Part shown: positions 1 to 32,000 of the stretch, in pieces
Layout: every line of letters starts with the position of its first letter
How positions within the stretch are numbered: position 1 is the stretch's first letter
Source of the DNA: Xylanibacter ruminicola 23
GTDB lineage: Bacteria; Bacteroidota; Bacteroidia; Bacteroidales; Bacteroidaceae
Length of the DNA stretch: 32,000 nucleotides
Assembly: GCF_000025925.1 (NCBI RefSeq)
Contig: NC_014033.1
Location: forward strand, 780,001 to 812,000
Direction: 5' to 3'
Notes under the pieces: generated by a model
Told to the model about the DNA's origin: nothing
What the model saw: the letters and a program-made list of their open reading frames with translations, nothing else
The model's database searches: none
Made by a program: the position numbers and the translations under genes

Positions 1-30
1 TAAATATTTAGTTTTTAGTGAAATAAATGC

Positions 31-38
31 TACTTTTG
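31..38 (+). promoter_or_regulatory. Bacteroidetes-type -7 promoter box (TACTTTTG) for the NUDIX gene
   Basis: Matches TAnnTTTG followed by TAGCC, 10 nt upstream of the ATG at 48. The same box plus G/C-rich context recurs before many genes in this window. Confidence 0.6.
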
Positions 39-47
39 TAGCCGATT

Positions 48-437
48 ATGAAACAGATTGAAGTAGTTGCAGCGATAATACACGATGAGGCTGGTCGCAT
101 TTTTGCCACGCAGCGAGGATACGGCGATATGAAAGATGGATGGGAGTTTCCTGGGGGCAAAATGGAACCTGGCGAAACGCCCGAAGAATCGTTGAAACGT
201 GAAATTTGGGAAGAGCTGGAAACAAATATCACAGTGGAGCGGTTGGTTAAAACCGTAGAGTGGGATTATCCTAAGTTTCATTTAACTATGCATTGCTTCT
301 GGTGTAGTGTAGTGAGTGGAGCCCTGACGCTTAAAGAGCACGAGGCAGCCCGCTGGCTAACTATAGATCAACTTGATTGTGTAGATTGGTTACCAGCCGA
401 TTTGGTGGTAGTTGAGGACATCAAAAAAGAGGAATGA
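48..437 (+). CDS. NUDIX hydrolase (MutT-like nucleoside triphosphate pyrophosphohydrolase)
   Basis: 129 aa ORF with a clear Nudix box, GGKMEPGETPEESLKREIWEELE (GX5EX7REUXEEXGU pattern). The size is typical of MutT/NudG-like enzymes. Confidence 0.88.
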   Translation: MKQIEVVAAIIHDEAGRIFATQRGYGDMKDGWEFPGGKMEPGETPEESLKREIWEELETNITVERLVKTVEWDYPKFHLTMHCFWCSVVSGALTLKEHEAARWLTIDQLDCVDWLPADLVVVEDIKKEE

Positions 438-491
438 GCATCGCTGCTGATTCCTCTCACTATGATTATATAAATTATGAAAAAACTAATT
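423..491 (-). ncRNA. Candidate short minus-strand transcript (~70 nt) running from the promoter at 498-529 to the repeat hairpin/T-run
   Basis: A -33 TTTG (529-526), a 20-nt spacer and a -7 TACTTTTG (505-498) lie on the minus strand. Downstream are the hairpin at 458-431 and a T6 run. There is no ATG-initiated ORF of meaningful length. It is homologous to the unit at 6245-6421. Confidence 0.3.
431..457. repeat. Left copy of a perfect 27-bp direct repeat (GGAATGAGCATCGCTGCTGATTCCTCT), which is hairpin-forming
   Basis: Identical 27-mer at 6253-6279. It contains the inverted repeat GGAAT-G-AGCA/TGCT-G-ATTCC and overlaps the NUDIX stop codon (TGA 435-437). On the minus strand the hairpin is followed by TTTTTT (428-423). 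Confidence 0.95.
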
Positions 492-497
492 TGGCAG

Positions 498-529
498 CAA
501 AAGTACACTGAATTTTGCAAACCGCCAAA
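498..529 (-). promoter_or_regulatory. Minus-strand promoter (-33 TTTG / 20 nt / -7 TACTTTTG)
   Basis: Reverse complement reads TTTGgcggtttgcaaaattcagtgTACTTTTGctgcc, which has canonical Bacteroides spacing. It is about 70% identical by hand alignment to the promoter at 6390-6421. Confidence 0.5.
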
Positions 530-564
530 AAAATCTGTGTTTTATTTTTCAGGCAGCGAATAAT

Positions 565-608
565 AACAAAAAAATAGGTGAGCATCATAAAAATGCTCAC
601 CCTTTTTT
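565..608. terminator. Bidirectional intrinsic terminator hairpin
   Basis: GGTGAGCAT (577-585), a 7-nt loop and ATGCTCACC (593-601) form a perfect 9-bp stem. T6 follows on the plus strand (603-608) and T7 on the minus strand (complement of the A-run 568-574). Confidence 0.8.
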
Positions 609-753
609 GGGGTAGTGTCGATATGGTCTTGCCCTCTCGGGATTCTGCCCGGATAGTCAAAAAGCACCTTTGGCAAAAAAATAATGGAGTAGTGTCGATA
701 AAGTCTTGCTCCCTCGCGGGATTCTGCCCGGATAGCCAAAGGTTACCTTTTGA
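570..753 (-). ncRNA. Candidate ~180-nt non-coding RNA made of two tandem ~77-nt modules
   Basis: A minus-strand promoter at 760-791 is followed by two repeat units and then the strong terminator at 577-601 plus U-run. The only ATGs in the transcript lie in the terminator loop. Hairpins are preserved between the units despite sequence differences. Confidence 0.45.
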
Positions 754-760
754 CGTTGGC
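609..760. repeat. Tandem direct repeat, 2 units of ~77 bp with a ~45-bp highly conserved core
   Basis: Unit 1 (609-675) reads ggggtagtgtcgatatggtcttgccctctcgggattctgcccggatagtc... Unit 2 (686-760) reads ggagtagtgtcgataaagtcttgctccctcgcgggattctgcccggatagcc... The core GTAGTGTCGATA..GTCTTGC.CCCTC.CGGGATTCTGCCCGGATAG is shared with a few substitutions or indels. Confidence 0.92.
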
Positions 761-791
761 AAATATAGAGAGTTTTTTTGAAAGATCCAAA
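760..791 (-). promoter_or_regulatory. Minus-strand promoter (-33 TTTG / 20 nt / -7 TATATTTG) driving the tandem-repeat transcript
   Basis: Reverse complement of 760-791 reads TTTGgatctttcaaaaaaactctcTATATTTG, a textbook Bacteroides sigma-ABfr promoter geometry. Confidence 0.6.
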
Positions 792-931
792 TGTTTGGTA
801 CATTTTCTAACATAAACTGGCTCTTTTAACATTTTAAAACTAAATTGTGGCTCTATTTTAAATAGAATACTAATTAAAAATGGTGGCATGTTAATGCTAT
901 TATTTTATTTAAATTCTGGTCACAAAATTAG

Positions 932-939
932 TAACTTTG
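932..939 (+). promoter_or_regulatory. -7 promoter box (TAACTTTG) for the island operon
   Basis: TAACTTTGTACCC lies 24 nt upstream of the ATG at 963. The -33 element is weak. Confidence 0.45.
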
Positions 940-962
940 TACCCTATAAAAACAAGATACGA

Positions 963-1211
963 ATGGCTAACAGAAACGTTATTCTCTTACATCTCTTAGA
1001 GTCAGATACTTACGAGTTTTTTGGCTCTCCAGCCTCGCTTTTCGACAAGCACGAGGCCAATGAGTTGCTTATTGCTCAAACCAGTTTGAACAACCATTTC
1101 AGCAAAATGGCTGCTCAGGGTAAAGAGTTGGTATACAGAAACGCCTATTGCGAAATCCGCAAAGGCGAGATTTATGTTAAGCCATCAACACGAGGACGTA
1201 AAAAGTTTTAA
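963..1211 (+). CDS. Small (82 aa) hypothetical protein, possibly DNA-binding (controller- or excisionase-like HTH)
   Basis: The ORF-track frame 888-1211 is trimmed to Met26 (MANRNV...) because the -7 box at 932-939 lies inside the longer ORF. It has a basic C-terminus (STRGRKKF). The segment ELLIAQTSLNNHFSKMAAQGKEL loosely resembles HTH_17/excisionase-type helices. It is the first gene of an R-M operon. Confidence 0.45.
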   Translation: MANRNVILLHLLESDTYEFFGSPASLFDKHEANELLIAQTSLNNHFSKMAAQGKELVYRNAYCEIRKGEIYVKPSTRGRKKF

Positions 1212-1263
1212 ACTAATGTGTGTTTCCTTCCTAAAATGTCGTTTTCAATAATGATTTTATAAT

Positions 1264-2370
1264 ATGGCTAAAAAAGACACAAAAGAAGTAGCTTGTTTCG
1301 TTGAGGGTGTTTTACCAGGTTTATTTGGACAGAAATACTCAAGTCGAGACTATAGATATGAAGATTCATGGGGTAAGAATCAGTTTAATAGCTCATTCCC
1401 AGCCTCGTTAGTTGCTTATATGGGTAGTAAAGGAGTTAACCCTATTTATATTTGTACGAATAAAAAGAATGAAGTTGTTCATAAAACGATCAATACAACA
1501 GATCTGTTTGGCGTTAATCCTTTAGGTGAAGATGCATATTATAATTATGAGGCTGAATATTATCCCTATGAGCAATTTTATTATGCAGCTAAGAAAGAGA
1601 AAATAGATTTGGTAATGATAAATCGTAGTACAGAGGTGGCAGCTAGCGGCTTGGAAGTTAAATTAACTACCCTTCCTGATAATACTACGAAAGATTTGGA
1701 AGAATCTGAATATGGAAGTGAGATTGTTGTAAGGTCTCCTACTATTTTATTTTTGGCTTGCAGTATATGTTCATGCTATAACAGCGAGAAAGGTAAAAAT
1801 AGACTGCATTCGATTTTGAATACAATTGGATCCGAAATAAAAAATTGGAGTGAAATAAGACAGGTACTTCCTCATTATAAAGCTATTTGTAAAGCTATAC
1901 TTGATGTTTCCATAGATTTAAGTAACAAGCAGATTCCTTTAATTATTCAACCGATTTGGAAAACTGATAAGAAATTAAAGGATTTCGCAGATGATTGTCT
2001 TGATGTATTTGTTTGGTCAAATCTTTCTGTTATACAGATGTGTTTAAGAGAGACTAATGCGGATAACGATATTTCACGCAATCAGCGAACAATTATCTGG
2101 CTATATAAGATGCTATGGGACTTTAGTCTATATGGAAGTTTTAATTACACGGGTATCGTTAACGAGCTAGCATATAATTATAAAACAGACAAGGCTTTTT
2201 CTATTAGTGGAAAATTGACAAATCCATTGATGAGATGTCCAGAATTGACAAAGCCTAGAATAAGTAAATATGAAATTAAAAACATCATTTTGGGTGATGG
2301 TCAGAAGCTTCTCAGCCCAGAAAGAAGGTTTGATGCGTTTATTGTAAGTCATCCAGAGTTATTCAAATGA
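1264..2370 (+). CDS. Putative type II restriction endonuclease (PD-(D/E)xK-like), partner of the adjacent C5 methyltransferase
   Basis: 368 aa ORF whose stop overlaps the methyltransferase start (ATGA at 2367-2370). It has a candidate catalytic motif, IDLVM...(13 aa)...GLEVKLT (D...ExK). I recognise no other family. The AT-rich codon usage is shared with its neighbours. Confidence 0.55.
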   Translation: MAKKDTKEVACFVEGVLPGLFGQKYSSRDYRYEDSWGKNQFNSSFPASLVAYMGSKGVNPIYICTNKKNEVVHKTINTTDLFGVNPLGEDAYYNYEAEYYPYEQFYYAAKKEKIDLVMINRSTEVAASGLEVKLTTLPDNTTKDLEESEYGSEIVVRSPTILFLACSICSCYNSEKGKNRLHSILNTIGSEIKNWSEIRQVLPHYKAICKAILDVSIDLSNKQIPLIIQPIWKTDKKLKDFADDCLDVFVWSNLSVIQMCLRETNADNDISRNQRTIIWLYKMLWDFSLYGSFNYTGIVNELAYNYKTDKAFSISGKLTNPLMRCPELTKPRISKYEIKNIILGDGQKLLSPERRFDAFIVSHPELFK

Positions 2371-3713
2371 AAGTAGTTGATTTGTTTTGTGGGTGTGGTG
2401 GCCTAAGTCTTGGCTTCCAGAAAGCAGGATTTAATATTCTTGCTGCTTTTGATAATTGGGATGATGCGATAACGGTGTATCATGCTAATTTTAAGCATCC
2501 TGTAATAAAACAGGATTTGTCAAATGTAGATCAGACTGTAGAAAAAGTAAAAAAATATAAACCTGATATGATAATTGGTGGTCCTCCTTGTCAGGACTTT
2601 TCTTCAGCAGGAAAACGAGACGAAAATAATGGACGTGGTGATCTTACTATAAATTATGCTCAGGTTATTGCTGCTTTAAAACCAGATTGGTTTGTGATGG
2701 AGAATGTAGATCGTATCACCAAAACCGAAAAGTTGGTTGAAGCAAAAACTATTTTTAAGCAGTGTGGTTATGGATTAACGTATGCGATATTAAACGCAAG
2801 TCGTTGTGGTGCACCACAACGTCGCAAACGATTCATAATGATAGGTCATCTGGGCGAAGAAGACGGTTTTATGTCGAATATTCTTGAGTTACGCCAATCT
2901 GATAAAGAAATGACTGTTGCAGATTATTTTGGAAGTCAGCTAGATATTCAGTACTATTATCGCCATCCACGTAGTTATGCTCGAAGAGGTATTTTCAGTG
3001 TAAACGAGCCTAGTCCAACAATTCGTGGAGTCAATCGTCCTATGCCTGCCGGATATCAATTGCATAGTAATGATCCAGTAAAGTCATTAGAAGGAATACG
3101 CCCTCTAACAACATTGGAAAGAAGTATGATACAGACATTCCCCAAAGATTTTAGATTCCTTGGAAATAAGACTAATATGGAACAGATGATTGGCAATGCA
3201 GTTCCTGTTAATTTGGCAAGATACGTGGGTGAATGTATTATGGCTTATTTGGGCAATAATAATCCTGTTAATTACGAACAACTACGAGAGGATTATCCGG
3301 AAAAAATAGTGAATAATTCATCTGTCTCAATTAATCCTGAATTAAAAGTAGATAAGGAGAAGAACGTATTAATAAGTCTTGTGAAAAACGATAATGTAGA
3401 CCTGTTTTTAGACGGTTCTGCACGTATTTATTATACAGGGAAAAAGTTTCCATCAACAGTAGCTTTAAATAAGCTATACTATTTTATGCCATATGTTAAG
3501 CAAAAGGGTATTCGTGATATTTATCTAATAAAAATAGCCAGAGTTGGTTCTAAGCACGAGATACATCCTGATGCAGATGAAAATGATCTACGTTTGGTAT
3601 TCGAGATAGAAAAAATAGGTCAGCTATTTGATGACTACAAACCTGTAGAATTAAAAATTTGGCATACGTTTACGGATACGACTATTAAGAGTGTTTTGTC
3701 TAATAGATTATAG
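2367..3713 (+). CDS. DNA (cytosine-5)-methyltransferase with an extra ~150-aa C-terminal domain of unknown function
   Basis: Motif I is DLFCGCGGLSLGF, motif IV GGPPCQDFSSAG, motif VI ENV, motif VIII QRRKRFIMIG, motif IX TLERSMIQTFPKDFRF and motif X GNAVPVNLA. Residues from about 300 to 448 lie beyond motif X. Confidence 0.94.
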   Translation: MKVVDLFCGCGGLSLGFQKAGFNILAAFDNWDDAITVYHANFKHPVIKQDLSNVDQTVEKVKKYKPDMIIGGPPCQDFSSAGKRDENNGRGDLTINYAQVIAALKPDWFVMENVDRITKTEKLVEAKTIFKQCGYGLTYAILNASRCGAPQRRKRFIMIGHLGEEDGFMSNILELRQSDKEMTVADYFGSQLDIQYYYRHPRSYARRGIFSVNEPSPTIRGVNRPMPAGYQLHSNDPVKSLEGIRPLTTLERSMIQTFPKDFRFLGNKTNMEQMIGNAVPVNLARYVGECIMAYLGNNNPVNYEQLREDYPEKIVNNSSVSINPELKVDKEKNVLISLVKNDNVDLFLDGSARIYYTGKKFPSTVALNKLYYFMPYVKQKGIRDIYLIKIARVGSKHEIHPDADENDLRLVFEIEKIGQLFDDYKPVELKIWHTFTDTTIKSVLSNRL

Positions 3714-3719
3714 AAGCAG

Positions 3720-4328
3720 ATGGTAGCAAAGAGCAAGCAGCAAAGACTCAATGAAGAGATTGCATACGAACTTGACAAGTATCAGGTGATGCTCGAATAT
3801 GGCCGTATGTGTCTCGATGATGATAAAGCGATTCGTAAGAAGTATGCATGGATGAACTATGTCAAGAATGGATGTTTGAGTGGCATGGCTATAGATTTGA
3901 TTATGGCTGGTGCTACTAAACTGATTTCATCAGAGTTTTTTGGGGTATACCTACCATATTTTCTCATTGTCTTTTTCCTGGTGCTAATTATGTATATCTT
4001 CTTTTTTTTCATTCATAGGAAACAAATCGCCAAACTTATTGGCGCAGAAGAGAAGGCAACATTGAAGGAACTGCTTGATAATCTACGCTCCTATCTTCAC
4101 AAGTTAGGTGAGTGGATGAAGGAAGTTGATTGTCATATTGAACAGGAGAAAAGTGTCCTTGATATAATCGAGAAGGAATTGGCTGTTGCAAAGAGCCAGC
4201 AAGCTAAAGAGGTAAATAAACTCAGTGAGATATATGGCAATCTTGATGAAAAAATGGACGATAAAGCCCATCAAATGGCAGAAGAAAGATTAATACAGTA
4301 TAAACGATTTATTTACGATTATGAATAA
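3720..4328 (+). CDS. Two-TM membrane protein with a C-terminal coiled coil (function unknown, possible SLATT-like effector)
   Basis: 202 aa ORF starting 7 nt after the methyltransferase stop. Its hydrophobic segments are GCLSGMAIDLIMAGATKLI and FFGVYLPYFLIVFFLVLIMYIFFFFI. The C-terminal ~100 aa are heptad-rich and charged (KELLDNLRSYLHKLGEWMKEV...). Confidence 0.6.
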   Translation: MVAKSKQQRLNEEIAYELDKYQVMLEYGRMCLDDDKAIRKKYAWMNYVKNGCLSGMAIDLIMAGATKLISSEFFGVYLPYFLIVFFLVLIMYIFFFFIHRKQIAKLIGAEEKATLKELLDNLRSYLHKLGEWMKEVDCHIEQEKSVLDIIEKELAVAKSQQAKEVNKLSEIYGNLDEKMDDKAHQMAEERLIQYKRFIYDYE

Positions 4329-4511
4329 GAATACAAATACACGAGAGCAAGTACCGACACCTACAAATGTCATTACTCCCCAACCCTCGCCATCAGATTC
4401 TTCCTCAACTTCAAGTGGAGGTTCAAACTGAAGAGAGGTGTCAAGTCCGACAACGGTTTGAAGAGATGAGATCTAAGATTTTGGACAGTTGATATTTCAA
4501 AAACTGACAAT

Positions 4512-5339
4512 ATGGATAGACTGGGGTTTATAAAGTTCAATACTCGCTTTTCTACTGAAAAATCAGGAAAGGCGAGCAGTTATGCTCGTGCAATAGCAAT
4601 TTTGGATGATGTCTTGCAGCATCAAAACGAGATTGTTTTTAGTGGTAAGTCACTCTATGAAATATCCGATCCAGACGAGATTGAAAAGATTTTAGATTTT
4701 GTGAATCGAGAAGTTGGGAAATTGAAAAATGGTAAGCCAAACATCTTTGATTACGATAAAAATATACCCCAAAGTTATTTGCTGAAAAATTTTTGTTCAG
4801 CAGCATTGAATAGCTTGATAGAGTATTCTCAATTTGAGACTGCAGAAATTATTGTGGCAGAAGAAACGAATCCTCATCTGATTTCTACGAAATTAATGGC
4901 TCATTATGATATAACAAAGGAAGGTGAAGATGTAATATATGAAGCAAAACGTAGAAAGGGACAGAATTATTTTCGTTTCATGGTGCTTGACAACTATGGC
5001 TCGCGTTGTGCATTAACGGGTATTGATATACCAGAGTTATTGCTGGCTAGTCATATTATACCTTGGTCTGATAAAAAGCATAAAAGTGATCGACTTAATC
5101 CATGTAACGGTATCTGTTTGTCGGCTCTTTATGACAAGGCGTTTGATAAAGGACTGATTACGTTCAAAGACGATCTGACAGCATTATTCTCAAATAAGCT
5201 TGAAGCCAATGTTGGTAAGGAGTATTTTAAGCAATATTTCGAACCCATCAGGAATAAGAAACTTATAACTCCAAGGAAGTATCTTCCTAGTCCAGAATTC
5301 TTGGAATGGCATAGAGATTGTATTTTTAGTAAAGAATAA
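4512..5339 (+). CDS. HNH endonuclease (HNH_2 / COG3440-like, type IV-restriction-like) with an uncharacterised helical N-terminal domain
   Basis: The C-terminal region CALTGIDIPELLLASHIIPWSD...NPCNGICLSALYDKAFDKGLITF matches the HNH_2 signature (His...Asn...). The N-terminal ~150 aa show no motif I recognise. Confidence 0.8.
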   Translation: MDRLGFIKFNTRFSTEKSGKASSYARAIAILDDVLQHQNEIVFSGKSLYEISDPDEIEKILDFVNREVGKLKNGKPNIFDYDKNIPQSYLLKNFCSAALNSLIEYSQFETAEIIVAEETNPHLISTKLMAHYDITKEGEDVIYEAKRRKGQNYFRFMVLDNYGSRCALTGIDIPELLLASHIIPWSDKKHKSDRLNPCNGICLSALYDKAFDKGLITFKDDLTALFSNKLEANVGKEYFKQYFEPIRNKKLITPRKYLPSPEFLEWHRDCIFSKE

Positions 5340-5420
5340 ATTACGATCGGCTTAACGTTATAAAAGGTAAGACTATTTGTAAAGAAATCCCCAAACGCGT
5401 ACTATCCATGATATAATATA

Positions 5421-5468
5421 ATCTTCGCCTCTATACCAGAGCAGACAGTATAGGGGCGGAGATTTTTA
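5421..5468 (+). terminator. Intrinsic terminator after the HNH gene
   Basis: A long hairpin, ATCTTCGCCTCTATAC (5421-5436) / GTATAGGGGCGGAGAT (5448-5463), is followed by TTTTT. It also lies just downstream of the convergent ORF 5479-5736. Confidence 0.75.
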
Positions 5469-5478
5469 TATAGAGGTA

Positions 5479-5736
5479 TTAGCTTAAAAGAACTAACTTA
5501 TTCTGGCTTATATCATAAGCAATAGGATGGGCGAATGATATACTGTGACCATCGTGGACGCAGGTGGCGTCGATACCTCGACGTTGGAATTCATCCATTA
5601 GGGCTGCGTCGTGATAAGCGCGCATCGAAGTGAAACTTCGAAGATTTATCTGAGAATTGAATACGTTAACTAACTCTGCGATTTGCATATCGGCAAATTG
5701 CAATGCAAACTTGATGTAATAAATGTGCTGTTGCAT
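5479..5736 (-). CDS. Hypothetical protein (85 aa)
   Basis: An ORF with its own upstream -7 box (5860-5867, minus strand) and a downstream hairpin. No family recognised. Confidence 0.4.
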   Translation of the reverse strand: MQQHIYYIKFALQFADMQIAELVNVFNSQINLRSFTSMRAYHDAALMDEFQRRGIDATCVHDGHSISFAHPIAYDISQNKLVLLS

Positions 5737-5859
5737 AACTTAGGATAATTTTGAAGTGAATAATAATGTTGCTTCCACATCGTACCTTGGCCACCGTGAC
5801 ATCCTAATGCTCGGTTGGCGAGTCCGCCATAAAGGCGACTGCTCTTGATGTTTCGGGTG

Positions 5860-5867
5860 CAAAGATA
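5860..5867 (-). promoter_or_regulatory. -7 promoter box (TATCTTTG) about 120 nt upstream of ORF 5479-5736
   Basis: Reverse complement reads TATCTTTGCACCC, the same context as the strong promoters elsewhere in the window. Confidence 0.5.
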
Positions 5868-5930
5868 CAAAGTTTTCTGTGGAGAACCAAAAGAAATGAC
5901 TGTAAATTTTGTGGAGTGCGAAAATTGTGC

Positions 5931-5938
5931 TAATTTTG
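5931..5938 (+). promoter_or_regulatory. -7 promoter box (TAATTTTG) for ORF 5973-6242
   Basis: TAATTTTGTGGCG lies 35 nt upstream of the ATG at 5973 and is divergent from the 5860-5867 box. Confidence 0.45.
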
Positions 5939-5972
5939 TGGCGAAATAGAAACAATTAATTCTTGACAGAAT

Positions 5973-6242
5973 ATGATAGCTTGTCTTATATGGGTTCTTT
6001 TGTATGCCTTCATAATATGGATGCTGGCTGCCATTACTTCATGGTGGGCTGTGATAATTATGCATATAGGAGCTGTAATATTTCTACTAATATACAAAGG
6101 TGACGCTATTTTTAGAGGAAGTAATCCACCAGAAAATCCGGATGATAAAACTTGTGACGATGAAAGTTATCGAGCTGCTCGTGAAGAACGGGATGCATAT
6201 GATGACTACATTGCCTCTATAGATATGGATAAAGATAGATGA
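5973..6242 (+). CDS. Small membrane protein (2 TM) with an acidic C-terminal tail
   Basis: 89 aa ORF with the hydrophobic segments CLIWVLLYAFIIWMLAAI and WWAVIIMHIGAVIFLLIY, followed by a D/E-rich tail. No family recognised. Confidence 0.45.
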   Translation: MIACLIWVLLYAFIIWMLAAITSWWAVIIMHIGAVIFLLIYKGDAIFRGSNPPENPDDKTCDDESYRAAREERDAYDDYIASIDMDKDR

Positions 6243-6244
6243 AA

Positions 6245-6383
6245 CAAAAAGGGGAATGAGCATCGCTGCTGATTCCTCTGTGATAATTATAACTAATAAA
6301 ACCCAATTCTTTCTCGCATCACTGCGAAAATAGAATGAACATAATCATTAAAATGAATTTCATAATCATTCATTTAACAATCA
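6245..6383 (-). ncRNA. Candidate ~135-nt minus-strand small transcript (may encode a 26-aa peptide, 6293-6373)
   Basis: The promoter at 6390-6421 (minus strand) is paired with a terminator, the repeat hairpin 6279-6253 plus a T-run. The internal ORF is MNDYEIHFNDYVHSIFAVMRERIGFY. Both the promoter and the 3-prime end are homologous to the unit at 423-529. Confidence 0.35.
6253..6279. repeat. Right copy of the perfect 27-bp direct repeat / terminator hairpin
   Basis: Identical to 431-457. Degenerate similarity extends on both sides (CAAAAAG.GGAATGA upstream, TGAT(A)ATTATA downstream). On the minus strand it is followed by CCTTTTTGTTT. Confidence 0.95.
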
Positions 6384-6389
6384 ACGTGG

Positions 6390-6421
6390 CAAAGGTAATA
6401 AGAATTTGGAAAACGACCAAA
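6390..6421 (-). promoter_or_regulatory. Minus-strand promoter (-33 TTTG / 20 nt / -7 TACCTTTG)
   Basis: Reverse complement reads TTTGgtcgttttccaaattcttatTACCTTTGccacg. Confidence 0.5.
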
Positions 6422-6448
6422 AAAAACGCCAGTAAAAAATTACTGGCG
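6419..6448 (-). terminator. Intrinsic terminator of the 6440-6859 gene
   Basis: CGCCAGTA (6427-6434) / TACTGGCG (6441-6448) form a hairpin overlapping the stop codon. It is followed on the minus strand by T8. Confidence 0.8.
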
Positions 6449-6859
6449 GCGGAATTCGATGGTCTTGGGCAGTTTTTGCCATTTACCTTTGAAGGGCACC
6501 TTGAGGGCGCTACCTGATTCTTGCTTGAGGATGAATACTGAATCGCCCTTGGCGGTGAGGGTGGCGGTGAGATCCTCGCTGCCGTAATCGTTGATCATCT
6601 GCAGCGTGGCCTTGTGGCCCTTTACCTCGGCATCGGTGATGACCCAGGCAAACGAGTTGAAACGCTTACTGAGATAGCCGGGTACCTGGCCAAACAAATC
6701 CTGCCCGGGAACGGTAACATCTTGTTGGTAAAAATTAATACGCATCACAATATCAAGTTCCTTATTTATAAGGTACGCGCGAAAGGGGCCTTGGGTGTTC
6801 TGCGCACTGGCCGTAATACTGGCCAAACACAGCAGGGCTGAAACTATTAACTTGTTCAT
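6440..6859 (-). CDS. Secreted hypothetical protein (signal peptide)
   Basis: 139 aa ORF with the N-terminus MNKLIVSALLCLASITASAQ, typical of a Sec signal. A -7 box TATCTTTG lies at 6889-6896 (minus strand). GC content and codon usage look like the core genome. Confidence 0.7.
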   Translation of the reverse strand: MNKLIVSALLCLASITASAQNTQGPFRAYLINKELDIVMRINFYQQDVTVPGQDLFGQVPGYLSKRFNSFAWVITDAEVKGHKATLQMINDYGSEDLTATLTAKGDSVFILKQESGSALKVPFKGKWQKLPKTIEFRRQ

Positions 6860-6888
6860 ATTACAACACTTATACGTTTTTTAGACCG

Positions 6889-6896
6889 CAAAGATA
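6889..6896 (-). promoter_or_regulatory. -7 promoter box (TATCTTTG)
   Basis: Reverse complement reads TATCTTTGCGGTC, 30 nt upstream of the ATG at 6859. Confidence 0.55.
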
Positions 6897-6971
6897 CTAA
6901 TCTATATCATCTTTTAAACGTTTACGCCGAAAAAAATAACAAAAAGATTGGTGATTTAATAATTTTTTAAT

Positions 6972-6979
6972 TATCTTTG
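6972..6979 (+). promoter_or_regulatory. -7 promoter box (TATCTTTG) for glycogen synthase
   Basis: TATCTTTGCGCCAAA lies 22 nt upstream of the ATG at 7001. Confidence 0.6.
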
Positions 6980-7000
6980 CGCCAAATTAGTTAGTATAAC

Positions 7001-8713
7001 ATGGCAAAGGAACGATTTACACCTGATTTTATTTTTGAGTCGAGTTGGGAGGTTTGCAACAAGGTGGGCGGTATCTATACCGTACTTTCGACACGTGCTA
7101 AAACTTTGCAACAGGTTCTGAAAGACAAAATCATATTTATTGGTCCTGATTTCTGGAAAGAGCAGGAGAGTCCTTACTTTAGGGAGGCCAACAGCTTGCT
7201 GGCCGAGTGGCAGTGGGCTGCGAAAGAGCAGGGCCTGAAGGTTAGGGTGGGCCGATGGACTGTGCCTGGTGAACCAATCGCTATTCTGGTTGATTTTAAT
7301 CCGTATTTTGAGAAGAAAAACGAAATATATGGCTGGTTGTGGGAACACTACCAGGTGGATTCGTTGCATGCCTATGGCGACTATGATGAGGCATCGATGT
7401 TCTCGTATGCAGCAGCTCTCGTAGTAGAGAGTTTCTACAAGCACAGCCTGAAGCCCGAACAGAAGGTGATATACCACGCTAACGAGTGGATGTGCGGACT
7501 GGGACTGCTCTACCTGAACAACAAGCTGCCACAGATTGGTACGGTGTTTACGACCCATGCTACGAGCATTGGCCGATCGATTGCGGGTAACCAGAAGCCG
7601 CTGTACGACTACCTGTTTGCCTATAACGGCGACCAGATGGCGGGCGAGCTGAACATGCAGAGCAAACACAGTATTGAGAAGCAGACTGCCCACTATGCCG
7701 ACTGCTTTACCACAGTGAGCGACATTACGGCTAAGGAGTGCGTGGAGCTGCTGGATAAGCCGGTGGACGTGGTGCTTCCAAATGGTTTTGATAATAGTTT
7801 TGTGCCCGCCACAGCGCAGGCTTTTGCCCGCAAGCGTAAGGCCGCGCGCAAAAAAATGCTGCAGGTGGCTAATGCACTGCTGGGCGAGGAACTGGACGAC
7901 GACACGCTGCTGATTTCGACTTCGGGACGATACGAGTTCCGCAATAAGGGTATCGACGTGTTTGTTGAGGCTATGAACCGACTGCTGCGCGACCGCGACC
8001 TGAAAAAGAAGGTGGTGGCATTTATCGAGGTGCCCGGTTGGGTAGGAGAGCCACGCAAAGACTTACAAGAGAGACTTGCTACATTAAACATTAAACATGA
8101 AACATTAAACATTAAGCAAGCCACCAACAGCGAACAGCCATCATTTAACACTCCTCTTGAGGTGCCGATGGTGACGCACTGGCTGCACAACATGAGTCAC
8201 GACAACGTGCTGAGCATGCTGAAATACTACGATATGCACAACCGTAAGGATGAGAACGTGAAGGTGATTTTCCTGCCTTGCTATCTGGACGGTAATGATG
8301 GTATCGTGAACATGACCTACTACGATGTGGTGCTGGGCAACGACCTGTGCATCTACCCATCGTACTACGAGCCCTGGGGTTACACCCCACTTGAGGCAAT
8401 AGCCTTTAAGGTGCCTTGTATCACTACCGACCTGGCTGGATTCGGACTGTGGGCCAACACGGTGTTCGGTCACGACGGACAGCTGGAGGATGGTGTGAAG
8501 GTGATTCACCGCACGGATTACAACTATAGCGAAGTGGCCGATAATATCAAAGATACGGTGGCTGAGTTCTCGAACATGACTAAAAAGCAGATTGAGACTT
8601 GCCGCAAGAATGCTGAAGCCCTCTCGGAGAAGGCTCTCTGGACTCACTTTATCGAGTACTACTACGAAGCGTATGATATCGCGCTGCGCAAGGCGCAAAT
8701 GCGAGTACATTAA
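7001..8713 (+). CDS. Glycogen synthase, GT3 (eukaryote-like) family
   Basis: 570 aa ORF. The N-terminus FESSWEVCNKVGGIYTVLSTRA matches the conserved GT3 glycogen synthase start (SWEV.NKVGGIYTV). It is adjacent to an alpha-glucan phosphorylase. Confidence 0.9.
   Translation: MAKERFTPDFIFESSWEVCNKVGGIYTVLSTRAKTLQQVLKDKIIFIGPDFWKEQESPYFREANSLLAEWQWAAKEQGLKVRVGRWTVPGEPIAILVDFNPYFEKKNEIYGWLWEHYQVDSLHAYGDYDEASMFSYAAALVVESFYKHSLKPEQKVIYHANEWMCGLGLLYLNNKLPQIGTVFTTHATSIGRSIAGNQKPLYDYLFAYNGDQMAGELNMQSKHSIEKQTAHYADCFTTVSDITAKECVELLDKPVDVVLPNGFDNSFVPATAQAFARKRKAARKKMLQVANALLGEELDDDTLLISTSGRYEFRNKGIDVFVEAMNRLLRDRDLKKKVVAFIEVPGWVGEPRKDLQERLATLNIKHETLNIKQATNSEQPSFNTPLEVPMVTHWLHNMSHDNVLSMLKYYDMHNRKDENVKVIFLPCYLDGNDGIVNMTYYDVVLGNDLCIYPSYYEPWGYTPLEAIAFKVPCITTDLAGFGLWANTVFGHDGQLEDGVKVIHRTDYNYSEVADNIKDTVAEFSNMTKKQIETCRKNAEALSEKALWTHFIEYYYEAYDIALRKAQMRVH
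8081..8115. repeat. Five tandem heptamers (ACATTAA x2, ACATGAA, ACATTAA x2) in frame inside the glycogen synthase CDS
   Basis: Translated as TLNIKHETLNIK. 26 nt (8090-8115) are identical to the intergenic 14658-14683. Confidence 0.9.
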
Positions 8714-8741
8714 ACATTAAACATTAATGATTAAACATTAA
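8707..8741. repeat. Five tandem heptamers (ACATTAA x3, TGATTAA, ACATTAA) starting at the glycogen synthase stop codon
   Basis: Read directly from the sequence. The 7-nt period places TAA in all three frames. Confidence 0.9.
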
Positions 8742-8786
8742 TTGTTAGAAAATTAAAGAAGAATTCAAATAAAAATTTGAGAGATT

Positions 8787-11366
8787 ATGAAAATTAAAGC
8801 TGATTATGCAAATGCTCCAATGTGGAAGGATTTGACCGTGAAGTCGAGTCTTCCTGAAGAACTGAAGTGTTTGGACGAGATTGCCCACAACATGTGGTGG
8901 GTATGGAACTACGAGGCTCGCGACTTGTTCCGCGACCTGGACCCTGAGCTTTATCATGAGGTAAAACACAACCCAGTTATGCTGCTTGAGCGACTGAGTT
9001 TTGCCCGTAAAGAGCAAATTGTAAAGGATAAGGCGCTGATGAAGCGCATTAAGAGCGTTTACACCTTGTTCCGTAAGTATATCGACGTTGAACCCGACAA
9101 GAAGCGCCCATCGGTGGCTTACTTCTGTATGGAGTACGGTATCCACTCTGCCCTGAAGATTTATTCGGGTGGTCTGGGTATGCTGGCCGGTGACTACGTG
9201 AAGGAGGCTTCTGACTCTAATGTTGATATGTGTGCCGTTGGTTTCCTGTACCGTTTTGGTTACTTTACACAGAGCCTCTCGATGGAGGGACAGCAGGTGG
9301 CCAACTACGAGGCACAGAACTTTAGCAACCTGCCTATCGAGCGGCAGCTTGACAAGGATGGTAGCCCCATGGTGATTGATGTGCCTTACACCAACTACCA
9401 GGTTCATGCTTATGTTTGGCGTGTAAACGTGGGTCGTGTAAAGCTGTACCTGCTGGATACTGATAACGAGATGAACTCGGAGTTTGACAAGCCTATCACC
9501 CACAGCCTGTATGGTGGCGACTGGGAGAACCGCTTGAAGCAGGAGATTCTGCTGGGTATCGGTGGTATGCTGCTGCTGAAGAAGCTGGGCATTAAGAAGG
9601 ATATCTACCACTGTAACGAGGGACACGCTGCCCTGTGTAACCTGCAGCGCCTGTGCGACTATATCGACGAGGGTCTGACATTTAACCAGGCTCTGGAGCT
9701 GGTTCGTGCCAGCGGTCTTTACACCGTTCACACACCAGTACCTGCCGGTCACGACTACTTCGACGAGGGTCTGTTTGGCAAGTACATGGGCGGTTACCCA
9801 CAGAAGCTGGGTATCTCGTGGGACGAGTTCATCGGCATGGGTCGTATCAATCCTAACGACCACAGCGAGCGTTTCTGCATGAGTACATTTGCCTGCAACA
9901 CCTGTCAGGAGGTTAACGGTGTATCAATGCTGCACGGCTGGGTAAGCCAGAAGATGTTTGCACCTATCTGGGCCGGCTACTATCCCGAGGAGAACCACGT
10001 AGGTTATGTTACCAACGGTGTTCACTTCCCCACATGGTGTGCTACCGAGTGGCGTAAGGTGTATGCCAAGTACTTTGATGCTAAGCACATGAGTGACCAG
10101 AGCAACGAGGAAATCTGGCACGGCATCTACAACTGTCCTGATGAGGAGGTTTGGGCCACACGTATGGCACTGAAGAACAAGCTGTTTGACTATATCAAGG
10201 AGCAGTTCCGCGAGAAGTGGCTGAAGAACCAGGGCGATCCTTCGCGTGTGGTTTCACTGCTCGAGGGTATGAATCCTAACGCACTGGTAATCGGTTTCTG
10301 CCGCCGCTTTGCTACTTACAAGCGTGCACACCTGCTGTTTACCAACCTGGAGCGCTTGAGCAAGATTGTGAACGATCCTGAGCACCCAGTAATCTTCCTG
10401 TTTGCTGGTAAGGCTCACCCAGCTGATGGTGCCGGTCAGGGCTTGATCCAGCGCATCTACGAGATTTCGCAGCGCGACGAGTTCCTGGGCAAGATCATCT
10501 TCCTGGAGGACTACGACTTCCTGCTGGCCCGCCGCTTGGTATCGGGTGTAGATATCTGGATGAACACTCCTACACGTCCGCTGGAGGCATCGGGTACATC
10601 GGGCGAGAAGGCCGAGATGAACGGTGTAGTAAACCTCTCAGTAAAAGACGGTTGGTGGCTTGAGGGCTATCGCGAGGGTGCCGGTTGGGCTCTTACCGAG
10701 AAGCGTACCTACCAGAACCAGGGCTACCAGGACAACCTGGATGCTGCTACCATCTACCACCTGCTGGAGAACGAGATTATCCCATTGTACTACGATAAGG
10801 ATAAGAAGACTGGCCTGTCGAAGGGTTGGGTGAAGGTAATCAAGAACTCGATTGCTCAGATTGCTCCTCACTACACCATGAAGCGACAGCTTGACGACTA
10901 CTACGAGAAGTTCTACAACAAGCAGGCTAAGCGCTTTAAGGCTCTGAGCAAGGACAACAACAAGCTGGCCAAGGAACTGGCTCAGTGGAAGGAGACCGTA
11001 GCTGAGCGCTGGGATGCCATCCACGTGGTTAGCGCCGAGTGGGATTATCCTGCTGCCGGTATCGAGACTGCACAGAAGTACACCATCCGCTACGTGATTG
11101 ACGAGCAGGGACTGGAGGATGCTGTAGCACTCGAGAAGGTGAACGTACATATTAATAAGGAGGGCGAGGAGCGTATCTTCTCGATCGAGCCACTGAAGAT
11201 GGTGGGCCACGAGGGTAACAACTATATCTTTGAGGCTACACTGGCTCCACAGCAGGCTGGACAGTTCAAGAGCGCCATCCGTATGTATCCTAAGCATAAG
11301 GAGCTGCCTCACCGTCAGGACTTCTGCTACATTAAGTGGCTGGAGCTGCCTGCACACACCGTGTAA
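8787..11366 (+). CDS. glgP: Alpha-glucan (glycogen/maltodextrin) phosphorylase, GT35
   Basis: 859 aa ORF. It has the PLP-lysine region [25 protein letters not shown] and the long N-terminal region typical of the alpha-glucan family phosphorylases of Bacteroidetes. Confidence 0.92.
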
Positions 11367-11384
11367 TTACATTGGTACAAGCAT

Positions 11385-11424
11385 AAAAAAGAACCCGGGT
11401 TCAATCTCTGAACTCGGGTTTTTT
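11385..11424. terminator. Bidirectional intrinsic terminator between glgP and the convergent lipoprotein gene
   Basis: AACCCGGGTTC (11392-11402) / GAACTCGGGTT (11410-11420) form the stem. An A-run lies upstream and a T-run downstream. It overlaps the last codons of the minus-strand gene. Confidence 0.75.
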
Positions 11425-11973
11425 ATAATTCTGGATGATGTATCGTCCTAAAACGTTTTGCCGGTTACGCTGGCCGGTTTGAGTGATGCAATCGCTGATG
11501 CGGCGGTGCAGACTGTCTACCTGCTGCTGCAACTGCTGGCGATGGGCGGCGTTGGTACGGGTGGAGAGCTGGGCCAGGCGGATAAGCTGGGTGCCAAGCT
11601 TCTGCACGGTATCGTTAAGGGCCTGCCACTGATTGTTGAGCTGGGTACCCGACACACGCGATGGGCGGGGGTGCTGGTTGAGCTCGATGGTGATTTCGCC
11701 AGGTTCGAGGAAGAAGCTGCAGCTGGTGAGCTGCTGGCGGTTGAGATAGGCACGGCAGAACAGCGTGGTATCGGTGGTGCCGGCAAACTTAAAGGTGCCG
11801 CCGCTAACGATGGCCTGGCCAAGAACCTTTTGTGGCGGGTCTTCGAATGCCAGGGTTACGGTGTCGCCATCCTTCAGCTGGGTAGCGCAACCCTTAATCT
11901 GATAAACATCAGACTGGCAGGCGCAAAGCATGAAGCTTGCAACTGCCAGTCCGATAAAACTTTTATTTGTCAT
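11401..11973 (-). CDS. DUF4369-like lipoprotein (no thioredoxin domain attached)
   Basis: 190 aa ORF with a lipoprotein signal, FIGLAVASFMLCAC. The beta-rich N-terminal region (IKGCATQLKDGDTVTL...GGTFKFAG) resembles the DUF4369 domain that normally precedes TlpA-like thioredoxins. Its start overlaps the prs stop (TAATG). Confidence 0.6.
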   Translation of the reverse strand: MTNKSFIGLAVASFMLCACQSDVYQIKGCATQLKDGDTVTLAFEDPPQKVLGQAIVSGGTFKFAGTTDTTLFCRAYLNRQQLTSCSFFLEPGEITIELNQHPRPSRVSGTQLNNQWQALNDTVQKLGTQLIRLAQLSTRTNAAHRQQLQQQVDSLHRRISDCITQTGQRNRQNVLGRYIIQNYKKPEFRD

Positions 11974-12911
11974 TATACAATGTACAAATCGCTGATGCTC
12001 TTGTTGTCGATTACACGCTGGATGGCCTCGGCAAACATCTCGGCTACACTGAGCTGCTTAATCTTAGCACAACGCTGGGTGTAAGGAATAGAGTCGGTGA
12101 ATACAATCTCCTCGAGGGCCGAAGCCTGTACACGATCGCTGGCAGGACCACTCATCACACAGTGGCTGGCGCAAGCGCGAACAGTGAGTGCACCGTTCTC
12201 CTTCATCAGGTCGGCTGCCTTGGTAATGGTACCGGCAGTATCAACCATATCGTCGATAATCACTACGTTCTTACCTGCTACATCACCAATAATCTGCATA
12301 GATGCTACCACGTTGGCGCGGGCACGAGTCTTGTTACACAATACCAGTGGGCAGCCCAGGTACTTGGCGTAGGTGCTGGCACGCTTTGAACCACCAACAT
12401 CGGGTGATGCGATTACCAGCTCGTCGAGCTTAAGCGACTGCAGGTAGGGCAGAATAACGTTTGATGCATACAGATGATCGACAGGAACATCGAAGAAACC
12501 CTGAATCTGGTCGGCGTGCAGGTCCATGGTGATCACACGGTTAACACCAGCAGCGCTGAGCAGATCGGCCACCAGCTTGGCACCGATGCTTACACGGGGC
12601 TTATCCTTACGGTCCTGGCGGGCCCATCCGAAGTAGGGGATAACGGCATTGATGGTACGGGCCGAAGCGCGCTTGGCTGCATCAATCATCAGCAGCAACT
12701 CCATCAAATTGTCGGAACTGGGGAAGGTGCTTTGAACCAGGAAGATGTCGCGACCGCGGATACTTTCCTCGTACGAAACAGCAAACTCTCCATCAGAGAA
12801 TTTGGTGATTTGTAACTTACCTAACGGGCAACCAAGACTTTGACAGATTCTTTCTGCCAGGTATCTCGTGGCTGTTCCTGAGAATACCAAAAAGGAGCTC
12901 TTATCACTCAT
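11973..12911 (-). CDS. prs: Ribose-phosphate pyrophosphokinase
   Basis: 312 aa ORF with DLHADQIQGFFDVPVDHL and the PRPP-binding loop VVIIDDMVDTAGT. Confidence 0.95.
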   Translation of the reverse strand: MSDKSSFLVFSGTATRYLAERICQSLGCPLGKLQITKFSDGEFAVSYEESIRGRDIFLVQSTFPSSDNLMELLLMIDAAKRASARTINAVIPYFGWARQDRKDKPRVSIGAKLVADLLSAAGVNRVITMDLHADQIQGFFDVPVDHLYASNVILPYLQSLKLDELVIASPDVGGSKRASTYAKYLGCPLVLCNKTRARANVVASMQIIGDVAGKNVVIIDDMVDTAGTITKAADLMKENGALTVRACASHCVMSGPASDRVQASALEEIVFTDSIPYTQRCAKIKQLSVAEMFAEAIQRVIDNKSISDLYIV

Positions 12912-12953
12912 TGTTAATACCTATTTATATTTTTATATTAGTACTTTAGCATG

Positions 12954-13571
12954 CTAATCAATCGTTTTTCGCAGTTTTTCGAAGTGGTTAAGTAAGGCCT
13001 TGTAGTCGATCTCGTTGTGGATGTTGAAGCGGTTCCATAGGTCGCCGCATATCACCATGCCACCAAAGCCTAAATCCTTAATCTCCTTCACGCGGTCGAG
13101 ATTCATTCCTCCTAAGGCGTAAACCTTCTTGTCTATCAGGCCCTGCTTGGAGGCTGCGCGTAACTCGTCCATCGTAAACGACTGCTTCTCGTCGGCATTG
13201 GTCTGACTGTCGAAAATAGAGTGTAGGAAAACATAGTTCGACTTTTTCTTTGTTTCCTTGAGTTCGCTGATAGCGTGGCACGTGCGGCTGATGTTGCCCT
13301 TATAGCCAACGGGAGCCTCGGTGAACGCATCGTCGATATGTATACCGCGCAGGCGATACTCCTCTTTTAAATAGAAGTGGCCGTGAACGGTTATGCGGTT
13401 GTGATAGTCGTCGCCAAGCAGAGTCAGTAAGCGCTCAGAATACATGGGCGAAGCACCTGGTTTGTACAGGTGCAGATTATCCAATCCCTCCTCGAAGAGG
13501 TTCACAAGTATCTTGTCCTCTTCGACGAAGAATGTGGGTTTCGTCATTACAATAAGCTTCATTTTTGCCAT
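12954..13571 (-). CDS. Thiamine phosphate synthase family (ThiE/TenI-like) protein
   Basis: MKLIVMTKPTFFVEEDKILVNLFEEGLDNLHLYKP... resembles the ~200-aa Bacteroidetes TMP-synthase-like family. The start is trimmed from 13592 because the -7 box (13590-13597) overlaps that ATG. An alternative start lies at 13562. Confidence 0.65.
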   Translation of the reverse strand: MAKMKLIVMTKPTFFVEEDKILVNLFEEGLDNLHLYKPGASPMYSERLLTLLGDDYHNRITVHGHFYLKEEYRLRGIHIDDAFTEAPVGYKGNISRTCHAISELKETKKKSNYVFLHSIFDSQTNADEKQSFTMDELRAASKQGLIDKKVYALGGMNLDRVKEIKDLGFGGMVICGDLWNRFNIHNEIDYKALLNHFEKLRKTID

Positions 13572-13589
13572 CTGTTCTCTTTCTAAGTG

Positions 13590-13597
13590 CAAAATTA
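13590..13597 (-). promoter_or_regulatory. -7 promoter box (TAATTTTG)
   Basis: Reverse complement reads TAATTTTGCACTT, upstream of the ATG at 13571. Confidence 0.55.
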
Positions 13598-13671
13598 CAC
13601 AGATTTTTCGATATTATCACCACTTTCGGCAAAAAAATAGTCATTAGGGTGCATTTTTCAGAAAGTTTTAG

Positions 13672-13679
13672 TAATTTTG
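13672..13679 (+). promoter_or_regulatory. -7 promoter box (TAATTTTG) for fabD
   Basis: TAATTTTGCATCC lies about 87 nt upstream of the ATG at 13766. Confidence 0.5.
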
Positions 13680-13765
13680 CATCCTGAAAAGAGCAAAAGG
13701 AGGAAAAAAGGAGGAGTTTTAGATAGTGAAATAGTAAAATTGTAAAATAGTAAAATTAAAGAAAG

Positions 13766-14656
13766 ATGAAAGCATTTGTTTTTCCCGGACAGGGAGCACA
13801 GTTTGTAGGAATGGGTAAGGATCTGTATGATACCAACCCCCTGGCAAAGGAACTTTTTGAGAAGGCTAACGAGATTCTTGGCTATCGTATTACCGATATT
13901 ATGTTTGCTGGTACCGACGAGGAGCTGAAGCAGACTAAGGTTACACAGCCTGCCGTTTTCCTTCACAGCGTTATCTCGGCACTCTGCATGGGCGACGCTT
14001 TCGATCCTAAGATGGCTGCTGGTCACTCACTGGGTGAGTTCTCGGCTCTTACAGCTGCTGGTGCCCTGAGTTTTGAGGATGGCTTGAAGCTGGTTTACGC
14101 TCGTGCTATGGCTATGCAGAAGGCTTGCGAGGCTCAGCCCTCAACTATGGCTGCTATCATTGCTCTGCCCGATGAGACTGTAGAGCAGGTTTGCGCCGAG
14201 GTTAGCAAGCTGGGTAAGGGTGTAGTAGTAGCCGCTAACTATAACTGTCCTGGACAGCTGGTTATCAGCGGTAACGTTGAGGCTATCGAGGAGGCTTGCG
14301 AGCGCTTGAAGGCTGCTGGTGCTAAGCGTGCACTGGTGCTGAAGGTAGGTGGTGCTTTCCACTCGCCACTGATGCAGCCTGCTAAGGACGAGCTGCAGGC
14401 AGCTATCGAGGCTACTGAGATTAAGACTCCAAAGTGCCCCGTTTACCAGAACGTAGATGCTAAGCCTCATACCGATCCTGCTGAGATCAAGGCTAACCTG
14501 ATTGCTCAGCTCACAAGCTCGGTTCGCTGGACTCAGAGCGTACAGAACATGATTGCCGATGGTGCCGACGACTTTACAGAGTGCGGTCCTGGTAAGGCCC
14601 TGCAGGGTATGATCGTTAAGATCAACAAAGAGGTCAATGCACACGGTATTGAGTAA
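13766..14656 (+). CDS. fabD: Malonyl-CoA:ACP transacylase
   Basis: 296 aa ORF starting FPGQGAQFVGMG, with the active-site GHSLGEFSAL and GAFHSPLM. Confidence 0.95.
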   Translation: MKAFVFPGQGAQFVGMGKDLYDTNPLAKELFEKANEILGYRITDIMFAGTDEELKQTKVTQPAVFLHSVISALCMGDAFDPKMAAGHSLGEFSALTAAGALSFEDGLKLVYARAMAMQKACEAQPSTMAAIIALPDETVEQVCAEVSKLGKGVVVAANYNCPGQLVISGNVEAIEEACERLKAAGAKRALVLKVGGAFHSPLMQPAKDELQAAIEATEIKTPKCPVYQNVDAKPHTDPAEIKANLIAQLTSSVRWTQSVQNMIADGADDFTECGPGKALQGMIVKINKEVNAHGIE

Positions 14657-14690
14657 GATTAAACATGAAACATTAAACATTAATGATGAA
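14656..14690. repeat. Five tandem heptamers (AGATTAA ACATGAA ACATTAA ACATTAA TGATGAA) filling the fabD-amylase spacer
   Basis: Read directly from the sequence. The amylase ATG (14683) lies inside the array. Confidence 0.9.
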
Positions 14691-16341
14691 TAGTTCGAAG
14701 ATAATTATTTATCAGGTGTTTACCCGCTTGTACGGCAATAAGAATGTGACGCGCCATGAGGACGGAACATTGGCCGAGAACGGTTGCGGAAAACTGAACG
14801 ACTTCACGCCCAAATCCTTGAAAGCTATCAAGGAGATGGGCGTGAGCCATATTTGGTACACAGGTGTTATCCGACATGCATCGCAAACCGATTACACCCA
14901 GTACGGCATTCCACGTCAGCACGCTGCGGTGGTGAAGGGTAAGGCTGGTTCGCCTTACGCCATTACCGACTACTATGATATCGACCCTGATCTGGCCGAG
15001 AACGTAGAGCAGCGCATGCAGGAGTTTGAGGCGCTGGTAGAGCGCACACACAAGGCCGGACTGAAGGTGATTATCGACTTTGTGCCTAACCATGTGGCTC
15101 GTCAGTATCACTCTATCTGCAAGCCCAAAGGGGTGAAGGACCTGGGCGAGGAGGATAACCCACAGAACGGATTCGACCCGCAGAACAACTTCTATTATTG
15201 TCCCGGACAGCGTTTCCATCCTTACTTCGACTTGTATCACGGCGAGGCCGAGGAGTATGACGAGGAGCCTGCCAAGGCCACGGGTAACGACTGTTTCCAC
15301 AATGCACCAGGCATGAACGACTGGTACGAGACGGTGAAGCTGAACTACGGCGTGGATTACTATGCCGGCGGCGTGGGCCACTTTAATCCTATCCCCAATA
15401 CATGGGATAAGATGACGGATATACTGCTCTTCTGGGCGGCTAAGGGCGTTGACGGATTCCGTTGCGACATGGCCGAGATGGTGCCTGCTGCCTTCTGGCA
15501 TTGGGCCACGGATAAGGTGAAGTACCGCTATCCCGAGTGCGTGTTTATCGGCGAGGTGTATAACCCCGGCGAGTATCGCAACTACCTGGGTGCCGGATTC
15601 GACTACCTGTACGACAAGGTGGGCATGTACGATACGGTGCGCAGCGTGATTTGCAACCAGCAGAGTGCCCATGCGATAACAGGCGCCTGGCAGCAGACGG
15701 ATGATATCAAGCAGCACATGCTGTACTTCCTGGAGAATCACGACGAGCAGCGCGTGGCCAGCGACTTTTTTGCCGGCGACGGCCGCAAGGGCATACCGGG
15801 CTTAGTGGTATCGGCCCTGCTGCAGCAGAACCCGCTGATGATTTACTTCGGACAGGAGTATGGCGAGCGTGGTATGGACAAGGAGGGCTTTAGCGGCTGC
15901 GACGGACGAACCACCATTTTCGACTACTGGAGCGTGGACACCATGGTGCGTGCGGCTAACCGCAAATATACCATCCGCGAAAAGTATATCTACGATATGT
16001 ATTGCAAGGTGATGACGCTGGCACAAAAGGAGAAGGCTATCACGCAGGGCGAGATGTTCGACCTGATGTATGCCAACGGCCATCTGCAGCGCCAGTATGC
16101 GTTTATACGCAAGCACGGCACCGAGGCCATCCTGGTGATTGCCAACTTTGCCGATCAGGCTACCACCGTAAACGTAAATATTCCCGCCCATGCCTTCGAT
16201 TACTTGGGCTTGAGCGAGAAAAACGCGCAGGTAACCGACTTGCTAACCGACACGAAATCGCGCCTCCATTTTAAGCGCGACGAGTCCGTTCAGGTTGAAG
16301 TTCCCGAGAACGGCGCCGCCATCCTAAAATTCCGCGCGTAA
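14683..16341 (+). CDS. Alpha-amylase family glycoside hydrolase (GH13), cytoplasmic
   Basis: 552 aa ORF with the GH13 regions VIIDFVPNHV, DGFRCDMAEM (nucleophile region) and FLENHDE. No signal peptide. Confidence 0.87.
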   Translation: MMNSSKIIIYQVFTRLYGNKNVTRHEDGTLAENGCGKLNDFTPKSLKAIKEMGVSHIWYTGVIRHASQTDYTQYGIPRQHAAVVKGKAGSPYAITDYYDIDPDLAENVEQRMQEFEALVERTHKAGLKVIIDFVPNHVARQYHSICKPKGVKDLGEEDNPQNGFDPQNNFYYCPGQRFHPYFDLYHGEAEEYDEEPAKATGNDCFHNAPGMNDWYETVKLNYGVDYYAGGVGHFNPIPNTWDKMTDILLFWAAKGVDGFRCDMAEMVPAAFWHWATDKVKYRYPECVFIGEVYNPGEYRNYLGAGFDYLYDKVGMYDTVRSVICNQQSAHAITGAWQQTDDIKQHMLYFLENHDEQRVASDFFAGDGRKGIPGLVVSALLQQNPLMIYFGQEYGERGMDKEGFSGCDGRTTIFDYWSVDTMVRAANRKYTIREKYIYDMYCKVMTLAQKEKAITQGEMFDLMYANGHLQRQYAFIRKHGTEAILVIANFADQATTVNVNIPAHAFDYLGLSEKNAQVTDLLTDTKSRLHFKRDESVQVEVPENGAAILKFRA

Positions 16342-16343
16342 AT

Positions 16344-16545
16344 ATTATTAGGCACGGATTCTTGGACGAGCCAAGCGGCAAAGCCGAGCGAACACGGCTT
16401 TTTTTTATAAAAAAGACACGGATTTATAATAAAAAGAACACGGCTAAAGTTGAAATAACCAAAGCCGTGTTTTTAATTTATTAAAGCCGTGTAAATCCGT
16501 GCCTAAAAAAATCCGTGTTAATCCGCGTAATCCGTGCCTAATAAT
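16344..16545. repeat. ~200-bp palindromic intergenic element with 17-bp terminal inverted repeats and multiple CACGG/CCGTG motifs
   Basis: ATTATTAGGCACGGATT (16344-16360) is the exact reverse complement of 16529-16545. There are 4 CACGG in the left half and 5 CCGTG plus 1 CCGCG in the right half. Internal hairpins with T-runs lie at 16381-16407 and 16437-16475. Confidence 0.85.
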
Positions 16546-17216
16546 TAGATCTCACTGATGCTGCCGACACCGGAGCGGTGGGTATCCTTCTTCTTGGGAT
16601 GACCGCCGTACTCTAACGATCCTACACCCGACACGCGGCCTTCGATGCTTTCGGAAGCATAACACTTGATGCTGCCCACACCTGATACGCTGGCTGTTAC
16701 GTTCAGTGCCTTTAGGTTGCCAGCCTCGATACTGCCAACACCGCTATTGCGCAACTCAACATCATCGGCAATACCGCTGACTGCAATCTCACCAACACCA
16801 CTATTGGTAATCTCTAATTTATCGGTATCCAGACTGTCCATCTTAATGTTAGAGGCACCACTATTGGTAACCTTGGTAAGGTCGGCAGTATAAACCTTGA
16901 TTTTTACCTCTTGTGTGTTCAGATTGAGATTTTTCTGTGTGTACTTAATGTTCAGTGCGCCGTTGCCACTTTCGAACTTGTAGTATTCAATATAATTGTC
17001 GGGAGCAGTGAGCTCGATGGTGCCGCTCTTTTTCACGTCCTGCACGATCTCTACGTGGCCCACGCAACTCATGTTTACTTCCTCGAAAGTATCAACCTTA
17101 TAGGTCTTGGTTACGATGTTGTCGCTGGGAGTTACCTTGTTGATACCCAAATCTAACTTACACGATGTGAGCGCCAAAGCACATACCATCAAAAATAATA
17201 CCTTTTTCATATTCAT
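16545..17216 (-). CDS. Head GIN domain (DUF2807)-like lipoprotein
   Basis: 223 aa ORF with a lipoprotein signal (LALTSC). Repeated beta-helix-like SGVGSI/SGVGEI/SGASNI motifs are typical of the putative adhesin head GIN domain. Confidence 0.72.
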   Translation of the reverse strand: MNMKKVLFLMVCALALTSCKLDLGINKVTPSDNIVTKTYKVDTFEEVNMSCVGHVEIVQDVKKSGTIELTAPDNYIEYYKFESGNGALNIKYTQKNLNLNTQEVKIKVYTADLTKVTNSGASNIKMDSLDTDKLEITNSGVGEIAVSGIADDVELRNSGVGSIEAGNLKALNVTASVSGVGSIKCYASESIEGRVSGVGSLEYGGHPKKKDTHRSGVGSISEI

Positions 17217-17304
17217 TTATTTATTTAGTTGTTTTATTTTATTCTTTTGACGCATGTAAGGCGGAAAAAGTTGCAAGAAACTTGTTTTTTTTAGTTAAAA
17301 TTCG

Positions 17305-17312
17305 TATTTTTG
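17305..17312 (+). promoter_or_regulatory. -7 promoter box (TATTTTTG)
   Basis: TATTTTTGCGCCAAA lies 19 nt upstream of the ATG at 17331. Confidence 0.55.
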
Positions 17313-17330
17313 CGCCAAAATTTTAAAGAT

Positions 17331-17798
17331 ATGGCCGATTTTGTATTGAACGAGCACAACAAGGAGGAGTTTCCACCAGCCCATACAGCCGAGCATCTGC
17401 TGAACCAGACGATGATCAGGATGTTTGACTGCGGGCGATCGTATAATGCCCATGTGGAGCGTAAGAAGAGTAAGATGAGTTTCCATCTGGCCCAGAAACC
17501 ATCGCGCGCCGAGGAGCGTGAGATTGAGGAGCGCATGAACGACCTGATAGCACAGGACTTGCCTGTGACGTTTGAGTTTGTGACCCGCGACACGATACCC
17601 GATGATGTGACGCTTGACCGACTGCCCGATGATGCATCGGAGACCATCCGCCTGGTGCGCATTGGCGATTATGATGTGTGTCCCTGCATCGGTAAGCACG
17701 TAAGAAGCACCAGTCAGATAGGGCGCTTTGAACTGCTGGGCACCAACTGGGACGAACAGGAACGATCGTTCCGCGTAAGGTTTAAAATCGTGCAATAA
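17331..17798 (+). CDS. AlaX-like alanyl/threonyl-tRNA editing domain protein (tRNA_SAD)
   Basis: 155 aa ORF with the zinc-binding motifs HTAEH (HxxxH) and CPCIGKH (CxxxH). The start is trimmed from the TTG at 17310, which overlaps the -7 box. Confidence 0.7.
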   Translation: MADFVLNEHNKEEFPPAHTAEHLLNQTMIRMFDCGRSYNAHVERKKSKMSFHLAQKPSRAEEREIEERMNDLIAQDLPVTFEFVTRDTIPDDVTLDRLPDDASETIRLVRIGDYDVCPCIGKHVRSTSQIGRFELLGTNWDEQERSFRVRFKIVQ

Positions 17799-17799
17799 A

Positions 17800-17832
17800 A
17801 AAATCCCGCTCTGAACAGGCGGGATTCTTTAT
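17800..17832. terminator. Bidirectional terminator between convergent genes
   Basis: AATCCCGC (17802-17809) / GCGGGATT (17819-17826) form the stem, flanked by an A-run and CTTTAT. Confidence 0.7.
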
Positions 17833-17836
17833 GTTG

Positions 17837-18913
17837 TTACTTCTGTTGATCCTGAGGAATCTGAATTTTTGAGAACACGGGGTTGTGGTCGGAATAACTC
17901 AATTCGCGCTTGTAATACGACAGACCTAAGAAGGTTTTATCGTGGAAAATATAGTCGATGCGCACCTTCTTTTTTCCACCACGGAAGGTGTACATAAAGC
18001 CGCTGCCACACTCGGTAAAGCCATCCACCTTATCGCCCAGCATGGTGTTGTAAACGTAAGAGTAGGGCACATCGTTGAAGTCGCCGCATACAATGATGGG
18101 GCGCTCGCAATTACGCATATCCTGCGCCAGCACGTTGGCCTGGCCCGAGCGGGCTATCATACCTATGGTGTAGTTGCCGTATAGGGCGCGTAGTAAGGCG
18201 TTGCTCTCAATGTCCATACCCTGACTCATGAGCTTGCCGGCTCTGTACATGGTACCGTTGATACCGGTGGTTTCCAAGTGGGCGTTATACACACGGATAA
18301 CGGTTCCCTTGTAGTTTACCTCGGCCCACATGGCGCTGTTGTTGGTCATCTCGAAGTTCATGTTCTTCGACTTAACGATGGGGTAACGGCTGTAGATAAC
18401 CATATCGTGCTCGCCCTGGGCCATATAGGGGAAGTACTCCTTGTAAGAGTCGCTGTTCTTCTTGTCGCCGCTCTGGTCGTTATACTCCTGGAAACAAGCC
18501 ACATCCACCTTCTGCTTCTTCATCTCGCTCAGAATATCCTGGGCAATAAAGCCTGAGGTTTCGCGACCGAACATGGCCACGTTGTAGGTAGCAATCTTGA
18601 TGCCGGGCTTGATGTCGGCATGCTCATCGAGCGAACCAAACTGATAGATGGTGCCTGAGTAGGGGATGCAGCACATGATGGCAATGAGCGGAATGAAAGC
18701 CCAATGGAAACGGCGCATAATAACCCAGTAAAGAAACAGTACCACATTGGCTGCTATCAGCACGGGCAGGGCATAAACCAGCATGGCGCGGGCTGTATTA
18801 CCTGCAGGCTGAACATCACCACCGTAGAGACCTACAAGGGTGAATATCATGACAAGTACGGTGAGAATAAGAATGGAGAATGAAAAGTACTTTTGTACAG
18901 CAAGTTTTCCCAT
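17837..18913 (-). CDS. Membrane-anchored endonuclease/exonuclease/phosphatase (EEP) family protein
   Basis: 358 aa ORF with 3 N-terminal TM segments followed by EEP motifs (IATYNV, GDFND, SDHNPV). Confidence 0.8.
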   Translation of the reverse strand: MGKLAVQKYFSFSILILTVLVMIFTLVGLYGGDVQPAGNTARAMLVYALPVLIAANVVLFLYWVIMRRFHWAFIPLIAIMCCIPYSGTIYQFGSLDEHADIKPGIKIATYNVAMFGRETSGFIAQDILSEMKKQKVDVACFQEYNDQSGDKKNSDSYKEYFPYMAQGEHDMVIYSRYPIVKSKNMNFEMTNNSAMWAEVNYKGTVIRVYNAHLETTGINGTMYRAGKLMSQGMDIESNALLRALYGNYTIGMIARSGQANVLAQDMRNCERPIIVCGDFNDVPYSYVYNTMLGDKVDGFTECGSGFMYTFRGGKKKVRIDYIFHDKTFLGLSYYKRELSYSDHNPVFSKIQIPQDQQK

Positions 18914-18949
18914 AATGTGTGAGTATAAAAAATATATGTGTAGTTATGC

Positions 18950-20206
18950 TTAGTCGAGGTATTTGCCAACTATCTCGATCAGGTTCTCAACCTTGAATGG
19001 CTTGGCCATGAACTCGTCGCAGCCAGCATCCTTTGCATCGCGGATATTCTCCTCGAAGGCATAGGCGCTCAGGGCGATAACGGGTGTGTCGGTATCTATC
19101 TCCTTAATGATGCGGGTGGCATCAAGACCGTTCATCTCGGGCATACGAATGTCCATCAGTATCAGATCGGGGTGCTCTTCCTCGTTCATGGTTACAGCCT
19201 CGATACCGTTATGGGCACGAATAAGGCGGTAACGCTTGTGGAGCACAATTTTTACCAGTTCGTAGTTGCTGTCCTCGTCCTCGGCTACCAGGATGGTCTT
19301 CTTGTTCTTATCGTCGGGGCGACCGCTTACACGGATGGTGCGAACATTCGAGGTGGTGGTGTTGCGGGCTGGTGCTATGCCGCCAATGGTACCCTCGAAG
19401 GGCAGCACAAAGTGGAACAGCGAACCCTCGCCAAGCTTCGACTCGACATAGATCTTACCGCCCAGCTTCTCGACAATAATCTTACAGAGCGCCAAACCAA
19501 GGCCGTAGCCGTTGTTGTTGGTCTCGGCATCGCGAGAAACGTAGGTGTTAAAGATATGCTGAAGATCCTCGGGGGCAATACCCGTACCGGTGTCTTGCAC
19601 AAAGAATTCGATGTTTGAGCCTTCGTCGAGCATGCGGTAACCATAGGTGATGCTGCCGGCCGAAGTATGTTTCAAGGCGTTGCTGATAAGGTTTGAGAAT
19701 ACCTGGGTGATACGGTTGGCATCGGTGTTGAAGGTAACGGCCATATTGGGCTTCTTCCAACTGAGCTTAACCGTCTCGGGGCAACGGAACTTAAACAGAT
19801 TCTTGATACTGTCGCAGAGCTGGTTGAGGTCGGTGCTCGACTTCTTCATCGTGATTTCGCCGGCCTCTACACGTGAGAGGTCGAGAATCTCGTTTACCAG
19901 GCTCATCAAACGGTTGTTGTTGCTTTCAATGATTTCGAAGAACTTCATGCGGTCGTCCTGTGAATCGGTCTCGACCAATACGCGAGAGAAACCCTCGATG
20001 GCATTCAAGGGGGTGCGGATTTCGTGGCTCATATTAGCCAGGAAAAGCGACTTCATCTTGCTCGCTTTTTCTGCTTTTTGGGCCTTCTCCTCATATTCTT
20101 TCAGCTTCTGGGTTGCGATGGCTAGCTGTTCTTGCGCAAGGGATAATTTGCGATTGGCCTCCGCATATTTCTGAAGCATTACTTCCTTCTCGCTATATTC
20201 CATGTT
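18950..20206 (-). CDS. Hybrid sensor histidine kinase/response regulator (no recognisable sensor domain)
   Basis: It has an H-box SHEIRTPLN, the HATPase motifs NLISNALKHT and DTGTGI...GYGLGL, and a C-terminal receiver (VAEDEDSN...LILMDIRMPEMNG...K). The start is trimmed to MEYSEK because the -7 box at 20232-20239 lies inside the longer ORF. Confidence 0.88.
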   Translation of the reverse strand, partial: NMEYSEKEVMLQKYAEANRKLSLAQEQLAIATQKLKEYEEKAQKAEKASKMKSLFLANMSHEIRTPLNAIEGFSRVLVETDSQDDRMKFFEIIESNNNRLMSLVNEILDLSRVEAGEITMKKSSTDLNQLCDSIKNLFKFRCPETVKLSWKKPNMAVTFNTDANRITQVFSNLISNALKHTSAGSITYGYRMLDEGSNIEFFVQDTGTGIAPEDLQHIFNTYVSRDAETNNNGYGLGLALCKIIVEKLGGKIYVESKLGEGSLFHFVLPFEGTIGGIAPARNTTTSNVRTIRVSGRPDDKNKKTILVAEDEDSNYELVKIVLHKRYRLIRAHNGIEAVTMNEEEHPDLILMDIRMPEMNGLDATRIIKEIDTDTPVIALSAYAFEENIRDAKDAGCDEFMAKPFKVENLIEIVGKYLD

Positions 20207-20231
20207 GTTATTAAAAATCACTATTTGGCTA

Positions 20232-20239
20232 CAAAGGTA
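20232..20239 (-). promoter_or_regulatory. -7 promoter box (TACCTTTG)
   Basis: Reverse complement reads TACCTTTGTAGCC, 26 nt upstream of the ATG at 20206. Confidence 0.55.
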
Positions 20240-20290
20240 ATGCTTTTTTTGTAAACACAAAAGAAAAATGAAAGAAAATTAGCAAAATTT

Positions 20291-21475
20291 TCAACTTCTC
20301 TTGGCTTTTTCCCAAGCGCCACTGTGATTATGGCTGCGCAGGTAGGCCATTCCGCGAAAAACATTGAGGTTCATAAAAACAAAATAGTAGGCGGTGTAAA
20401 GCAGCTTGTTCTTAACGCCGTGACGGGCCAAAAGCCAGCCGGCAAAGGCGCCTAGATAGAACAAAATCTGTGCTGCTAACATCAAATCGAAAAACGAACC
20501 TGCGCGCATTACAGAAAGTAATATGTTGATACCCAGTAAGATAACCATTGCGATTGGAGTAATGCTCCAACGCAGCACGCGGTGACTGATGTACTGGAAG
20601 CTTACCAGCGGGTACTTGATGGGGTTGAGCAAACTGCGCAACCACCAGATGCTTTGAAGTCCGCCGGCAGCGATACGGCGCTTGCGTTTGCTCTCTTCAA
20701 AAATGTTGGCAGAGCCGTACTCCTGAGCGTAGGCATCGGGGGTGTAGGCGATGCGCTTGCCATCCTGTACCACAAACATTGACATCATGAAATCGTCTAA
20801 CAGGGCATTGTCGGGAACCTCGCGTACCAGCTGGGGGTCGATGGCGTAGAGTTCGCCGGCGGCACCCATGGCCGAGAACAGCTCGCTGTCCCAACGTTTC
20901 AAGGTGCTCTCGTAGCGCCAGTACAGACCTTCGCCCTCGGCAGCCATCTGGCCCTCCTTGCGGGCGGCCACGCGTTTCTCGCCCGATACACAGCCCACGG
21001 TGGGGTCGGTAAACAGGCGGGCAATCTCCTTCATGGCGCCTGGATTAATCATGGTGTTGGCATCGGTAAAGGCCACATAGCGGGTCTTGAGTTCCTGCAA
21101 ACCGTGCTTAAGGGCGGCCGACTTGCCGCGGCGCTCGGGGCTGAACACGATATCAACCTCGGGGTAGGCCTTAAGCAGCTCGTTGGTGCGGTCGGTGCTG
21201 CCATCGGTTACCCACATAATACGGAACTTTTCGCGGGGGTAATCGATAGCCAGGGTGTTGGCCATCTTCTCGGGCACCACATCTTCTTCGTTATAAGCAC
21301 AAATAAGCAGGGTGATGGTGGGCAGCTGCTCATCGGCAGGCACGACGGCCTTGCGGGGAGCGCCCGCAAAAAGCCGTTTTAGCCTGAGGATGATGTATAA
21401 TAGAATTCCATAACCTAAATAGGTGTAGAATACTATGAGCAACATGGCCCAGAATAGGATTTTTAGTGTGAGCAT
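20291..21475 (-). CDS. Glycosyltransferase family 2, integral membrane (processive-synthase-like)
   Basis: 394 aa ORF with an N-terminal TM segment, the GT2 motifs TDGSTD and FTDANT, and C-terminal TM helices. Confidence 0.85.
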   Translation of the reverse strand: MLTLKILFWAMLLIVFYTYLGYGILLYIILRLKRLFAGAPRKAVVPADEQLPTITLLICAYNEEDVVPEKMANTLAIDYPREKFRIMWVTDGSTDRTNELLKAYPEVDIVFSPERRGKSAALKHGLQELKTRYVAFTDANTMINPGAMKEIARLFTDPTVGCVSGEKRVAARKEGQMAAEGEGLYWRYESTLKRWDSELFSAMGAAGELYAIDPQLVREVPDNALLDDFMMSMFVVQDGKRIAYTPDAYAQEYGSANIFEESKRKRRIAAGGLQSIWWLRSLLNPIKYPLVSFQYISHRVLRWSITPIAMVILLGINILLSVMRAGSFFDLMLAAQILFYLGAFAGWLLARHGVKNKLLYTAYYFVFMNLNVFRGMAYLRSHNHSGAWEKAKRS

Positions 21476-21498
21476 AGGTTTTCGATATAAGAGTTTTA

Positions 21499-23073
21499 TT
21501 ACTTTGTTTCGATTTCTTCCTTCATGTCTATATATTGCCTGTCGGCATCATAGAACTCGTACTGAAGGAACGCCAGCTTCTGCGAGGGGATGACCCGTAC
21601 GCCCAGTCCGTACTTCATTTGCCACTTCATCTTGAGGCTGAATAGGCCTTGGTTAATGTAGGCGGCAACGTAGGGATGAACGTGCAGATAGAACTTGCGC
21701 ATACCTATCTTATTTACTAGGGTGTCAATCTTACTCTCGAGGGTATCAGTGAACAGGATGCTCGACTTGATAGTACCTTTACCGAAACAAGTGGGGCAGG
21801 TTTCCTCGACGTTCACATTCATAGCGGGGCGAACGCGCTGACGGGTAATCTGCATCAATCCGAACTTAGAAAGGGGCAGGATATTGTGCTTGGCTCTGTC
21901 CTTCTGCATGTTCTTGCACATGCGCTCGTAGAGCAGCTGGCGGTCCTCGGGTAACTTCATGTCGATAAAGTCGACGATGATGATACCACCCATATCACGG
22001 AGCCTGAGCTGGCGGGCCAGCTCGTCGGCAGCTCCAAGGTTGGTTTCGAGGGCGTTGGCCTCCTGATTGTTCTCTTTCTTGATTCGCGTACCGCTATTCA
22101 CATCCACTACATGCATGGCCTCTGTGTGTTCGATAATCAGATAAGCACCATGTTTGTAGTTTACCGTTTTTCCAAAGCCCGACTTGAGTTGCTTGGTTAC
22201 ATCGAAATTGTCGAAAATGGGTACCGTGCCGTTATAGAGCTTAACGATATCCTTCTTTTCGGGTGCGATGAGTCCCAGATAGTTCTTGATTTCGTCGTAG
22301 ATGCCGCTGTCGTTTACATGGATGCCGTCGTAAGTGGGATTGAAGAGATCGCGCAACAGTGCTACGGCCCTGCTTTCCTCCTCGAAGCAGAGTTGTGGTC
22401 GCTCTGTGGTCTTCTGTACTTTGCTAATCACGTCTTCCCAACGCTTCAACAGTATCTTCAGCTCGGCATCAAGTTCAGCTGCGCGCTTTCCCTCGGCTAC
22501 TGTACGTACAATAACACCGAAATTCTTTGGCTTGATGCTCTGAATAAGCTGTTTCAGTCGGCTACGTTCTTCGCCCTTCTTGATTTTGGTCGAAACAGAA
22601 ACACCGTCCTCGAAAGGAATGAGCACCAGATAACGGCCGGCAAAACTCAACTCGCAGGTGAGGCGTGGACCCTTGGTGTTAATAGGTTCCTTTACAATTT
22701 GTACCAGTATTTCCTGACCAACCTTCAAGGTGTTGGCAATGCTGCCATCCTTTTTAAGTTCTGGCTGGATGTGGGCTTTCTGGATAGGGTAGAGCTTCTT
22801 GCGGTCGCTCACTACCTGTTTCAGATATTTCTCGTAAGAGTTAAATTGAGTTCCCAGATCAAGATAATGCAGGAATGCAACACGTTCGGCTCCGACATCA
22901 ACGAAACAAGCGTTAAGTCCTGGCATCAGCTTCTTGACCTTTGCCACATAAATGTTGCCCACCGAGAACGACGCCGTGCGCTGCTCCTGCTGGTACTCTA
23001 CCAGCTGCTTATCCTCGAGCAGGGCAATGCTTATGTCCTTTGGCTGCACATCAATGATAACTTCACTTGTCAT
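21499..23073 (-). CDS. rng: Ribonuclease G/E family (Rne/Rng)
   Basis: 524 aa ORF with an S1 domain (GNIYVAKVKKLMPGLNACFVDVG), the catalytic region GGIIIVDFIDM and the zinc-link CPTCFGKG. Confidence 0.9.
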   Translation of the reverse strand: MTSEVIIDVQPKDISIALLEDKQLVEYQQEQRTASFSVGNIYVAKVKKLMPGLNACFVDVGAERVAFLHYLDLGTQFNSYEKYLKQVVSDRKKLYPIQKAHIQPELKKDGSIANTLKVGQEILVQIVKEPINTKGPRLTCELSFAGRYLVLIPFEDGVSVSTKIKKGEERSRLKQLIQSIKPKNFGVIVRTVAEGKRAAELDAELKILLKRWEDVISKVQKTTERPQLCFEEESRAVALLRDLFNPTYDGIHVNDSGIYDEIKNYLGLIAPEKKDIVKLYNGTVPIFDNFDVTKQLKSGFGKTVNYKHGAYLIIEHTEAMHVVDVNSGTRIKKENNQEANALETNLGAADELARQLRLRDMGGIIIVDFIDMKLPEDRQLLYERMCKNMQKDRAKHNILPLSKFGLMQITRQRVRPAMNVNVEETCPTCFGKGTIKSSILFTDTLESKIDTLVNKIGMRKFYLHVHPYVAAYINQGLFSLKMKWQMKYGLGVRVIPSQKLAFLQYEFYDADRQYIDMKEEIETK

Positions 23074-23214
23074 TGTCTTTCTCCTTAATTGTTTTCCTTA
23101 AAAATTCTTGAGGGAATGTCTCGTTAGCACTAAAAAGGGTGTGCCGCTATCCATTATAGATTAGCAAGACACACTCCTTTCATTTCTTTACTATTGGTCA
23201 CAGAGGATCAAGAT

Positions 23215-23304
23215 TTACTTGCTCTTATGACGATTCTTGCGCAGGCGCTTCTTACGCTTGTGAGTAGCCATCTTGTGGCCCTTCTTTTTCTTTCCGTTTG
23301 GCAT
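23215..23304 (-). CDS. 29-aa highly basic protein, bS22/AURKAIP1-like small ribosomal protein candidate
   Basis: It is not in the ORF track because it is shorter than 60 aa. ATG at 23304, TAA at 23215-23217. The translation is MPNGKKKKGHKMATHKRKKRLRKNRHKSK. It lies 25 nt downstream of the HU gene and upstream of rng. The pattern is recalled from small Lys/Arg-rich ribosomal proteins. Confidence 0.55.
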   Translation of the reverse strand: MPNGKKKKGHKMATHKRKKRLRKNRHKSK

Positions 23305-23329
23305 AATACTTAATAATTTATAATGTTAA

Positions 23330-23605
23330 TTACTTCATTTTTTCAATAAAGCTCTTCGAAGGCTTGAAGGCGGGAAAGTCGTGAGCCTCGATTACCAGTG
23401 TGGTGTTCTTAGAGATGTTGCGGGCGGTCTTCTGAGCACGACGCTTCACTACGAAAGTACCGAAGCCACGCAGATATACATTCTCCTTCTCAGAAGCGAG
23501 ACTCTCGCGGATGCACTCCATGAATGCCTCTACTGAGATGGCTACATCTTTCTTAGCCAGGCCGGTCTCTTCAGCAATTCTGTTGATGATTTCTGCCTTT
23601 GTCAT
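23330..23605 (-). CDS. HU family DNA-binding protein
   Basis: 91 aa ORF. MTKAEIINRIAEETGL...VYLRGFGTFVVKRRAQKTARN is the classic HU/IHF fold signature. Confidence 0.93.
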   Translation of the reverse strand: MTKAEIINRIAEETGLAKKDVAISVEAFMECIRESLASEKENVYLRGFGTFVVKRRAQKTARNISKNTTLVIEAHDFPAFKPSKSFIEKMK

Positions 23606-23675
23606 TTCTTTATCTGTTTCTTTCTCTTTTATATATTAATAATGTGTAAACTCGAAATTCTTCGATTTCGGACTG

Positions 23676-23683
23676 CAAAGTTA
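23676..23683 (-). promoter_or_regulatory. -7 promoter box (TAACTTTG) for the HU gene
   Basis: Reverse complement reads TAACTTTGCAGTCC, about 70 nt upstream of the ATG at 23605. Confidence 0.5.
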
Positions 23684-23766
23684 CTAATTTTCAGCCGATT
23701 ACGAAAATATTTCTCGTTTTTTTTTCAAAAAATCACAAAAATCACCGCTTTTTGGCCGTTTTTTTG

Positions 23767-23774
23767 TATCTTTG
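23767..23774 (+). promoter_or_regulatory. -7 promoter box (TATCTTTG) for pyk
   Basis: TATCTTTGCACCACAAA lies 26 nt upstream of the ATG at 23800. Confidence 0.6.
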
Positions 23775-23799
23775 CACCACAAAATGAAGGAAAAATAAC

Positions 23800-25245
23800 A
23801 TGAAGCAGACAAAAATTGTAGCTAGCATTAGTGACAGAAGATGTGATCAGGATTTCATCCGCAGTCTCTTCGAGGCAGGCATGAATGTAGTGAGAATGAA
23901 CACGGCGCATGCCGATGAACAGGGTATTAAAAACATAATTAATAATGTGCGTAGCGTGAGCCACCACATTGGTATCCTTATCGATACCAAGGGTCCTGAG
24001 GTGCGTACCACCGGATGCCCAGAGCCCATCGCCTATAAAACAGGTGATGTGGTGAAGATTTTCGGTCGCCCCGAAATGGATACCACGCACGACATCATTA
24101 ACCTGTCGTATGCCGACTTTGCTGCCGACGTACACGAGGGTTGTCATATCCTGTTCGACGACGGTGCACTCGACATGAAGGTGATCGGTATCAACGGTCC
24201 AGCTGTAATCGCTCAGGTGCAGAACGACGGTGTGCTGGGTTCGCACAAGAGCGTAAACGTGCCCGGTGTTCACATCGCACTGCCTACGCTGACCGAGAAG
24301 GACCGCAAGAACATTAAACTGGCCATCGACCAGGACATCGACTTTATTGCTCACAGCTTTGTGCGCTCGGCTGCCGACGTGCGTGCCGTGCAGGCTATCC
24401 TGGATGCCTACAACAGCGACATCAAGATTATCTCGAAAATCGAGAACCAGGAGGGTGTGGACAATATCGACGAGATTATCGAGGCTTCGTACGGTATCAT
24501 GATTGCACGTGGCGACTTGGGTATCGAGGTGCCCATCGAGCGTATTCCTGGTATCCAGCGACAGATTATCCGCAAGTGCGTACGCGCTAAGAAGCCTGTA
24601 ATCGTTGCTACACAGATGCTGCACACCATGATTAATAACCCACGCCCCACACGCGCCGAGGTTACTGATATTGCTAATGCTATCTACTATCGCACCGATG
24701 CACTGATGCTGTCGGGCGAGACTGCCAGCGGAAAATATCCTGTAGAGGCCGTTCGCACCATGGCCGCTATCGCCGAACAGGCTGAGAAGGACAAGATGCG
24801 CGAGAACGACATCGAGGTGCCCCTGTCACCAACATGCGATATCCGCGAGTTTATGGCTCACTCGGCTATCGAGGCCACCGAAAAGCTGGGTGTGAAGGGT
24901 ATCATCACCGACGCCAGCTCGGGCGACACCGCTCGCAACCTGGCTGCCTTCCGTGGTCCTAACCCCGTGCTGGCTATCTGCTACAACGATAAACTGCAGC
25001 GTCTGCTGAACCTTTCATATGGTGTAATCCCTGTATTTCAGAAGGAGCATATCGACAACGAGGTGCTGTTCCATGCGGCTGTACGCATGCTGCGCCAGAA
25101 GGGTTACGTGCAGGATGCTGATAAGATTGCCTACCTGAGTGGAAACGTAGGCGAGGGCGGTGGCACCAAGTTCCTGGAGATTAACACCGTGAAGGAGGTG
25201 ATGACCAACCAGTATAAGTTCCACCTGCCACACTCAAATAAATAG
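23800..25245 (+). CDS. pyk: Pyruvate kinase
   Basis: 481 aa ORF with TKIVASI...MNVVRMNTAHA, DTKGPEVRT and GIMIARGDLGIEVP. Confidence 0.95.
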   Translation: MKQTKIVASISDRRCDQDFIRSLFEAGMNVVRMNTAHADEQGIKNIINNVRSVSHHIGILIDTKGPEVRTTGCPEPIAYKTGDVVKIFGRPEMDTTHDIINLSYADFAADVHEGCHILFDDGALDMKVIGINGPAVIAQVQNDGVLGSHKSVNVPGVHIALPTLTEKDRKNIKLAIDQDIDFIAHSFVRSAADVRAVQAILDAYNSDIKIISKIENQEGVDNIDEIIEASYGIMIARGDLGIEVPIERIPGIQRQIIRKCVRAKKPVIVATQMLHTMINNPRPTRAEVTDIANAIYYRTDALMLSGETASGKYPVEAVRTMAAIAEQAEKDKMRENDIEVPLSPTCDIREFMAHSAIEATEKLGVKGIITDASSGDTARNLAAFRGPNPVLAICYNDKLQRLLNLSYGVIPVFQKEHIDNEVLFHAAVRMLRQKGYVQDADKIAYLSGNVGEGGGTKFLEINTVKEVMTNQYKFHLPHSNK

Positions 25246-25269
25246 ACTTTACTTTATAAACTAACATTA

Positions 25270-27360
25270 ATGGATATGAATTTTAAAAGAACACTCATGA
25301 CGATGAGTATCGCAGCTGTGATGCTGCCAACTTTTGCCGCTGACGGACTGCCTAAGGGCGCACCCGATTTCAGCAAGATTAAGGAAACCGACTACCTGCC
25401 TGCCATCGAGAAGGCTATCAAGCTGAAGCGACAGGAGATCAACAAAATTGTAAGCAACAAGCAGAAGCCTACCTTCAAGAACACCATCCTGGCGTTGGAG
25501 AAGAGCGGACTGGAGCTTGACAAATGGCTGAACGTAGCCGAGGGACTGGCCAGCGCACACAAGACGCCCGCCATTGCCGAGGCTGAGAAGAAGTCGACAC
25601 CGCTGCTGACTGAGCTGGAGAACGAGATCTCGTTCAACAAGGCGCTGTTTAAGCGTGTGAAATATGTTTACGACAACGAGTACAAGAACCTGAAGGGCGA
25701 AGACAAGCGCCTGACCGAGGTGGTATATAAGGGTTTTGTACGTTCGGGTGCTCTGCTGGATGATGCCAAGATGGAGCGCATGATGCAGATTAATATGCGT
25801 ATATCGGAGCTGCAGCAGCAGTGGGGCGACATGCTGCCCGCTGCTACCAACAACGCTGTGGTTTGGGTATATAGCAAGGACGAGCTGAAGGGCTTGAGCG
25901 ATGCCGATATTGCCCAGTGCAAGAAGGATGCCGAGACTCGTGGAGGTAAGGCTCCTTACGCTATCGTGATAGTAAACACTACCCAGCAGGCTATCCTGAG
26001 CAGCTTGGAAAACCGCGATCTGCGTCGCCGTGTGTTCGAGGCTTCACGTCATCGTGCCGACGGCTCTGATCAGTACAACACCTTCCCCCTGGTAGTTGAG
26101 ATTGCTAAGCTGCGCGCCGAGAAGGCCGAGCTGATGGGCTATAAGAACTACGCCTCGTACTCGCTGGAGCGTACGATGGCTAAAAACTCTGACAATGTGT
26201 ACAACTTCCTAAAGCAGCTGATTGCTGAGTACACACCAAAGGCCCAGGCCGAAACCAGGGCCATCGAGGAGTTTGCCCGCAAGGAGATGGGACCCAACTT
26301 CAAGCTGCAGCCTTACGACCGTTTCTACTATTCGGCTAAGATGAAGCAGGAGATGCTGAACCTGAGCGACGACGAAGTAAAACCTTACTTTAACATCGAC
26401 AGCGTGATTGTGAACGGTGTGTTCTACGCAGCTCATCGTGTTTACGGTTTGAACTTCGTACAGCGCAAGGATGTGCCTACTTATCACCCCGACATGAAGG
26501 TGTTTGAGGTACGCGATAAGAATGGAAAAATGCTGGCTTTGTTCTATAGCGATCCTTACCGCCGCCCCACCAAGCGCGGCGGTGCCTGGATGAGCGCTTT
26601 TGCCAAGCAGAGCGGCTTGCGCCAGCAGTTGCCTATTATATATAATGTAACCAACTATGCCAAGGCTCCCGAGGGTCAGCCCACGCTGATTACCTGGGAC
26701 GAGGTAACAACACTGTTCCATGAGTTTGGTCACGCCCTGCACGGTATGCTCTCTAACTGTTATTACAACACCCTGAGCGGTACCGCTGTGGCTCGCGACT
26801 TTGTGGAGATGCCATCGCAGTTTAACGAGAGCTTTGCCTCGATTCCTGAGATCTTCGACCACTACGCCAAGCACGCTGTTACCGGTGAGCCTATGCCTGC
26901 CGACCTGAAGGAGAAGATGCTGAAGAGCATTAACTTCCAAACAGCCTACGCCCTGGGCGAGAACCTGGCTGCTACTTGTCTGGATCTGGCTTGGCACCAT
27001 CTTTCAGTAAACGAGATACCTACAGCCGACGACGCTGCGCAGTTCGAAATCGACGCGCTGAAGAAGATCGGTCTTTACGATACCCAGATTCCACCACGCT
27101 ACAGCACTTCTTACTTCAACCACGTTTGGGGCGGAGGTTATGCTGCCGGCTACTACAGCTATCTGTGGACCGAGGTGCTGGCCTGCAACGTAGCCGATAC
27201 CTTTGAGAAGTTGGGCGCCTTGAAACCCGAGACCGGCGATGCCTTCCGAATGAAGGTGCTGAGCCGCGGTAACACCAAGGACCAGATGGAGATGTTTACC
27301 GACTTTACTGGCATGAAGAACCCCGACGCTTCGGGTTTCCTGAAGTATAGAGGTCTGTAA
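25270..27360 (+). CDS. dcp: M3 family peptidyl-dipeptidase (Dcp-like), with signal peptide
   Basis: 696 aa ORF with the zinc motif HEFGHALH and a downstream E (FVEMPSQ). The N-terminus is signal-like (MSIAAVMLPTFAA). Confidence 0.88.
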   Translation: MDMNFKRTLMTMSIAAVMLPTFAADGLPKGAPDFSKIKETDYLPAIEKAIKLKRQEINKIVSNKQKPTFKNTILALEKSGLELDKWLNVAEGLASAHKTPAIAEAEKKSTPLLTELENEISFNKALFKRVKYVYDNEYKNLKGEDKRLTEVVYKGFVRSGALLDDAKMERMMQINMRISELQQQWGDMLPAATNNAVVWVYSKDELKGLSDADIAQCKKDAETRGGKAPYAIVIVNTTQQAILSSLENRDLRRRVFEASRHRADGSDQYNTFPLVVEIAKLRAEKAELMGYKNYASYSLERTMAKNSDNVYNFLKQLIAEYTPKAQAETRAIEEFARKEMGPNFKLQPYDRFYYSAKMKQEMLNLSDDEVKPYFNIDSVIVNGVFYAAHRVYGLNFVQRKDVPTYHPDMKVFEVRDKNGKMLALFYSDPYRRPTKRGGAWMSAFAKQSGLRQQLPIIYNVTNYAKAPEGQPTLITWDEVTTLFHEFGHALHGMLSNCYYNTLSGTAVARDFVEMPSQFNESFASIPEIFDHYAKHAVTGEPMPADLKEKMLKSINFQTAYALGENLAATCLDLAWHHLSVNEIPTADDAAQFEIDALKKIGLYDTQIPPRYSTSYFNHVWGGGYAAGYYSYLWTEVLACNVADTFEKLGALKPETGDAFRMKVLSRGNTKDQMEMFTDFTGMKNPDASGFLKYRGL

Positions 27361-27426
27361 ACCTGCTAGTTGGTTAATAATTCCTAAATGATAGACCCTA
27401 AAAATGGTAATATCAAATAATTGGAG

Positions 27427-27434
27427 TAATTTTG
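27427..27434 (+). promoter_or_regulatory. -7 promoter box (TAATTTTG) for the NifU-like/GGGtGRT pair
   Basis: TAATTTTGTAGGTC lies 56 nt upstream of the ATG at 27490. A perfect 14-bp palindrome, AACATTTAAATGTT (27467-27480), lies between the box and the start. Confidence 0.5.
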
Positions 27435-27489
27435 TAGGTCAAAAAGAAGGATATATTAAGTTGTTTAACATTTAAATGTTTTATTATCA

Positions 27490-28191
27490 ATGATTTATTC
27501 AAAAGAAGTGGAGAACATGTGTAGCGTTTGTAAGGGCGCTTACCATGGACCTGCACCTATCCCCGAGGAGGGCAAATGGGTAGCAGTAAAGGAAATCAAG
27601 GAAATTTCTGGTTACACCCACGGTATTGGCTGGTGCGCACCTCAGCAGGGTGCCTGCAAGCTGAGCCTGAACGTTAAGGACGGTGTAATCCAGGAGGCTC
27701 TTGTTGAGACCATCGGATGTACTGGTATGACTCACTCAGCTGCTATGGCTTCTGAGATTCTGCCTGGTAAGACCATCCTCGAGGCTCTGAACACAGACCT
27801 CGTTTGCGATGCTATCAACACCGCTATGCGCGAGCTCTTCCTGCAGATTGTTTACGGACGTACACAGAGTGCTTTCTCTGAGGGCGGTCTGGCTATCGGC
27901 GCTGGTCTTGAGGACCTCGGTAAGGGTCTTCGCTCACAGACTGGTACACTTTATGGCACCGTTGCTAAGGGTACACGTTACCTCGAGCTCACTGAGGGTT
28001 ACATCACAAAGCAGTACCTCGACGCTAACAACGAGGTTTGCGGTTACGAGTATGTACACCTCGGCAAGATGATGGAGGCCATCAAGAACGGTATGGACGC
28101 CAACGAGGCTATGAAGAAGTTCACTGGTTCTTACGGTCGTACAACCGAGGAGCAGGGTGCAGTTAAGGCAATTGATCCACGTAAAGAATAA
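27490..28191 (+). CDS. NifU/IscU N-terminal-like Fe-S scaffold-like protein (partner of GGGtGRT protein)
   Basis: 233 aa ORF with Cys-containing motifs (CSVCKG, GWCAPQQGACKLSL, IGCTGMTHSAAMASE) arranged as in IscU-like domains. An alternative start is the ATG at 27517. Confidence 0.65.
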   Translation: MIYSKEVENMCSVCKGAYHGPAPIPEEGKWVAVKEIKEISGYTHGIGWCAPQQGACKLSLNVKDGVIQEALVETIGCTGMTHSAAMASEILPGKTILEALNTDLVCDAINTAMRELFLQIVYGRTQSAFSEGGLAIGAGLEDLGKGLRSQTGTLYGTVAKGTRYLELTEGYITKQYLDANNEVCGYEYVHLGKMMEAIKNGMDANEAMKKFTGSYGRTTEEQGAVKAIDPRKE

Positions 28192-28206
28192 TAGGAGGAT
28201 ACGACA

Positions 28207-29223
28207 ATGATTAGAAAAGTACAGTTTGAGAGTCAGGAGCGCCGTATCAACCAGGTTCTTGCTGCTCTGAAGGAGAATGGCATCAACTCTATCGAGGAGG
28301 CCAATGAGATTTGTGAAAAGGCTGGTATCGATCCATATCAGATGTGTGAGGACACACAGCTGATCTGCTTCGAGAACGCTAAATGGGCATATGTTTGTGG
28401 TGCTGCTATCGCCATCAAGAAGGGCGTTAAGACTGCTGCCGAGGCTGCTGAGGCCATCGGTATCGGTCTGCAGAGCTTCTGTATCCCCGGATCAGTAGCC
28501 GACGATCGTAAGGTAGGTATCGGTCACGGTAACCTCGCCGCTCGTCTGCTCCGTGAGGAGACTGAGTGCTTCGCTTTCCTCGCTGGTCACGAGAGCTTCG
28601 CTGCTGCTGAGGGTGCTATCAAGATTGCTGAGATGGCTAACAAGGTTCGTAAGAATCCTCTTCGCGTTATCCTGAACGGTCTTGGTAAGGACGCTGCTCA
28701 GATCATCAGCCGTATCAACGGTTTCACATACGTACAGACTAAGTTCGATTACTTCACTGGTGATCTGAACGTGGTTAAGGAGGTTCCTTATGGTAACAAC
28801 CCAAGCCGTCTGAAGGTTAAGTGCTATGGCGCTGACGACGTACGTGAGGGTGTAGCTATCCTGTGGAAGGAGAACGTAGATGTATCAATCACTGGTAACT
28901 CTACAAACCCAACACGTTTCCAGCACCCAGTAGCTGGTACTTACAAGAAGGAGCGCGTACTCGCTGGTAAGCCTTACTTCTCAGTAGCTTCTGGTGGTGG
29001 TACCGGTCGTACTCTGCACCCAGATAACATGGCTGCTGGTCCTGCTTCTTACGGTATGACCGACACCATGGGCCGTATGCACTCTGACGCTCAGTTCGCT
29101 GGTTCTTCATCAGTACCTGCACACGTTGAGATGATGGGATTCCTGGGTATGGGTAACAACCCAATGGTAGGTGCTACTGTTTCTGTAGCAGTTGCTATCG
29201 ACCTCGCCCTGAACAAAAAGTAA
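28207..29223 (+). CDS. GGGtGRT family protein (conserved, function unknown)
   Basis: 338 aa ORF that contains the eponymous VASGGGTGRTLHPD motif. It is preceded by an AGGAGG Shine-Dalgarno-like site 8 nt from the ATG. Confidence 0.85.
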   Translation: MIRKVQFESQERRINQVLAALKENGINSIEEANEICEKAGIDPYQMCEDTQLICFENAKWAYVCGAAIAIKKGVKTAAEAAEAIGIGLQSFCIPGSVADDRKVGIGHGNLAARLLREETECFAFLAGHESFAAAEGAIKIAEMANKVRKNPLRVILNGLGKDAAQIISRINGFTYVQTKFDYFTGDLNVVKEVPYGNNPSRLKVKCYGADDVREGVAILWKENVDVSITGNSTNPTRFQHPVAGTYKKERVLAGKPYFSVASGGGTGRTLHPDNMAAGPASYGMTDTMGRMHSDAQFAGSSSVPAHVEMMGFLGMGNNPMVGATVSVAVAIDLALNKK

Positions 29224-29249
29224 TTTATTTACTTGAGATATTAAAATTT

Positions 29250-29281
29250 AAGCCTCGCCAATCGGCGGGGCTTATTTTTTG
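29250..29281 (+). terminator. Intrinsic terminator
   Basis: AAGCCTCGCC / GGCGGGGCTT form a hairpin followed by ATTTTTTG. Confidence 0.8.
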
Positions 29282-29307
29282 TTGTTATCAGCAAGAGGGC
29301 GTAGGGC

Positions 29308-29838
29308 TTACTGTACCTTGGTCATGTGATAACCCATGCGCTTAAGCTGTACGGCAGCTCCCATCAGGTAAAGCTGGTGCAGACAGCTCACATAACCGTT
29401 GAAAGCCTCTTTGGTGCCGGGCTCCAGGTGCTGGTGCATCAGTGCGTTGTAAACACGCTGGGCGCACTCGCCGGTAAGTTTTTCAAGAGCGCTGTAATCG
29501 TCGCCCTGCAGCAGGAGTACTTCCTCACGGATGTATTCGTCCATCGCATCGTAGCCGCGCTTGTCGCGCATGTAAGCATACAGGTCTTCTACCTTCGAGT
29601 AGATCTCCCATTCGGTATCCCACATCTTGGCTACGGCCAGACCGATATACATCATCCAACCCAACGAGGCCGAAGGATAAGCCTGGAACTCGCGAATGCC
29701 ATCGGGGATATAAGCCTTGGCTATCTCCTCCCACTTGTCTTCTACATCGGGGCACTCGGGCAGGCGCTCATCTACCTCGTTCAAACTCTGCAGAAACTGG
29801 TGCAGATCATTACGTAATTGTTCTTCAAATTTTTCCAT
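29308..29838 (-). CDS. Hypothetical protein (176 aa)
   Basis: The ORF is trimmed to MEKFEEQL because the longer track ORF (to 30108) overlaps the divergent dehydrogenase gene and its promoter. A -7 box lies at 29847-29854, only 8 nt (cacccgaa) upstream of the ATG. Confidence 0.6.
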   Translation of the reverse strand: MEKFEEQLRNDLHQFLQSLNEVDERLPECPDVEDKWEEIAKAYIPDGIREFQAYPSASLGWMMYIGLAVAKMWDTEWEIYSKVEDLYAYMRDKRGYDAMDEYIREEVLLLQGDDYSALEKLTGECAQRVYNALMHQHLEPGTKEAFNGYVSCLHQLYLMGAAVQLKRMGYHMTKVQ

Positions 29839-29846
29839 TTCGGGTG

Positions 29847-29854
29847 CAAAATTA
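29847..29854 (-). promoter_or_regulatory. -7 promoter box (TAATTTTG)
   Basis: Reverse complement reads TAATTTTGCACCCGAAATG, which implies a very short or absent 5-prime UTR. Confidence 0.5.
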
Positions 29855-29886
29855 ATTCTTTTCTGGCAAATTACAAAAAAAAATTG

Positions 29887-29894
29887 TATCTTTG
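29887..29894 (+). promoter_or_regulatory. -7 promoter box (TATCTTTG)
   Basis: TATCTTTGCACCAAA lies 21 nt upstream of the ATG at 29915. Confidence 0.6.
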
Positions 29895-29914
29895 CACCAA
29901 ATTCTAACACAACA

Positions 29915-30859
29915 ATGAAAATAGTAATTCTTGACGGGTACACAGCTAATCCTGGCGATTTGTCGTGGAACGAGCTGGAGAAGTTGGGCGATGTTACGGT
30001 GTATGAGCGTACGGCGCCCCAGGAGACGGTAGTACGTGCGGCCGAGGCCGACGTGGTGTTAACCAACAAGGTGCTGATAACCAGCGAGGTGATGGCACAG
30101 TTGCCCAAGCTGAAGTATATCGGCGTGCTGGCAACAGGCTACAACGTGGTGGATATCAAGGCGGCACACGAGCGCGACATTGTGGTAACCAACGTGCCGG
30201 CTTACAGCACCGAGAGCGTGGCACAGATGGTGTTCTCGCATCTGCTTACGGTAACTAACCGAACAGAGCATTATGCCCAGCAGAACCGCGAGGGCAAGTG
30301 GAGTAGGAGTAAGGACTTCTGCTACTGGGATGCCCCACTGACCGAGCTGGCCGGTAAGACATTCGGCATTGTAGGTTTGGGAAATATCGGTATGCGTGTG
30401 GCCCAGATTGCGCTGGCTTTCGGTATGAAGGTAAAGGCGCTGAGCAGTAAAGAGGTGCTGCCTGCCGGTATCGAGAAAGTAAATCTGGATGAGTTGCTGG
30501 CTACCAGCGATGTGCTGTCGCTGCACTGTCCGTTAACCGACAGCACGCGTCACCTTATTAATAAAGAGAGTCTGAAGAAGATGAAGCCATCGGCCATCCT
30601 GATTAATACCGGTCGCGGACCGCTGATTGACGACGATGCTGTGGCTGAAGCGCTGGAAGAAGGACGCCTGGGTGCCTTCTGCGCTGATGTGATGACCGTT
30701 GAACCGCCTGCTGCTGATAATAAACTGCAGAAGCAGCCCAACGCTTATATCACGCCGCACATTGCTTGGGCAAGCACCGAAGCAAGAGTGCGACTGATAC
30801 AGGTAGCAACCGAAAATGTACGTTGCTTTATTAGCGGAAAACCACAGAATATGGTTTAG
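29915..30859 (+). CDS. D-isomer-specific 2-hydroxyacid dehydrogenase (glycerate dehydrogenase-like)
   Basis: 314 aa from MKIVILDGY. It has the NAD-binding GIVGLGNIGMRVA, then LINTGRGPLID and TPHIAWAS. The upstream part of the track ORF (29717-) is antisense to the neighbouring gene. Confidence 0.88.
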   Translation: MKIVILDGYTANPGDLSWNELEKLGDVTVYERTAPQETVVRAAEADVVLTNKVLITSEVMAQLPKLKYIGVLATGYNVVDIKAAHERDIVVTNVPAYSTESVAQMVFSHLLTVTNRTEHYAQQNREGKWSRSKDFCYWDAPLTELAGKTFGIVGLGNIGMRVAQIALAFGMKVKALSSKEVLPAGIEKVNLDELLATSDVLSLHCPLTDSTRHLINKESLKKMKPSAILINTGRGPLIDDDAVAEALEEGRLGAFCADVMTVEPPAADNKLQKQPNAYITPHIAWASTEARVRLIQVATENVRCFISGKPQNMV

Positions 30860-31161
30860 ATCTCGAAATCGAGGCAGGAGCGCTGAACGGTGTAAGGACG
30901 AACCTTACCGTTGGCTACGGCTACATGCTCGGGGTGAACGGCATAGCCCTTCAGCGCTTCTTCGCTTTCGAGCGTGCTGTCGAGCATCACGTCGGCATTT
31001 GATGAAGCCAGACGGCCATCGATATGAACCTTAACATCAAGCAGCCCCGGTACCTTACCTACCAATCCCTCAAGACCAGCCTTGATACCTGCCTTAACGG
31101 TCTGCTTCTCCTCTTCACTCAGTTCTGGATTCAATGTCCAAAGAATAATATGCTTTACCAT
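30856..31161 (-). CDS. Dabb (stress-responsive alpha/beta barrel) family protein
   Basis: 101 aa ORF. MVKHIILWTL...HPEHVAV pattern is typical of Dabb domains. Confidence 0.8.
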   Translation of the reverse strand: MVKHIILWTLNPELSEEEKQTVKAGIKAGLEGLVGKVPGLLDVKVHIDGRLASSNADVMLDSTLESEEALKGYAVHPEHVAVANGKVRPYTVQRSCLDFEI

Positions 31162-31189
31162 AACCTAAATAATTAATGTTTGTTAGGTG

Positions 31190-31197
31190 CAAAAATA
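31190..31197 (-). promoter_or_regulatory. -7 promoter box (TATTTTTG)
   Basis: Reverse complement reads TATTTTTGCACC, about 29 nt upstream of the ATG at 31161. Confidence 0.5.
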
Positions 31198-31260
31198 GGC
31201 AAAATAATCTGTTTGGCAAAGAAATTTGCCGAAAACAAAGCACAATTCAAGGATTTTTAG

Positions 31261-31268
31261 TAAATTTG
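31261..31268 (+). promoter_or_regulatory. -7 promoter box (TAAATTTG) for ettA
   Basis: TAAATTTGCGCCAAA lies 30 nt upstream of the ATG at 31298. Confidence 0.55.
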
Positions 31269-31297
31269 CGCCAAATAACAAAAATCAATAAATCAAT

Positions 31298-32000
31298 ATG
31301 GCAACAGTTGACGACAAGAAAGTGATTTTCTCGATGGTTGGCGTGAGCAAAACTATCCAGCAAAATCAGAAACAAGTACTCAAAAACATCTACCTGAGCT
31401 TTTTCTATGGCGCTAAGATTGGTATCATCGGTTTGAATGGTGCCGGTAAATCTACGTTGATGAAGATTATCGCCGGACTGGATCAGCAGTATCAGGGAAA
31501 CGTGGTGTGGAGCCCGGGCTACAGTGTGGGTTATCTGCCACAGGAACCACCTTTGAACGAGGAGAAAACGGTAAAGGAGAACGTGATGGAAGGCGTGCAG
31601 CACGTGTACGATGCGCTGGCCGAGTACGACGAGATAAACGTAAAGTTCGGATTACCAGAATATTACGAGGATGCCGATAAGATGGATAAGCTGATGCAGC
31701 GTCAGGCTGAACTGCAGGATATCATCGACGCTACCGATGCCTGGAATATGGACTCGAAGCTGGATCGCGCGATGGCTGCTCTGAACTGTCCTCCTGGCGA
31801 TTGGAGCGTGAAGAACCTCTCGGGTGGTGAGCGCCGCCGTGTGGCTTTGTGCCGCTTGTTGCTGCAGAAGCCTGATGTGTTGTTGCTCGATGAGCCTACC
31901 AACCATCTGGATGCTGAGAGTATTGACTGGTTGGAGCAGCACCTGCAGCAGTACGAGGGTACGGTGATTGCCGTTACGCACGACCGTTACTTCCTGGACG
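31298..32000 (+). CDS. ettA: Energy-dependent translational throttle protein EttA (ABC-F ATPase), 5-prime partial (runs off the window)
   Basis: It is not in the ORF track because there is no stop in the window. The translation is [18 protein letters not shown]...GLNGAGKST (Walker A)...LSGGERRRV (signature)...[11 protein letters not shown] (Walker B). Confidence 0.9.

What the first reader, a model, noticed from the sequence alone, without database searches (positions are those of the whole stretch)
431..6279. AT-rich ~5.8-kb accessory island bracketed by a perfect 27-bp direct repeat, with no recombinase
The string GGAATGAGCATCGCTGCTGATTCCTCT occurs exactly twice, at 431-457 (overlapping the NUDIX stop codon) and at 6253-6279. 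Degenerate similarity extends on both sides, including a CAAAAAG.GGAATGA stretch at the right copy that looks like a relic of the NUDIX 3-prime end. Everything between the copies is visibly more AT-rich than the flanks (my rough estimate is mid-30s % GC against about 50%; not computed), with AAA/AAT/TTT-rich codons. It carries restriction-modification and nuclease genes, typical cargo of a defence islet. This looks like attL/attR-style duplication, or recombination between duplicated terminator modules. I can find no integrase, transposase or relaxase, so the acquisition mechanism is open.
Basis: partly seen in the sequence, partly recalled or inferred. Interest (0 to 1): 0.7.

Follow-up and report, generated by a model that had tools for sequence, protein, structure and literature searches.

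The report
Defence-gene slot bounded by repeated terminators
The AT-rich 5.8-kb stretch is one swappable slot of a strain-variable anti-phage gene hotspot in the rumen bacterium Xylanibacter (Prevotella) ruminicola. The 27-base repeat at its ends is not an integration scar: it is an invariant hairpin, most likely the terminator of a small RNA gene, that marks most slot boundaries at this locus.

Summary
The 27-mer is exact at 431-457 and 6253-6279, GC is 36.0% inside against 50.0% outside, the cargo is restriction-modification and nuclease genes, and the window holds no recombinase or tRNA.

The window is X. ruminicola. Contigs that encode an identical 139-aa right-flank protein carry at least 10 different defence cargos at this spot, so it is a hypervariable defence hotspot.

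The 27-mer is the core of a 24-nt hairpin present 4-5 times within about 20 kb in each genome, always in one orientation. It occurs at most slot boundaries, including empty ones, and nowhere else in 185,579 representative genomes. 55 of 60 copies have a Bacteroidetes-type promoter upstream on the minus strand. 34 of 35 contexts have a U-tract after the hairpin on that strand. Both conserved hairpins carry GNRA loops.

It is therefore most likely the terminator of a 70-150-nt leftward transcript inside a repeated linker that also carries an outward promoter. Breakpoints between strains are scattered and mosaic, which favours homologous recombination over site-specific integration.

Side finding: a SAM-I/IV riboswitch controls a conserved 85-aa protein at the edges of defence islands.

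The parts
48..437 (+). NUDIX-B gene (129 aa), MutT/NudG-like. It forms the left edge of the slot and its stop codon lies inside hairpin 1.
   Evidence: Pfam NUDIX and NUDIX_4. NCBIfam MutT 93.8 bits, just under the cutoff, and NudG-type PRK10546 at 5e-22. PADLOC phage-defence candidate PDC-S07 at 3.6e-49 over the full length.
424..457 (-). Hairpin 1, left copy (24-nt core 431-454), plus its U-tract. Predicted intrinsic terminator of a leftward transcript.
422..529 (-). Short linker transcription unit (type a): promoter TTTG-N20-TACTTTTG at 498-529, a predicted transcript of about 70 nt (about 492 to 422) that lacks hairpin 2.
   Evidence: Promoter motif; fold -17 kcal/mol, z -3.4; covariance-model hit 421-556 (-) at 64.4 bits.
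570..608 (.). Canonical bidirectional intrinsic terminator (A-run, 9-11-bp stem, T-run); probable end of the NUDIX mRNA.
   Evidence: (I11).
608..791 (-). Two copies of a roughly 78-nt repeat (608-671 and 685-750), with a leftward promoter at 760-791. This is the tail of the repeated NUDIX module (20-791).
   Evidence: (D1, D5).
888..1211 (+). orf107 (probably 82 aa from a later ATG), no family. Shared at 96% identity with a different cargo (MutH-like + Dcm) in L019.
1264..2370 (+). HindVP-family type II restriction endonuclease.
   Evidence: Pfam PF09519 at 6e-151; PADLOC REase_II.
2367..3713 (+). C5 cytosine DNA methyltransferase; overlaps the endonuclease gene by 4 nt.
   Evidence: Pfam PF00145; TIGR00675; PADLOC MTase_II at 3.5e-144.
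3720..4328 (+). orf202, a protein with one hydrophobic transmembrane-like segment; unknown function.
4512..5339 (+). HNH_2 nuclease (275 aa). Its C-terminal part resembles modification-dependent restriction enzymes.
   Evidence: Pfam PF13391; NCBIfam PT-DNA restriction endonuclease, below cutoff; PADLOC HNH at 2.5e-48.
5479..5891 (-). Leftward unit: promoter 5860-5891, SAM-I/IV riboswitch 5737-5856, and orf85 at 5479-5736 (a conserved 85-aa protein with no known family or fold).
5908..6242 (+). Promoter 5908-5938 and orf89 (5973-6242), with a hydrophobic, probably membrane-spanning N-terminal region. The module is shared with L002-4, L014, L018 and L074.
6243..6421 (-). Complete linker unit (type b). 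Promoter 6390-6421; predicted transcript of about 140 nt with a 5' hairpin; hairpin 2 (6314-6327, GUGA loop); hairpin 1 (core 6253-6276, GCGA loop) plus U-tract.
   Evidence: covariance-model hit 6243-6389 (-) at 109.7 bits.
6427..6859 (-). Right core flank: orf139 (6440-6859, N-terminal signal-peptide-like sequence) with its own canonical terminator at 6427-6448.

Best explanation
Window 431-6279 is the filled second slot of a species-specific, recombinase-free defence hotspot of Xylanibacter ruminicola. The layout is: 612-aa gene | linker | NUDIX-A | slot 1 | NUDIX-B | slot 2 | linker | 139-aa gene, then the glycogen genes.

Shown: strains with identical flanks carry many different AT-rich defence cargos here.

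Shown: the 27-mer is the core of an invariant 24-nt hairpin that recurs, in one orientation, at most slot boundaries, whether the slot is full or empty.

Strongly inferred: the hairpin plus its U-tract is the Rho-independent terminator of a short leftward transcript (about 70-150 nt, with two GNRA-capped hairpins). This transcript has its own Bacteroidetes-type promoter, placed back to back with a rightward promoter that drives the next genes. Each linker therefore ends or insulates one module and starts the next.

Inferred: cargo is gained, lost and reshuffled by homologous recombination after DNA uptake. Crossovers fall in the conserved linkers, the repeated NUDIX modules, the core flanks and genes shared between cargos. 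Site-specific integration is not required.

The present cargo is a HindVP-type R-M pair, an HNH_2 nuclease and small proteins.
For: Hotspot:
- Loci that encode the identical 139-aa protein hold at least 10 cargo types: HindVP + Dcm; Eco57I-like + Dcm + AAA_5; SLFN-helicase + UvrD + RQC; SLFN-helicase + small genes; AIPR + Dcm + AAA_5 + Vsr; DUF6339 + Dcm + PDDEXK_7; Mrr + Dcm + AAA_5; MutH + Dcm + Vsr; NERD + SNF2/PLD; DUF6339 + Dcm + HNH_2 + Vsr.
- All cargos are 0.32-0.41 GC against flanks of 0.46-0.56.

Hairpin distribution:
- The exact 24-mer occurs only in X. ruminicola-group assemblies, apart from one 2.9-kb contig binned to a Succinivibrio MAG that is probably mis-binned. Five copies lie within 762-783 kb of one D31d contig.
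- L001 has five members within 16 kb, and none lies in window 7-32 kb.
- An empty junction, NUDIX-B + hairpin + right flank, is present in L016, L017 and L020.

Transcription unit:
- The strict motif TTTG-N18-22-TAnnTTTG occurs 9 times in the window against 0.45 expected. It correctly marks the SAM riboswitch start, a built-in positive control.
- 55 of 60 hairpin copies have this motif within 300 nt upstream on the same strand.
- 34 of 35 contexts have at least 6 T in the 10 nt after the hairpin on that strand, against 11 of 35 on the other strand.
- Both hairpins carry GNRA loops, and the variants seen keep GNRA. All substitutions inside the hairpin 1 stem preserve pairing.
- Six sequence-divergent variants fold to the same three-hairpin layout, z -1.7 to -3.8.
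- No open reading frame is conserved on that strand.

Homologous recombination:
- Homology with other cargos ends at 560, 1195, 5423 and 5906, not at the hairpin.
- L013 lost slot 1 through a crossover at 393-429, in a 37-nt tract identical between NUDIX-A and NUDIX-B. The linker 430-607 is about 95% identical between the two modules, against about 80% for the NUDIX genes.
- L034 and L073 are deletions that start in the T-run after the 139-aa gene terminator. L034 ends in the T-run next to hairpin 1 and L073 ends inside hairpin 1.

No mobile-element signs.
Against: - There are no expression data. The promoter and terminator are motif and structure predictions only.
- The generic terminator scan does not call hairpin 1, because of its internal C.C mismatch.
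- For a mere terminator, exact conservation of all 24 nt, including the mismatch and loop, is more than structure requires. Identity is 97% across 29 contexts while the flanks are at 28-48%. This hints at sequence-specific recognition. Part of the contrast is ascertainment, since copies were found by searching for the hairpin.
- Covariation is thin: few independent substitutions, and the element is absent from relatives at 90% identity or less.
- Only one crossover could be mapped. The informative site at 430 could be a polymorphism.
- 24-34 bp of identity is short for RecA-dependent exchange, so how new cargo first enters between linkers is unexplained.
- Metagenome contigs could be chimeric.
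Confidence: 0.65

Rival explanations
1. The hairpin is a DNA recombination site. Read as 12-6-12 (AGAGGAATGAGC / ATCGCT / GCTGATTCCTCT), it would be a core site for a tyrosine recombinase (Xer-like or other) encoded elsewhere in the genome. Cassettes would integrate and excise as circles at hairpin copies, as with integron attC sites or the dif-like modules of Acinetobacter plasmids (the latter comparison is from my own knowledge).
For: - The 24-nt core is invariant, including the asymmetric centre and the arm mismatch, while both flanks are unrelated.
- All copies are in direct orientation.
- Left and right flank types assort independently around the hairpin.
- A single-gene mini-cassette, orf89, sits between two copies in L074.
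- The order hairpin-linker-orf89 in L014 against orf89-hairpin-linker in the window looks like a circular permutation.
- No recombinase lies in cis.
- The paired change T5C + A20G in L076 also fits a symmetric binding site.
Against: - The strand-asymmetric T-run (34/35 against 11/35) and the promoter upstream on one strand only (55/60) are features of a transcript, not of a DNA site.
- The GNRA loops and wobble-type changes make sense only as minus-strand RNA.
- The L013 crossover lies left of position 430, which is outside the central region.
- Many inter-strain breakpoints are far from any hairpin.
- The deletion variants end in T-runs or inside the hairpin's arm, not at its centre.
- No recombinase candidate was identified.
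Confidence: 0.15
2. The repeat is a passive by-product. The NUDIX gene with its terminator was duplicated, and the right-hand copy is what is left of a decayed NUDIX module. The hairpin would be an ordinary bidirectional terminator with no small RNA, kept identical by recent duplication or gene conversion.
For: - NUDIX modules are duplicated: 20-791 is 83-91% identical to other modules.
- In L012, L016, L017 and L020 a full NUDIX gene sits where the window has only the hairpin.
- The hairpin overlaps the NUDIX stop codon.
Against: - Copies exist with no NUDIX history: after a GH3 gene, after Vsr genes and after orf89.
- The similarity left of the right copy is only the A-run.
- Flanks 25-72 nt away are at random-level identity (28-33%) while the core is 97% identical, which conversion tracts do not explain.
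- A promoter-to-terminator unit with a second conserved GNRA hairpin accompanies most copies.
- NUDIX has its own canonical terminator at 570-608.
Confidence: 0.12
3. Classical integrative island: 458-6252 inserted as one unit by an integrase that has since been lost, duplicating a 27-bp attB.
For: A direct repeat brackets foreign-composition DNA, and an empty-site-like junction exists in other strains.
Against: - There is no integrase in any of about 20 variant loci.
- There is no tRNA or tmRNA target.
- Each genome has at least 4-5 copies of the 'att' sequence.
- The interval is a mosaic shared piecewise with other cargos.
- It has no relatives among plasmids, phages or viral contigs.
Confidence: 0.03

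Closest known systems
Core defence hotspots (cDHS1/cDHS2) of Pseudomonas aeruginosa (Johnson et al. 2023, PMC10250203; read)
   Same: Fixed chromosomal site between conserved marker genes. Highly variable defence cargo, lower GC than the genome, and no mobile-element hallmarks. The authors propose transfer by homologous recombination through conserved flanks. [quoted passage not shown]
   Different: Here the hotspot is subdivided into slots by a repeated internal linker: an invariant hairpin, a small leftward unit and an outward promoter, often fused to a repeated NUDIX gene. It is found in a narrow Bacteroidota lineage, and nothing like these linkers is described for the cDHS.
Integron cassette arrays (attC sites)
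   Same: Co-oriented cassettes, each followed by a hairpin-forming repeat. Cassette content varies between strains. Single-gene cassettes exist (L074).
   Different: There is no intI next to the array. The repeat is one invariant 24-mer, whereas attC sites are variable and 57-141 bp long (from my own knowledge). Each module brings its own promoters. Breakpoints are not confined to the repeat.
Type II restriction-modification system of the HindVP family
   Same: A PF09519 endonuclease (6e-151) is translationally coupled to a C5 methyltransferase.
   Different: Nothing unusual in the R-M pair itself. Recognition sequence and activity are untested.
PADLOC phage-defence candidate PDC-S07 / MutT-NudG type NUDIX hydrolases
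   Same: Full-length match to the PDC-S07 model, and a Nudix box is present in the sequence. Homologues in three other lineages sit in clusters with a C5 methyltransferase and Vsr, two of the three also with an AAA_5 + PDDEXK_7 pair.
   Different: PDC-S07 is only a candidate, and I found no test of it. The company it keeps suggests a 5-methylcytosine housekeeping role, by analogy with E. coli NudG acting on 5-methyl-dCTP (from my own knowledge), more than a stand-alone defence.
Rfam RNA families
   Same: The riboswitch inside the island is a regular SAM-I/IV member (RF01725, 45 bits against a gathering score of 41.1).
   Different: The linker RNA matches no Rfam family at E <= 1. Its hairpin sequence appears in no paper of the library.

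Membership tests
Integrative genomic island (attL/attR) | Integrase or recombinase gene inside or beside the island | tested here: not met
   Pfam, NCBIfam and PADLOC on the island proteins. Precomputed Pfam for neighbours in about 20 variant loci. The rest of the window was also checked.
Integrative genomic island (attL/attR) | Direct repeat confined to the two island ends (a duplicated attB) | tested here: not met
   4-5 copies per genome within about 20 kb, including at empty junctions and next to a GH3 gene.
Integrative genomic island (attL/attR) | Integration into a tRNA or tmRNA gene | tested here: not met
   ARAGORN finds no tRNA or tmRNA in the window.
Integrative genomic island (attL/attR) | Island moves as one unit (same block elsewhere) | tested here: not met
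   The interval is a mosaic with breakpoints at 560, 1195, 5423 and 5906. It has no plasmid, phage or viral relatives.
Integron | intI integrase with attI and Pc adjacent to the array | tested here: not met
   No tyrosine recombinase within 10 kb on either side in any locus.
Integron | Cassette boundaries fall exactly within the repeat | tested here: inconclusive
   Flank types assort around the hairpin. However, the L013 crossover lies outside its centre, and other breakpoints are remote from any hairpin.
Core defence hotspot | Same conserved core genes flank the site in all strains | tested here: met
   The 139-aa gene, glycogen synthase and GlgP lie on the right. The 612-aa gene lies on the left where the contigs reach that far.
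Core defence hotspot | Strain-variable cargo dominated by defence genes, with atypical composition | tested here: met
   At least 10 cargo types. GC is 0.32-0.41 against 0.46-0.56. Tetranucleotide r = 0.22.
Core defence hotspot | Anti-phage activity of the cargo | not testable with these tools
   This needs phage challenge experiments.
Rho-independent terminator (hairpin 1, minus strand) | Stable stem-loop directly followed by a U-tract on the transcribed strand | tested here: met
   MFE structures. At least 6 T in 10 nt in 34 of 35 contexts. Caveat: the generic scan misses it because of an internal mismatch.
Rho-independent terminator (hairpin 1, minus strand) | Transcripts actually end there | not testable with these tools
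   No RNA-seq or Term-seq data are available.
Small RNA gene (linker unit) | Own promoter at a suitable distance upstream | tested here: met
   The strict Bacteroidetes motif is present in 55 of 60 copies, 76-159 nt before the 3' end of the unit (hairpin 1 plus 10 nt). The window has 9 motif hits against 0.45 expected.
Small RNA gene (linker unit) | Structure conserved with covariation | tested here: inconclusive
   All variation inside the stems preserves pairing, the GNRA loops are kept, and the closing pairs covary. But the independent events are few.
Small RNA gene (linker unit) | Membership of a described RNA family | tested here: not met
   No Rfam hit at E <= 1 and no literature match.
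SAM-I/IV riboswitch (RF01725) | Score at or above Rfam's gathering threshold over the full model | tested here: met
   45.0 bits against 41.1, model positions 1-99. Scores of 44.5-48.8 bits upstream of orf85 homologues in five further loci.
SAM-I/IV riboswitch (RF01725) | SAM binding and regulation of the downstream gene | not testable with these tools
   This needs in-line probing or reporter assays.
Type II R-M, HindVP family | PF09519 endonuclease with an adjacent cognate methyltransferase | tested here: met
   The two genes overlap by 4 nt.
PDC-S07 / MutT-like NUDIX | Full-length match to the family model and a Nudix box | tested here: met
   PADLOC 3.6e-49. GX5EX7REUXEE is present as GKMEPGETPEESLKREIWEE. 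TIGR00586 scores 93.8 bits, just under its cutoff of 97.9.
PDC-S07 / MutT-like NUDIX | Substrate and anti-phage effect | not testable with these tools
   No experimental report was found.

The most novel reading that the evidence does not exclude
The invariant 24-nt hairpin is more than a terminator. It would be a dedicated junction signal, recognised in a sequence-specific way as DNA or as RNA by a host factor encoded elsewhere. Together with its small RNA and outward promoter it would form a plug-and-play linker. That would make this locus a cassette array for defence genes with no recombinase of its own, a Bacteroidota analogue of an integron. The small RNAs convergent on NUDIX (PDC-S07) may in addition act as antisense regulators of that gene.
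Probability: 0.15. Interest if true: 0.85.

Novelty: new variant of a known kind. Interest (0 to 1): 0.6.

Why it matters
How defence hotspots that lack mobile-element genes gain and lose their cargo is an open question. The authors of the Pseudomonas hotspot study say so explicitly.

This locus offers a concrete handle on that question. It has short, invariant, countable linkers at the slot boundaries. It has many natural variants in rumen metagenomes, and cultured strains are available. Breakpoint mapping and circle detection could distinguish homologous exchange from site-specific exchange.

Three testable leads come with it:
- an undescribed small-RNA family;
- a NUDIX 'defence candidate' that keeps company with C5 methylases and Vsr, and so may clean up 5-methyl-dCTP;
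- a SAM riboswitch controlling a conserved unknown protein at the edges of defence islands, which could link S-adenosylmethionine levels to defence.

For annotation: the ORFs called at 475-813 (-) and 6335-6517 (+) are probably spurious.

Tried and rejected
- **Genome-wide REP-like element:** rejected. The exact 24-mer occurs only in X. ruminicola-group assemblies and is clustered there. The covariance model finds nothing in window 7-32 kb or in lineages with other flanks.
- **Phage or plasmid origin:** 0 hits for the hairpin in viral contigs. The island gives only trivial patches against plasmids and phages.
- **tRNA-type attachment site or tRNA relic in the 78-nt repeats:** no tRNA found. 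Tandem Repeats Finder is silent.
- **Known RNA family for the linker:** none in Rfam.
- **Small protein on the minus strand:** the 26-aa ORF of the type b linker is not kept in the type d linker.
- **Deep covariation from other species:** 139-aa orthologues at 90% identity or less have a different neighbour and no hairpin next to that gene. NUDIX homologues at about 80% identity in other lineages lack hairpin 1; only L082 and L083 share the hairpin 2 core.
- **Vsr C-terminus as a NUDIX relic:** rejected. Vsr genes in other lineages also end in ...AAEDI.
- **Second 85-aa ORF in slot 1 as a paralogue of orf85:** no similarity.
- **Function of orf85:** no Pfam, NCBIfam or PADLOC family, no PDB sequence match, and no fold match despite a good model.
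- **Literature:** nothing on the hairpin sequence, on SAM-I/IV riboswitches with defence, or on NUDIX with Vsr and Dcm.

Full report
**1. The observation**

The 27-mer GGAATGAGCATCGCTGCTGATTCCTCT is present exactly twice in the window, at 431-457 and 6253-6279 on the + strand. There are no further matches at up to three mismatches and none are expected by chance. The similarity extends to 34 nt at 97%.

The left copy contains the stop codon of a 129-aa NUDIX gene at 48-437.

The interior is 36.0% GC against 50.0% for 6860-32000. Its tetranucleotide profile correlates with the backbone at r = 0.22, whereas backbone windows of the same size give r = 0.80-0.93.

The interior encodes the following:

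| Coordinates | Feature |
|---|---|
| 1264-2370 | HindVP-family type II endonuclease |
| 2367-3713 | C5 cytosine methyltransferase |
| 3720-4328 | 202-aa protein with one hydrophobic segment |
| 4512-5339 | HNH_2 nuclease |
| 888-1211, 5479-5736 (-), 5973-6242 | Three small proteins |

No recombinase lies in the window or in the 10 kb upstream, and the window has no tRNA.

**2. Where the window comes from, and what relatives carry at this site**

The NUDIX protein and the 139-aa protein encoded at 6440-6859 (-) are found with identical sequences on GCA_019973335.1 contig BPTT01000001.1. The orf85 product carries the NCBI name of a Xylanibacter ruminicola protein.

Nine other contigs encode the identical 139-aa protein. 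All have the same right flank: glycogen synthase, GlgP, PRPP synthetase and so on. Next to it they carry completely different genes, and the species-representative genome D31d adds one more type:

| Locus | Cargo |
|---|---|
| window, L013 | HindVP + Dcm + HNH_2 |
| L002-4 | Eco57I-like + Dcm + AAA_5, large proteins, HNH_2 |
| L012 | SLFN-type helicase + UvrD + RQC |
| L016, L017 | SLFN-type helicase + small genes |
| L015 | AIPR + Dcm + AAA_5 + Vsr |
| L014 | DUF6339 + Dcm + DUF2357/PDDEXK_7 + Vsr |
| L018 | Mrr + Dcm + AAA_5 + Vsr |
| L019 | MutH-like + Dcm + DUF4062 + Vsr |
| L020 | NERD + SNF2/PLD helicase-nuclease |
| D31d (L025) | DUF6339 + Dcm + HNH_2 + Vsr |

Every cargo is AT-rich, 0.32-0.41 GC, against flanks of 0.46-0.56. 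None of the loci shows a recombinase. This is a strain-variable defence hotspot, not a one-off insertion.

**3. The repeat is one member of a local family**

BLAST of the window against the fetched loci showed further copies of the roughly 34-nt motif just upstream of the window, in L001:
- after an unrelated GH3 gene (L001 174-205);
- between the 612-aa gene and a second NUDIX gene (7755-7788);
- at the end of that NUDIX gene (8376-8410, with a 1-nt insertion in the loop).

An exact-match scan of one genome for each of 185,579 species found the 24-nt core only in X. ruminicola Ga6B6, X. ruminicola D31d and Prevotella sp. P6B1, plus one 2.9-kb contig binned to a Succinivibrio MAG that is probably mis-binned. 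In D31d all five copies lie between 762 and 783 kb of one contig. Viral contigs contain none.

All copies in a locus share one orientation.

Across 29 distinct contexts the core is 97% identical. The adjacent 24 nt are 44-48% identical and sequence further out is 28-33% identical, which is the random level for AT-rich DNA. The caveat is that copies were found by searching for the core. However, the copies reached through the protein look-ups are also almost all exact.

L016, L017 and L020 have NUDIX + hairpin joined directly to the right flank. Those strains carry their cargo on the other side of that NUDIX gene.

The layout is therefore: 612-aa gene | linker | NUDIX-A | slot 1 | NUDIX-B | slot 2 | linker | 139-aa gene. 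The finding is a filled slot 2.

**4. What the repeat is**

I aligned the hairpin plus 215 nt downstream for 30 contexts. This shows a composite element:
- hairpin 1, the invariant 24-mer;
- a variable spacer;
- hairpin 2 (TCGCATCACTGCGA);
- a variable spacer;
- a block that reads, on the minus strand, TTTG-N20-TAnnTTTG;
- a block that reads the same kind of motif on the plus strand, just before the next gene.

TTTG / TAnnTTTG is the Bacteroidetes promoter consensus. This rests on my own knowledge; the motif string is used in, for example, PMC9723704 and PMC6847099, which one search listed but I did not read.

The evidence for a leftward transcription unit:
- **Promoters in the window.** The strict motif occurs 9 times against 0.45 expected. 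One hit (5860-5891, minus) sits exactly upstream of the SAM riboswitch at 5737-5856, which is an internal positive control. Two hits (498-529 and 6390-6421, both minus) point into the two copies of the 27-mer.
- **Promoters at all copies.** 55 of 60 hairpin copies have the strict motif within 300 nt upstream on the same strand. That gives 35 unique predicted units, 76-159 nt from the end of the -7 box to 10 nt past hairpin 1.
- **U-tract.** On that strand the hairpin is followed by at least 6 T in 10 nt in 34 of 35 contexts, against 11 of 35 on the NUDIX strand.
- **Loops.** On that strand the loops are GCGA (hairpin 1) and GUGA (hairpin 2). The variants seen are GUGA, GCGA and GUAA, so GNRA is always kept.
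- **Stem substitutions.** Every substitution inside the hairpin 1 stem keeps pairing: U5C with A20G, A7G, and C17U.
- **Folds.** Six sequence-divergent variants fold into the same layout: a 5' hairpin, hairpin 2 with an extended base, then hairpin 1 plus U-tract. Their z-scores are -1.7 to -3.8.
- **No ORF.** No reading frame is conserved on that strand.
- **Own terminator next door.** The 139-aa gene has its own canonical terminator at 6427-6448, directly before the linker promoter.
- **Specificity.** A covariance model built from 19 members hits the window only at 6243-6389 (-) with 109.7 bits and at 421-556 (-) with 64.4 bits. It finds five members in L001. It finds nothing better than E of about 0.03 in the lineages with other core flanks, nor in the housekeeping parts of the loci searched.

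Rfam has no matching family, and the sequence appears in no paper of the library.

I conclude that the 27-mer is most likely the Rho-independent terminator of a small leftward transcript. The linker both closes one module and, through its outward promoter, starts the next. This is inference from sequence, because no transcript data were available. The generic terminator scan does not call hairpin 1 because of its internal C.C mismatch.

**5. How cargo changes**

The interval is a mosaic:

| Coordinates | Content | Shared with |
|---|---|---|
| 20-791 | Repeated NUDIX module | Other NUDIX modules, 83-91% identity |
| to 560 | Left homology with the Eco57I-type locus ends here, inside the outward promoter | L002 |
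| to 1195 | orf107 | MutH-type cargo, L019 (96%) |
| 1212-5422 | HindVP R-M, orf202, HNH_2 | This cargo type only (window, L013) |
| 5423-6183 | Riboswitch-orf85 and orf89 | L002-4 |
| 5906-6239 | orf89 | L014, L018, L074 |

L013 lacks slot 1. Its NUDIX gene is A-type up to window position ~392 and B-type from 430 onwards. The crossover therefore fell in a 37-nt tract that is identical in both modules, left of the hairpin's centre. The linker 430-607 is about 95% identical between modules A and B, against about 80% for the NUDIX genes, so it is the best substrate for homologous exchange.

L034 and L073 are deletions that start in the T-run after the 139-aa gene terminator. L034 ends in the T-run next to hairpin 1, and L073 ends inside hairpin 1.

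These patterns fit homologous and microhomology-driven recombination among co-resident strains better than a site-specific reaction.

A rival remains. The repeat can be read as 12-6-12 (AGAGGAATGAGC / ATCGCT / GCTGATTCCTCT), which is the geometry of a tyrosine-recombinase core site. Exact conservation of the mismatch and loop is more than a terminator needs. L074 holds a one-gene cassette between two copies. I give this rival 0.15.

**6. The NUDIX genes**

The NUDIX protein matches MutT and NudG-type models and, over its full length, PADLOC's untested phage-defence candidate PDC-S07.

It has thousands of close relatives in rumen metagenomes, mostly on short contigs.

In three other lineages with unrelated core flanks, homologues at 80-83% identity lie in clusters with a C5 methyltransferase and a Vsr gene. 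Two of the three lineages also carry an AAA_5 + DUF2357/PDDEXK_7 pair.

From my own knowledge, E. coli NudG prefers 5-methyl-dCTP. On that basis I infer that these NUDIX genes belong to a 5-methylcytosine housekeeping set together with Vsr. This is untested.

One of those lineages (L082, L083) also has a leftward promoter followed by a hairpin built on the same CGCAGUGAUGCG core, convergent on NUDIX.

**7. Side finding inside the island**

A SAM-I/IV riboswitch (RF01725, 45 bits against a gathering score of 41.1, full model) lies at 5737-5856 (-). It ends one base before the start codon of orf85.

orf85 has more than 1,000 homologue clusters, all about 85 aa and all without a family.

In two other lineages the homologue again sits at the edge of a defence cluster, and in all four loci tested there it is preceded by the riboswitch. 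The riboswitch is also present in L002.

A confident model (pLDDT 82.7) shows three helices and a beta-hairpin, with no relative in the PDB.

A role linking SAM supply to defence is speculation. One example would be sensing SAM depletion by phage SAM lyases.

**8. Comparison and verdict**

The closest known kind is the core defence hotspot described in Pseudomonas aeruginosa. It shows the same logic: conserved flanks, variable low-GC defence cargo, no mobile-element scars, proposed exchange by homologous recombination, non-coding RNA at the flank, and NUDIX genes nearby.

What is different here is the internal architecture. The slots are delimited by an invariant hairpin that belongs to an undescribed small transcription unit, repeated together with NUDIX modules, in a narrow Bacteroidota lineage.

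I rate it a new variant of a known kind, with interest 0.6. The R-M cargo itself is ordinary.

Noticed in passing
window 5479-5891 (-); also L002 15336-15455, L089/L091 about 5884-6001, L092 5881-6001, L094 279-397: A SAM-I/IV riboswitch (above Rfam's gathering score) with its own promoter sits directly upstream of a conserved 85-aa protein of unknown family and fold. The pair recurs at the edges of defence clusters in at least three lineages.
   Followed up: yes
window 562-791 (-): Two copies of a roughly 78-nt repeat (608-671 and 685-750) lie between a leftward promoter motif (760-791) and the bidirectional terminator (570-608). The predicted 190-nt transcript folds with z -4.7. One or two copies accompany most NUDIX modules. 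No Rfam match; function unknown.
   Followed up: partly
L078-L081, L082-L085, L086-L088: NUDIX homologues (80-83% identity) in three other Prevotella-type lineages with unrelated core flanks lie in clusters with a C5 methylase and Vsr. Two lineages also carry an AAA_5 + DUF2357/PDDEXK_7 pair, and the third has an AAA_5 gene in one locus. This suggests a 5-methylcytosine housekeeping role for the 'PDC-S07' NUDIX.
   Followed up: partly
L082 about 8601-8709 (-), L083 about 8566-8674 (-): A different lineage has a leftward promoter, about 82 nt, then the hairpin UCGGGGUCGCAGUGAUGCGGCCCCGA. It shares the GNRA core of hairpin 2 and is convergent on NUDIX-orf64. The covariance model scores it only weakly (19.7 bits).
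   Followed up: partly
L001 164-2362 (about 9.8 kb left of the window start); same arrangement in D31d (L023) and Ga6B6 (L024): A truncated linker (hairpin 1 plus outward promoter, no leftward promoter) follows a GH3 gene and precedes an AT-rich (0.38-0.40 GC) 680-aa gene with no family. This may be a further accessory slot 7.6 kb from the main hotspot.
   Followed up: no
L074 254-928: Minimal cassette: NUDIX | hairpin 1 | complete linker (type d) | orf89 | hairpin 1 | complete linker (type b) | 139-aa gene. A single small gene sits between two full linkers.
   Followed up: partly
window 435-437; L015 10600-10606; L014, L019: Both NUDIX and Vsr genes end inside hairpin 1, with the same last residues (...EDIKK-E/G-E, stop TGA within GGAATGA). 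Their Lys-Lys codons form the terminator's U-tract on the other strand.
   Followed up: partly
window 475-813 (-) and 6335-6517 (+): ORFs of 112 and 60 aa are called as genes in several public assemblies. They run across terminators, repeats and the predicted small-RNA gene, and are probably annotation artefacts.
   Followed up: no
L034 (after position 317), L073 (after 211), L018 7293-7298: Natural deletion variants of the right-hand linker. L034 and L073 begin in the T-run after the 139-aa gene terminator; L034 ends in the T-run beside hairpin 1 and L073 ends within hairpin 1. In L018 the Vsr gene directly abuts the 139-aa gene. So the linker next to the 139-aa gene is dispensable.
   Followed up: partly
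(contig-length tallies): Most public metagenome contigs that carry the NUDIX gene or the 139-aa gene are under 2 kb. Assemblies seem to break at this locus, as expected for a repeated and hypervariable region, so its diversity is probably under-sampled.
   Followed up: no

What the first reader, a model, noticed from the sequence alone, without database searches (positions are those of the whole stretch)
570..791. Promoter, 2 x ~77-nt tandem repeat and terminator with no ORF: candidate novel structured ncRNA at the island edge
The minus strand carries a textbook Bacteroides promoter (TTTG, 20 nt, TATATTTG; 791-760). It is followed by two tandem ~77-nt units (760-686 and 675-609) and then a perfect 9-bp-stem terminator with a U7 tail (601-568). 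The predicted ~180-nt transcript has no ATG outside the terminator loop. The units share a ~45-nt near-identical core. On the minus strand each contains a CCC-GNRA-GGG hairpin whose tetraloop differs between units (GAGA versus GCGA). Each also has a second small hairpin whose sequence differs while pairing is kept (AAAG-GUG-CUUU versus AAAGG-UAA-CCUUU). The CCC tract can alternatively pair with an upstream GGG (CGGG-CAGAAU-CCCG), so mutually exclusive folds are possible. Retained structure with GNRA loops on one strand argues for a functional RNA rather than a DNA site. It is divergent from the R-M/nuclease operon, so it could regulate or partner with it. It matches no RNA family I recognise.
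Basis: partly seen in the sequence, partly recalled or inferred. Interest (0 to 1): 0.72.

Follow-up and report, generated by a model that had tools for sequence, protein, structure and literature searches.

The report
Twin small RNA of toxin-nuclease cassette
The two repeats are real copies of a previously uncatalogued structured small RNA. In rumen and gut Bacteroidales and their Mu-like phages, this RNA almost always sits tail-to-tail with a toxin-type nuclease gene, at the position where a protein antidote would normally be encoded, so it is most likely an RNA antidote.

Summary
Window 791-568 (minus strand) carries a Bacteroidetes promoter, two about 70-nt units and a strong terminator. 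There is no ATG outside the terminator, and nothing in Rfam 15 matches.

The units belong to a large RNA family with three hairpins (P1, P2, P3) followed by a terminator.
- 33 species-level genomes carry it.
- 70 of 71 metagenome loci chosen by protein alone carry it.
- Covariation is strong: 97% of cells are paired, 14 of 17 pairs show double changes, and 0 of 500 shuffles reach this.

Its "alternative" CGGG/CCCG helix is the real P2.

The partner is not the R-M operon. It is a roughly 180-aa PD-(D/E)XK nuclease.
- Its best fold match is the CdiA-CT tRNase of B. pseudomallei 1026b.
- The same domain forms the C-terminal toxin of phage MuF proteins, and there too a convergent RNA homologue follows it.
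- In the source genome this nuclease gene, with its own RNA, ends 140 nt before window position 1.

The window dimer is an extra, toxin-less copy. My best explanation is an RNA antitoxin or immunity factor that acts through its structured core (type III-like). This function is inferred, not shown.

The parts
760..791 (-). Bacteroidetes-type promoter: -33 TTTG (791-788), a 20-nt spacer, -7 TATATTTG (767-760). The predicted transcription start is at about 755-754.
   Evidence: Read directly. The same TTTG...TAnnTTTG arrangement ends 4-5 nt before helix P1 in all 33 homologous genome loci.
686..754 (-). RNA unit 1, B-type. P1 is the hairpin at 754-735. P2 is CGGG/CCCG with loop CAGAAU, at 730-717. 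P3 is GGAG[CA]AG...CU[A]CUCC, at 712-686.
   Evidence: Covariance-model hit 685-754, 73.0 bits, E = 3.3e-16. Its P3 is identical to that of the RNA beside the neighbouring nuclease gene (L120 3845-3908).
675..685 (-). U-rich spacer (AUUAUUUUUUU) between the units. It follows only the weak P3 helix and is probably read through.
   Evidence: Read directly. The terminator scan does not call it. In the L121 paralogue the U run is broken (UUUUUCAAU) while both units are kept.
609..674 (-). RNA unit 2, A-type. P1 is 674-656, with one C.A mismatch. P2 is 651-638. P3 is GGG[CA]AG...CU[A]CCC, at 634-610. It has no canonical promoter of its own: the nearest -7-like box (TTTTTTTG, one mismatch to TAnnTTTG) ends in the first G of P1, so a start from it would fall inside P1.
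   Evidence: Covariance-model hit 609-674, 73.5 bits, E = 2.6e-16. The upstream sequence is shown.
568..602 (-). Intrinsic terminator shared by the two-unit transcript. Stem 602-576, U7 at 574-568. It is also terminator-like on the plus strand.
   Evidence: I2.
48..437 (+). NUDIX hydrolase gene, convergent with the RNA dimer. It belongs to a duplicated NUDIX-plus-RNA-dimer block. A relative of it is fused to the nuclease domain in another organism.
   Evidence: Pfam NUDIX, E = 1.3e-20. Paralogous block at L120 1974-2745, 84% identical. Fusion protein P0125.

Best explanation
The region encodes one transcript of about 185 nt, made of two complete units of a widespread, previously uncatalogued Bacteroidales small RNA. 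Each unit has three hairpins: P1, P2 and P3.

The family is the obligate partner of a toxin-type PD-(D/E)XK nuclease of about 180 aa, related to the CdiA-CT tRNase of B. pseudomallei 1026b. The RNA gene is convergent with the nuclease gene and shares its terminator. The RNA most likely acts as the antidote (antitoxin or immunity factor). It probably does so through its conserved structured core binding the nuclease, which would be type III-like, rather than through antisense pairing.

The window copy has no toxin gene directly beside it. It combines two specificity subtypes: a B-type P3, identical to that of the RNA cognate to the nuclease 0.75 kb away, and an A-type P3. It would therefore act in trans as spare or broadened immunity.

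Shown: the RNA family, its fold, its strand, and its near-obligatory linkage to the nuclease, including in phage MuF toxins.
Inferred: that the protein is toxic, that the RNA neutralises it, that binding is direct, and that the two units are co-transcribed.
For: RNA family and fold:
- A pattern scan of one genome per species found 33 true loci. All are rumen or gut Prevotellaceae, Paludibacteraceae or other Bacteroidales. Each has a promoter, P1-P2-P3 and its own terminator.
- Covariation on alignment A4: 97.7% paired, 9 of 17 pairs with changes on both sides.
- Covariation on the protein-anchored alignment A6: 97.1% paired, 14 of 17 pairs with changes on both sides, 0 of 500 shuffles as good, slid controls 40-52% paired.
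- Frequent U.G pairs (P1 pair 2: UG 34, UA 26) fix the transcribed strand.

Linkage to the nuclease:
- In 80 metagenome loci chosen only by the protein, 70 of the 71 with at least 140 nt of downstream sequence carry the RNA convergently, 28-82 nt after the stop codon. The one exception has a disrupted C-terminus.
- The reverse does not hold. Of the 33 RNA-anchored loci, 13 show no nuclease and 4 keep only fragments of it, yet their RNAs score 66-95 bits. A toxin that is never alone, next to an antidote that is often alone, is the pattern expected of a toxin-antitoxin pair.
- No other protein is conserved next to the pair.

The protein as a toxin:
- AlphaFold2 model with pLDDT 87.
- Best PDB fold match is 4g6v_A, the CdiA-CT of B. 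pseudomallei, E = 7.5e-4.
- Pfam CdiA_C scores just below the cut-off for the cassette proteins and above it for P0128.
- The D...D-x-K...Q residues are invariant.
- The whole domain forms the C-terminus of Phage_Mu_F proteins in 8 of 10 long relatives tested.

Phage context:
- In 7 phage contigs a diverged RNA homologue with its own promoter and terminator lies convergently right after the MuF-toxin gene. The order portal, MuF-toxin, RNA, next virion gene was confirmed by Pfam in the two loci annotated (L128, L131).
- This is the place where polymorphic toxins normally carry the immunity ORF (PMC5576092).

Core rather than antisense:
- There is no excess complementarity to the toxin 5' region (mean z = -0.15) or to its coding sequence.
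- The orphan copies share only the structured core with the cognate RNA. Their terminators, the only part that overlaps the toxin mRNA, are unrelated.
- A B-type P3 accompanies proteins ending YE[RKQ] in 45 of 45 cassettes, across three different P2 architectures.
Against: - There is no expression, toxicity or binding data of any kind.
- The toxin assignment rests on a fold match with TM-scores of only 0.46 and 0.61, and on domain context.
- The asymmetry (toxin never alone, RNA often alone) would also arise if the protein needed the RNA as a cofactor.
- The match between RNA subtype and protein subtype could simply reflect the two genes being inherited together.
- The covariation counts come from alignments fitted to the model, and the controls are not phylogeny-aware.
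- In some phage loci a small ORF (for example L131 3726-3935) follows the RNA gene and could be a protein immunity factor.
- In the window the nearest convergent gene is a NUDIX gene, not the nuclease. A NUDIX-related role is therefore not excluded.
Confidence: 0.5

Rival explanations
1. The RNA is a required cofactor, scaffold or sensor of the nuclease. The two would form a ribonucleoprotein effector, for example in a defence system, and the RNA would not inhibit the protein.
For: The linkage is the same as for the main explanation: 70 of 71 loci. A protein that never occurs without the RNA is also what a cofactor model predicts. The loci sit among R-M and other variable genes.
Against: - Intact orphan RNAs are common: 13 of 33 loci have none of the protein, and there are two extra dimers in the source genome. 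A cofactor without its enzyme should decay, unless the enzyme is encoded elsewhere in the genome.
- The RNA has no hypervariable guide-like segment. Its variable part, P1, is a covarying hairpin.
- In MuF toxins the slot it occupies is that of the immunity gene.
Confidence: 0.15
2. Type I-like control. The convergent RNA represses the toxin through its 3' overlap with the toxin mRNA, or through transcriptional interference, without binding the protein.
For: The orientation is convergent with a shared bidirectional terminator in every cassette, at a distance of 28-82 nt. This resembles the 3'-overlapping type I pairs of Bacillus (from my own knowledge).
Against: - The overlap is limited to the terminator hairpin, and that hairpin varies freely between loci.
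- What is conserved is the structured core. A cis-antisense RNA would have no reason to keep this core.
- There is no complementarity to the toxin 5' region or coding sequence.
- The orphan copies, including this window's, cannot overlap any toxin mRNA, yet they keep the core through compensatory changes.
- The toxin is a 180-aa soluble enzyme, not a small membrane peptide.
Confidence: 0.12
3. An independent trans-acting regulatory sRNA, or an RNA that works with the NUDIX enzyme (for example on RNA 5' ends). In this reading it merely travels with the nuclease on mobile DNA.
For: The RNA has its own constitutive-type promoter and terminator, and it occurs without the nuclease in many genomes. 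In this genome both dimers are convergent with NUDIX paralogues, and a NUDIX-nuclease fusion exists.
Against: - A 99% linkage at a fixed distance and orientation, across unrelated genomic contexts and in phages, is not hitch-hiking.
- NUDIX is next to the RNA only in this lineage.
- The most conserved nucleotides lie in helices and short loops, not in a long single-stranded seed.
Confidence: 0.08
4. It is not an RNA gene at all. It would be a small protein-coding gene (the 112-aa ORF, or an immunity ORF on the plus strand), a DNA repeat such as an attachment site or IS end, or a riboswitch-type leader.
For: Gene callers annotate a 112-aa ORF over the dimer in two public contigs. In 16 of 80 loci an ORF of 60 aa or more can be drawn antisense to the RNA.
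Against: - These ORFs start with non-ATG codons or upstream of the promoter, and they are open in only a minority of loci.
- The lengths of homologues differ by non-multiples of three: 63-71 nt, and 78-94 nt with P2 insertions.
- The changes are base-pair compensatory and strand-specific (U.G pairs).
- No gene follows on the same strand, so it cannot be a leader.
- There are no flanking transposase or integrase genes and no inverted-repeat partner.
Confidence: 0.02

Closest known systems
Type III toxin-antitoxin systems of the ToxIN / CptIN / TenpIN kind
   Same: In both, a protein toxin that is a nuclease would be neutralised by a small structured RNA rather than by a protein or an antisense mechanism (the definition is in PMC8860590). 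In both, the modules occur on mobile DNA and in defence contexts.
   Different: - ToxI-type antitoxins are arrays of short direct repeats. They lie upstream of the toxin on the same strand and are processed by the toxin, which is a ToxN/AbiQ-fold RNase.
- Here the RNA is a single three-hairpin unit of about 70 nt (two units at this locus). It has its own promoter and is convergent with the toxin.
- Here the toxin has a PD-(D/E)XK fold.
AvcID (a type III-like toxin-antitoxin pair with a non-RNase toxin)
   Same: It is a precedent for a separately transcribed small RNA that inhibits a toxic enzyme after translation and serves in phage defence (PMC10511110).
   Different: The AvcD toxin is a deoxycytidylate deaminase, not a nuclease. 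The two RNAs are unrelated. AvcID is found in Vibrio and other Proteobacteria.
Polymorphic toxin-immunity pairs: CdiA-CT/CdiI of B. pseudomallei 1026b, and phage MuF toxins
   Same: The protein has the same fold as the CdiA-CT of 1026b. The domain is used as the C-terminal toxin of MuF proteins next to the Mu-type portal gene. Orphan antidote copies accumulate, as orphan immunity genes do.
   Different: In those systems immunity is a small protein encoded immediately downstream. [quoted passage not shown] Here that slot holds a convergent non-coding RNA, and no conserved protein partner exists. Most copies here are free-standing 180-aa proteins with no delivery domain.
Type I toxin-antitoxin pairs with convergent, 3'-overlapping genes (for example TxpA/RatA and BsrG/SR4 of Bacillus; from my own knowledge)
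   Same: The gene geometry is the same: toxin gene and small RNA gene lie tail to tail, with overlapping ends.
   Different: Those toxins are small hydrophobic peptides, and the RNAs act through extended duplexes with the mRNA. Here the overlap is only the terminator, and no other complementarity was found.
Multicopy Bacteroides sRNAs (FopS/GibS)
   Same: Both are multicopy small RNAs of Bacteroidota of about 65-70 nt, with canonical promoters and intrinsic terminators (PMC11697453).
   Different: FopS has a single-stranded 5' seed followed by a terminator, represses susC-type mRNAs, and was deposited in Rfam. This RNA starts with a hairpin, has three covarying helices, gives no match to any Rfam 15 family at E <= 0.1 in five loci, and is tied to a nuclease gene.

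Membership tests
Any Rfam 15 family | A covariance-model match at or near the family's gathering score | tested here: not met
   In the window the only gathering-score match is a SAM-I/IV riboswitch elsewhere. At E <= 10 on 400-1000 there are only weak, unrelated matches. Five further loci holding at least 9 RNA copies of different subtypes give no match at E <= 0.1.
Type III TA (ToxIN-like) | The antitoxin is an array of short direct RNA repeats, upstream of the toxin on the same strand | tested here: not met
   The RNA is convergent, has its own promoter, and is a single unit in nearly all loci.
Type III TA (ToxIN-like) | The toxin is a ToxN/AbiQ-type endoribonuclease | tested here: not met
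   The model's best fold match is the PD-(D/E)XK CdiA-CT 4g6v_A. Pfam gives CdiA_C only.
Type III TA in the broad sense (RNA inhibits the toxin protein directly) | The RNA binds the toxin protein and neutralises it | not testable with these tools
   There is only indirect support: a conserved structured core, no antisense complementarity, and intact orphan copies.
Type I TA | A small hydrophobic toxin peptide | tested here: not met
   The partner is an alpha/beta protein of about 180 aa with a confident nuclease-like model.
Type I TA | Extended complementarity between the RNA and the toxin mRNA | tested here: not met
   Only the shared terminator overlaps. The 5' region gives a mean z of -0.15 against shuffles. 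Outside the physical overlap with the terminator, the longest complementary run in the coding sequence is typically 7-8 nt, against 7.4 nt for shuffles.
Polymorphic toxin system (MuF / CDI type) | The toxin domain sits at the C-terminus of proteins with different N-terminal delivery domains | tested here: met
   The full domain lies at the C-terminus of Phage_Mu_F proteins in 8 of 10 long relatives. One relative is fused to NUDIX instead. The phage gene context is confirmed.
Polymorphic toxin system (MuF / CDI type) | A small immunity protein is encoded immediately downstream of the toxin | tested here: not met
   The downstream slot holds the convergent RNA gene. No conserved neighbouring ORF family was found, and the ORFs that can be drawn over the RNA are not conserved.
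CdiA-CT (Bp1026b) tRNase family | A PD-(D/E)XK core with conserved acidic and lysine catalytic residues | tested here: met
   D86, D99-L-K101 and Q119 are invariant in 23 and in 48 sequences. Foldseek match to 4g6v_A: probability 1.00, E = 7.5e-4.
CdiA-CT (Bp1026b) tRNase family | tRNA cleavage activity | not testable with these tools
   The activity of the reference toxin is taken from the literature (PMC5576092).
Riboswitch or cis-regulatory leader | It lies in the 5' UTR of a gene on the same strand, with an expression platform | tested here: not met
   No gene follows on the same strand in the cassettes. The next gene is convergent. The terminators vary freely and show no conserved alternative pairing.

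The most novel reading that the evidence does not exclude
A structured small RNA, not a protein, is the immunity factor for a polymorphic-toxin nuclease domain. This would hold both in free-standing chromosomal cassettes and in the head-packaged MuF toxins of Mu-like Bacteroidales phages. Toxin-less RNA arrays such as this window's two-subtype dimer would then be acquired 'RNA immunity' against incoming toxins of several subtypes. The RNA might work by mimicking the toxin's RNA substrate. The P3 hairpin keeps an isosteric C.A / U.G wobble, and in the B-type it ends in ...CUCCA like a tRNA acceptor end. That last resemblance is from memory and untested.
Probability: 0.35. Interest if true: 0.9.

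Novelty: new variant of a known kind. Interest (0 to 1): 0.8.

Why it matters
RNA antidotes that act on toxin proteins are known from only a few families, and polymorphic toxins are taken to be neutralised by immunity proteins.

If this reading is right, it would add three things:
- a large new RNA family: 525 partner-protein clusters at 50% identity, concentrated in rumen and gut Bacteroidales;
- a new toxin fold for RNA-based neutralisation;
- the first case of a phage MuF toxin paired with an RNA instead of an immunity ORF.

It also matters for annotation. Public gene calls put a 112-aa 'hypothetical protein' on this RNA dimer, and the partner nuclease family has no Pfam assignment.

The system is small, one 180-aa protein plus one 70-nt RNA, and so is directly testable.

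Tried and rejected
- Tandem Repeats Finder reported nothing for 400-1000. The repeat is real but consists of two copies with indels.
- A scan of viral contigs with the core pattern gave only two chance matches inside a phage coding sequence.
- Four of the 37 genome hits were chance matches in high-GC coding DNA.
- BLAST against plasmids found nothing.
- PADLOC and NCBIfam gave nothing for the nuclease. The PDB sequence search gave only chance L23 matches.
- The minimum-free-energy fold of the whole transcript pairs P1 of unit 1 with P1 of unit 2. I rejected this as an artefact of two homologous hairpins, because single-unit homologues form P1 locally with covariation.
- I tested the CCC-GNRA-GGG hairpin and rejected it.
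- I searched for sRNA-mRNA pairing at the toxin start and within its coding sequence and found none. The long matches are only the physical overlap with the terminator.
- I searched for a conserved protein partner next to the pair. Only spurious ORFs over the RNA and lineage-specific neighbours came up.
- I considered FopS/GibS and excluded them on architecture and on the absence of any Rfam match.
- There is no tRNA gene in the window.

Full report
**1. What is in the window**

On the minus strand there is a canonical Bacteroidetes promoter: TTTG at 791-788, 20 nt, then TATATTTG at 767-760. Two units follow, at 754-686 and 674-609, separated by AUUAUUUUUUU. A strong terminator closes the region (stem 602-576, U7 at 574-568).

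The repeat finder gives the two copies at a spacing of 77-79 nt and about 85% identity. Their common 19-mer occurs twice in the window, against 0 expected. The only ATGs between 754 and 568 are in the terminator. Rfam 15 has no match.

The 112-aa ORF that the mechanical list draws across the region (475-813) starts upstream of the promoter and is not conserved.

**2. It belongs to a large RNA family**

I scanned one genome per species with CCGGGCAGAATCCCGNNAGGG. This gave 37 stretches. Of these, 33 are true homologues, all from rumen or gut Prevotellaceae, Paludibacteraceae and other Bacteroidales.

Each homologue has the same promoter, ending 4-5 nt before a 5' hairpin. Each also has a highly conserved core and its own terminator of variable sequence. 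Almost all are single units.

I built a covariance model from ten gap-free members. It finds both window units, at 73.5 and 73.0 bits.

**3. The fold**

- P1 is a helix of 7-8 bp with variable sequence and variable length.
- P2 is CGGG/CCCG closing a 6-nt loop. Other members show the loop replaced by 7-nt loops, the helix rewritten as CCGC/GCGG, or a hairpin of 17-30 nt inserted.
- P3 has 3-5 bp, then a C.A / U.G / C-G position, a bulged A, two more pairs (A-U or G-C, then G-C), and a 12-nt loop with a conserved AUCG/ACCG motif.
- P3 comes in two types: A (GGG...CCC) and B (GGAG...CUCC, with an inserted A-U pair). Many members carry two P3 modules.

Pair counts on the RNA-anchored alignment: 97.7% paired, and 9 of 17 pairs with changes on both sides. 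On the independent, protein-anchored alignment: 97.1% paired, 14 of 17 pairs, 0 of 500 shuffles as good, and slid controls 40-52% paired.

These alignments are fitted to the model and the controls ignore phylogeny. Even so, the variable-length insertions and the rewritten helices are hard to explain otherwise. Abundant U.G pairs fix the strand.

**4. The real partner**

In 16 of the 33 loci the RNA is convergent with a gene of about 180 aa. Four more loci keep fragments of that gene, and 13 have none.

I then chose 80 metagenome loci by this protein alone. Of the 71 with enough downstream sequence, 70 carry the RNA on the opposite strand, 28-82 nt after the stop codon. L099 was found by eye. 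The single exception, L077, has a replaced C-terminus. No other protein family is conserved next to the pair.

About the protein:
- It has no Pfam assignment in the public collection, across 907 clusters.
- It scores just under the CdiA_C cut-off.
- It gives a confident model (pLDDT 87), whose best PDB match is the CdiA-CT tRNase toxin of B. pseudomallei 1026b (4g6v_A, E = 7.5e-4).
- Its D...D-x-K...Q residues are invariant.

An exhaustive profile search finds 525 clusters at 50% identity. It shows the whole domain at the C-terminus of longer proteins. Eight of the ten I tested are Phage_Mu_F proteins, that is, MuF polymorphic toxins. One is a NUDIX fusion.

**5. Phages**

In seven phage contigs a diverged RNA lies convergently right after the MuF-toxin gene; in the two loci I annotated (L128, L131) the order is Mu portal, MuF-toxin, this RNA, next virion gene. 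The RNA has the same promoter, a P1, a P2 and a P3 (L134 has a canonical B-type P3), and a terminator. The model hits four of the seven at exactly this place (E = 0.014-0.54).

Polymorphic toxins normally have a small immunity ORF at this position. For MuF toxins the figure is 89% (PMC5576092).

**6. The source genome**

Window position 1 corresponds to position 3954 of L120 (assembly GCA_019973335.1). The layout just upstream of the window is as follows:
- the nuclease gene, L120 3194-3814;
- its own convergent RNA, L120 3845-3908, with the CGCCGC-type P2 and a P3 identical to that of window unit 1;
- further upstream, a paralogous NUDIX gene with a second two-unit RNA dimer, L120 2003-2709.

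That makes five RNA units in 2.2 kb. The dimer arrangement is kept in the paralogue and in other strains, with coordinated changes in P3.

In strains L121-L124, homology to the window stops at about position 564, and a different R-M system follows. The dimer therefore does lie at the edge of a variable R-M slot. R-M adjacency is nevertheless not a family trait: only 3 of the 34 RNA loci compared show it.

From about position 7000 onward the window is housekeeping DNA.

**7. Mechanism**

I favour an RNA antidote that works through its structured core. The reasons are:
- The toxin is essentially never found without the RNA, while intact RNAs without the toxin are common.
- The RNA occupies the immunity slot of MuF toxins.
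- The conserved part is the folded core, whereas the only segment that overlaps the toxin mRNA (the terminator) varies freely.
- There is no excess complementarity to the toxin 5' region or coding sequence. The toxin mRNA appears nearly leaderless.
- A B-type P3 goes with YE[RKQ]-type proteins in 45 of 45 cassettes, whatever the P2 type.

None of this is direct evidence. A cofactor role, terminator-overlap antisense control, and a NUDIX-related role remain open.

For the window itself, unit 2 lacks a usable promoter, and the inter-unit U run follows only a weak helix. I therefore infer one two-unit transcript that ends at 568.

**8. Novelty**

The RNA is not in Rfam 15. It differs in architecture from the FopS/GibS sRNAs. 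My literature searches found no description of it.

In concept it is closest to type III toxin-antitoxin systems, but it fails the defining features of the ToxIN kind. Its toxin belongs to the polymorphic-toxin world, where it fails the 'protein immunity' feature. I rate it a new variant of a known kind, of high interest, with its function still to be shown.

Noticed in passing
window 422-529 (minus strand): There is a second textbook promoter here: TTTG at 529-526, 20 nt, then TACTTTTG at 505-498. It is followed by about 35 nt of AU-rich sequence and a terminator hairpin (428-457) with a U run. This would be a candidate sRNA of about 70 nt, antisense to the last codons of the NUDIX gene. The segment is about 95% conserved in the paralogous block (L120 2383-2520). 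Its 5' end resembles P1 of unit 2 (D3), so it may be a decayed third unit.
   Followed up: partly
L120 3194-3908 (ends 46 nt before window position 1): The CdiA-CT-like nuclease gene and its own convergent RNA lie immediately outside the window. A second block, a NUDIX gene plus an RNA dimer, lies at L120 2003-2709. Together that is five RNA units in 2.2 kb.
   Followed up: yes
window 48-437 and protein P0125: The NUDIX gene is convergent with the RNA dimer. It has an 80%-identical relative fused in one 330-aa protein to the nuclease domain, which is 63% identical to the neighbouring nuclease. This suggests a functional link between NUDIX, the nuclease and the RNA in this lineage.
   Followed up: partly
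window 475-813 (minus strand): Public gene calls on identical contigs (L125, L127) annotate a 112-aa hypothetical protein across the RNA dimer. The evidence here says this ORF is spurious.
   Followed up: yes
window 5737-5856 (minus strand): A SAM-I/IV riboswitch scores above the gathering threshold (45 bits). It lies directly upstream of an 84-aa ORF (5479-5736) that has no Pfam match.
   Followed up: no
window 963-5339: A variable defence slot lies after the RNA. It holds an 82-aa ORF with no family, a HindVP endonuclease, a C5 methylase, a 202-aa ORF with only weak sub-threshold family matches, and an HNH nuclease resembling restriction enzymes that recognise phosphorothioated DNA. Other strains carry an Eco57I-like enzyme, a methylase and an AAA_5 protein in the same place.
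   Followed up: partly
P3 helix, e.g. window 631/613 and 708/690: The fourth position of P3 alternates between C.A, U.G and C-G across the family. This is compatible with a conserved wobble geometry. B-type P3 ends in ...CUCCA, which is reminiscent of a tRNA acceptor end. That resemblance is from memory and I did not test it.
   Followed up: no
L035 (contig binned as Methanobrevibacter): A canonical copy of the RNA with a Bacteroidetes promoter sits on a 1.9-kb contig assigned to an archaeal MAG. This is probably a binning error.
   Followed up: no
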